Sequence record: SRR20825006_1115
Length of the DNA: 43,096 bases
Strand: one strand, 5' to 3'
Under the pieces are notes generated by a model. It was not told the DNA's origin and did not search any database. It saw only the letters and a program-made list of their open reading frames with translations. The position numbers and the translations under genes are program-made. This document shows, piece by piece, positions 1 through 43,096 of the stretch; the stretch's first letter is position 1, and every line of letters begins with the position of its first letter.

Positions 1-1
1 A

Positions 2-658
2 GATTTCCAGCTTGATCTGATCATTGGCGAGGGGCCAGCAGCCCGCTCGGTGCGGATCGACCTGCCACAGTTTACACTCGTTGGTGCGACCACCCGGTCA
101 GGTTTGATAACCAAACCGCTCAGAGACCGTTTTGGCATCCCCACGAGGCTTGATTTTTATACGACCGACGAACTCACTGAGGTGGTGCGGCGCGGTGCCC
201 GCCTTCTTGAGCTGAATATCAGCGAAGATGGCGCACGTGAAGTGGCGGCGCGGTCTCGTGGCACACCGCGGATCGCCGGGCGCTTGCTTCGCCGCGTGCG
301 GGACTTTGCTCTAGTTGCAGAACGTGACGTGGTTGACCGTGTGGCGGCAGACGCGGCGCTTAACCGGCTACAGGTTGATAATCTTGGCCTCGACAGCATG
401 GACCGGCGGTACCTGAAATGTATTGGCGTGACATACACAGGCGGGCCGGTTGGTGTTGAGACACTGGCCGCCGCACTGTCGGAACCACGTGACGCAATTG
501 AAGATATCATTGAGCCCTATTTGATGCAGATTGGTCTCGTTCAGCGCACGCCGCGCGGGCGTATGCTTTCACCGGATGGATGGAAGCACCTCGGCTTGAC
601 CCCGCCGCCTGTTTCTGGCGGCGCAGGCCAGCCTGATATGTTTGGAGGCGCAAAATGA
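2..658 (+). CDS. ruvB: Holliday junction branch-migration helicase RuvB (5'-truncated by the window edge)
   Basis: The frame is open from position 2 ([22 protein letters not shown]). It contains [34 protein letters not shown] and RTPRGR, all diagnostic RuvB motifs. The GTG at 50 in the ORF track is internal. Confidence 0.97.
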
Positions 659-1128
659 CAGGCATAGTTGCTGAAGGTGAATGGCAAGACGGGGTTTTTC
701 ACTTTCCGATCCGTGTCTATTACGAAGATACCGACGTAGGCGGTATGGTTTACCATGGCCGCTATGTCAGCTTTTTTGAGAGGGTCCGGACGGAGAGCAT
801 CAGGAATACCGCAGCCGACGTGAATCACCTTTTTGACCTACCGGAAGCGGAGGGCGGGCCGCTTACTTACGTGGTCTCGAATATCAATATTAGGTATCAC
901 CGGCAGGCGAAGGTGGGTGATGTCCTTATCGGTCATTCCAAAGTGACTAAAGTTCGTGCGGCCGCGATCGAAGTACAGCAGTGGATTACCCGTGATGGCG
1001 AGATGGTTACGGAAGCAGAAGTGCTTGTGGCGGTGATTGGTACGGATGGCAGGCCAAAACGATGGCCTAATTCTGCCCGAATTTGTTGGCAGAAATGGAT
1101 GGATGAAGCGGCCGAGAGCCAGCGTTAA
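655..1128 (+). CDS. ybgC: Tol-Pal-associated acyl-CoA thioesterase YbgC
   Basis: [20 protein letters not shown] hotdog-fold thioesterase motif. Lies between ruvB and tolQ with an ATGA overlap. Confidence 0.92.
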
Positions 1129-1154
1129 GAATTTAGAGAGGCAGGGAGACAGGA

Positions 1155-1886
1155 ATGCAAGAACAAATCGTGCAAGGGGTGGAAGCAGTTCAACTGGGAG
1201 GCAATGCGCCTGATTTTTCCATCATGGGCATGTTTTTGCAGGCAGATTTCATAGTGCAAGCGGTGATGATCATGCTTCTGACAGCAAGCCTTTGGTCATG
1301 GTCAATCATCTTCAATACCTGGACCCGCCTCAAGGAAGCGCGCGGACAGGCCAACGATTTCGAAGATACCTTCTGGTCTGGCCAGTCCCTTGACGAATTA
1401 TATGCGGCCCTCAAAAGCGCACCCAATCACCCGCTTGCGGCGGTGTTCGTGGCCGCGATGCGTGAATGGCAACGCAGTTTGGGTACCCGCGGGTCGGGGC
1501 TTGATAAAGTAACGGTGCAAGACCGGATTTATAAGGCCATGCATGTCACCACGTCCCGCGAGATGGATAGGCTTGAGGGTCAAGTCGGCTATCTGGCCAC
1601 TATTGGCTCTGCCGCGCCCTTTGTTGGCCTTTTTGGTACAGTGTGGGGGATCATGAACAGCTTTACATCCATCGCGGTAGCATCAGACACCTCGCTCGCG
1701 ACTGTAGCACCGGGTATTGCTGAAGCCCTTCTCGCCACAGCGCTGGGCCTCGTAGCAGCTATCCCCGCGGTTATTGGCTACAACAAACTTTCGACCGACC
1801 TCGGGCGTTATGCCGGGCGTGTTGAAGGGTTTTCGGATGAGTTTGCGGCCATTCTGTCACGCCAACTGGACGAAAGGGCACACTAA
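1155..1886 (+). CDS. tolQ: TolQ (MotA/TolQ/ExbB proton channel)
   Basis: LATIGSAAPFVGLFGTVWGIMNSF and VAPGIAEALLATALGL motifs; GGAG RBS; tol operon position. Confidence 0.96.
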   Translation: MQEQIVQGVEAVQLGGNAPDFSIMGMFLQADFIVQAVMIMLLTASLWSWSIIFNTWTRLKEARGQANDFEDTFWSGQSLDELYAALKSAPNHPLAAVFVAAMREWQRSLGTRGSGLDKVTVQDRIYKAMHVTTSREMDRLEGQVGYLATIGSAAPFVGLFGTVWGIMNSFTSIAVASDTSLATVAPGIAEALLATALGLVAAIPAVIGYNKLSTDLGRYAGRVEGFSDEFAAILSRQLDERAH

Positions 1887-2326
1887 TGGGGGCGACAGTT
1901 ACATCTGGCGGTCGCCCGGACGGGGCCCGCAGGCGCAGAGGGCGGTATCAGCCGCTTGCTGAAATCAACGTCACCCCATTTGTGGATGTGATGCTGGTGC
2001 TTCTCATCGTTTTCATGGTGACAGCACCGCTTCTTACCGCTGGCGTGCCAGTAGACCTGCCAAAGGCTGCGGCCAAACCGCTGCCGCAGGATGCCAAACC
2101 GCTGGAGATATCCATCAACCATGAAGGTGCCATATTTCTTGTCGACACTGAGGTCTCGTTTGAAGAGCTTGTGCCGCGCCTTTCAGCCATTTCGGGTGCG
2201 AGCCGAGACACGCGGATTTATATCCGGGGTGACACAAAGCTGGATTATGGCCGGGTCATGGCGGTGATCGGCGCGATTAACGCAGCGGGCTATACCAAAG
2301 TGGCCCTTATAGCGGACCAGAACTGA
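1886..2326 (+). CDS. tolR: TolR
   Basis: AEINVTPFVDVMLVLLIVFMVTAP, VDLP and IRGD motifs; TAATG overlap with tolQ. Confidence 0.96.
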   Translation: MGATVTSGGRPDGARRRRGRYQPLAEINVTPFVDVMLVLLIVFMVTAPLLTAGVPVDLPKAAAKPLPQDAKPLEISINHEGAIFLVDTEVSFEELVPRLSAISGASRDTRIYIRGDTKLDYGRVMAVIGAINAAGYTKVALIADQN

Positions 2327-2339
2327 GACCGAGTGCAGG

Positions 2340-3221
2340 ATGATTAACAACGAACGCATTGGTTGGATACTGTCCGCGACCCTTCATATAGGGGTGGCTG
2401 TTGTTGCGCTTGTTGGCTTGCCTGATTTCTCAAAGGATCGCGAGCCACCCCCACCGCCGATCTCGATCGATTTTGTGAAGATTTCCGAGAAAAACCAGGT
2501 AGTTGCACCTGAGCCTGAGGCAGAAGAGATCAAGGAAGAGCCGGTTGAGCAGGAGCCTGAGCCCGAATACGCTCCGGAAGAGGTTGTGGAGGCAGCGCCA
2601 GCAGAAGCTGTTCCGATGCCGGAAGCAAAGCCAGAGGTGAAGCCGACCCCTCCCAAGCCCACTCCCAAGCCAGAGGTGACAGAGCGCATGGATTTGCGGT
2701 CCAACGTCACGCCTAACGCTAAGCCCAAGCCTCCGTCACGCTTGAAGGTTGACAGGCTGAAGGCGCTAATTGACCGCTCGATCAAAGAAGACAATAAACC
2801 GACACCTGTTCCAGAAGCGAAAACGGAAGAAAAGAAAGCAGCGCCCAAGAAGGAAGAGCCGAAAACCGATATGTTTGCGGGTATCCGCGGACGAGTAGCG
2901 ACCGCTACTTTGATGCAGGCTTTGCAGCAGAAGGTCTATAGCTGTTGGAATATCCCGGCGGGCGCCAAAGGCGTGAAAGACATGCAGGTGAACGTCAGCG
3001 TTTGGCTTTCAAGTGATGGCACCATGATCGGGCGACCGGAGTTTGTAAATGCAGGCGACCTGAACGACCCGGACCGGGCTTTCTTCCGTGTGTTTGCAGA
3101 GAGTGCGCTGCGTGCGGTACAACTGTGTGCCCCGTTTCCTGAGGCGAGTGATTATGTCCGCGAAACCGGGCAGAACCAGATAATTTTCAATTTCAATCCA
3201 AAAGCATTTTTGGGTGGATAA
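2340..3221 (+). CDS. tolA: TolA-like energy transducer
   Basis: N-terminal TM helix with SxxLH, Pro/Glu/Lys-rich linker, C-terminal CWNIP...SALRAV..CAPF domain; between tolR and tolB. Confidence 0.88.
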   Translation: MINNERIGWILSATLHIGVAVVALVGLPDFSKDREPPPPPISIDFVKISEKNQVVAPEPEAEEIKEEPVEQEPEPEYAPEEVVEAAPAEAVPMPEAKPEVKPTPPKPTPKPEVTERMDLRSNVTPNAKPKPPSRLKVDRLKALIDRSIKEDNKPTPVPEAKTEEKKAAPKKEEPKTDMFAGIRGRVATATLMQALQQKVYSCWNIPAGAKGVKDMQVNVSVWLSSDGTMIGRPEFVNAGDLNDPDRAFFRVFAESALRAVQLCAPFPEASDYVRETGQNQIIFNFNPKAFLGG

Positions 3222-3233
3222 AGAGGGATTGGC

Positions 3234-4589
3234 ATGTTGATTGGTCGAATTTGTGCAGTGGTTTTACTGTTGGTTGGGGGCATTACTGGTGCCGCAAACG
3301 CACAGCTCACTGTAGATATCACCCGTGGTACGGTAGACCCGGTGCCAATTGCGGTGCCTGAATTCGCGCCCGTTGAAGACCTGGAAACCCCAACCGGTAA
3401 GTTGTCGGATATTGGGGCGAGTATTAGCCAGGTTATTACCTCGAACCTTATCTCTACCGGGCTTTTTCGCTCGATCGACCAAAATGCCTTTATTGAGAAG
3501 ATTACTGCGGCACCGTCTCGCCCACGGTTTGGCGCATGGCGACCTCTGGGTGTGCAAGCGCTGGTAACAGGGCGTCTGCAAATGCTGCCCAACGGCAATT
3601 TGCGTGTTGAGTTTCGCCTGTGGGACGTGGTTGCAGAAGCACAGATGGAAGGTGTTGGATATACCACACCGGTTTCCAACTGGCGCCGCACAGCGCATGT
3701 AATCTCTGACCGTATCTATAGCCGTCTTACCGGTGAAGAAGGCTATTTCGATACGCGTATCGTGTATATCGCAGAGCAGGGCGACCCGCTTAACCGCAAA
3801 AAGCGCCTGGCCATCATGGATCAGGACGGCGCAAACCAACAGTTCCTGACCGACGGTAGCTATCTGGTGTTAACGCCGCGTTTCTCGCCCAACAGGCAGG
3901 AAATTACGTTCCTGAGCTATTATAATAATCGCCCTCGGGTGTATCTCTTCAATATCCTGTCCAACAAATTTGAAGTGCTGGGGGATTTCCCGAGCATGAC
4001 CTTCTCTCCGCGTTTCTCGCCAGACGGCGATAACGTTGTAATGAGTCTGGCTGAGAACGGGAATTCAGACGTCTATGTCATGGACCTTCGAACAAGGCGT
4101 GAGGTCCGGCTGACCAATGACCCGGGCATCGACACGTCGCCGAGCTATTCACCTGACGGCAGAAGGATTGTCTTCAATTCTGACCGCGGCGGAAGCCAGC
4201 AGCTCTATGTGATGGATGCAGATGGTGACAACGTACACCGTATCAGCTTCGGCAAAGGGCGATATGCAACACCGGTTTGGTCTCCTCGTGGTGATTTGAT
4301 TGCATTCACCAAAATTGGTGACGGCAAGTTTCGCATTGGCGTGATGCGGCCTGACGGCTCCGGTGAGCGTTTGCTGACGGACGCCTACCAGGATGAAGGC
4401 CCAACTTGGTCTCCTAATGGCCGTGTGTTGATGTTCTTCCGTACACCGCCATACGGTAACGGTGGCACGGGCGGGAAACCAAGCCTGTGGTCGGTGGATC
4501 TGACCGGGTATAACGAACGACAGGTGCCGACACCATTTGATGCCAGTGACCCAGCGTGGTCACCACCACTGCCTGTTACAAACCGCTGA
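3234..4589 (+). CDS. tolB: Tol-Pal beta-propeller protein TolB
   Basis: Signal peptide, [22 protein letters not shown], and repeated P.(F/W)SPDG PD40 motifs. Confidence 0.97.
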
Positions 4590-4591
4590 CC

Positions 4592-4945
4592 ATGCAATAC
4601 GAGGCGATCAGCCCTCTTGATAAGGCCGAAGCCGGAGAGAAGCTGCTCTCCGGCGACACCGAGGCTATTGTTTACGGCCTTCTGGGTGCAGTCGAAGGGG
4701 TTGATGATTGGCGCTGGGTGCAGGACCAATGCCTCAGGTTTGTAGCTGATCCGCGAGAGGATGTTGCGCGTGTAGCCATTATTTGCCTTGGGCATCTCGC
4801 GCGTATTTGGGGCGAGCTTGATCAAAAACGCGTCAGGGAAAGCCTGAAGGGCGTGAAGGCTAGTGCGTCCCCCCGTATTCTGGGGGCGATAGAAGACGCA
4901 CTTGGAGACATCAAAATGTTTCTGAAAAAGACGCCTACGAAGTGA
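4592..4945 (+). CDS. Small alpha-helical (HEAT-like) hypothetical protein resembling polymorphic-toxin immunity proteins
   Basis: ATG at 4592, two bases after the tolB stop, gives 117 aa. DWRWVQDQCL...AIICLGHLARI...DALGDI..F pattern. The immunity assignment rests on recalled similarity only. Confidence 0.6.
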   Translation: MQYEAISPLDKAEAGEKLLSGDTEAIVYGLLGAVEGVDDWRWVQDQCLRFVADPREDVARVAIICLGHLARIWGELDQKRVRESLKGVKASASPRILGAIEDALGDIKMFLKKTPTK

Positions 4946-6395
4946 ACTCATACTCTGAGGGGTCTGCACACTTCATTTCGCGCATGTAGCGCCGCGTACC
5001 CCATGGCCAGAGCGTATAGATGCGGCCATCGTCGCCTTGATACCAGCTTTTGCAGTGACCCGCCCAAACAGTGCCTTCTAGGTCGTGTTGCAGTTGCTCA
5101 TCAAAAGCATCGGCAGCATTTTCTTTTGCTTCCACCGTTTTTGCACCGATTCCCAGCGTGTGTTGGATAGCGCTCAGAATATAGGAAACCTGCGCCTCTA
5201 TCATCAGGATCACGCTATTATGCCCAAGGCCGCTGTTGGGCCCTAAAAGCATAAACTGGTTCGGAAAACCAGGCATGGCAACGGTTCTGTGTGCCCGTAT
5301 CCCGCGGGAGAGATACTGGTTCATGGTTAAGCCGCCGCGACCAATAATTTCCACACCTTCCATCTGATCCCATGGTTTGAAGCCCGTTGCGTAGATGATG
5401 GTATCCACTGGTCGTCGAACCTCATCTGTGGTGACTATGCTGTCCCCTTCAATGCGGTCTATGGGGTCGGTTATCAATGTGGCTCGGTCGCATTGAAGCG
5501 CGGGAAAATAACTATCTGACGCCAAAATTCGCTTACATCCGATTGGGTAGTCAGGCATCAGTTGGTCCCGAAGGGCCGGATCAGCAACCTGAGCCTCAAG
5601 ATGTTTGATAAACATCTTGGTTGCACGTTTTGAAAAGAAGCGATCACGTCTGAACAAAGGGAAGCGCATTTCAAACAAAAGATAGATTTGCAAGCGATGC
5701 AGCTTTTCCAGCAACGGCAAGCGAGTGAACAGTTTTTTTGTACGCTCGGAATATTCCATAAACGGACGCGGCATGATCCAGTTTGGTGTGCGCTGGTAGA
5801 TATCCAGATGCGACACTTTATCGATGATTTCAGGAATAAGCTGAATGGCACTGGCTGCAGTGCCAATAACCGCTACACGCTTGCCTGTCAGGTCGTGGTT
5901 ATGGTTCCATTCCGCCGTGTGATAGCTGGTGCCGGCATAGTTTTCCATGCCCGGAATATCAGGGAAACGCGGGATATGAAGCCCACCCATACCGTTGATC
6001 AGAAAGTCAGCCTGCGCCCTGCTGCCATCGCTGAACGTGAGTTGCCAACCTTCGCCTTGCCATTCGGCCTTTTTCAACTCCGACCCGAAACGGATGTTTG
6101 GGAGGAGGTCGTGTTTGGCTGTGATCTCTTCAATGTATTCCTGAATCTCATCACCGGGTGAGAAAACCTTGCTCCAGTCCGCTTTTGGTTCAAACGAGAA
6201 GCTATAAAGGTGGCTGGGTACGTCGCAGGCAACACCGGGATAGGTATTTTCACGCCAGGTACCGCCAACACGGTCCGCTTTCTCATAGAGCATGAAGTTG
6301 CCAAGTCCGGCTTTGCGAAGCTGGATCGCCATACACAAGCCAGATAACCCTGCACCAATAATTGCGATTGTTGGAACCTTCTGCCTATGCAGCAT
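4935..6395 (-). CDS. FAD/NADPH-dependent flavin monooxygenase (Baeyer-Villiger/CzcO-like)
   Basis: GAGLSG Rossmann motif, GGTW..N.YPG..CD.P, BVMO-like fingerprint YAGTSYHTAEW, second site GTAASA, GCKR, ATGF. Start placed at the MLHRQK ATG, after a GGGAAAGG RBS. Confidence 0.9.
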   Translation of the reverse strand: MLHRQKVPTIAIIGAGLSGLCMAIQLRKAGLGNFMLYEKADRVGGTWRENTYPGVACDVPSHLYSFSFEPKADWSKVFSPGDEIQEYIEEITAKHDLLPNIRFGSELKKAEWQGEGWQLTFSDGSRAQADFLINGMGGLHIPRFPDIPGMENYAGTSYHTAEWNHNHDLTGKRVAVIGTAASAIQLIPEIIDKVSHLDIYQRTPNWIMPRPFMEYSERTKKLFTRLPLLEKLHRLQIYLLFEMRFPLFRRDRFFSKRATKMFIKHLEAQVADPALRDQLMPDYPIGCKRILASDSYFPALQCDRATLITDPIDRIEGDSIVTTDEVRRPVDTIIYATGFKPWDQMEGVEIIGRGGLTMNQYLSRGIRAHRTVAMPGFPNQFMLLGPNSGLGHNSVILMIEAQVSYILSAIQHTLGIGAKTVEAKENAADAFDEQLQHDLEGTVWAGHCKSWYQGDDGRIYTLWPWGTRRYMREMKCADPSEYEFTS

Positions 6396-6500
6396 GGACG
6401 TGCCTTTCCCGAGAGACTTGAAGGCATTTTTAATTGAACACATTAAAATGTAAATAGATATCGCTACTGTGGCGCGGTCTGTCTAACGCAGAAGCCGTTG

Positions 6501-7073
6501 TTAGGAAGCGAATGGCAACGGGTTCACGCCAATCAGCCATTCGTGGATGAAAAGGAAACCGGTATAGAGCGCCGCGCCAATAAAGACTGTCACGATATCT
6601 TTAACGAAGGATTGTTTTGGTGGTTTGACCCAGTCGCCGTCGCGGCGGTTCGCGCCGACCATGGCCAGGATTGTCCACACAAGGAATGTGCCAAACAATA
6701 GCACAGACCGTTGCTCTCCATTTGCGAGCAGGTGCCCGATCGCCCAAAGAAGCACGCCTGTTAGCTGCGGGTGCCGAACAAGGCGGCGAATGTTGCTGGG
6801 GGCGCGGCTTGAAAAAAATAGAATGAAACCAAAAAGTACCAGAAGTGGCGTGACGTGAAATGCCCATTGCGGCGGCGCATAGAGGATGGTGGGCTCCGTC
6901 ATAGTCCAACCGAAATATACCAAGGCGAGCGACCCAATAATGACGAGCGAAAAAAGTCCCCGGTAGGCATTTTTTCCCAAACGGGCCATGAGGCTCGCCC
7001 GTGTCATCAAGCCGAACACAGGTAGAAGGTGGACCGCAACAAATACCAAAAGTCCTGCGAGCAGTATTATCAT
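6501..7073 (-). CDS. NnrU family membrane protein
   Basis: GL.VF..VH, RHPQL.GV.LWA..HLLANG and several TM segments. Confidence 0.85.
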   Translation of the reverse strand: MIILLAGLLVFVAVHLLPVFGLMTRASLMARLGKNAYRGLFSLVIIGSLALVYFGWTMTEPTILYAPPQWAFHVTPLLVLFGFILFFSSRAPSNIRRLVRHPQLTGVLLWAIGHLLANGEQRSVLLFGTFLVWTILAMVGANRRDGDWVKPPKQSFVKDIVTVFIGAALYTGFLFIHEWLIGVNPLPFAS

Positions 7074-7132
7074 CGAAACCTCCCCGGTTAATTCCGGGCT
7101 AGGGTACCGTGAAAGCAGGGATCACAAAACAA

Positions 7133-7945
7133 TTAAGTTAATGAAGGCACACTGAAATTTGTATCGGCGCGGCATAGGAACCACGGATTGAGGAAGGTTT
7201 TCAGGTCTTTTGCATAAGTAAGGGGGCTGCCGTCGGCCACCTCTACATGCCCACCTGCGGCGAGGAGCACGGCGTGGGCTGCGGCGGTGTCCCACTCACA
7301 GGTTGGTCCCAGGCGCGGATAGAGATCGGCCTCGCCCGTTGCCAGGAGACACAATTTGAGGCTCGAGCCTATAGACACATGTTCAGCGCTAGGGAAATGT
7401 GCAAGCCAGGCTTCCAGCTCAGCCGAGCGGTGCGATTTGGAGGCAACAATCACAAGGTTTTCAGGATCTGCTATCCGAGCCTTGATAGGTGCTTGGTTAA
7501 CGAGCTCTCCGCTTCGTACATTGGCTGTCCACGCCCCTATGCCTTTGATGCCCCAATACATTTTGTCCATAGCTGGGGCAAAAACAAAGCCCATAATGGG
7601 TACGCCGTTCTCAATCAGGCCGATGTTTACAGTGAAATCAGAGCCCTTTTTGATGAACTCTTTGGTGCCGTCAAGAGGGTCAACGAGCCAGAAGGTACCG
7701 CCGGAGATGTCCGGGCATTTGCCTTCTGATTTGGCCTCTTCACCCACAATTGGAATATCGGGAGCGATAAGCTTGAGGGCAGCTTCAATAATAGCTTCGC
7801 CGCGCCTGTCAGCTTCCGTTACCGGGGACTGATCCGCCTTGCCAAAAACCTCAAAGTCGCTGTGATAAACTTCCATCACAACATCACCAGCCTCGATCAT
7901 GGTCTCAAGAATAGGAGTGACAAGCGCTTCGAGCTTCAATGACAT
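7133..7945 (-). CDS. cysQ: 3'(2'),5'-bisphosphate nucleotidase CysQ
   Basis: K.DQSPVTEAD, WLVDPLDGTKEFI, FTVNIGL, GSSLK.C, YPRLGPT.EWDTAA. Start taken at ATG 7945; GTG 7957 is an alternative. Confidence 0.95.
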   Translation of the reverse strand: MSLKLEALVTPILETMIEAGDVVMEVYHSDFEVFGKADQSPVTEADRRGEAIIEAALKLIAPDIPIVGEEAKSEGKCPDISGGTFWLVDPLDGTKEFIKKGSDFTVNIGLIENGVPIMGFVFAPAMDKMYWGIKGIGAWTANVRSGELVNQAPIKARIADPENLVIVASKSHRSAELEAWLAHFPSAEHVSIGSSLKLCLLATGEADLYPRLGPTCEWDTAAAHAVLLAAGGHVEVADGSPLTYAKDLKTFLNPWFLCRADTNFSVPSLT

Positions 7946-8090
7946 GAAAAACCTCACGAATTTTTACAAATATTGTTTCCGTTCTTGGCGTCTCCGCCTG
8001 TGTTGGGTATGGTTCTGACACGATAGCTGAAAATGGCAAGATTTAATTGCCAAAATTGGCTGTTTCGTTGGGAAAAAGGGGAAGCCTCAT

Positions 8091-8723
8091 ATGTCAAAAC
8101 TCGATTTTGCCGCGCTTTTATGTTCGCGGCTTTGCCATGATCTGGTGAGCCCCGTGGGCGCCATCAACAATGGCCTCGAAATTTTGGCTGACGAAACAGA
8201 TGTGTCCATGCGGGATGCTGTACTTGACCTTATCGAAAAGTCTACCCGTCAAACCAGTCACAAACTACAGTTCTTCAGGCTTGCATTTGGCGCTGCGGGC
8301 GGTTTTTCTGCGCAACTTGACGTGCGGGAATGTGAGAAGGCCATGCGCGCGTTCCTCGATGGTAGCCGTGTGACCCTTGAGTGGGACGTAGCACCTGAAA
8401 GTGCCAACAAGGCTCAAGTGAAGATTTTGCTCAATCTTGGCCTTGTGGTCTCGGAAGCAATGATCCGCGGTGGCACAGTGTTGATGCGGATGCGGAACGA
8501 GGAAGGCCAGACGGTGATCTCCATTCGCGGCGAAGGTGCACGTGTTATCGTGCAAAACGAAGTGAAGTTGGCGCTCGCGGGTACGCTGAGTGAGGATGAC
8601 CTGGAGCCCCGCGCGGCACCTGCATACCTTGCGCAAGCCGTTGCGGCTGAAATCGGAGGTAAAATAAACCAGGTTGAGGTTAGCGACACGCTTGCACACA
8701 TCGAAGCAATATTGCCGAACTGA
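8091..8723 (+). CDS. chpT: Histidine phosphotransferase ChpT (CckA-ChpT-CtrA relay)
   Basis: LLCSRLCHDLVSPVGAINNGLE and LQFFRLAFGAAG, with a degenerate CA domain; near ctrA and upstream of cheA. Confidence 0.93.
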   Translation: MSKLDFAALLCSRLCHDLVSPVGAINNGLEILADETDVSMRDAVLDLIEKSTRQTSHKLQFFRLAFGAAGGFSAQLDVRECEKAMRAFLDGSRVTLEWDVAPESANKAQVKILLNLGLVVSEAMIRGGTVLMRMRNEEGQTVISIRGEGARVIVQNEVKLALAGTLSEDDLEPRAAPAYLAQAVAAEIGGKINQVEVSDTLAHIEAILPN

Positions 8724-8752
8724 GCGATGCTTTCATAAGATATGTGCATAGC

Positions 8753-8768
8753 TTTACACGTTTTTAAC
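8753..8768 (+). promoter_or_regulatory. Probable CtrA-binding site upstream of cheA
   Basis: TTTA-CACGTTT-TTAAC, one mismatch to TTAA-N7-TTAAC, about 90 nt upstream of the cheA ATG. Confidence 0.55.
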
Positions 8769-8857
8769 TCTTTTTGGCCAAGGTGCAAGTTGCGATCTGT
8801 TTCTTATCGGGGCACACTCCCATTATATGCTGACCCTATCCGCCGGGATGATTGAAT

Positions 8858-11800
8858 ATGGATGATCTGTTAAACGAATTTCTGACCGAGACTGGTGAAA
8901 GCATCGACGTGGTTGACGTCGAGCTGGTCAAGCTTGAGCAAGACCCTAACAACAAGGAAGTTCTCGATAACATCTTCCGCCTTGTTCACACCATCAAGGG
9001 TACCTGTGGTTTCCTTGGTTTACCTCGGTTGGAATCGGTTGCGCACGCATCCGAGAACGTTCTGGGCAAGTTCAGGGATGGCGAGCTGCAAGTTTCCGAG
9101 CATGCGGTGACGGTCATTCTTGAGAGCCTTGACCGGATTAAGGAGATTCTGGCGGGCCTTGAGGCGACGGAAGAGGAGCCAGAAGGCGACGATACGGACC
9201 TGATCGCACGGCTGGATGCCATCGCGGAAGGGGCGCTTGCCGCACCAGACCCGGAGCCTGACACGGTTGAGGGTGAGATTGTTGACGTGAACCTCGGCCG
9301 TGCGCTGAAGCCGGGTGAGGTATCGCTTGAGGAACTGGAAGCTGCTTTTGCAAATGCCCCCGGCCCTGAAGAAATGGCTGAAGAAGAGCCTGTGGCCGCA
9401 CCAACATCTAGCGGCGCAGGTAAAACCTTATTCGATAGAGTGGGCGGTGAAGATACCTTGGCTGTTGCCGCGCACCTGATTGCCCAGCGGCTTGGGACCG
9501 ATGGCAATCTGTCCAAGTTTTTTGCGAATACAGCGTCTGATTTGCGTAAGGGCCAATTCATGGGCCTGATGATGGCGATCTTCAAGGACGACCTTGATGC
9601 TGCAGATAATGTTGGCCGCCAGCTTGTTTCTGTCTCCGGTTTTACGGACCAGCATTTTGACAAACTGGTCGAGATGATCAAAACCGTGCTTGTTGAATGC
9701 CAGGTGGACGGCGACACGGCTGACGAAGCGGCAATGAGCTTTGAACTGGTGCGTGACGCTGTTGTGAGCGCGGCAAAAGAAATTGCCAAAGCGGAAACCA
9801 ACAAGGCGGGCACGGCGTCTTCCGCTCGGACGCAAGCTGCTGGGCCATCTGCTGCTGCACCAACCGAACAGAAGCGTACTTCCCAATCTATCCGCGTGAG
9901 TGTTGATCTGTTGGAAGACCTGATGAATATGGTCTCTGAGCTGGTGTTGACCCGGAACCAGCTTCTGCAAATTACCCGGAATATGGATAATACCGAGCTT
10001 GGAGTGCCGCTGCAGCGTCTGAGCCAGTGCACCACAGAGCTTCAGGAAAATGTGATGAAAACGCGCATGCAGCCGATTGGCAACGCATGGGCGAAACTGC
10101 CACGCATTGTTCGCGACCTTACGGTAGAACTTGATAAGAAGATCGACCTTGAGATGCTTGGCGCTGACACCGAGCTTGACCGCCAAGTGCTGGAACTTAT
10201 CAAAGACCCGCTTACCCACATGGTCAGAAACTCTGCCGACCACGGCATTGAGACACCAGCTGAGCGGATGGCGGTTGGCAAGTCTGAAAATGGTACGATT
10301 GTGCTGAACGCCTATCACGAAGGCGGGCATATCATTATCGAAATCAAGGATGATGGCCGGGGCATTCCTGTGGCCAAGCTTAGCAAAAAAATTCTTGAGA
10401 AGAAGTTGGCAACCGAGGCTGAGCTTGCGGACATGTCCGACGGCCAGATTCAGAAGTTTATTTTCCACCCTGGGTTTTCGACAGCCGAGAAAATCACCAG
10501 CGTCTCCGGGCGTGGTGTGGGTATGGATGTGGTGCGCTCAAATATCGAGAAGATCGGTGGCACCATCGATATGGTCTCCATCGAGGGCAAAGGCTCCACC
10601 TTCCAGATCAAGATCCCACTCACACTGGCGATCGTTGCTGGCCTGATTGTTAAAGCACAAGACGAACGTTATGCGATCCCGCAAATCAGCGTGCTTGAAC
10701 TGGTGCGGGCGTCGCAAAACTCGGAACACAAGATTGAGACCATCAAGGATACACCTGTCCTGAGGCTCCGGAACCGTTTGCTGCCACTGGTGTACCTGAA
10801 CGAGGTTCTTGGCTTCATGGACCGCGACGAGATCGATGCACGTGAAGATGTTGACGACTTTATCGTCGTTACTCAGGTTGGTGCGTTCACCTTCGGGGTC
10901 GTGGTGGATCAGGTGTTCGATACGGAAGAGATTGTGGTCAAGCCGGTTGCACCGATTTTGAAAGACCTCGAAATCTACTCAGGTAATACGATCCTGGGTG
11001 ATGGGAGTGTGATCATGATCCTCGATCCGAACGGCATCGCTGCCCGCGCCAATTCGGGCGTTGGCGACCACGAACGTGAAGAAGAAGATGCGCGCGAGCA
11101 GGTGCGCCGAACCGCTGAGAGCGAGAAAGAAAGTCTTCTTGTCTTCCGTGCGGGTGGCAAAAATCCAAAAGCAGTTCCGCTTGCACTTGTTGCGCGCCTT
11201 GAGGAAATCGATGTCGATACCATCGAGCTCTCGGACGGTCGCCATATGGTGCAATACCGTGGCGCGTTGATGCCTCTCATCAAGGCGCATCCCGATATGG
11301 AACTTCGCAGCGAGGGGCGCCAACCTGTACTCGTATTCACAGACCGCGAATACACCATGGGCCTGGCTGTCGATGATATCCTTGATATCGTTGAGGAAGA
11401 ACTGAACATCAAGCTCGCGTCTGAGAAGCAAGGCGTTGTGGGCTCTGCCATCATCAGTGGTAAGGCCTCTGAGGTTATTGATGTTTCATACTATCTCAAC
11501 CTAGCGTTTGCTGATTGGCTGAGGTCTCGCAACGTAACGGATGACACAGTGCCGTCTGCAGGAGCCAGCGTTCTTTTGATCGATGATAGTGACTTCTTCC
11601 GCAATATGCTGAAGCCGGTTCTGACGGTGGCGGGGTATCACGTGAAGGCGGTTTCAAGCGCTGCCACTGCACTGAAGCTGATGGAAGACGGTTATACATA
11701 CGACCTGATTGTCTCGGATATCGAAATGCCGGATATGAACGGCTTCGATTTTGCTGCGGCCATTCGGGACGGTAGCAAATGGGAAAACACACCGCTTGTT

Positions 11801-11941
11801 GCTCTGTCGGCTCTAGCAACAGAGCGAGATGTACAGAGAGGGCACGCTGCCGGTTTCGATGACTATATCGCAAAATTTGATAAGCCAACGCTGCTGAGAA
11901 GCCTTGCCCAACAGCTTAAGATCAAAGGAGACGCGGCATGA
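8858..11941 (+). CDS. cheA: Hybrid chemotaxis histidine kinase CheA (Hpt, globin-like insert, dimerisation, HATPase, two CheW domains, REC)
   Basis: Hpt IFRLVHTIKG; SIRVSVDLLE; PLTHMVRNSADHGIE; DDGRG; PGFSTA; SGRGVGMDVV; two CheW-like domains; C-terminal REC (IDDS...SDIEMP). ATG 8858 (MDDLLNEF) preferred over TTG 8852. Confidence 0.97.
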   Translation: MDDLLNEFLTETGESIDVVDVELVKLEQDPNNKEVLDNIFRLVHTIKGTCGFLGLPRLESVAHASENVLGKFRDGELQVSEHAVTVILESLDRIKEILAGLEATEEEPEGDDTDLIARLDAIAEGALAAPDPEPDTVEGEIVDVNLGRALKPGEVSLEELEAAFANAPGPEEMAEEEPVAAPTSSGAGKTLFDRVGGEDTLAVAAHLIAQRLGTDGNLSKFFANTASDLRKGQFMGLMMAIFKDDLDAADNVGRQLVSVSGFTDQHFDKLVEMIKTVLVECQVDGDTADEAAMSFELVRDAVVSAAKEIAKAETNKAGTASSARTQAAGPSAAAPTEQKRTSQSIRVSVDLLEDLMNMVSELVLTRNQLLQITRNMDNTELGVPLQRLSQCTTELQENVMKTRMQPIGNAWAKLPRIVRDLTVELDKKIDLEMLGADTELDRQVLELIKDPLTHMVRNSADHGIETPAERMAVGKSENGTIVLNAYHEGGHIIIEIKDDGRGIPVAKLSKKILEKKLATEAELADMSDGQIQKFIFHPGFSTAEKITSVSGRGVGMDVVRSNIEKIGGTIDMVSIEGKGSTFQIKIPLTLAIVAGLIVKAQDERYAIPQISVLELVRASQNSEHKIETIKDTPVLRLRNRLLPLVYLNEVLGFMDRDEIDAREDVDDFIVVTQVGAFTFGVVVDQVFDTEEIVVKPVAPILKDLEIYSGNTILGDGSVIMILDPNGIAARANSGVGDHEREEEDAREQVRRTAESEKESLLVFRAGGKNPKAVPLALVARLEEIDVDTIELSDGRHMVQYRGALMPLIKAHPDMELRSEGRQPVLVFTDREYTMGLAVDDILDIVEEELNIKLASEKQGVVGSAIISGKASEVIDVSYYLNLAFADWLRSRNVTDDTVPSAGASVLLIDDSDFFRNMLKPVLTVAGYHVKAVSSAATALKLMEDGYTYDLIVSDIEMPDMNGFDFAAAIRDGSKWENTPLVALSALATERDVQRGHAAGFDDYIAKFDKPTLLRSLAQQLKIKGDAA

Positions 11942-12423
11942 ACAACCTTGTTGTCCGTGATGACTTAAGCCTTGTGGCAACCGGCAAGCAGGATTTTGTG
12001 ACTGTGGTTCTTGAGGGGCAAACCCTTGGAATACCGGTTTTGAGCGTGCATGACGTGCTGAACCCGCAACAAATAACCAAGATACCACTTGCGCCAGCGT
12101 GGGTCTCAGGTGTGTTGAATTTGCGCGGCAAGATCGTGACAGCCATCGACCTCAGGCAACGCCTTGGCCTGCCACCACTGGAAGCTGGTAAACAGAGCAT
12201 GTCTGTGGTGGTTGAGCATAAAGAGGAACCCTATAGCCTGCAGATCGACACCGTAGGCGAGGTTCTGTCACTTGACGACGCAGACTTTGAAAGAAACCCG
12301 GTAACGCTTGATCAGCGCTGGCGGGAAGTGAGCCGGGGGATTTATAGGCTCGAAAACAAACTTTTGCCCATTCTGGACGTGGACCGACTTCTTGCCTTTG
12401 AAAGCAGTGGAAAAGCCGCGTAA
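11938..12423 (+). CDS. cheW: Chemotaxis coupling protein CheW
   Basis: IPLAP..V.GVLNLRGKIVTAIDLR, D.VGEV, LDV..L; overlaps the cheA stop. Confidence 0.96.
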   Translation: MNNLVVRDDLSLVATGKQDFVTVVLEGQTLGIPVLSVHDVLNPQQITKIPLAPAWVSGVLNLRGKIVTAIDLRQRLGLPPLEAGKQSMSVVVEHKEEPYSLQIDTVGEVLSLDDADFERNPVTLDQRWREVSRGIYRLENKLLPILDVDRLLAFESSGKAA

Positions 12424-12487
12424 GGTGCAGACTGAACAATAATAGAATAGGTCCACCGAATAAGGTGGAGTAGGGAGACATCAGCAA

Positions 12488-12853
12488 ATGAAGTTATGTC
12501 TTGTGGTTGACGATTCAAAGGTGATCCGGAAGGTCGCGCGGCGCATTCTGGAAGAGCTTAATTTTGACATCGAAGAAGCCGTAGATGGACAGGACGCCCT
12601 GGACGCATGTGACCGTAACATGCCGGACGTTGTGCTTTTGGACTGGAACATGCCGGTTATGGACGGGCTTGAATTCCTGAAGGCCATCCGGGCCCGCGAA
12701 GGCGTTGAGCAGCCGATTGTGGTTTTCTGTACCACTGAAAATGATATGGCGCACATTCGTACCGCCATCGAGGCTGGTGCAAACGAATATATCATGAAGC
12801 CGTTTGACCGTGAGATCATTGAGGCGAAATTCTCCCAAGTTGGGTTGATGTAA
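12488..12853 (+). CDS. cheY: Chemotaxis response regulator CheY
   Basis: Single REC domain (VVDDS, LLDWNMP, CTTE, KPF) within the che operon. Confidence 0.95.
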   Translation: MKLCLVVDDSKVIRKVARRILEELNFDIEEAVDGQDALDACDRNMPDVVLLDWNMPVMDGLEFLKAIRAREGVEQPIVVFCTTENDMAHIRTAIEAGANEYIMKPFDREIIEAKFSQVGLM

Positions 12854-12869
12854 CATAAGGGTACCCCGC

Positions 12870-14159
12870 GTGAATTCTGCGGTTTCAAAAACAACAGCTG
12901 TGCCGGGAAGCGGTGGTCCCTATCGGGTAATGGTGGTGGACGATAGTGCCATTATCCGGGGCTTTTTGTGCCGCTATTTGTCTGAAGATTCTGAAATTGA
13001 TGTTGTGACAACCGCCAATAATGGCGCAGTTGCGCTCAGGCAGTTGCAGGCAAATGATATAGAGGTTGTTGTGCTTGATATCGAGATGCCAGAGATGGAC
13101 GGCCTGACAGCGCTGCCTCAGATGATCAAGATGGTGCCGGACCTTCAGGTTGTGATGGCCTCCACACTGACCCGCAAGAATGCGGAGGTCAGCCTACGCT
13201 CCCTTCAGATGGGGGCAGTGGATTATGTGCCGAAGCCTGAGACAGCGCGTTCCGTTAACGCAAATATCGATTTCCGCCGCGAGCTTGTGGATAAGGTGAA
13301 AGCCTGGGCCTCGCGCCGCCGTAAAAAACGCGGTGAACAATTGCCGGCAAACGCGAGCGACCTTGGCGCGCCAACGGCTGGGACGACAGCTGCAGGGCTT
13401 GCAGCACGTGAAGTCACAGCGCGCAGGCCCGCCGCGCCCACGCCGGGAAGCGGGTTTGTAACGGCACGCAGGCCAGCCGCACCGGTCTCTATCAGTGGTG
13501 CGCGGGTTTCTACTGCACCAGCGACGCCAGCGGTGCCGCTTGAGAAGCAAATCAGCCTGCGCACGGGGTCATTCCGGCGACCAAAAGTTCTTGCTATTGG
13601 CTCATCAACGGGTGGTCCGCAGGCTCTGATGAAGTTTTTTGCGGGATTCAAACGCGCGCCAGACGTGCCGGTGTTGATCACGCAGCATATGCCAGCGACC
13701 TTCACCGCCATTTTGGCTGAACATCTCGCGCAGGCGACGGGCTGGAAAACGCAGGAAGCCACAGACGGCCAGTTCCTTACTGCGGGTGAAATGTATGTTG
13801 CTCCGGGTGGACGCCACATGGAAGTCACTGTTGTTGACGGCAAGGCCTGCATTCGATTGACCGATGAACCGCCTGAGAATTTTTGCCGCCCGGCTGTGGA
13901 CCCGTTGTTTCGCAGCTTGCCAGCGGTATATGGCGAAAATGTTTTGGGCATCATCCTTACCGGGATGGGGCACGACGGTCTGAAGGGTGCGAGAGAATTG
14001 ACACGAACGGGGGGTACGCTGCTGGCACAAGATGAAGCGAGCAGTGTGGTATGGGGTATGCCTGGAGCGGTCGCGACCGCAGGGCTATGTACGGAGGTAC
14101 TTCCTGTTGATAAATTGGGTGAGGCAGCAGCCACGCGGTTGCAAGGAGGAATCAGATGA
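12870..14159 (+). CDS. cheB: Chemotaxis methylesterase CheB (REC plus methylesterase)
   Basis: REC (VVDDS, LDIEMP) and catalytic motifs GSSTGGP, ITQHM, LTGMGHDG, VVWGMP; GTG start. Confidence 0.96.
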   Translation: MNSAVSKTTAVPGSGGPYRVMVVDDSAIIRGFLCRYLSEDSEIDVVTTANNGAVALRQLQANDIEVVVLDIEMPEMDGLTALPQMIKMVPDLQVVMASTLTRKNAEVSLRSLQMGAVDYVPKPETARSVNANIDFRRELVDKVKAWASRRRKKRGEQLPANASDLGAPTAGTTAAGLAAREVTARRPAAPTPGSGFVTARRPAAPVSISGARVSTAPATPAVPLEKQISLRTGSFRRPKVLAIGSSTGGPQALMKFFAGFKRAPDVPVLITQHMPATFTAILAEHLAQATGWKTQEATDGQFLTAGEMYVAPGGRHMEVTVVDGKACIRLTDEPPENFCRPAVDPLFRSLPAVYGENVLGIILTGMGHDGLKGARELTRTGGTLLAQDEASSVVWGMPGAVATAGLCTEVLPVDKLGEAAATRLQGGIR

Positions 14160-14998
14160 AAACTGAAGATTTTGAATTCCTCGCAGGCATGCTCAAAGAG
14201 CGCTCTGGCCTGATGCTCACGCCGGATAAAGTCTATCTTCTTGAAAGCCGGTTGACGCCGCTTGCTCGCAAGCGCGGGCTTGATACGCTTGATGCGCTTG
14301 TGCAGAAGTTGAGAATGAGCCGGGATGACGGCCTGATCCGCGACGTGACCGAAGCAATGACCACGAACGAGTCGTTCTTCTTTCGGGACAACACACCGTT
14401 TGACCTGTTCAAAAACCATGTGTTGCCAGCCATGGAAAAGGGTCGTGCATCACAGAAGCGGCTGCGCATATGGTGTGCTGCCGCATCAACAGGGCAGGAG
14501 CCATACTCGCTTGCGATCCTTCTGCGCGAAAACTGGATGAAATGGCAGGGCTGGAATATAGAGATTGTCGGCACCGACATCTGTACCCAAGTGCTTGAGA
14601 AAGCCAAAGCTGGTACATACAGCCAGTTTGAGGTTCAGCGCGGGCTTCCTATCCAGATGCTGATCAAATATTTCAAGCAGGAAGGCGACACCTGGCGGAT
14701 CAGCGATGACATTCGCAAGATGGTGACCTTCAGGCCATTTAACCTGCTCAGCAACTTTGTTGGAATGGGTTCATTTGACGTGATTTATTGCCGCAACGTG
14801 TTGATCTATTTTGACCAGCCTACCAAGAAGGACGTTCTTGAGCGCATGCGCAAATGCCTTGCGAGCGACGGTACGCTCTTCCTAGGTGCCGCTGAGACAG
14901 TGCTGGGCATAACAGACAGCTTCCGCCCGGTGCGCGGCCAGCGCGGCATGTATGTGCCAAGTGACGGCACAGCAGAAAAAGCCATGGGCCTTGGCTAG
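14156..14998 (+). CDS. cheR: Chemotaxis methyltransferase CheR
   Basis: TTNESFFFRD, RIWCAAASTGQEPYS, GTDI, FDVIYCRNVLIYFD, LGAAE. Confidence 0.97.
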   Translation: MKTEDFEFLAGMLKERSGLMLTPDKVYLLESRLTPLARKRGLDTLDALVQKLRMSRDDGLIRDVTEAMTTNESFFFRDNTPFDLFKNHVLPAMEKGRASQKRLRIWCAAASTGQEPYSLAILLRENWMKWQGWNIEIVGTDICTQVLEKAKAGTYSQFEVQRGLPIQMLIKYFKQEGDTWRISDDIRKMVTFRPFNLLSNFVGMGSFDVIYCRNVLIYFDQPTKKDVLERMRKCLASDGTLFLGAAETVLGITDSFRPVRGQRGMYVPSDGTAEKAMGLG

Positions 14999-15015
14999 AA
15001 CTTATACTGATTGGT

Positions 15016-15050
15016 AAGAAAAAGGCGGCTTGTTGGGCCGCCTTTTTCTT
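15016..15050. terminator. Intrinsic terminator after cheR, probably bidirectional
   Basis: Perfect 14-bp inverted repeat AAGAAAAAGGCGGC-TTGTTGG-GCCGCCTTTTTCTT. Confidence 0.85.
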
Positions 15051-15075
15051 TAAGTATGTCATGCTCTTTCCGCGC

Positions 15076-15107
15076 AAAAAAAAGGCCGCAACACTATGCG
15101 GCCTTTT
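15076..15107 (-). terminator. Intrinsic terminator after ctrA
   Basis: Minus strand reads AAAAGGCCGCA-TAGTGT-TGCGGCC followed by T8, just downstream of the ctrA stop. Confidence 0.85.
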
Positions 15108-15124
15108 GCTGAATTACGAACGCC

Positions 15125-15826
15125 TTAACTGGCGGCGGCTTCGCTTTCTTCCGTTGGGTTCCTCAGCACATAGCCACGCCCCCAAACAGTTTCGATGTAA
15201 TTTTCACCGTCAGAAGCTGTTGCGAGCTTTTTCCTCAGCTTACAGATGAAAACATCGATGATTTTCAGCTCGGGCTCATCAATGCCACCGTAAAGATGAT
15301 TAAGGAACATCTCTTTGGTGAGGGTGCTGCCTTTTCTCAGGGAAAGCAGCTCCAGCATTGCATATTCCTTGCCGGTCAAGTGCACGCGCTGGTTAGCAAC
15401 TTCGACCGTCTTGGTGTCGAGGTTAACGGCCAGTTTGCCGGTCTTGATAATTGACTGTGAATGCCCTTTTGAGCGCCGCACAATGGCGTGGATACGAGCG
15501 ACCAGCTCTTCCTTATGGAAAGGCTTGGTCATATAGTCATCGGCGCCAAAGCCGAGGCCCTTGACCTTATTTTCCATTTCCGTAAGACCGGACAAAATAA
15601 GGATAGGTGTATTGACCTTCGCGGTCCTCAATTTCTTGAGCACATCGTATCCGTGCATATCCGGCAGGTTCAGGTCGAGCAAGATGATGTCGTAATCGTA
15701 AAGCTTACCAAGATCGAGGCCTTCTTCCCCAAGGTCGGTGCTGTATACGTTAAAACCCTCTGCGTTGAGCATCAGCTCAATGCTGCGGGTCATGGTCGGA
15801 TCGTCTTCAATTAATAGAACACGCAT
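15125..15826 (-). CDS. ctrA: Cell-cycle master response regulator CtrA
   Basis: MRVLLIEDD...[64 protein letters not shown] and [12 protein letters not shown]. Confidence 0.98.
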
Positions 15827-15948
15827 TTCTCATCCCCAGGTTAGTGTATATATCCGGCATGAGCCAAACTCTCGGCGTACCTTCTGCCGCCGAAACACAT
15901 CAGATCGCCATCAACGGTGACCCCTCCCGCCCAAGGCGTGTTTCATGG

Positions 15949-15975
15949 TTAATGTTAACTAAGGTTAACAGAATC
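15949..15975. promoter_or_regulatory. Cluster of CtrA half-sites plus a GANTC site in the divergent ctrA/fliI promoter
   Basis: TTAA at 15949, 15955 and 15965 (GTTAAC-TAAG-GTTAAC; TTAA-N6-TTAA), and GAATC at 15971-15975. Confidence 0.55.
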
Positions 15976-16135
15976 TCCAAGGAAAAAACATGGCACAACT
16001 TAAGGGTTTGACTAAAGTGGATGGTCCTTTTACCAATCCTTAAACAGCTTCGTGCATCATGGCGCGGTCATAAGTGTAACCTTGATCCTTCGGCAATGGC
16101 CGGCCTTGGGGGTTGGGCCAGGATACGAGAAAAAC

Positions 16136-17488
16136 GTGCAAAGTCTTATCCAGGAAGTAGAGCGAATTCAGACCGAAAAGCGGTTCGGCAGAGTGACCGG
16201 AGTCCGCGGTTTGCTTGTGGAATTGGCCGGTATTGGTCAGCATATTTCAATCGGCTCCCGGCTCGAGATTGAGACGCGCGGCTACCGTAAAGTGCCGGTC
16301 GAGATTGTAGGCTTTCGCCATGAAACTGCACTCGCCATGCCCTTTGATGCCTTGGAGGGTGTTGGCGTCGGTTGCAAGGTTTCGCTACTGCAAAGCGAGC
16401 CGGTTGTGTTCCCATCCTCCGCGTGGCTTGGCCGGGTCGTGAATGCCCTTGGTGAACCAATTGACGGCAAGGGACCGATTCGCCACGGTACACGGCCGCG
16501 TCTTCTGCGCGCTGGGCCTCCTCCTGCGCATACTCGTCAGCGCGTTGGCGCAAAAATCGACCTTGGCGTTCGTGCACTCAATACATTTGTAAGCTGTTGC
16601 CGTGGCCAGCGGATGGGTATTTTTGCCGGTTCCGGTGTGGGTAAATCCGTTTTGCTTTCAATGGTCGCGCGTCATTCAGATGCCGATATCAGTGTGATTG
16701 GCCTTATCGGTGAGCGGGGACGCGAGGTTCAGGAATTTATTGAAGATGATTTGGGCGAGGATGGTCTTGCTCGTTCCGTCGTCGTGGTGGCAACGTCAGA
16801 TGAAAGTGCGTTGATGCGGCGTCAGGCTGCTCACCTCACCCTTTCACTTGCCGAGTTTTTCCGTGATCGTGGCCAGGATGTCATGTGTCTGATGGATAGC
16901 GTGACCCGGTTTGCGATGGCACAGCGGGAAATTGGGCTTGCAGGCGGCGAGCCGCCAACCAGCAAAGGCTATACGCCAACGGTGTTCACCGAGTTGCCGC
17001 GCCTGCTGGAGCGCGCAGGGCCGGGGCCACGCGGGCAAGGTAATATTACCGGGCTTTTCACAGTGCTTGTGGAAGGCGACGACCATAACGAGCCGGTCGC
17101 TGATGCGGTACGTGGTATTCTTGACGGTCACATCGTGATGGAACGTGCAATCGCGGAACGCGGCCGGTATCCAGCCATTAATATCCTGAAATCTATCTCA
17201 AGGACGATGCCACGCTGTAATTCTGACGAAGAGAACCTTCTGGTGCGTGAAGCCAAGCGTTACATGTCCACCTATACGGATATGGAAGAGATGATCCGCC
17301 TTGGCGCCTACCGTCAGGGCAGCAACCCTGATGTGGATGCCTCCATCGGGTATCATGAGCCTCTGGAAGAATTTCTGGGTCAATGGAAGGATGATAAAAC
17401 CCCGCTTCTTGAGGGCTATCAGCGCTTGCGCCAGATACTTGAGACCGGTCCTGCAGCGCTTGCCCTGCAGGGAGGTGATGACGAATGA
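16136..17488 (+). CDS. fliI: Flagellar export ATPase FliI
   Basis: [59 protein letters not shown] 16136 (VQSLIQEV) chosen over 16052. Confidence 0.96.
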
Positions 17489-17934
17489 GCCGCCTTGACG
17501 GAATTATCCGCCTGAGGAAATGGGAGCTAGACGAGCAGCGCCGCCAGCTTGCTGAAATTCAGGCTGAGTGCGATACGATCATCACCGTCATTGATGCGAT
17601 TGAAGAAGAACGTGCACAGCAGGCGCGTGAATACAGCGGCTCTGAGGTTTCAGCACTGACCTATGGTGCCTATCTTGAGGGCTCGCGGCAGAAACAGGCG
17701 ATGTTCACCAAGTTCCTGCGTGAGAAGGAACAGGCGCTTGATGAACACCGCGACAAGGTGGCTGAAAGCTTCCGTGAGCTGAAAACCTTCGAGATCGCGC
17801 GGGAACACGAATATCAGCGCGTTGCTCAGGCTGAAGCCAAGGAAGAACAGAACGCGTTTGACGAGCTTGGTATCCAGAACCACGCACGGGAAGAGGCGAT
17901 GGTGGATTCCAAGTATTTGAAAATGCGGCGCTAA
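17485..17934 (+). CDS. fliJ: Flagellar export chaperone FliJ
   Basis: Coiled-coil protein of about 150 aa overlapping the fliI stop; [17 protein letters not shown] and EQ..FDE motifs. Confidence 0.85.
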
Positions 17935-18017
17935 GTCTCCCGCCCTGACAAAATAATCACTTGATTGATATGCCCGAAGGCCGTCATTCTATTCCTCATT
18001 GAAGGAAGGACAGCATC

Positions 18018-19397
18018 ATGGCGGACAATAAGGCGGAAGATAATCTCGCGCAGTTGCAGGCTTTGGACAGGGCACACCATTTGCATCCGTTCACCGACCC
18101 GAACGCCCTGAGGGCCGCTCCTCCCTTCATGATTGAACATGCGGAAGGCTGTTACGTTACCGGGCAGAATATCCGCCTGTTGGATGCCATGGCTGGGCTT
18201 GGCTGCGTTAATATCGGCTACGGCAGGAAAGAACTTGCCGCTGCCGCGGCGGATGCCATGGAACGCCTGTGTTATTACCATTCATTCGCGGCTGTCTCTA
18301 ACCCATATGCGGCACCTCTTGCTGCAAAAATTGCTGAAAAATCCCCAAGTCATATGAATAAGGTTTTTTTCGCGAACTCGGGTTCCGAGGCGAATGAAAC
18401 GCTTATCAAACTGGTTCGGCTTTATTGGCGGCGGAAAAACAAGCCGTCCAAAAAGATTATCATAAGCCGGGACTATGCCTATCACGGCAGCACGATCGCA
18501 ACGACGCTTCTGAACGGCAACAAAGCCATGATTGATGACTTTGGTCTTGAGGTCGGCAAAGATGTGACCCACGCCACAGCACCTTTCTGGTACCGACTTG
18601 GCGGAGATATGAGCCCGGAAGAGTTTGGGCTCGCCGCCGCGCGCGATATTGAGGCGAAAATTCTTGAAGCGGGGGCCGATAATGTGGCCGCTTTTTTTGG
18701 TGAACCGATCCAGGGAACGCTTGGTGCTGTTGTGCCGCCCGCAAGTTATTGGCCTGAGGTTGAACGCATTTGCCGCAAGCACGATGTGCTTTTGGTGACG
18801 GATGAGGTGGTAACAGGTTTTGGCCGCACGGGGCATTGGTTCGCGCAGGAAACCTTTGGTTTCAAGGCAGACATGATGGCATTGGCGAAAGGGCTATCCT
18901 CCGCTTATCTGCCGATCTCGGCTGCGGTCATCAGTGATGAGGTCGCCGAGGTGATCGAGGGCGCAGAGGCCGTGTTGCAACACGGCTTTACCACAACAGG
19001 GCATCCCGTTACGGCGGCTGTTGCGCTCCGTAACATTCAGGTGCTTGAGGACGAAGGGCTGGTTGACCGGATCAGGGATGATGTTGGCCCATATTTCACC
19101 AAAATCCTCAAGTCACTTGAAAGCCATCCATTGGTGGGTGAAGCGCGGGTTTGCGGTTTGATGGCAGGCATTGAGCTGGTGCGGGACAAAGCCACACGGA
19201 CGCAGTATCCGCTTGAGCTTGGCATTTGTGAGCATATTGGGCAGGCCTGTCTGGTTCGTGGGCTTATTGTGCGGCCGGTTGGCAACGCGCTTGTATTATG
19301 CCCGCCGTTCATCATCAGCCACGCGGAGATAGACTTTATCGGCAACGTACTCAAAGAAGCACTGGATGACGTGCATAATGCCTTGCAGCAGGGTTAA
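18018..19397 (+). CDS. Class III PLP-dependent omega-aminotransferase (putrescine/beta-alanine type)
   Basis: HLHPFT, DAMAGL.CVN.GYG, NSGSEANE, AYHGST, EPIQG, DEVVTGFGRTG, LAKGLSS (PLP lysine), HGFT. Confidence 0.92.
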   Translation: MADNKAEDNLAQLQALDRAHHLHPFTDPNALRAAPPFMIEHAEGCYVTGQNIRLLDAMAGLGCVNIGYGRKELAAAAADAMERLCYYHSFAAVSNPYAAPLAAKIAEKSPSHMNKVFFANSGSEANETLIKLVRLYWRRKNKPSKKIIISRDYAYHGSTIATTLLNGNKAMIDDFGLEVGKDVTHATAPFWYRLGGDMSPEEFGLAAARDIEAKILEAGADNVAAFFGEPIQGTLGAVVPPASYWPEVERICRKHDVLLVTDEVVTGFGRTGHWFAQETFGFKADMMALAKGLSSAYLPISAAVISDEVAEVIEGAEAVLQHGFTTTGHPVTAAVALRNIQVLEDEGLVDRIRDDVGPYFTKILKSLESHPLVGEARVCGLMAGIELVRDKATRTQYPLELGICEHIGQACLVRGLIVRPVGNALVLCPPFIISHAEIDFIGNVLKEALDDVHNALQQG

Positions 19398-20308
19398 ACC
19401 GTTGCTTCAGTTGGCTGTGCGGGTTTCTCGTCCACTTTGCTTTTGCGCCTGATCATCGCAACATTGCCGATAATCACCAGGCTCAGGCCAATCACGGCCT
19501 CTGGTGTCCAGATAAAACCTTCCATCACGGTCGAGATCATCAGCGCCACAACAGGGGTCATCACCGCCATATAGGCCGCACGGCCAACCCCGATACGGCC
19601 AATGAGCCAGATGTACAGGGTGAAGGCGACAACTGTGCCCACGATCGAAAGGTAGAGCAGGGACAGCACATAACTTGGCTGAGTGTCAAAAGCGATGGGT
19701 TTGCCTGAGAGAAGCGCAAAGATGATGTTGGCGAGCGCGCCGTAGCCAAGGCTCCAGGCGTTGAAGGACAGCACTGGTATTTTCCTGCTTGAGCCCGCGC
19801 CTGCAGCCATATTACCGAACGAACAGATCAGCGTAGCAGTTAGGCACAGTGCGAGGCCGAGCGTGGTGTCATCTCTAAGCGAGAAAGCAGTCACTTCCGG
19901 CATAAACAACAGCACAAGCCCGGCAATGCCAACAAGTGCGGCGGCGATTGTGCTTGGCTGGATAGGGTTGCCAAGGAATATGCGAGCATTGACGATGTTG
20001 AGGAATGACAACATCGAGAAGGTGACAGCCACAAGGCCTGAGGTCAGATACTCCGTGCCCCAATAGGTGAAGATATACCCGCCTGAGAACAGAAACAGGC
20101 CGGTGAGCGCCATCCAGAGATGGTGCTTGAGGTCCAGCTTGAGCGTTTGACGACGCACAAGGCATATAGCGAACAGCACGATTGATGCGAGAGCGAAACG
20201 ATATACAAGGGACCATTCCTTGGGCACGACCCCAAGCTGAAGCTCAATGGCATACCATGTGGAGCCCCAGATGGTTACACAGCCAAAAAATGCCAGAAGT
20301 ACTGCCAC
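19394..20308 (-). CDS. DMT/EamA family transporter
   Basis: IWGSTW.AI, YRF.LA, about 10 TM helices, YLSIVGTVVAF..Y..L, PVVAL.IS. Confidence 0.9.
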   Translation of the reverse strand: MAVLLAFFGCVTIWGSTWYAIELQLGVVPKEWSLVYRFALASIVLFAICLVRRQTLKLDLKHHLWMALTGLFLFSGGYIFTYWGTEYLTSGLVAVTFSMLSFLNIVNARIFLGNPIQPSTIAAALVGIAGLVLLFMPEVTAFSLRDDTTLGLALCLTATLICSFGNMAAGAGSSRKIPVLSFNAWSLGYGALANIIFALLSGKPIAFDTQPSYVLSLLYLSIVGTVVAFTLYIWLIGRIGVGRAAYMAVMTPVVALMISTVMEGFIWTPEAVIGLSLVIIGNVAMIRRKSKVDEKPAQPTEATV

Positions 20309-20371
20309 GATGTTATCCTCGCCCTCCGTGTTACCTCACCGAAGTAGCAGGCTTATAGGAAGCGTCAATGA

Positions 20372-22669
20372 TTATCTTTTGCTGCTGCTGCCTTCGCGCA
20401 TGATGGTTTCAACATTCACCGGGAAGGAAGATTGTTCAAGAATGTTGAGTTGGCCTGTGAAGGCGCTGGCGCCCAGCGCATCGTCAAACAAGCGGATAGC
20501 GTCATACTTGAGGCTTGAGGGCAGGGGGTTGCTAGTTCTCAGCGTCAGGTCAAATTTCTGCCCGCGGATAAGGCCGTCAAGCTGAACAGCACCGAGCACA
20601 GTGAACTGTACTTCAAGAATGAAGCGTTGCAGCTCGTCTTTCTCGTCGTCCTGATCCTGATATTGACCACCGTGCTGTCGGTCCGGGTCAACGTGTGGGC
20701 CATGGCCAAACAGCAGGGCAATAAGCGGCATGTCCGGGTTCCTGAGGTCAAGGGGTAAAAGCACCTGCCGCCACTCGCCAACAGGTTCAGTGGCCATGCC
20801 CATAAGGCGGGTGATATCGCCCTTGAGTGCGTCTAATAGCGCTCGGCTATGCTCGGCCAATGCTTTTTCTGCTGCGCCACCAAGCCAGCCTTCGGGGCTG
20901 TTACGGCCAGCGGCGGATAGGAAAAACATCAGGCTGTTGGTCAGCTTGCCGCCACCGTCAGCTGAGCGCGCTGCCAGTTGCGCTGCTGCTGCAGGATCAG
21001 AGCCGCTCAGGAACGTCATGCTTTGGTGCAGCGCGGGCCATGCCTGGTGGCTGAGGGCTGCGAGCGCGCCAGCTTCTGGAACCATCGCTGCAGTCGGCGC
21101 AATCGGGGTGCCAGAATAGGGCATGGACAGCGGCAAAGGCGCAGTTTCCTGCGCGGGCAGCGGAAACTGAAGCACGTCCCCTACAGCCGGGCGCACAGCG
21201 TTCGGCAGCGTCACGGTAACCATACCGCGCGTGGTATCCAGCCTCAGATCCGAGCGTGGCCCGTCAGGGCTCATGAAGGCGCGCACGGTATGAACCGCCT
21301 TCACGGTGGCACTCTGAAGTGCCTTATTTTCCATACCTTGTTCCGGAAACGAAACAATAATGTTTTTAGGGATACCCATGCCCGGTGGTTGTAGCCGCGC
21401 TTTATAACCGGGCGCGGTGTTTACCGCTTCAGGAGCGGCTGGCGCGAGAGCCGGGGTGGTGATGCGAACCTGCTCTCCGTTCAGGTTTTCTGCGGCTTTC
21501 AGGCTGACAATCAAGGTGCCCTGAGAGGTTTCAACACGCGCGAGCGGGGAGGTTGGGTCTGCCAGTTTGGCGATCTGTAACGGCAGGGTTTTTGCGTTGT
21601 CCGGCGCGAGCGGGTACACGGTGAGCACAGTGGCAACCTGGCTGGGCGGTACACGGCTGATGGCCGGGTCCATTAACTGGATAACCTTGGCGCTACCTTC
21701 TGGCGTGAAGGCTTGGATGGGTGCACTTAACCCAGTGGAATCAAAGCCTTGCTGTGGCGCTTGTAACGATGTCAGCTCTGACTTCGGAATAAAATGAGCT
21801 CCGTCAGGGCGTTCACCACGGGGTGGAACCTGGGTGCTGGCTGACTGATAAAGCGGCACTTTGGGGGCCTGCCCCTGCTGGGCTGCAATGAGTGTTGCAA
21901 GGTCTGAGCTGTTGGACCGGGCACCAATTTTATCCGGATTATCGGCGATAAGTGTGGCGGAAGTGTTGCTATAAGTGGGGCGCGACTGTGGCGTAATTGA
22001 CTGATTTTCCGAAACGGGCTTGTTTTCCAACATGTTAGGGAGGCTTGACGCTCGTGCACCGATCAAATTCGCCAGGGTTTCTGCGCCGTCCGCCTGCACC
22101 ACCTGTGGCGTCGATTGTGCCACACCTTGTGCCACACTTTGTTGCGGGCGCCTGCCGCTATAAGATGGGCCTGTCGTCGGGGCTTCTGTGCGGGGAGGCT
22201 GCCCGTCACCCTCGGGCGCATGGATCGAGATAACAACAAGCGCGAGCCGGATCGGCGGGTCGATCACCTGATTGTTTTTCATCAAAAGATCGGCAGATAC
22301 TTTTTTGCCCGCTTCAACAATCTCAAGCTCAACATCATCACCCGCTCGCAAACCGGCATCGGGGCGCAGCGCATAGGTGGCCCGTTCGGTCACGATAATG
22401 GGCCTGCCTTCAAGGTCGATTTTGGCGATCTCGCGTTTCAGCCGCTCGCCTATCTCAATGTGGGCAGCGCTGGCGGAAATGGAAACCGCCGGGTCGCGGG
22501 AATGCAGGGCGTCCGCGCGGTCGTTTTTTGCGTGCCGTTCACCACCATGTTCGCGGGCCTGGGTTTCCGAACGCTGGGGGTCTTTGGATACACCAGATGC
22601 TTTGTCGGTGGCACGGGCCACCGGGTCCACAACTTTTGGCATTGGTGCACCGCCAGTTATATCGCTCAT
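20372..22669 (-). CDS. Uncharacterised 765-aa flagellar-locus protein (Pro/Ala/Gln-rich, FliK-like C-terminus)
   Basis: Long ORF 46 nt downstream of flhG on the same strand, with a GAGG RBS. C-terminal RFILEVQF..LGAVQLDGL....FDL.LRT. Confidence 0.75.
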   Translation of the reverse strand: MSDITGGAPMPKVVDPVARATDKASGVSKDPQRSETQAREHGGERHAKNDRADALHSRDPAVSISASAAHIEIGERLKREIAKIDLEGRPIIVTERATYALRPDAGLRAGDDVELEIVEAGKKVSADLLMKNNQVIDPPIRLALVVISIHAPEGDGQPPRTEAPTTGPSYSGRRPQQSVAQGVAQSTPQVVQADGAETLANLIGARASSLPNMLENKPVSENQSITPQSRPTYSNTSATLIADNPDKIGARSNSSDLATLIAAQQGQAPKVPLYQSASTQVPPRGERPDGAHFIPKSELTSLQAPQQGFDSTGLSAPIQAFTPEGSAKVIQLMDPAISRVPPSQVATVLTVYPLAPDNAKTLPLQIAKLADPTSPLARVETSQGTLIVSLKAAENLNGEQVRITTPALAPAAPEAVNTAPGYKARLQPPGMGIPKNIIVSFPEQGMENKALQSATVKAVHTVRAFMSPDGPRSDLRLDTTRGMVTVTLPNAVRPAVGDVLQFPLPAQETAPLPLSMPYSGTPIAPTAAMVPEAGALAALSHQAWPALHQSMTFLSGSDPAAAAQLAARSADGGGKLTNSLMFFLSAAGRNSPEGWLGGAAEKALAEHSRALLDALKGDITRLMGMATEPVGEWRQVLLPLDLRNPDMPLIALLFGHGPHVDPDRQHGGQYQDQDDEKDELQRFILEVQFTVLGAVQLDGLIRGQKFDLTLRTSNPLPSSLKYDAIRLFDDALGASAFTGQLNILEQSSFPVNVETIMREGSSSKR

Positions 22670-22715
22670 TCAGCATCCTCGGTTTAACGCGTTTTGCGCC
22701 GCCGGGCGGGCTGAT

Positions 22716-23504
22716 CTAGCGCCCGACGATAGCCGCCGCGAGTGCCTTGATGTCTTTTGCTGCTTCCGCCTGAGGGTGCCGCGACAGAAGCGGAACCTGC
22801 GCGCGGATGGCATCAACCACCTTGGCATCATTCTTAATGATACCGATAAGGGGCGGGGAAATCTTCAAAAATCCTTCGCACGCCCTTTTGATGGCCTCAT
22901 AGGCTTTTTCGCCTTCGCGTTTGCTGGCCACATTATTCACCACGATGGAGATATCGGCGCTTGGGTTGCGCATCGCGGTGATCTTGATGAAAGCGTAAGC
23001 GTCTGTAAGTGAGGTCGGGTCCGCTGTCATCACCACAAGCACCTTGCCGTGGTGTTTGGAAAGCGTGGTAACGGAAGGGTCCACGCCTGCCGCGAGGTCG
23101 AGAAGCACATAGTCATATTTGCTGGCAAGTGCCGTCAGCCCGGTGCGGATTTTGACCAGAGTTTCTTTGGTGAGACTGCCCAGCGCGCCAGAGCCTGATT
23201 TGCCCGGCAATACGTCAAAGCCGCTGCCGTCTTTTTCTTCAAAACGGCATACGATATCGCGAAGCGGCGCATCGCCCGAGATAAAGGTGCCAAGGTCACG
23301 GTCCGGCATCAAGCCAAGCTGGATATCCACATTGGCAAGCCCCAAATCACCGTCAAACAGCAGCACATTTTTACCGGCGTGCGACAGCGCGTGCGAAAGG
23401 GTGACGGAAAGCCACGTTTTACCAACACCGCCCTTGCCGGATGCGATTGTGATCAGCCGGCGCTCAAGCGTTTCTTTATCCCGTGTCATCGGCGCGTCAG
23501 TCAT
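22716..23504 (-). CDS. flhG: MinD-like flagellar number regulator FlhG/FleN
   Basis: Deviant Walker A IASGKGGVGKT, DGDLGLANVD, DPTSLTDAYA.IK; overlaps flhF. Confidence 0.93.
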   Translation of the reverse strand: MTDAPMTRDKETLERRLITIASGKGGVGKTWLSVTLSHALSHAGKNVLLFDGDLGLANVDIQLGLMPDRDLGTFISGDAPLRDIVCRFEEKDGSGFDVLPGKSGSGALGSLTKETLVKIRTGLTALASKYDYVLLDLAAGVDPSVTTLSKHHGKVLVVMTADPTSLTDAYAFIKITAMRNPSADISIVVNNVASKREGEKAYEAIKRACEGFLKISPPLIGIIKNDAKVVDAIRAQVPLLSRHPQAEAAKDIKALAAAIVGR

Positions 23505-24519
23505 GTTTACTATCCATTTTCGCTTCGGCTTTCTTACCCCGTGGTAGCGCGGTAAGAAGGCGAGAAATTGTCAGAGGGGAGGCTGTCTCAAGCCCTTCAG
23601 CCACATAAGGGCTGCGGCTGATGGCGGCAAGCGCCAGATATCCGGGCCGGGCCGCCATGATCATGCTGGCATAACGCCGCGCTGCGTCAAGGCGGGTAGC
23701 AATGAAGCGCTGGCATCCCATGCGCGCAAAAATACCTGCAATCTCTTGTGCGTCCAGCGCATCAAGCCCCGCAGGCATCACCAGCACGGGTTCTGCGTCC
23801 ACCTTCTGGATAAACTTCAACAGCTCTTTCAGCTCATCCATGTTGAACGGGTTGGTGCCGGGTGTGTCGATAATGGTCAGGCCCATGAAGTCTGTTTTGG
23901 CACGAATAACAGCATCAAGTTCGTTTGGTGTATCGGCGGTCGATACCGTCTGTTTCATCAGCTGTGCAAAATGGTCAAGCTGCTGGATACCTGCCGCCTT
24001 GACCGTATCTGTGGAAATAAGATGCACGGGCCGTTCATGCAGCAGCGCGTCTGCCGTCAGTTTGGCGGCGCATATGGTTTTACCGGCCCCCGGTGGTCCC
24101 ACCAGCATCACGGGGCGCGATGTCGCATCCGTCAACGGGCTGAATTTGATGGCGGTCTCCAGCGCTGAAGAAAAGGCTTCAGACAGGCTACCGCCCCCCA
24201 CAGCACGCACGGCCTCAGCCAAATGGCTGGCGGTATCAAAGGGCAAGCCGTGGTGGTTCAGCACCGCGCTGATATCGCCGTTGTCAAACTCCCGCGTTTT
24301 GGGGGTAGGGTGATCAACCTCATAGGCTAGCGGTGTCTGTTCCGGTGTGGGTGCTTTCTTCGGAGGTGGTGGTGTTGCGCCCGCTTCAAGGGCCGCAGTT
24401 ACACGCACGCCGCTTTTGCTTGTCTCGCTTTGAATAATAATGGCATCCGGCCCAAGCTCAGCGCGGACTTGATCCATCACAGCCGACATTGTTTTGGCGT
24501 GGAAGGTTTTAAGGCGCAT
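23497..24519 (-). CDS. flhF: SRP-family GTPase FlhF
   Basis: N-terminal MRLKTF.A..M...M..VR.ELG.DAII, plus GPPGAGKT, IIDTPG and TRLD; between flhA and flhG. Confidence 0.9.
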   Translation of the reverse strand: MRLKTFHAKTMSAVMDQVRAELGPDAIIIQSETSKSGVRVTAALEAGATPPPPKKAPTPEQTPLAYEVDHPTPKTREFDNGDISAVLNHHGLPFDTASHLAEAVRAVGGGSLSEAFSSALETAIKFSPLTDATSRPVMLVGPPGAGKTICAAKLTADALLHERPVHLISTDTVKAAGIQQLDHFAQLMKQTVSTADTPNELDAVIRAKTDFMGLTIIDTPGTNPFNMDELKELLKFIQKVDAEPVLVMPAGLDALDAQEIAGIFARMGCQRFIATRLDAARRYASMIMAARPGYLALAAISRSPYVAEGLETASPLTISRLLTALPRGKKAEAKMDSKHD

Positions 24520-24586
24520 GGCGGATCGTGTTTCCTCAGTTTCTTCTCAAAGCGCGCGCGAAAACCGTGTCGCGGCGCGGTGTCTG

Positions 24587-26728
24587 TTAAATTTGTCCAA
24601 GCGTCCGTATTTTGGCCTGCGGGTGGATTTCATTCTGGCTCATTACCACCGTGGCCGGGCGGAAGCGTTCGATGATTGACCGAACGTAAGGCCGTACCAT
24701 CGGGCTGGTGAGCAGAACCGGCTGTTCACCACGCTCCGCCTGCTGGTCATAAATGATGCGCACAGAGTTGATAAATTCCTGCAACCTTGAGGGCGCCATG
24801 GCGAGCTGCTTCTCTTCACCCTGGCCAACAAGGCTTTCAGCAAACGCCTGTTCCCATTCTGGGGACAAGGTGATGAGCGGTACAAGGCCCTGCATGTTGG
24901 AGTAGGCCGAGCAAAGCTGCCGCCCAAGCCGGGTGCGTACATGCTCGGTGATCGAGACGATGTTTTGCGTGAAGCCGGTGGCTTCGGCGATGCCTTCCAG
25001 AATGGTGGGCAGGTCACGGATCGAGATACGCTCGTTAAGCAGCGCCTGCAACACACGCTGGATACTGGAAATGGTAATCTGACTTGGCACAATATCGGCC
25101 ACCAGCTTCTGATGATCGCTTGGCAGGTCGTCCAGAAGTTTCTGGGTTTCTGCGTAGCTCAGCAGCTCGGCCATATTGTCCTTGATCACTTCGGTCAGGT
25201 GGGTGGTGATCACCGTTGCGGCGTCCACAACCGTATAACCCCGGAAGCTGGCTTCCTCCCGCGCGCCGGAATCGACCCAGGTGGCAGGCAGGCCAAAGGC
25301 TGGTTCCGTCGTGGCTTCACCCGGAATTTGAACCGGTTGGCCCTCAGGGTCCATCACCAGAAGCATGCCGGGGCGAATGTCACCACGGCCGACTTCGGTC
25401 TCCTTGACCCTGAGCACATAGGTATTGGCAGGCAATTGCATATTATCGAGGATACGCACGGACGGCATCACAAAGCCCATTTCACCAGCCAGTTGGCGGC
25501 GCAGCGCCTTGATCTGGTCGGTCAGGCGGAAACCGCTATCGTCGTTGATGAGGGTCAGCAGACCATAACCAAGTTCAAGCCTGAGCTGGTCAATAGCAAG
25601 GGCTGAGCTGATCGGCTCTTCTGTGGGCACGGCTTTGTGTTCCGCGTCCTTGACCGCGCGGGCCTCTGTTGCGGCGGCTTTTTCCCGCTTGTTGCCGATG
25701 GAGTAGGCCATATAGCCAAGCGTGCCACCAAACAACGCGAAGGGAAGCAATGGTATGCCGGGCATCAGCCCCATACCAAACAACAACGCGCTGGTAACAC
25801 CAAGCGCGCGCGGGTAGCTGCTCAGCTGTCCAAAAAGCGCCTTGTCTGTTTGGCCGGTAACACCGGCTTTGGTGACCAGCATACCAGCAGCGGTGGAGAC
25901 GATAAGCGCCGGGATTTGAGAGACGAGGCCATCACCCACCGTGAGGATGGTGTATTGGTTGAGCGCATCCCCGAAAGAAAGGTCGTTGATGGCAACACCG
26001 ATAACGATGCCGCCGATGATGTTGATAAGCGTGATGAGGATACCGGCGATGGCATCACCACGTACGAATTTTGCCGCACCGTCCATGGAGCCGAAAAAGG
26101 TGCTTTCATCTTCCAGCTCTTTCCGGCGGATTTTGGCTTCATGTTCGTCAATCAGGCCCGCAGACATATCGGCGTCGATCGCCATTTGTTTACCGGGCAT
26201 GGCGTCCAGGCTGAAACGCGCGGCCACTTCCGCGATACGACCGGAACCCTTGGTGATGACCATGAAGTTCACAATAACAAGGATGGCAAAAACGATAATG
26301 CCGATAACAACCTGACCGCCCATCAGGAAGGAACCAAAGGCCTCAATCACCTTGCCTGCCGCATCGGTACCGTTATGCCCTTCTGACAGGATAAGCCGGG
26401 TGGACGCCATGTTAAGCGATAGCCTGAGCATGGTCGCGATAAGGAGCACGGTCGGAAAACTGCTGAACTGAAGCGGTTTGACGATGAAGATACAGGTCAT
26501 CAGCACCATCACGGAAAAGGTGATGGATGCCGCAAGCATGATGTCGAGCAGCCAACTGGGCAGCGGCATAATCAGCATCATGATGATGGTGACCATGCCG
26601 AGCGCAAAGGCTACGTCTGAACTTTTAAGTCCGCCGAGAAGCGCGTTGAAGTTGGGGCCTCTACCGCCGCCGTCACCGTCACCGTCGCCACCGCCGTCTT
26701 GCTGTTCGCCTGAGGCTGTATCGCTCAT
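24587..26728 (-). CDS. flhA: Flagellar export gate FlhA
   Basis: FSSFPTVLL, RLSLN.ASTRLIL, VITKGSGRIAEVAARFSLDAMPGKQMAIDAD, FFGSMDGAAKFVRGDA. Confidence 0.98.
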   Translation of the reverse strand: MSDTASGEQQDGGGDGDGDGGGRGPNFNALLGGLKSSDVAFALGMVTIIMMLIMPLPSWLLDIMLAASITFSVMVLMTCIFIVKPLQFSSFPTVLLIATMLRLSLNMASTRLILSEGHNGTDAAGKVIEAFGSFLMGGQVVIGIIVFAILVIVNFMVITKGSGRIAEVAARFSLDAMPGKQMAIDADMSAGLIDEHEAKIRRKELEDESTFFGSMDGAAKFVRGDAIAGILITLINIIGGIVIGVAINDLSFGDALNQYTILTVGDGLVSQIPALIVSTAAGMLVTKAGVTGQTDKALFGQLSSYPRALGVTSALLFGMGLMPGIPLLPFALFGGTLGYMAYSIGNKREKAAATEARAVKDAEHKAVPTEEPISSALAIDQLRLELGYGLLTLINDDSGFRLTDQIKALRRQLAGEMGFVMPSVRILDNMQLPANTYVLRVKETEVGRGDIRPGMLLVMDPEGQPVQIPGEATTEPAFGLPATWVDSGAREEASFRGYTVVDAATVITTHLTEVIKDNMAELLSYAETQKLLDDLPSDHQKLVADIVPSQITISSIQRVLQALLNERISIRDLPTILEGIAEATGFTQNIVSITEHVRTRLGRQLCSAYSNMQGLVPLITLSPEWEQAFAESLVGQGEEKQLAMAPSRLQEFINSVRIIYDQQAERGEQPVLLTSPMVRPYVRSIIERFRPATVVMSQNEIHPQAKIRTLGQI

Positions 26729-26763
26729 GTTTTAAAATCCAAAACCCACACTCGCATCAGCGC

Positions 26764-28149
26764 TTATACGGGAGCGCCGGGTTGCGGTACGGAAACACCT
26801 TCGGTTTGGTACTGGTTCAGTTTGTTCCTGAGCGTGCGAATAGAAATGCCAAGAATGTTTGCCGCATGTGTACGGTTGCCAAGGCAATGTTTGAGTGTAT
26901 CGATGATCAGCTCACGCTCAACCTCTGCCACTGTTTTGCCGACAAGGCTTGCCGCTTCCTCGAGGTCACTGGCACCGTCCATCGCGCCAGCCCCTTCGGC
27001 TGAGGGCATTGAGGACGCAGACGCCGCATTCCCGGTGAAGTTCAGGTTGCCGCTGGCGTCCGGCAGCAGGATCGCGCCGGTACCAATGGTGTCACCGCTT
27101 GCGAGCAGAACCGCACGGTGAATGGTGTTCTCCAGCTCCCGCACGTTGCCCTGCCAGTGATGGGCCTGCAGCATTTTCATTGCGTCCGGCGAGATTTCAC
27201 GCTCGTCCACCTGGTTCACTTCCGCGTATTTTTTGGCGAAGTGCGCCGCGATGGCGGCGATATCCGCCGGACGTTCACGCAGGGCAGGGACACGCAGGTT
27301 CACCACGTTCAGGCGGAAGAACAGATCTTCGCGGAAGTTGCCGGATTTCACCTCCTCCTGCAGGTTGCGGTTGGAGGTAGCGATGATGCGAATGTTAACG
27401 TTAACAGGTTTGCCACCACCAACACGGTCGATCTGGCGTTCCTGGATGGCACGCAGAAGCTTGGCCTGCAGACGCACGTCCATCTCCGAGATCTCGTCAA
27501 GGAGCAGAGTGCCGCCATCGGCTTCTTCAAACTTACCGATCCGGCGGGCGACAGCGCCTGTGAAGGCACCTTTTTCGTGGCCGAACAGCTCTGATTCCAA
27601 AAGGTTTTCCGGAATGGCAGCGCAGTTGACCGCAACAAAAGGCTTGTTGGCCCGGCGGCTTTTCTGGTGCACGAACCGCGCCATCACTTCCTTACCGGTA
27701 CCGCTTTCGCCGGTGATCATGATGCTGGCCTCAGAAGGCGCAACCTGTTCCGCAAGCGCGGCAACGTTTTTCATGATCGGGTCGCGGTAGATGAACGCCT
27801 GATTATCTTCCGTGACAGCCTCCAGCACGGCGGCGATAAGCTCGGCATCAGGCGGTAGCGGGATATATTCCTTCGCACCGCCACGGATGGCCGCAGCTGC
27901 AATTTTCGGGTCTGTCCCGATACCGCACGCCACCACAGGGATGGAGAAATGCTCAGCCCGCAGTTTGGGGATAAGCGACGGAATATCGAGGGATATTTCC
28001 ACCATAAGAAGGTCCGCGCCGCGGGTCCTCAGCGTGCCAAGCGCTGTGTCGATATCCGGGGCATGCGTCACCTTTGCACCACGCTCTATCGCTATCTGGC
28101 TCGCGGCGCCCAATTGACCGTCCAGGGTGCCTACTATGAGTAGTCGCAT
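26764..28149 (-). CDS. flbD: Sigma54-dependent flagellar activator FlbD
   Basis: MRLLIVG.L.GQL N-terminus, GESGTGKE, ESELFGHEKGAFTGA, LLDEI and HCLGNRTHAANILGISIRTLRNKL HTH. ATG 28149 with a GGAG RBS. Confidence 0.94.
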   Translation of the reverse strand: MRLLIVGTLDGQLGAASQIAIERGAKVTHAPDIDTALGTLRTRGADLLMVEISLDIPSLIPKLRAEHFSIPVVACGIGTDPKIAAAAIRGGAKEYIPLPPDAELIAAVLEAVTEDNQAFIYRDPIMKNVAALAEQVAPSEASIMITGESGTGKEVMARFVHQKSRRANKPFVAVNCAAIPENLLESELFGHEKGAFTGAVARRIGKFEEADGGTLLLDEISEMDVRLQAKLLRAIQERQIDRVGGGKPVNVNIRIIATSNRNLQEEVKSGNFREDLFFRLNVVNLRVPALRERPADIAAIAAHFAKKYAEVNQVDEREISPDAMKMLQAHHWQGNVRELENTIHRAVLLASGDTIGTGAILLPDASGNLNFTGNAASASSMPSAEGAGAMDGASDLEEAASLVGKTVAEVERELIIDTLKHCLGNRTHAANILGISIRTLRNKLNQYQTEGVSVPQPGAPV

Positions 28150-28203
28150 TGTTTCGTCTCCGTACCATGTCGCTGCCACCGGGCAGCCCATGCGATTTGC
28201 CGA

Positions 28204-28968
28204 TTATTTGAAAAAGGTGATCCTTTTCGACGGCGGCAAAATAGTATTCAGAAGCATCTCAAGCCTGCGCGGGTTTTCTTTGCGCCGGATAGAGCTTGCC
28301 CCCATTGAATAGAGGTTGTTGACCAGTTGTTCTTCGTCTGTGCAGTGCTCTGTTTTTGCGGCTAGCGGGATAAAAACCAGATGCGCGAGCACGGCACCGT
28401 AAAATGTTGTGAGAAGCGCCACAGCCATGGCTGGGCCGATCTCAGCCGGGTTATCCAGATTGCCAAGCATGCGCACAAGGCCGATCAGCGTGCCGATAAG
28501 GCCCATGGCAGGCGCCACGTCACCGGCACGGCGCAGGAAATCAACCGCGCGCATGTGCCGGGAAGAGGCTGTGCTGGCTTCACGGCGCAGGATCTGTTCG
28601 ATCTCGTCCGGTTCAGCACCATCCACCACCAGTTGCATCGCTTGTGCGAGAAAGGGTGTATCTTTCAGTTTTGGCAACAATCGCTCCAGCATTAGAATAT
28701 CGTTGTGTTTGCGGCTTTCGACCGCGATTTTCATCACCTTTATGGCTTCTTCAGCCGGGTCCCGCTGTCCATGGCGCAATAGCTGCCAGATGTTGGCGGG
28801 CAGGGTGAACATCTCCTGCAGGCGGAAGCTGATGGCTGTGACCGCGAAGGTGCCTAGCACGACGATCAGCACACCCTGGCCGTTGATAAATGCCAGCGGC
28901 GAGCCACCTAGCCAGATCGCGCCACCCACCAGCAAAAACGCCAACAGCATCCCAAAAATTGTGCTCAT
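28204..28968 (-). CDS. motA: Flagellar stator protein MotA/PomA
   Basis: LIVVLGT, QLVVDG, APAMGLIGTLIGLV.ML.NL, IGPAMAVALLTTFYG and ENPR. Confidence 0.92.
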   Translation of the reverse strand: MSTIFGMLLAFLLVGGAIWLGGSPLAFINGQGVLIVVLGTFAVTAISFRLQEMFTLPANIWQLLRHGQRDPAEEAIKVMKIAVESRKHNDILMLERLLPKLKDTPFLAQAMQLVVDGAEPDEIEQILRREASTASSRHMRAVDFLRRAGDVAPAMGLIGTLIGLVRMLGNLDNPAEIGPAMAVALLTTFYGAVLAHLVFIPLAAKTEHCTDEEQLVNNLYSMGASSIRRKENPRRLEMLLNTILPPSKRITFFK

Positions 28969-28995
28969 CCCCGCGTGCCCCCTTATTGCCGCCAG

Positions 28996-29358
28996 CTAGT
29001 TGACGCCACCATCAAGCTTGATGATTTCTGTCATGGTTACGCCCAAGTGGTCTTCAACCAGAACCACTTCTCCCCGCGCCACCAAGCGGTTATTCACATA
29101 AATATCAATGGCTTCACCGACCTTGCGGTCCAGCTCGATCACCGCGCCCGGCGCCAGTTTAAGAAGCTGGCTGACCTCAAGCGTGGACTTGCCAAGCACC
29201 GCCTGCACCCGGACTGGAACGTCAAACACCGGCTCAAGCTCCTGGGCTGAACGGACCTGACCATCTTCGCGCGGCGCGAGGTCTGGCGCTTTGGCCGCCC
29301 CGTCAGACAAATTCTGCAGGCCGACATTGTTGCCGTTGTTGTCTTCTTCGTTTGCCAT
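28996..29358 (-). CDS. fliN: Flagellar switch protein FliN
   Basis: FDVPV.V.AVLG, LLKL..GAVIELDRKVGEAIDIYVNNRLVARGEVV. Confidence 0.96.
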   Translation of the reverse strand: MANEEDNNGNNVGLQNLSDGAAKAPDLAPREDGQVRSAQELEPVFDVPVRVQAVLGKSTLEVSQLLKLAPGAVIELDRKVGEAIDIYVNNRLVARGEVVLVEDHLGVTMTEIIKLDGGVN

Positions 29359-29417
29359 TCGTTGTTCCCTTTAATCCCTGAGCCTGTGCTGTGCCGGGCA
29401 CCTAAGCCCGCGCCCGC

Positions 29418-30098
29418 TCACCCCTCAGTCGTATCCTGTGTTGTTGTTTCTGTATCATCTGGCGCTTTGGCAGCATTTAGTGCTTCAACTTCATCAGGCA
29501 TCACAAAGCGCTGAACTGCGTCCTCAATCTGGCGCACGATGGTTGCGTGGTTGCGGTCAGAGCCGCCATCCGGCCATTCCACCTTGCAGTCTTGCATGCC
29601 CATTGTTTCTTCGCCGATCAGTACGATATCGCCGGGGAAACCTGTGGCGGCCTTGAGGTTCTCAATTCGCTCGTTGATGCTGTCGACCAGGTCTTCGCAC
29701 ACCCGCACAACAAGGCGCGGTTCCTTCTGCATGGTGGCGAGGCAGTCTTCAATGAAGGCTTCAATCTCTGCCATCGGGTGCGTGCGGATAAGCGCTGGCG
29801 CCAGTTTGCTTGAGATCGCATATGCCAGTTGCACCATTTCCTGCTTCAACGTGCTTTCAAGCTGGTTGCGCTGTGAAAACAGTGCGCGTGTGGCTTGCTC
29901 AAGCTCGCCCAAAGCATCTTTGGTGGCGGCTTCAATTTCAGACAGGGCTTGACGACGGCCTTCTTCAAGGCCGGTTTGATAGGCTTCGGTTTTGATACGG
30001 TCCGCGTCCAGACGCACGCGGTCCAGTTCCTCGTCAAAACGGCTTTTAGCGCCGCCGTCGAAGGCTGTATCAAATTTGTATTTTACCGGTTCAGCCAT
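29418..30098 (-). CDS. fliH: FliH (FlbE)-like flagellar export protein
   Basis: KYKFDT.FD N-terminus, A...G..EG repeat, EPRLVVRV, DC.VEW.DGG; between fliG and fliN. Confidence 0.88.
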   Translation of the reverse strand: MAEPVKYKFDTAFDGGAKSRFDEELDRVRLDADRIKTEAYQTGLEEGRRQALSEIEAATKDALGELEQATRALFSQRNQLESTLKQEMVQLAYAISSKLAPALIRTHPMAEIEAFIEDCLATMQKEPRLVVRVCEDLVDSINERIENLKAATGFPGDIVLIGEETMGMQDCKVEWPDGGSDRNHATIVRQIEDAVQRFVMPDEVEALNAAKAPDDTETTTQDTTEG

Positions 30099-30115
30099 TT
30101 AAGCGTCTCATGCTC

Positions 30116-31123
30116 CTAGTAAATCAGTTCGTCTTCGCCCTTGTTGTCGGACAGCAGGATCTCACCCGCTTCCGCAAGGTCTTTGGCTTTATTCACCATT
30201 GCCATCTGGGCTTCATCCACGTCACGCAACCGTACAGGGCCCATGGCTTCCATGTCTTCGCGCAGGATTTTGGCCGCACGCTCCGACATGTTTGAGAAGA
30301 ACAGGTCGCGAAGTGTGTCGGACGCGCCTTTCATGGCAAGCGCAAGCTTGTCTTTGTCCACGTTTCTGAGCAGCGTCTGCACACCACTTGGGTCCAGGTT
30401 CGCAAGGTCTTCAAAGGTGAACATCAGCGCGCGAATGCGTTCAGCACTGTCGCGGTTGCGGTCTTCAAGGGCCGCAAGGAAGCGGCTCTCCGCGCTGCGG
30501 TCCAGATAGTTGAAGATTTCCGCAATCGTCTCATGGCTGTCGCGGCGGCTGGTGCGCGCCAGGTTGTTCATAAACTCAACCCGCAGCGTCTGCTCAACCT
30601 TATCGAGGATGTCTTTCTGCACAGCTTCCATACGAAGCATGCGCATGATCACTTCCATCGAGAAATCTTCCGGCAGTACAGCAAGTACACGCGCAGCGTG
30701 CTCAGCCTTGATTTTTTGCAGCACGACAGCAACGGTTTGCGGATATTCGTTCTTGAGGTAACTGGCAAGCACCACCTCGTTCACGTTGCCGAGCTTGTCC
30801 CACATGGTGCGACCAGCGGGCCCGCGAATTTCATCCATGATCTGCTGTACACGGTCGCCGGGCAGCATTTTCTTCAAAAGGCGTTCGGTACTGTCGAACG
30901 AGCCGTTCAGGTTGCCAACGGTTGAGACTTTAGACGCGAACTCAACAAACAGGTCTTCCACATCCAAGGCGTCGATGGCGCCAAGAGTAGACATATGCTG
31001 CGACAGCTCTTTGACTTCATCGTCCGACAGGTTTTCCCATATGGCGCGGCCATGTTCTTCGCCGATGGCGAGCATGAAAGCTGCGGCTTTCTGGGAGCCC
31101 GACATCTTAGTTAAATCTGCCAT
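30116..31123 (-). CDS. fliG: Flagellar rotor/switch protein FliG
   Basis: [53 protein letters not shown]. Confidence 0.97.
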
Positions 31124-31188
31124 TTCCTACCTATGATCTCGTCTTTTCAAACTATGGCGCCCCCAAAGGGCATCCACTGGCTTATCAG

Positions 31189-32913
31189 TTAGTCGGCGTA
31201 GAGCCATGTGCGAACAATCGCGACAGACTCGTCCGGATTTGCACGGATGATATCGGCCACCTTCTTGATGGCGCTTTCCTGAATGCGGCCTTCAACCTGC
31301 GCCACATCAATCTTGGCGTCGGTGCGCATATTGTCTTTTGTCAAAGCGCCGCTCTCACGGGCAAGACGAATGGCGAGCGCTGCATCCTCGTTGCCTGAGG
31401 CGGCCAAGGCCATCAACTCAGGCGTGATGCCACTCTCATTACCACCCCGGCTGGGCCCGGCAATCGCGGGCGTGTCGGCTGTGCGGTCTTCAATCTGGTT
31501 CGGGTCAGGTGGCGGCGGTGCATCCGGGATCGCTTCAATGAGCCGCATCACAAGCGGCCGCACCACCAGAAGGATAACAAGAATCACAGAGACAAACACA
31601 CCACCCTGGGTCAGCACATCAATCAGGTCCTGCTTGTTCAAGCCAAACAGGTTGAAGGCAGTTTCAGCCTCGGTAAGTGGTGCGGGGTCTACAAAGCGCA
31701 TGGACGCGACGGTAACCTGATCGCCCCGGTTCGGGTCATAGGGTATGGTCGTCAATACGAGGCTTTGCAGTTGCTCAATCTCGTCCGCATTCCGTTCCTG
31801 ATAGGCGGTGGTGATACCATTCTCATCAAGTGTACGCTCACCGTCCACCAACACTGAAACCCTGATCTGGGTCACTTCACCGGGCTCCTGAACAATCACG
31901 CGCTCGGTTTTTGAGTTTTCAAAATTGGTGGTTTCCTGCGTTTTTGAGGAGCTGCTGGTTGGGTTAGACGGCCCCGCCGCATTCTCAGGCAGGTTGTTGC
32001 CCATGGTTACCTGGCCACCAACCTGGTCACCATCGGACGATTCTTCTTCAATGATGTTCTGCGACAGGATCACCTGCGTATCCGGGTCGTAGCTTACTTC
32101 GCTTGTGGTGGTCCGGCTCATATCCATCTGGACAGAGACTTCCGCGCGCACACGGCCATCACCCACCCGACGGGCCAGCAGCTGTTCGATCTTGTCACGG
32201 TACAGCCGCTCTTTGGCGAGCCGTGCTTCTTCCATGTTGGAGAAGTTCGCGTTTGCGCCTTGTTCAGCGGCACCGTCCACCAGCAGGCGGCCGCTGGTGT
32301 CTGAAATGGTTACGCGCTCCGGCGAAAGGCCCGGCACGGCGGTAGCTACAAGGGCCTGTATGGCTTGTGCTTCACGGCGGCCTAGGCCTGCACCATTTGT
32401 TCGGATCAGGATGGACGCTGTTGGCTCAGATGCTTCACGCTGGAACGGGCGACGTTCCGGCATCACGATATGCACGCGCGCTTCCGACACAGAGGAGAGG
32501 TATTTGATCGTGCGGGCGACCTCGCCTTCAACTGCGCGTACATAGTTTACGTTCAGCTCAAAGCTTGTACGGCCAAAACCGCTGTCTTGATCGAAAATCT
32601 CTTTGCCCACAACACCGCCGGTGAGCCCTTCGCCAGCGAGGGTCAGGCGAAGACGGTCAACCTGATCACGCGGTACGCGCAACATGCGACCGCTTGCGTC
32701 GGTCTCATACGGGATTTGTTCTGCCTCAAGTCGCTGTACAATGGTGGCGGCGTTTGCGGGGTCCAGGTCCGTATAGAGCACGGTCATGGGGGAGGTTTGC
32801 CATCGCCCGACAATCGTCACAAAAAAGAGCGCGACGAGCGCGCCGACGATACCAATCAACACAAGCCTGCCTGTGCCGAGATTCTTTAAGAATTGCAGAA
32901 GACCGTCCAACAC
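31189..32913 (-). CDS. fliF: Flagellar M-ring protein FliF
   Basis: LY.DL, G.EIFD....FG.TSF, RA.EGE.ARTI, ARVHIV.P, PTAS, AVPGL, RGDQVTV, and C-terminal VR.WL. Confidence 0.96.
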   Translation of the reverse strand: MLDGLLQFLKNLGTGRLVLIGIVGALVALFFVTIVGRWQTSPMTVLYTDLDPANAATIVQRLEAEQIPYETDASGRMLRVPRDQVDRLRLTLAGEGLTGGVVGKEIFDQDSGFGRTSFELNVNYVRAVEGEVARTIKYLSSVSEARVHIVMPERRPFQREASEPTASILIRTNGAGLGRREAQAIQALVATAVPGLSPERVTISDTSGRLLVDGAAEQGANANFSNMEEARLAKERLYRDKIEQLLARRVGDGRVRAEVSVQMDMSRTTTSEVSYDPDTQVILSQNIIEEESSDGDQVGGQVTMGNNLPENAAGPSNPTSSSSKTQETTNFENSKTERVIVQEPGEVTQIRVSVLVDGERTLDENGITTAYQERNADEIEQLQSLVLTTIPYDPNRGDQVTVASMRFVDPAPLTEAETAFNLFGLNKQDLIDVLTQGGVFVSVILVILLVVRPLVMRLIEAIPDAPPPPDPNQIEDRTADTPAIAGPSRGGNESGITPELMALAASGNEDAALAIRLARESGALTKDNMRTDAKIDVAQVEGRIQESAIKKVADIIRANPDESVAIVRTWLYAD

Positions 32914-32995
32914 CCACCTCGGTAGAATATCCGCCTAAAATAATCCCCGGGCACAATCATGCCCGCGGAGCCCAACCCCAATTTAATCCGTCACG

Positions 32996-33011
32996 GTAAA
33001 CAGATAGTTAA
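32996..33011 (-). promoter_or_regulatory. Probable CtrA site of the fliF (class II) promoter
   Basis: Minus strand TTAA-CTATCTG-TTTAC, one mismatch to TTAA-N7-TTAAC, about 85 nt upstream of fliF. Confidence 0.65.
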
Positions 33012-33014
33012 ATC

Positions 33015-33031
33015 TAGGCAAATTTTGCCTA
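33015..33031. promoter_or_regulatory. ftr-like (FlbD-binding) palindrome at the fliF promoter
   Basis: TAGGCAAA-T-TTTGCCTA, a perfect palindrome with a GGC-N7-GCC core, 3 nt from the CtrA site. Confidence 0.6.
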
Positions 33032-33098
33032 TAAATGTAAAGGAAAATTTTTATGACGTAACGCAAGGCAAAGCTTGACGTACTGGTGGGCGTGGGTT

Positions 33099-33380
33099 TC
33101 AGGCAGATCTGGCGTCGCGATATTTCTGGATACGAGTGGTTCTAAGGCCGGGCAAACCGTTCTTGTTGATAGCTTCCTGCCATGAAAGGAACTCTTCCAC
33201 GGTTAGAGAATAGCGCTTGCATGCATCTTCAAGGCTCAAAAGTCCGCCCTGCACAGCAGCGACAACTTCGGCCTTGCGCCGGATCACCCAGCGCTGTGTG
33301 TTGGTGCTTGGCAAATCGGCGAGCGTCAGGGGCTTGCCGGTTGGCCCGATGATTAGGTTTTTTGCGTCTGACCGTGCCAT
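33099..33380 (-). CDS. sciP: CtrA inhibitor SciP (DUF1153)
   Basis: IGP.G.PLT.ADLP..T.RWVIRRKAEVVAAV.GGLLSLE.AC.RY.LTVEEFLSWQ...GL.GLRTTRIQ.YR. ATG 33380. Confidence 0.96.
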   Translation of the reverse strand: MARSDAKNLIIGPTGKPLTLADLPSTNTQRWVIRRKAEVVAAVQGGLLSLEDACKRYSLTVEEFLSWQEAINKNGLPGLRTTRIQKYRDARSA

Positions 33381-33430
33381 TCTCTGATACTCACAATTGG
33401 TTGGCAGTCGTGAGTATAGAAACGCTTCGT

Positions 33431-33470
33431 TTAAAAAAGACCTAATGCTCAGGGTTAAATTTTCATTAAC
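33431..33470. promoter_or_regulatory. Tandem CtrA boxes upstream of sciP
   Basis: Perfect TTAA-ATTTTCA-TTAAC at 33455-33470 and TTAA-AAAAGAC-CTAA at 33431-33445. Confidence 0.8.
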
Positions 33471-33485
33471 CTTTACCCCCAATGC

Positions 33486-33514
33486 AAAACCGGACAGCCA
33501 TAGGGCTGCCCGGT
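33486..33514 (-). terminator. Probable terminator after flgE
   Basis: Minus strand ACCGGGCAGCC-CTAT-GGCTGTCCGGT followed by TTT. Confidence 0.65.
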
Positions 33515-33553
33515 CAGTGCAAAAGAGATTTTAGCCAGCTTTGGCTTGGACTA

Positions 33554-34921
33554 TTAGAGCCTTGTCAGTTCCTCGAGAATCTGATCAGAGGTCGTGATAA
33601 TCCGTGTTGAAGCCGAGAAAGCGCGCTGCACTTTAATCAGTTCAGCAAACTCGCTGGCGAGGTCAACCGTGGACTGCTCCAGCGAGTTTGGCGATACAGT
33701 ACCCGCACCACTGTCGCCTGGCTCTTGCAGGTTCACGTCACCAGAGAGGTCAGACGCACCAAAAGCATTGCCTTGGCGGCGAGCGAGCCCATCCGGGTTT
33801 TGGAACACAGCAATCGGCAGTTTGTATACCGGCAGTGTCAGGTCGTTATCGAAAAGCGCGGTTACTACCCCGTTTTCGCCGATGGAGACGCCGGTAATGT
33901 TACCGAAAGCCGCACCGTCCACACTATAGTTCAGACGTGAGGACGACGTTGTGGATTGCACAAAACCGTTCTTGAAACCGTCATCACCAAAGTCGAACGA
34001 GATAGAGCCTGGGTCTACTTCCACACCGCCGCCAGTCGCATAGGTGATAGGAATTGACCCGCCCGGGAATGTAATGGGAGTTGAAGTATCACCAACATTC
34101 ATCGTGGTTGCAGCTGCATCGATGATGCTCTCAAGGTCGATAGAGCCATCTGTGTTGAACTGCAGAACACCGTTTGCGATGATGCCGTCCGGGTGTGCAG
34201 TACCGTCAACCGCCGTTGCGTCATCGAAATAGATTTCGTAGTTCCAGGCGTTGTCGCCTGTGTGAACGGCACCGATGTTCACCACGTGGCTACGGCCCTG
34301 GCTATCGAAAATCTCGACGTTAGTTTCAAAGTCCGGCGTTACGGAGCCGTCAGCAAGTGTGCCTAGGGTGTATGCCGAAACCGGTGTGTCGGTATCAAGG
34401 TTTACCCGAAGGGATACTTCGTTGGTTGCTGCACCAAGGCCGTTCAAGTTGTTGATGTTGATCGGGCTCAACTCACTTGTTTGGTTTTTGTTGGTGGTAA
34501 TTGCACCGGTCGAATCTACTGGCCAGCCCAGGAGATAGTGGCCTGCGGTGTTCTTGAAGAACCCTTCGGCGTCCTGGGTGAATGCACCTGCGCGAGTGTA
34601 GAGAAGCTCGCCTGAAGCGTCTTCTGCCCGTGCGCCGTCGCGTACCACAAAGAAGCCTGCGCCATCGATCGAGAGGTCAGTTGCGGAGCCGGAAGGCTGC
34701 AACAGACCCTGTTTCGAGACAAGCGTTTCAGAGAACGCGCGCACGCCGCCCGGTGAATAGGACGAAAGGGATGCTGTTTCAGTTACAAGGGTAGAAAAGC
34801 GCGAACGCGTTTCTTTGTAACCAATTGTGTTTACGTTTGTAATGTTATCGGCGATTACGCCTACACCGTCGGTGAAGGCTTGAAGCCCCGATACACCTGC
34901 TGCCAGAGCAGTGAATGCCAT
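33554..34921 (-). CDS. flgE: Flagellar hook protein FlgE
   Basis: GVSGL...IADNI.NVNTIGYK, TDL.IDG.GFFVV, YTRAG.F, IFDSQG..H, LEQSTVDLA.EF..LI..QRAF.A. Confidence 0.96.
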   Translation of the reverse strand: MAFTALAAGVSGLQAFTDGVGVIADNITNVNTIGYKETRSRFSTLVTETASLSSYSPGGVRAFSETLVSKQGLLQPSGSATDLSIDGAGFFVVRDGARAEDASGELLYTRAGAFTQDAEGFFKNTAGHYLLGWPVDSTGAITTNKNQTSELSPININNLNGLGAATNEVSLRVNLDTDTPVSAYTLGTLADGSVTPDFETNVEIFDSQGRSHVVNIGAVHTGDNAWNYEIYFDDATAVDGTAHPDGIIANGVLQFNTDGSIDLESIIDAAATTMNVGDTSTPITFPGGSIPITYATGGGVEVDPGSISFDFGDDGFKNGFVQSTTSSSRLNYSVDGAAFGNITGVSIGENGVVTALFDNDLTLPVYKLPIAVFQNPDGLARRQGNAFGASDLSGDVNLQEPGDSGAGTVSPNSLEQSTVDLASEFAELIKVQRAFSASTRIITTSDQILEELTRL

Positions 34922-35040
34922 TTTACTTCTCCTATACTCTCTTTTGCGTTTTCACTGGCTTTGGGCTTTCTGCTCTTGTCCAGCCAACGAGCTTGCTGGT
35001 TGGACACGCTGGGCACTTCGGTCCAGCGTAGTTTCGGCTT

Positions 35041-35709
35041 TTACTCACTGAAAAGCTGAATAATTTCGTTTTGCGACACGAGGTTCGGGCCAACAACAAA
35101 GACGGCCTCAGTGCCTGTCAGGTCAACCGACTGAACGCGGGAGCGTACAGCGATGCCTGTTTCAAGTTTCTGTCCACCGGCGTCCTCTGCAGCAATCTTG
35201 AGGGTATATTCGCCAGCTGGGGCAAATTCGCCGTTTTCAAGCTTACCGTCCCACTGGAAGTCATGGACGCCCGCGGCTTTCTCGCCGTCACTCGTGTGGA
35301 CCACATCACCCTGATCGTTGCGGATCTCAAACGTCAGCTTTTCTGCAGCGGTTTCATTATGGTACCGCCACATAATGCCGTTTGTGCCGTCATGTTCACC
35401 ATTCGGGCGCGGCACCAGTGCGTCCTTGCCCAGATAGCTTGCCAGCGAGCTTTGGTTGCTCATCATGGTCAATGCGGCCAAGGTCTCAAGATTCTGGTTG
35501 GTTTTGATCTGCTGCTCCACACCGGAGAACTGCACCAACTGTTGTGTGAACTGGTTGCTGTCCATAGGGTCCATAGGGTCCTGGTGTTGCAACTGTGTGG
35601 TCAACAACACGAGAAAGTCGTCAAAATCATTTGCCAAAGACGCAGCGGACCTGTCGCCCGCCGTCTGGTAGGTTTGGCTTGAGCTTGTTGCTGAAACGCC
35701 ATCAACCAT
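35041..35709 (-). CDS. flgD: Hook-capping protein FlgD
   Basis: FL.LL.TQLQ.QDP.DPMDS.QFTQQLVQFS.VEQ and F.WDG...G.Y. Confidence 0.95.
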   Translation of the reverse strand: MVDGVSATSSSQTYQTAGDRSAASLANDFDDFLVLLTTQLQHQDPMDPMDSNQFTQQLVQFSGVEQQIKTNQNLETLAALTMMSNQSSLASYLGKDALVPRPNGEHDGTNGIMWRYHNETAAEKLTFEIRNDQGDVVHTSDGEKAAGVHDFQWDGKLENGEFAPAGEYTLKIAAEDAGGQKLETGIAVRSRVQSVDLTGTEAVFVVGPNLVSQNEIIQLFSE

Positions 35710-35732
35710 TTTCTCTATACCTTCTCGCTTAC

Positions 35733-37598
35733 CTAAACCCGAATGTCGAGGCCGGTTTCGGCATCCACATATGGTAGAATTTCATCCAGCGGGATCTCGT
35801 CGGCTGCGTCTTCTGCCGCCACGTCGAACTCTCTACCGCCACCTGCGCGCGCGGCCAGTTCATCTCGCATTTTTTCCTGTTGCACGGCTTCTGCAAACGC
35901 GCGACCAGCACTTTCGTGGTTGCCTTGGTCGAGGCTGAACTCAATGACCGGGTTTTCGCCCTTCTGGCCACTGGCGTTCAGTGCGCGTTCAAGCCCGCGG
36001 CTATCTTTCTGCAGCAGTTCAAGCGTTTCTGGACGCTCTGCAATCACCTGGGCGTGCACACGGCCGCCGTCCATGAAACGCATTTTTACCTGCACACGCC
36101 CGAGCTCTGCCGGGTCAAGCCGCAGGGTAAATTCCTGCTCGCCAGCTTTCACGGCGCGAGAGACGCTCATGTTCAATTGTTTTGCTACATGGCCCTGCAG
36201 GCCACGAGACGGATTTCCGCCCAAAAGGCTCATGCTGGACATGAAACCGCTATCGCTTTTCATGCCGGAAAGACCGGTAGCGACCATCGCTGCGGCGCCG
36301 CCATCGGGCATGCCTGCAAGGCGCTCCGGCGTGAGGGCAGGTGTGGTGCCCATGCCAAGGTCACGCGCTGCACTCATTTGCGGCAGCACTTCAGGGCGCG
36401 GGGCGACAGGTTCAACCGCTTTAGCAGTCAACGCATCCGGCACGGCTGTTTGGCCAGCCACCTGCGGGGTAGCTTGGCTTGGTGCGCCGGTGGCGCTGGA
36501 GACCGTGGGTTTTTCGTTCACAGCGCCCATGAATGATTTTTTGCCGCCATTAAGTGCCGTGTTTTGCTGTGCGGCTACTGCGGCAGCTTGCTGCTGTGCT
36601 TGCTGTGCGGCAACCATATGGCCGTTCGGGTTATTCTGTGCTTCGTCAGACGGCTTTTTGTTTGACGTCTCAACCAGGTTTTTATCGTCTTCCGGAGCTC
36701 TCGCAATTGCATCAACTGCTGTTTCGCGAGTGATGGCCGGCTCATCGCCAACGGAAGTATCGGTAGTTACTGCCGCATTTGCTGTAGTATCAACCGTGGG
36801 GTTTGTAAGTGGGTCGCCAGATAGCACGGTGCTTGGGGCAGCGCTGGCCGCTTGGGGCTGCGCCTGTGTATCTGTTGTTGCCTCAGGGTTGGTCGGTGCG
36901 CTTGGCGCTTCTACGGCTTGTGGTGCCTTAGCGGTATTGGCCGCCGCTGCAGCTTGTGCTGCAACCTGCACCTCTGGTGCTGCGGCATCGGCGGCACCAT
37001 TGATCAGGGCAACCAGCTCCGCAACAGGGAGCACGTGGGTTTCACCGTTTGGCGCTGTTAACGTGAGCGGTGGCACAGTGCCATTCGCCGCGCCAGCCTG
37101 CAGGCTGTTTAATAGTTCGGCGCGCGCACCTTCCGGCAGGCTCGCAAAATCGAGCGCAGGTGCGGCTTGACCACCAGCGGTCACCGTCGCTGCCGCAGGG
37201 TTGACAACAGAGGACGCAAGTACCTTGGTGTCAGCCGGTGGCAGTGTGCTGCCTTCAGTCGCGACAACATTCTCAGGGCCATATTTGTTGATAATGTCCT
37301 GGAAGGTCGCCGGGACCTGATCTGCGGGCAGTGCGATACCGAGGGAAGCCAGAACTTCGGCCTGCTCATTAGAGAGCTGGCCAACGCCTTGGAGGCCTTC
37401 AATCTGCGAGCCGTCTGCCATGACACCGGCAACCTTGCCAGTGCCGGATACAGCCTGAGCCGATTGCAGAAGATTGGCAAACTCCGCCGCCGCTGCTGCA
37501 TCGGTACTGCCTTCGGCTCTTTGCGGGCCAAAAAGGGCAGCAATCGCCTGCAGGGGCGATGCGTTTTGTGTCTGCGTCAACTGTTCAATCGGGTTCAT
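35733..37598 (-). CDS. fliK: Hook-length control protein FliK
   Basis: Long Ala/Pro/Thr/Gln-rich region followed by LRLDPAELGRV.V...AERPETLELLQKD...LERAL, ending GLDIRV; upstream of flgD. Confidence 0.9.
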   Translation of the reverse strand: MNPIEQLTQTQNASPLQAIAALFGPQRAEGSTDAAAAAEFANLLQSAQAVSGTGKVAGVMADGSQIEGLQGVGQLSNEQAEVLASLGIALPADQVPATFQDIINKYGPENVVATEGSTLPPADTKVLASSVVNPAAATVTAGGQAAPALDFASLPEGARAELLNSLQAGAANGTVPPLTLTAPNGETHVLPVAELVALINGAADAAAPEVQVAAQAAAAANTAKAPQAVEAPSAPTNPEATTDTQAQPQAASAAPSTVLSGDPLTNPTVDTTANAAVTTDTSVGDEPAITRETAVDAIARAPEDDKNLVETSNKKPSDEAQNNPNGHMVAAQQAQQQAAAVAAQQNTALNGGKKSFMGAVNEKPTVSSATGAPSQATPQVAGQTAVPDALTAKAVEPVAPRPEVLPQMSAARDLGMGTTPALTPERLAGMPDGGAAAMVATGLSGMKSDSGFMSSMSLLGGNPSRGLQGHVAKQLNMSVSRAVKAGEQEFTLRLDPAELGRVQVKMRFMDGGRVHAQVIAERPETLELLQKDSRGLERALNASGQKGENPVIEFSLDQGNHESAGRAFAEAVQQEKMRDELAARAGGGREFDVAAEDAADEIPLDEILPYVDAETGLDIRV

Positions 37599-37657
37599 AT
37601 ATCTTTACCAAATTGGGCTCCCGATGTGCCGGGAGGGGTTTTTGTCACCCTCAATAA

Positions 37658-37674
37658 AGCAAAGGCCGGGCCAA
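37658..37674 (-). promoter_or_regulatory. Sigma54 (-24/-12) promoter of the fliK-flgD-flgE operon
   Basis: Minus strand TTGGCCCGGCCTTTGCT (GG-N10-GC), 60 nt upstream of the fliK ATG. Confidence 0.8.
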
Positions 37675-37759
37675 TTTTGTGGTAAGCTTGGAATCTGCCT
37701 GATTCCCGCGACTTAGCGATAACCGCCCGATCGTACGGGCCCTATGACGGATGTTATTG

Positions 37760-37776
37760 CCGGGCAAAAATGGCAG
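37760..37776. promoter_or_regulatory. ftr-like FlbD enhancer upstream of the fliK sigma54 promoter
   Basis: CCGGGCAAAAATGGCAG (GGC-N7-GCA), about 90-100 bp upstream of the -24/-12 element. Confidence 0.5.
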
Positions 37777-37902
37777 ATAGGGAAAATCGAGCCGAAGGAT
37801 GGGCATATAAAAAAGCGGGGGAAACGCTTGCTCTCAGCCACCGGAAAGCTTATATGCACGGCAGATTTGGAAACAGGACCAAACTTGTAGGAAATATCAG
37901 CC

Positions 37903-39066
37903 ATGACAAGCGGCACACCATATTCAGGGGGAATAAACAGTCTGGGCTTTGACCGGGCACCCGCTGACACGCGTGTTGTTGTCGCCATGTCTGGCGGTGT
38001 GGATAGTTCTGTGACGGCTGCCCTTCTCAAAGAAGAAGGCTATGACGTTGTTGGTATCACGCTGCAGCTTTATGACCACGGTGTTGCTGTCCAGAAAAAA
38101 GGCAGCTGCTGTGCCGGGCAGGATATTCATGATGCGCGCCGCGTGTCTGACGAGCTTGGCATCCCGCATTATGTGCTGGACTATGAAAGCCGGTTCAAAA
38201 ACCAGGTGATGGAAGAGTTTGCCGACAGCTACATCAAGGGGGAAACACCAATCCCCTGTGTGCGCTGCAACCAGACCGTGAAGTTCAAGGACCTCCTGGA
38301 TACTGCGCGCGACCTTGGTGCCGACTGTATGGCCACCGGGCATTATGTGCAGCGGCGCGTGGGCGCGGATGGCAAGGCGCATCTGGTGCGCGGGGTCGAC
38401 GGCGGCAAAGACCAAAGCTATTTCCTGTTTGCTACCACGCAAGCACAGATGGATTTCCTGCGTTTCCCGCTGGGGCATATGGATAAAGCACAAACACGCG
38501 GGCAGGCCGAGCGCTTTGGCCTCACGGTCGCCGACAAGCCCGATAGCCAGGATATCTGCTTTGTGCCGGAAGGCCGCTATGTGGACGTGATTGAACGCCT
38601 GCGCCCCGGTGCGCTTGAGCCCGGCGATATCGTTGATGTGGATGGCAATGTGCTTGGCCAACACGAAGGCATTGTGAAATATACCATCGGCCAGCGGCGC
38701 GGCATTGGCATCGGCGGCACAGACGAGCCGCTTTATGTGGTGAAGTTGAACCCGGCCAAAAAACAAGTGATTGTGGGCCCCAAAGAAGCACTTCTCACCA
38801 CAGCTATCGGTGTGAAGGACGTGAACTGGATTGGTGAGCCTGTGCCACATGAAGGCCTGATGGTGATCGCAAAAATCCGGTCCACCCGTCCGGGGGTTCC
38901 CGCGCGACTGTTCATGGAAGGCACACGTGTTCGTCTTGTGCTCGAAGAAGCTGAAGCCGGTGTTTCACCGGGGCAGGCTGCGGTGTTTTATGATGGTGAC
39001 CGTGTGCTTGGTGGCGGCTGGATCGACCGCGCCGAGAGCGCAGACCCACGCCTCGCTGCAGCATAA
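37903..39066 (+). CDS. mnmA: tRNA-specific 2-thiouridylase MnmA
   Basis: [60 protein letters not shown]. Confidence 0.98.
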
Positions 39067-39097
39067 ATCAGATACGCCCATTCAGCCTATAAGCTTG

Positions 39098-39130
39098 AAC
39101 GAAGACAGGCGCCCCAACCGGGAGCGCCTG
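39098..39130 (-). terminator. Hairpin/terminator between convergent mnmA and the DUF1328 gene
   Basis: Minus strand CAGGCGCTCC-CGGTT-GGGGCGCCTG followed by TCTTCGTT. Confidence 0.55.
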
Positions 39131-39161
39131 CACATCATGCCTTTTGTTCCCGTCCATCTTA

Positions 39162-39344
39162 TCAGAGTGGGGGAGGGTTACGTCGGCCACTGACGATATT
39201 CGCCACCAGCGTAACGATAAACAGGATAATGAAGGCAAAAAACAGCCATTTTGCTGCCCATGCGAGTGTACCTGCAAGGCCACCAAAGCCGAGGGCTGCC
39301 GCCACAACCGCCAGAATGAAAAACGTTAATGCCCATCCAAGCAT
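39162..39344 (-). CDS. DUF1328 (YtjA-like) small membrane protein
   Basis: MLGWALTFFILAVVAA.LGFGG.AG.....AK.LF; AGAGGAGA RBS. Confidence 0.9.
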   Translation of the reverse strand: MLGWALTFFILAVVAAALGFGGLAGTLAWAAKWLFFAFIILFIVTLVANIVSGRRNPPPL

Positions 39345-39544
39345 GTCTATTCTCCTCTTGTTGCTGTGACCACTCTAGGTGGGACGGCATCAATTCTCAG
39401 TACTAAGCGGCTGCCACAAGTATAAAGATAGGCTCAGGATACTGGCGAACGAGCCATTTCATTGAGTGTGCTTCAATTTCAGGTGGTGCCGTGGTACGCT
39501 GGCTCAGGGTCGACGAAGTTGGGGGTCGGTGGAGTGGAGGCTGA

Positions 39545-40324
39545 ATGGCTGACGTATCCCCGATGGGCGGCAAAGCCGCCAGTCTCACCATTATGGTTGC
39601 TGTCATCGGTCTATATGTCCTGATGGCTGGTTCTTCTCAGGCATCCGACATCACCATCTATACAGAAGATTACCCGCCCTACAGCTTTATGGCAGACGAC
39701 GGCATGGTTGAAGGCCGCGCGACAGTTAGGGTGCGGCGCATCATGGCGGAGGCGGGGCTTTCCTACGAAATTCGTGTTTTGCCATGGCCACGAGCTGAGT
39801 TTCGGGCGCGTAAGGAAAAACAAGCTTTCATCTATAGTCTTGCGAGGTCGTCAGAGCGTTCAGCGCACTATGACTGGATCGCCCCGATCGCGAAGCCAGA
39901 CATGTATCTGTTCGCACGGACTGACGATAAGCGTACTGTATCACTTGAGACCCTAAGACGCGGGGAATTTGTGGCTGTGTGCACAGAGAAGGATGCTTCT
40001 TGCGGCATTATAAGGCGCGCAGGCATTCCGGAAGAACGCCTGCTCATTGGCGCATCCGCTGGTTCATCGGAGGCCATGATGATCCTTTACGGTCGCGCAG
40101 ACCTTTTTCTGGGTGACAAGCGCCTTCACCCGGTTCGAGTGGCAAGCGATGAGATCCCGCCCGGTAGCATACGGCCCGCGCTGAAGCTGGATGAAGACAT
40201 CAGCTTTTACCTGGCTGCGGGCTTTCAGGTAGATGAGAGTTTTCGAACCCGTGCCCGCGAGGCATACGCCAGGCTCGCGGCGCGTGGTGAGATTGATGTT
40301 TATGAGGGCAATACGCGCCCCTAG
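39545..40324 (+). CDS. Periplasmic substrate-binding protein (family 3-like); start uncertain
   Basis: Signal-like hydrophobic stretch, TEDYPPYSF, LPWPRA, R..ER...Y.W..P, GRADL. Confidence 0.78.
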   Translation: MADVSPMGGKAASLTIMVAVIGLYVLMAGSSQASDITIYTEDYPPYSFMADDGMVEGRATVRVRRIMAEAGLSYEIRVLPWPRAEFRARKEKQAFIYSLARSSERSAHYDWIAPIAKPDMYLFARTDDKRTVSLETLRRGEFVAVCTEKDASCGIIRRAGIPEERLLIGASAGSSEAMMILYGRADLFLGDKRLHPVRVASDEIPPGSIRPALKLDEDISFYLAAGFQVDESFRTRAREAYARLAARGEIDVYEGNTRP

Positions 40325-40332
40325 TGCCAGCC

Positions 40333-41535
40333 TTATTCCGCCGCCTGCAACTCAGCAGGCTCCCGGTGGAAGCGTTTCATGAATTTCTCACGCTTTGACG
40401 GTTTCATATAGGCTTTTGTCATGTCATAGCCGTGCTGTTCTGCCACGCGTTTGTCCATGATGGCAAACCAGATTGGTGGGTTCCATGCTGCCATAAACAT
40501 GGTGAAATAGCCTGCAGGTAGCTGCGGTGAGGTATCAAAATGGCGAAGGCACTGGTAGGGCCGCTCTGCGTGAGCGTGATGGTCTGAATGGCGCTGCAAA
40601 TGATAGAGCATCACGTTCGAGACGATATGATTGGCATTCCAGCTATGGTGCGGCTGCACCCGTTCATACCGGCCATCTTCGCGCTTACCGCGCATCAACC
40701 CGTAGTGCTCAACATAGTTGGCGCTTGAAAGCATCAGGTTTGACAGCAGCGCGCCGCCCAGCAGGTAAGGCAGCACGACCCACCCGAAGATGGCGACAAA
40801 GGCACCATACATGGCCACGGTAATAAGCGTGTTGGTGAACACTTCATTCTCGAACGAGTAGGGCGACTTGCCCTTGCGCTGCATGCGTGCACTTTCAATA
40901 TTCCACGCCCGTTTCACACCGCCGGGCAGCTCGTGGGTGACAAACTCGTAAAAACTTTCCCCCATCATGGCGGTGGCGCTGTCTTCCGGTGTAGCTACCT
41001 GCACGTGGTGGCCCTGGTTATGCTCCACGCGGAAATGACCCATGCCGCACAGGCACAGAAGGAAACGCGCAACATTGATGGAGGTTTTGTCTCGCCTGTG
41101 GCCAACCTCGTGCGCCGTATTCAAGGCACCCGCACCCATAAGGCCGTTTGCAACGGTAACAGCCAGATAAGCGCTCCAGCTCAAATCCATCACAGCCACA
41201 TACCATGCGCCAGCGACCCAGACAGCATAGGCGGCGGGAAGGGCTGCAAAAGCAGACCAGCGGTAAAACGGGTCGTCCCGCAGGTAAGGGATAGCTTCCC
41301 GTGGCGGGTTTGATGTGTCTTCGCCAAAAAGCATCTCAATCACCGGGATCATTATGTAAAAGAAGATGGGGGAGAGCCATAGGGCAAGCTCGTTCCCGCT
41401 CTCGGCATACAGCCACCAGCTACAAATAGGGATAAAACTCAGGAGCACAGGAAAGGGCCACAGGTAACGCTTGCTGTCGCGCCAGTTTTCGCTCTGATGA
41501 TGATTGTTGTCTGTTGTTGATGCTTTGCTCACCAT
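40333..41535 (-). CDS. alkB: Alkane 1-monooxygenase AlkB (non-haem di-iron membrane hydroxylase)
   Basis: All His boxes present: HEVGH, EHNQGHH, NYVEHYG, LQRHSDHHA. Also KRYLW, GED..NPP and VATPEDSATA. ATG 41535 with a GGGGAAGG RBS. Confidence 0.95.
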   Translation of the reverse strand: MVSKASTTDNNHHQSENWRDSKRYLWPFPVLLSFIPICSWWLYAESGNELALWLSPIFFYIMIPVIEMLFGEDTSNPPREAIPYLRDDPFYRWSAFAALPAAYAVWVAGAWYVAVMDLSWSAYLAVTVANGLMGAGALNTAHEVGHRRDKTSINVARFLLCLCGMGHFRVEHNQGHHVQVATPEDSATAMMGESFYEFVTHELPGGVKRAWNIESARMQRKGKSPYSFENEVFTNTLITVAMYGAFVAIFGWVVLPYLLGGALLSNLMLSSANYVEHYGLMRGKREDGRYERVQPHHSWNANHIVSNVMLYHLQRHSDHHAHAERPYQCLRHFDTSPQLPAGYFTMFMAAWNPPIWFAIMDKRVAEQHGYDMTKAYMKPSKREKFMKRFHREPAELQAAE

Positions 41536-41582
41536 TTGCCTTCCCCGCATAGGTAACCTGAGATGTTGATGCCAAGGTGACA

Positions 41583-41606
41583 TTTATTGATAATATTGTC
41601 AATAAA
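41583..41606. promoter_or_regulatory. 24-bp operator palindrome between alkB and the TetR regulator
   Basis: TTTATTGATAATATTGTCAATAAA; 11 of 12 symmetric pairs match. Confidence 0.8.
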
Positions 41607-41677
41607 GTATCGCTTGAGAATGGATGCTTGATCCCGAAGGCATATGGGCAGTACAAAAATGGTTGGGATACATGGGG

Positions 41678-42280
41678 ATGAATTTGACCAAAAAAGTAAA
41701 ACGCACACGGCTCAACCCTGAGGAACGGCGGGAACAGTTGCTCGCGGCTGCAGTGGAACTGTTTGCCGAGCGCGGCATTGGCGAGGCAAAACACGCAGAC
41801 ATCGCCCGCCGCACAGGTGTTTCTGTCGCAACAACCTTTGTTTATTTCCCCACACGTGAGGCCCTGATCGATGCGGTGCTCGATGACGTGGCGGTCAAGA
41901 ACCTTGCCATTTTTGATGAAGTGGACCCGGCAGGCCTCACGGTGCCGGAACTGCTGACGGCTTTGGCAGAGCATGCCATCGCCCGCGCTGATGAGGACTG
42001 CGCCTATGTGCAGGTCTGGCTGAACTGGAGCACAAATTTCGCCCCCGCCATCCGGTCCAAGTTCCTTGAGTGCCAGAACATTGTGCTCGACAAGCTCACA
42101 GATATCCTCAACAGCGCGCGGGACCGCAGGAAACGCGATGACCGGGACGACGCCCGCATATTGCTCGCGGCGTCCCAGATGTTGACGGTGATGAAACTGG
42201 ACGGGGTGGACAAAGCGCGCCGTGACCGCTTTACCGAACACACCATCGATGTTGTCCTGGCCTACGCTGGCCGAAAATAA
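41678..42280 (+). CDS. TetR-family regulator of the Vibrio LuxR/HapR/SmcR type
   Basis: RTRL.PEERREQL...A.ELFA.RGIG...HADIA...GVSVAT.F.YFPTRE.L.D.VL, with C-domain DC...VW..WS. ATG 41678 preferred. Confidence 0.85.
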   Translation: MNLTKKVKRTRLNPEERREQLLAAAVELFAERGIGEAKHADIARRTGVSVATTFVYFPTREALIDAVLDDVAVKNLAIFDEVDPAGLTVPELLTALAEHAIARADEDCAYVQVWLNWSTNFAPAIRSKFLECQNIVLDKLTDILNSARDRRKRDDRDDARILLAASQMLTVMKLDGVDKARRDRFTEHTIDVVLAYAGRK

Positions 42281-42307
42281 CGCTGGCCCAGTTATTCCTA
42301 ATCCAGA

Positions 42308-42784
42308 TTATCCCTCAACAATGATGGTTGGCTCGTGCGCAACCTCACAGTTCAACGAATTGGCGATGAAACATTTTTCATTGGCCGGGTGGTGCAGTGC
42401 CGCCGCTTTATCCGGGTCACTGTCGGCTGTGATGGTGATGCGCGGGCGCAGGATGATTTTGGTAAACCGACCTGGGGCATTCTTCTCGCCCTCATCCATC
42501 ACACCTTCCGCGTCGTCAACATAGTCAAGCACCGTCACACCGCCAACCGCACAGAGATGTAGATACCAAAGCATGTGGCATGCGGACGCTGATGCCACCA
42601 GAATATCTTCCGGGTTATGGCGCGCGGGATCACCGCCAAAGCTGGGGTCAGACGAACCAAGGATCGGGACCTTGCCGTCCATCTCCATGGTGTAATCGCG
42701 GCCATAGGATTTATATGTTTTGGTGCCTTCCTCACCGGCGCCTGTCCAAACGATACGGCTGTTATAGTGATGCTCTTTTCCCAT
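42308..42784 (-). CDS. OsmC/Ohr family protein
   Basis: GSSDP.F.GD..R.NPE..LVA..SACHMLWYL (first Cys) and CFIANS (second Cys). Confidence 0.9.
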   Translation of the reverse strand: MGKEHHYNSRIVWTGAGEEGTKTYKSYGRDYTMEMDGKVPILGSSDPSFGGDPARHNPEDILVASASACHMLWYLHLCAVGGVTVLDYVDDAEGVMDEGEKNAPGRFTKIILRPRITITADSDPDKAAALHHPANEKCFIANSLNCEVAHEPTIIVEG

Positions 42785-42960
42785 GTGCCCGTGCTCCCTC
42801 GCGTGAGTGTTAAATTGCCTGCGGCATAATCTTGATCATGCGCTCCAGCATAATAGCGTAGCGCCGTTCACGGCAGGGCCAATTTTATACCATGGCACAG
42901 TGCCAACCGGTATTTTAAAGCCGCGTGCTGCCGGGATGACATTTTTAAAGCAAATTCGTC

Positions 42961-42995
42961 TTGACTGCACGCCGACCCTCTTTTATACCGGCGCA
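42961..42995 (+). promoter_or_regulatory. Sigma70-type stable-RNA promoter
   Basis: TTGACT (42961)-N17-TATACC (42984), followed by the GC-rich discriminator GGCGC, upstream of the tRNA. Confidence 0.65.
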
Positions 42996-43067
42996 GCTTT
43001 CAGCGGCTGTGTAGTCTGTTTTGAGTTGTTGTGTGTAGGCTGCAAACGCGTTGAGGCTTTTATATTT

Positions 43068-43096
43068 GGCCGAGTAGCTCAGCTGGTTAGAGCAGC
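43068..43096 (+). tRNA. 5' part of a tRNA, probably elongator tRNA-Met; cut off before the anticodon
   Basis: GGCCGAG-TA-GCTC-AGCTGGTTA-GAGC-A-GC gives the acceptor 5' strand and a complete D-arm. The isotype is a guess because the anticodon lies outside the window. Confidence 0.85.

Follow-up and report, generated by a model that had tools for sequence, protein, structure and literature searches.

In E. coli, the linker between the P1 and P3 domains of the chemotaxis kinase CheA is the slot of P2, and the locus considered here raises the question of what fills this slot in its own CheA. The window (the whole analysed stretch of 43,096 nucleotides from sequence record SRR20825006_1115), the host of which is a Kordiimonas-like marine bacterium, carries a cheA-cheW-cheY-cheB-cheR operon (Table) placed inside a flagellar gene cluster in which Pfam recognises FliI, FliJ, FlhA, FlhF and MotA. 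Judged from its architecture (Hpt, dimerisation domain, HATPase_c, double CheW and REC) and this operon, the kinase fits the F5-like CheA-REC plan, since two CheW domains and a REC are typical of class F5 (Berry et al. 2023, PMC10782961). A first-pass annotation of the same DNA had claimed that positions 9425-9769, equal to CheA residues 192-306, encode a truncated-globin-like domain that has apparently lost its haem.

Table. Features of the chemotaxis operon and domains of its CheA (coordinates in the window).
Feature	Coordinates	Strand	Residues of CheA	Evidence and remarks
ChpT-like histidine phosphotransferase gene (HPTransfase)	8091..8723	+		Pfam PF10090, E 3.7e-28; directly upstream of cheA
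cheA, hybrid CheA-REC kinase	8852..11941	+		ORF, translation, Pfam domains, homologues
P1 / Hpt domain	8864..9145	+	5-98	Pfam PF01627, E 6.6e-16
Conserved linker motif GRxLKPGEVSLEELEAAFxxAPGP	9296..9379	+	149-176	Mean identity 0.79, no gap columns
Degenerate group-1 truncated-haemoglobin domain (predicted)	9419..9778	+	190-309	Profile, hhalign, AlphaFold2, Foldseek; encloses the 9425-9769 of the first-pass annotation
P3 dimerisation domain (H-kinase_dim)	9881..10063	+	344-404	Pfam PF02895, E 8.6e-15
P4 HATPase_c kinase domain	10205..10624	+	452-591	Pfam PF02518, E 8.1e-18
P5 region, CheW-like and second CheW-like block	10640..11521	+	597-732 and ~757-890	Pfam PF01584, E 1.8e-29, 2 stretches
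C-terminal REC	11570..11893	+	907-1014	Pfam PF00072, E 8e-20
cheW	11938..12423	+		Pfam PF01584, E 4e-34
cheY	12488..12853	+		Pfam PF00072, E 1.8e-30
cheB	12870..14159	+		Pfam CheB_methylest and REC
cheR	14156..14998	+		Pfam CheR, CheR_N

The open frame of cheA begins with a TTG and encodes 1029 aa; the true start is probably the ATG at 8858, two codons in, giving 1027 aa, because the database orthologues begin there. The databases hold 53 CheA homologues of 830-1051 aa, some of them named Kordiimonas, and among the 51 full-length ones the P1 domain has a mean pairwise identity of 0.97. The limits of the second CheW-like block are approximate because they were read from a beta-rich, high-pLDDT stretch of the full-length AlphaFold2 (AF2) model. 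The conserved motif upstream of the segment of interest sits within otherwise variable linkers, is predicted by the same model with low confidence to contain a short helix (residues 159-167), and recurs in two CheAs with a canonical, haem-type globin (loci L045 and L048). Two antisense open frames (8986..10035 and 9428..10468, minus strand) lie opposite the strongly supported cheA gene and were taken as mechanical.

The whole-CheA Pfam scan gave no match between residues 100 and 343. When the segment was excised (window 9395-9799), it aligned almost end to end with the Bac_globin family PF01152 (model positions 1-118 of 121), although with E=0.044 and 14.4 bits it stays below the curated cut-off of 21 bits, and the whole-genome search with this family listed only two free truncated haemoglobins (trHbs) and not the CheA segment. 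Comparison with the PDB is unanimous: all 17 phmmer matches of the segment (best 7e-5) and all 23 matches of a profile built from 39 orthologous CheA segments (best 5.4e-16) are trHbs. The hhalign comparison with 12 canonical CheA-embedded trHbs yielded a probability of 99.5% and an E-value of 3.9e-22, and Bac_globin was found in all 10 of the nearest representatives scanned; no Protoglobin match was found for the segment in Pfam. By these alignments, the similarity of the segment to trHbs is well above chance.

Structure prediction points to the same fold. The AF2 model of the domain consists of helices only (mean pLDDT 96.2, pTM 0.88), and its top Foldseek rows in the PDB are group-1 trHbs (1dly, 6cii, 3aq5, 1dlw, 1idr and 1s56) with TM 0.74-0.78 and probability 1.00, the E-values of these rows being only about 1e-3. 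In the full-length AF2 model, which has a low overall confidence (mean pLDDT 60) and was used only to contrast domain and linkers, pLDDT is 78-89 over residues 190-310 versus 25-47 over 130-188 and 316-355, and the segment therefore appears as a folded module between flexible linkers. Profiles and models together confirm CheA residues 190-309 as a discrete predicted group-1 truncated-haemoglobin (trHbN/T1) fold between disordered linkers. The first-pass annotation was thus right about the truncated-globin-like domain and, as the Pfam limits of the neighbours and the pLDDT contrast indicate, about its P2 position between P1/Hpt and the dimerisation domain; the AlphaFold and Foldseek check that it had proposed returned a confident all-helical fold with trHbs on top, and a disordered or non-globin outcome did not appear. 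An identity with P2 itself was considered and rejected: neither the complete kinase nor the excised segment matched a P2/CheY-binding Pfam family, even with E-values up to 1 allowed, and the model is all-helical versus the alpha/beta P2, which shares with it the place on flexible linkers but is unrelated in fold and sequence. Complex prediction of the operon CheY with the globin-like domain, in which the supplied alignments were unused, scored 0.18 and 0.29 versus a mark of 0.34 and permits no inference either way.

What has been replaced in this domain is mostly the haem pocket. Tyr at B10 has become Ala211 (within the GTDB order that includes Kordiimonas, hereafter the order, B10 is Ala, Ser or His), Gln at E7 has become Arg232, Gln at E11 Phe236, and the EF Gly-Gly-Pro hinge Lys-Asp-Asp 245-247; the AB pair Gly198-Gly199 is kept (39/39 and 38/39). 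The substitutions at B10, E11 and the hinge had been read correctly in the first pass, but the proposed Val in place of the proximal His F8 was not recovered: MAFFT, aligning the domain with the canonical CheA globins, puts Arg256 in the F8 column, HMMER puts Leu or a gap there, and no alignment shows a His. Across the order, this column contains Arg, Ala, Lys, Phe or Glu; His occurs there in 0 of 39 order-level sequences, and none of the 53 database homologues has any His in residues 244-263, while in one order-level sequence (L030) a His stands one column past the F8 column. The pre-F loop is shorter by 3 to 7 columns, depending on the alignment, and its invariant canonical Tyr, Gly and Leu are replaced or deleted. 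Only 7 of the 23 near-invariant canonical positions are identical in the window, pocket and pre-F residues being replaced or deleted, and the kept ones are fold residues (Leu193, Gly198-Gly199, Asp217, Phe224, His268 and Phe269); two further trHb features survive, Phe-Phe in the CD region and the His/Gln-Phe motif on helix G. Judged from the missing canonical ligands, the domain has most likely given up haem and, with it, the sensing of O2 or NO.

Nevertheless, the domain has not been left to drift. It is present in every CheA-size match of the order, essentially without indels, and has a mean pairwise identity of 0.66 with 1 gap column in 117, versus 0.15 and 0.32 in the gap-rich flanking linkers. 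The dN/dS values of 0.10-0.30 come from the 6 of 153 pairs that were usable (dS < 1.5), dS being near saturation, and indicate that the domain of the Kordiimonas order is under purifying selection. Conservation extends to lineage-specific residues outside the fold set: His208 on helix B, three residues before B10, is nearly invariant (38/39 and 51/53), as are Asp201, Glu282 and Asp291, and Arg213, Lys233 (53/53) and Arg256 (51/53) are conserved as well. In one family of the order (f8), a second His occupies B10 (4/39).

The first-pass annotation regarded the globin as recruited into this kinase; a wider search speaks against a one-off event, as a canonical trHb occupies the same site in orthologous CheA-REC kinases of many alphaproteobacterial families. 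Matches of profile A1 inside open frames of at least 800 aa were found in 27 of 400 other alphaproteobacterial genomes, and the order Hpt-Bac_globin-Hkinase_dim-HATPase_c-CheW-REC, with Bac_globin above the cut-off, was recognised in 15 of the 19 loci scanned. Orthologues retaining the proximal His and Tyr B10, for which the first-pass annotation had suggested looking, were thus obtained outside the order (Phe-Tyr at B9-B10, Gly-Gly-Pro and His F8 kept in 12 of the 15 Pfam-checked CheA loci) but not within it. His F8 is also gone in three CheA lineages outside the order (L057, L059 and L061), at least once independently; L062, not among the Pfam-scanned loci, is likewise without it. Canonical and Kordiimonas-order loci have the P1 sequences and the HPTransfase-cheA-cheW gene order in common, and the HPTransfase gene adjoins the globin-bearing cheA in all 12 order-level loci and in 12 of the 16 class-level CheA loci.

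The haem-type globins built into these kinases (L045-L058, and P0136-P0143 with PF01152) thus share the kinase family, the insertion site and the operon with the domain in the window, and differ from it in keeping Phe-Tyr, Gly-Gly-Pro and His F8, in scoring 47-72 bits versus 14.4 bits on Bac_globin, and in being 61-70% identical to free trHbs. Searches that started from the canonical globin led mostly elsewhere: a locus search with a four-sequence canonical alignment gave 80 loci in which 82 of 83 ORFs are free-standing or tandem trHbs, the sole CheA (L065) lying on the query's own contig, and tblastn of a canonical CheA globin against plasmids gave 31 records, the annotated ones all being free 'group 1 truncated hemoglobin' and none a CheA. 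In a database search, 18 of 49 matches were CheA proteins with a precomputed PF01152 and 23 of 49 were receptors of the Bac_globin-PAS-MCP type. In the domain tree, which is based on 123 columns and a quick search, a long stem leads to a single clade (SH-aLRT 96) that unites the domains of the Kordiimonas order, all lacking His F8; the free trHb of this genome (L002) joins the degenerate clade weakly, at 86. The tree leaves the attachment point of the clade unsettled, and therefore descent from a CheA-embedded haem form rests mainly on shared position and synteny. Since the canonical trHb sits at the same site in orthologous kinases, the domain in the window appears to be a degenerate descendant of haem-type globins built into the same CheA kinase and not a fresh invention.

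Known systems help to place this domain. It has the 2-on-2 fold and the length of the group-1 trHbs (Chlamydomonas THB1, 4xdi/6cii; Tetrahymena, 3aq5; M. tuberculosis HbN, 1idr; Paramecium, 1dlw) and keeps their AB Gly-Gly, CD Phe-Phe and G-helix His-Phe; unlike the free forms, it sits in a 1029-aa kinase and has F8, B10, E7/E11 and Gly-Gly-Pro replaced, which makes haem binding unlikely. Globin-coupled sensors (HemAT, histidine kinases and diguanylate cyclases) likewise join a globin to chemotaxis or two-component signalling domains, but theirs is an N-terminal, haem-containing 3-on-3 sensor globin of the S family (PMC7475203), whereas here a 2-on-2 T1 globin without the haem ligands stands in the middle of CheA. 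In the cytoplasmic Bac_globin-PAS-MCP chemoreceptors described in silico in Corallococcus coralloides (PMC6194562), a truncated globin is also wired to a chemosensory pathway, and close relatives of the canonical CheA globins occur there (L051 and L063); in these proteins the globin is on the receptor and its haem ligands are kept, while in the window it is on the kinase and they are lost.

Taking the fold, the homology, the loss of ligand residues, the conservation and the operon orthology as observed, we suggest the following scenario. An ancestral CheA would have carried a haem-type trHb in its P1-P3 linker; within the order, His F8, Tyr B10, Gln E7/E11 and the Gly-Gly-Pro hinge would have been lost, together with part of the pre-F loop in most lineages. 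Haem binding and O2/NO sensing would have disappeared with them, while the compact helical module was kept between its two disordered linkers, perhaps because it retains a protein-protein contact that had let the ancestral sensor adjust phosphotransfer or the delivery of P1. Possible partners are P1, P4, CheY, CheB, the REC of the kinase itself and the ChpT-like protein encoded next to it; today the module would regulate or dock without needing a ligand. We incline, with little confidence to spare, to this reading of an inherited haem-type trHb that lost its ligands and was retained for regulation or docking, in which the absence of haem and the present role are what we infer.

The strong conservation of new residues outside the fold set (His208, Arg213, Lys233, Arg256, Asp201, Glu282 and Asp291) could also mean that the pocket was remodelled rather than abandoned, and that the domain senses a non-haem ligand, for instance a hydrophobic molecule such as a fatty acid, or else a metal coordinated by His208 together with conserved acidic residues. 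Such sensors have precedents, as haem-free globin folds occur in signalling proteins (the N-terminal domain of RsbR, the sensor domain of B. anthracis sporulation kinases, photoglobin), and phycobiliproteins may be added to them (PMC8717448, PMC7475203). However, the described non-haem sensor globins are all 3-on-3, those of the signalling proteins being N-terminal, whereas ours is of the truncated (T) family, in which the available portions of these two sources name no non-haem member; no RsbR-type non-haem sensor globin is among the 50 Foldseek matches listed. Besides, with a shorter pre-F loop and a Phe at E11 the cavity may be filled up rather than reshaped, and the operon contains no conspicuous ligand-related genes, so we hold this explanation to be unlikely. 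Less probable again is that haem is still bound in a non-canonical manner and the domain remains a gas or redox sensor. The nearly invariant His208, whose place on helix B three residues ahead of B10 should turn it roughly towards the pocket, or the B10 His of the sister lineage f8 might provide a ligand, and the retained CD Phe-Phe and G-helix His/Gln-Phe motif would accord with this; but His F8 is absent from all 39 sequences, and the F helix has lost what carries it, the hinge and the pre-F Tyr, Gly and Leu being substituted or missing. TrHbs that hold haem in the absence of a proximal His are not known to us.

It may be, too, that the domain simply substitutes for P2, docking CheY and/or CheB (or the kinase's own REC) and speeding phosphotransfer with no sensing or regulatory role left. 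It occupies exactly the P1-P3 slot between flexible linkers of a kinase that lacks a P2/CheY-binding match, more than half of CheAs are without P2 (Berry et al. 2023, PMC10782961), and the CheY sequences of the order agree closely (78-83% identity). Yet the haem-type ancestor at this site was presumably a sensor and not a docking domain, and the helical fold has no relation to that of P2; we therefore consider pure substitution improbable. Finally, the disappearance of the residues that define canonical function, and the F8 losses in the further CheA lineages, L062 included, which suggest that the sensor is easily lost, could be signs of a decaying relic serving as an inert spacer. This hardly agrees with a domain that is kept throughout the order, is so much better conserved than its linkers, has low dN/dS and is predicted as a confident compact fold not expected of a decaying segment, and we give it very little credence.

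As to novelty, the first-pass annotation stated that no globin-containing CheA had been described. The literature searches turned up no paper describing one, and the available portions of the CheA architecture survey of Berry et al. 2023 (PMC10782961) and of the 2020 globin review (PMC7475203) do not mention one; PF01152, however, is already flagged on CheA proteins in the databases, and the canonical architecture thus seems to be known from these hits only and not from print. In public annotation these proteins go by 'CheW', 'CheA' or 'response regulator', with no word of a globin. Named Kordiimonas species, which may be culturable, carry the degenerate form, while the canonical forms that could be assigned a name belong to uncultured MAGs.

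In the textbook view, CheA has no input domain, and a globin in its P1-P3 linker would make the kinase itself an input point. Berry et al. 2023 (PMC10782961) describe CheA as a histidine kinase without a sensor domain, dependent on receptors. A broader picture is conceivable, if doubtful: a lineage of alphaproteobacterial flagellar CheAs with a built-in gas/redox sensor, which in the Kordiimonas order was turned into a module that is free of haem, has a conserved surface of its own (His208, Lys233, Arg256) and either senses another ligand or docks in place of P2. For the globin field, the CheA domains would add a bacterial chimeric T1 globin, the bacterial chimeric T globins in the available text of the 2020 review being only T2 and T3 (PMC7475203), and a candidate non-haem truncated globin, which, if true, would be the first such member. 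The degenerate form represents a natural experiment in which the kinase and the operon are the same, the sensor chemistry is gone and the fold is kept, and together with the canonical form it would give a natural on/off pair for studying how a linker domain controls CheA.

The window's cheA is followed by cheW, cheY, cheB, and cheR in that order, and flagellar genes adjoin this operon (FliI, FliJ, FlhA, FlhF, a MinD/ParA-like ATPase, a sigma-54 activator, and MotA). Together with the domain layout, these neighbours identify the product as a flagellar chemotaxis CheA-REC hybrid. It resembles class F5 CheA, for which Berry et al. 2023 (PMC10782961) give a layout of double CheW plus REC. Database orthologues begin at an ATG two codons further in (1027 aa), and the best-matching database proteins bear the names Kordiimonas sp., K. 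marina, and K. aquimaris. In public records, these CheA-REC kinases of 1027 aa go by the names “chemotaxis protein CheW”, “response regulator”, or “hybrid sensor histidine kinase/response regulator”; globin is mentioned in no public name among the window's CheA and its database homologues. A Pfam scan of the whole protein detected no family in residues 100–343. Outside the operon, the window also carries a gene of the NnrU family, which is associated with responses to nitric oxide and denitrification.

Coordinates of the features of the window and of related globin loci
Feature	Sequence and coordinates	Strand	Protein residues	Remark
NnrU-family membrane protein gene	window 6501-7073	-		two genes upstream of the che operon
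ChpT-like histidine phosphotransferase gene	window 8091-8723			Pfam HPTransfase; directly upstream of cheA
cheA ORF	window 8852..11941	+		1029 codons
Hpt (P1)			CheA 5-98	Pfam
Linker motif GRxLKPGEVSLEELEAAFxxAPGP	window 9296-9379		CheA 149-176	within the variable P1-globin linker
Globin-like segment as first noticed	window 9425-9769		CheA 192-306	within cheA
H-kinase_dim (P3)			CheA 344-404	Pfam
HATPase_c			CheA 452-591	Pfam
CheW, two stretches			CheA 597-732	Pfam
Receiver domain, C-terminal			CheA 907-1014	Pfam
ORF, 765 aa	window 20372-22669	-		flagellar region; no Pfam family at E up to 1e-5
ORF, 226 aa	window 29418-30098	-		flagellar region; no Pfam family at E up to 1e-5
Free-standing truncated haemoglobin L001	G000 contig 1 2864910-2865248	-		same genome as the window
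Free-standing truncated haemoglobin L002	G000 contig 1 3361315-3361665	+		same genome as the window
Two-globin CheA-REC kinase	L046:2854-6453	+	second globin 709-824	
CheW-globin fusion	L064:1510-2625	+		372-aa frame
Globin-PAS-MCP receptor	L051:3965-6829	+		
Globin-PAS-MCP receptor	L063:1983-3032	+		

A fold derived from truncated haemoglobins (trHbs) occupies the P2 slot of this CheA, i.e., the linker between P1 and P3. The excised segment covers the full length of the Pfam Bac_globin model (PF01152) at E 0.044 and 14.4 bits, under the 21-bit cut-off, and its phmmer search against all PDB sequences gave 17 matches, 17/17 being trHbs (best 7e-5). The profile A1, which unites it with the orthologous segments of 38 other same-order genomes (39 sequences), had 23 PDB matches, all 23 of them trHbs (best 5.4e-16). 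AlphaFold2 on A1 returned an all-helical model (mean pLDDT 96.2, pTM 0.88), and Foldseek against PDB placed group-1 trHbs on top (TM 0.74–0.78, probability 1.00, with modest E-values of ~1e-3). In the full-length model, the overall confidence of which is low, pLDDT is 78–89 for residues 190–310 and drops to 25–47 for residues 130–188 and 316–355. These data bear out the first-pass annotation, which had proposed an ~115-aa folded segment of truncated-globin fold between flexible linkers.

Every canonical haem-contact signature is lost in this domain. Residues were mapped by HMMER alignment to THB1 and by MAFFT alignment with the canonical CheA-embedded globins, which have Phe-Tyr at B9–B10, Gly-Gly-Pro, and His F8. 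The replacements noticed earlier were all recovered (Tyr B10 by Ala211, Gln E11 by Phe236, the Gly-Gly-Pro hinge by Lys-Asp-Asp 245–247), and Gln E7 corresponds to Arg232. For His F8, previously aligned to Val, the absence of His holds in every alignment, but the residue is Arg256 (MAFFT) or Leu or a gap (HMMER). Orthologues that keep this His, envisaged earlier, were not found among the order-level sequences: the F8 column contains His in 0/39 order-level sequences (L030 has one a column later), and no His at all was found in residues 244–263 of 53 database homologues. The pre-F loop falls short of the canonical length, and the difference ranges from 3 to 7 columns between alignments. At 23 near-invariant positions (the same in at least 11/12 canonical CheA-embedded globins), the domain is identical in seven: Leu193, Gly198, Gly199, Asp217, Phe224, His268, and Phe269. 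All seven are residues of the fold; those lost belong to the pocket and the pre-F region.

A search of 400 other alphaproteobacterial genomes with A1 revealed matches in 61 (62/401 once the genome of the window is counted); for 27 of the 61, the match falls within an open frame of at least 800 aa. Twenty matched loci were fetched and 19 scanned with Pfam; L062, left out of the scan, has the CheA P1 and P3 signatures. Fifteen of the 19 encode Hpt-Bac_globin-Hkinase_dim-HATPase_c-CheW-REC kinases with Bac_globin over the cut-off, and the others are two globin-PAS chemoreceptors, one CheW-globin fusion, and one 597-aa protein with a C-terminal globin. Phe-Tyr B9–B10, Gly-Gly-Pro, and His F8 are intact in 12/15 CheA loci (Bac_globin scores 47–72 bits, and 122.7 bits for a two-globin kinase), while His F8 is lost in L057, L059, and L061. 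The canonical domain of locus L047 shows 61–70% identity to free-standing trHbs of many Proteobacteria. These kinases and the window's CheA have the P1 sequence and insertion site in common; an HPTransfase gene lies upstream of cheA at 12/16 CheA-type and 12/12 order-level loci, and cheW adjoins cheA at all of them. The window's operon is orthologous to those with haem-type versions, and profile-profile comparison of the degenerate and canonical sets gave 99.5% probability (E 3.9e-22). The earlier claim that a globin fold was recruited into CheA and lost its canonical ligands is therefore right on both counts, but the recruitment is not unique to this lineage, since haem-type versions occur in the same kinase elsewhere.

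Other arrangements were also observed. In the L046 kinase, both truncated-globin domains are canonical, one being in the P2 slot and the second inserted in the CheW/P5 region; the CheW fusion of L064 and the receptors of L051 and L063 likewise carry canonical truncated globins. Among the long database proteins found with the L047 globin (n = 49), 18 are CheA-type and 23 MCP-type; one of the globin-MCP proteins bears the name McpH (Phenylobacterium zucineum). A Bac_globin-PAS-MCP receptor has already been described in silico (PMC6194562).

Within the GTDB order containing Kordiimonas, matches were detected in 52/101 genomes, ~44 of them inside an open frame of at least 750 aa; by family, the counts are f1 21/21, f4 11/12, f6 2/2, f2 4/9, and f8 10/20 (some of the f8 matches being free trHbs). 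A quick maximum-likelihood tree of 63 domains (123 columns) placed all 24 order-level domains that it included in one clade (SH-aLRT 96) with a long stem, f8 being sister to the rest. The f8 sequences (L039, L040, L041, and L043) retain a full-length pre-F loop, but Phe replaces His F8 and B10 carries a second His, within an HLxHNR-type motif; judged by these residues, f8 seems to be partway through degeneration. L061, from outside the order, falls among canonical CheA globins (clade support 99), so ligand loss happened more than once. This short tree does not fix the attachment point of the degenerate clade, which the same genome's free trHb (L002) joins weakly. Shared position and synteny, and not the tree, are therefore our grounds for proposing descent from a haem globin embedded in CheA; the best explanation as a whole, which adds to this descent the loss of haem and a regulatory or docking role, is somewhat favoured. 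The two free-standing trHbs of the same genome retain His F8, which means that haem-type trHbs are still made by this organism; one of the two, L001, begins with a hydrophobic leader and may be an exported protein. The cluster representatives nearest to the window's domain (P0056, P0057, P0059–P0067; P0132–P0134) comprise 2 to 11 tandem truncated-globin units, e.g., 11 matched stretches in 1882 aa; they are probably eukaryotic multi-unit T1 globins, because one relative is named Perkinsus chesapeaki.

The degenerate domain is conserved. Among 51 full-length homologues, its mean pairwise identity is 0.66 and one of 117 alignment columns is gapped; the identity is 0.71 for the kinase's own REC domain, and 0.15 and 0.32 for the gap-rich flanking linkers. 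The dN/dS of 0.10–0.30 is rough, because only 6/153 pairs (dS <1.5) were usable. Lineage-specific residues are conserved as well: His208 (38/39 order-level sequences and 51/53 database homologues), Lys233 (53/53), and Arg256 (51/53). A functional module that has been retained would show such a pattern and a decaying relic would not; an inert relic is hardly credible. The linker motif (mean identity 0.79, no gaps, a short helix predicted at low confidence) occurs also in the haem-type CheAs L045 and L048, is absent from most others, and may be a docking peptide.

Quite probably, the degenerate domain no longer binds haem. We suggest that the ancestral sensor globin would have influenced P1 delivery or phosphotransfer through a contact, and, with nearly even chances, the degenerate domain persists by keeping this contact, now acting without a gas ligand. 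The conserved His208 permits two other readings: a newly gained site for a non-haem ligand or a metal, which we consider unlikely, and non-canonical haem binding, which is rather improbable given the loss of the canonical signatures. Slightly more doubtful again is the reading, suggested by the position, that the domain serves purely to dock CheY or CheB in the manner of P2.

The globin fold family itself is well known. In the main text of the 2023 CheA architecture survey (PMC10782961), the auxiliary domains are P2/CheY-binding, REC, and CheC/CheX, and a term search of that text did not return “globin”; by term search, “truncated” is absent from a 2026 aerotaxis review and “CheA” from the 2020 globin review (PMC7475203), where the bacterial chimeric T globins are T2 and T3. 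The non-haem globin families named in the photoglobin paper (PMC8717448) are RsbR, phycocyanin, and photoglobin, none of which is truncated, whereas the window's domain comes from the truncated family. In full-text literature searches, no description of a globin-bearing CheA turned up. The earlier statement that no such CheA was known to be described agrees with these searches, but database CheAs (18 of the 49 long proteins above) already bear precomputed PF01152, an assignment carried by 0/53 Kordiimonas-type homologues. A truncated globin inside CheA appears to be undescribed, as does a truncated-family globin kept without haem ligands in a signalling protein, and the Kordiimonas domain is the degenerate member of a larger architecture that is apparently undescribed.
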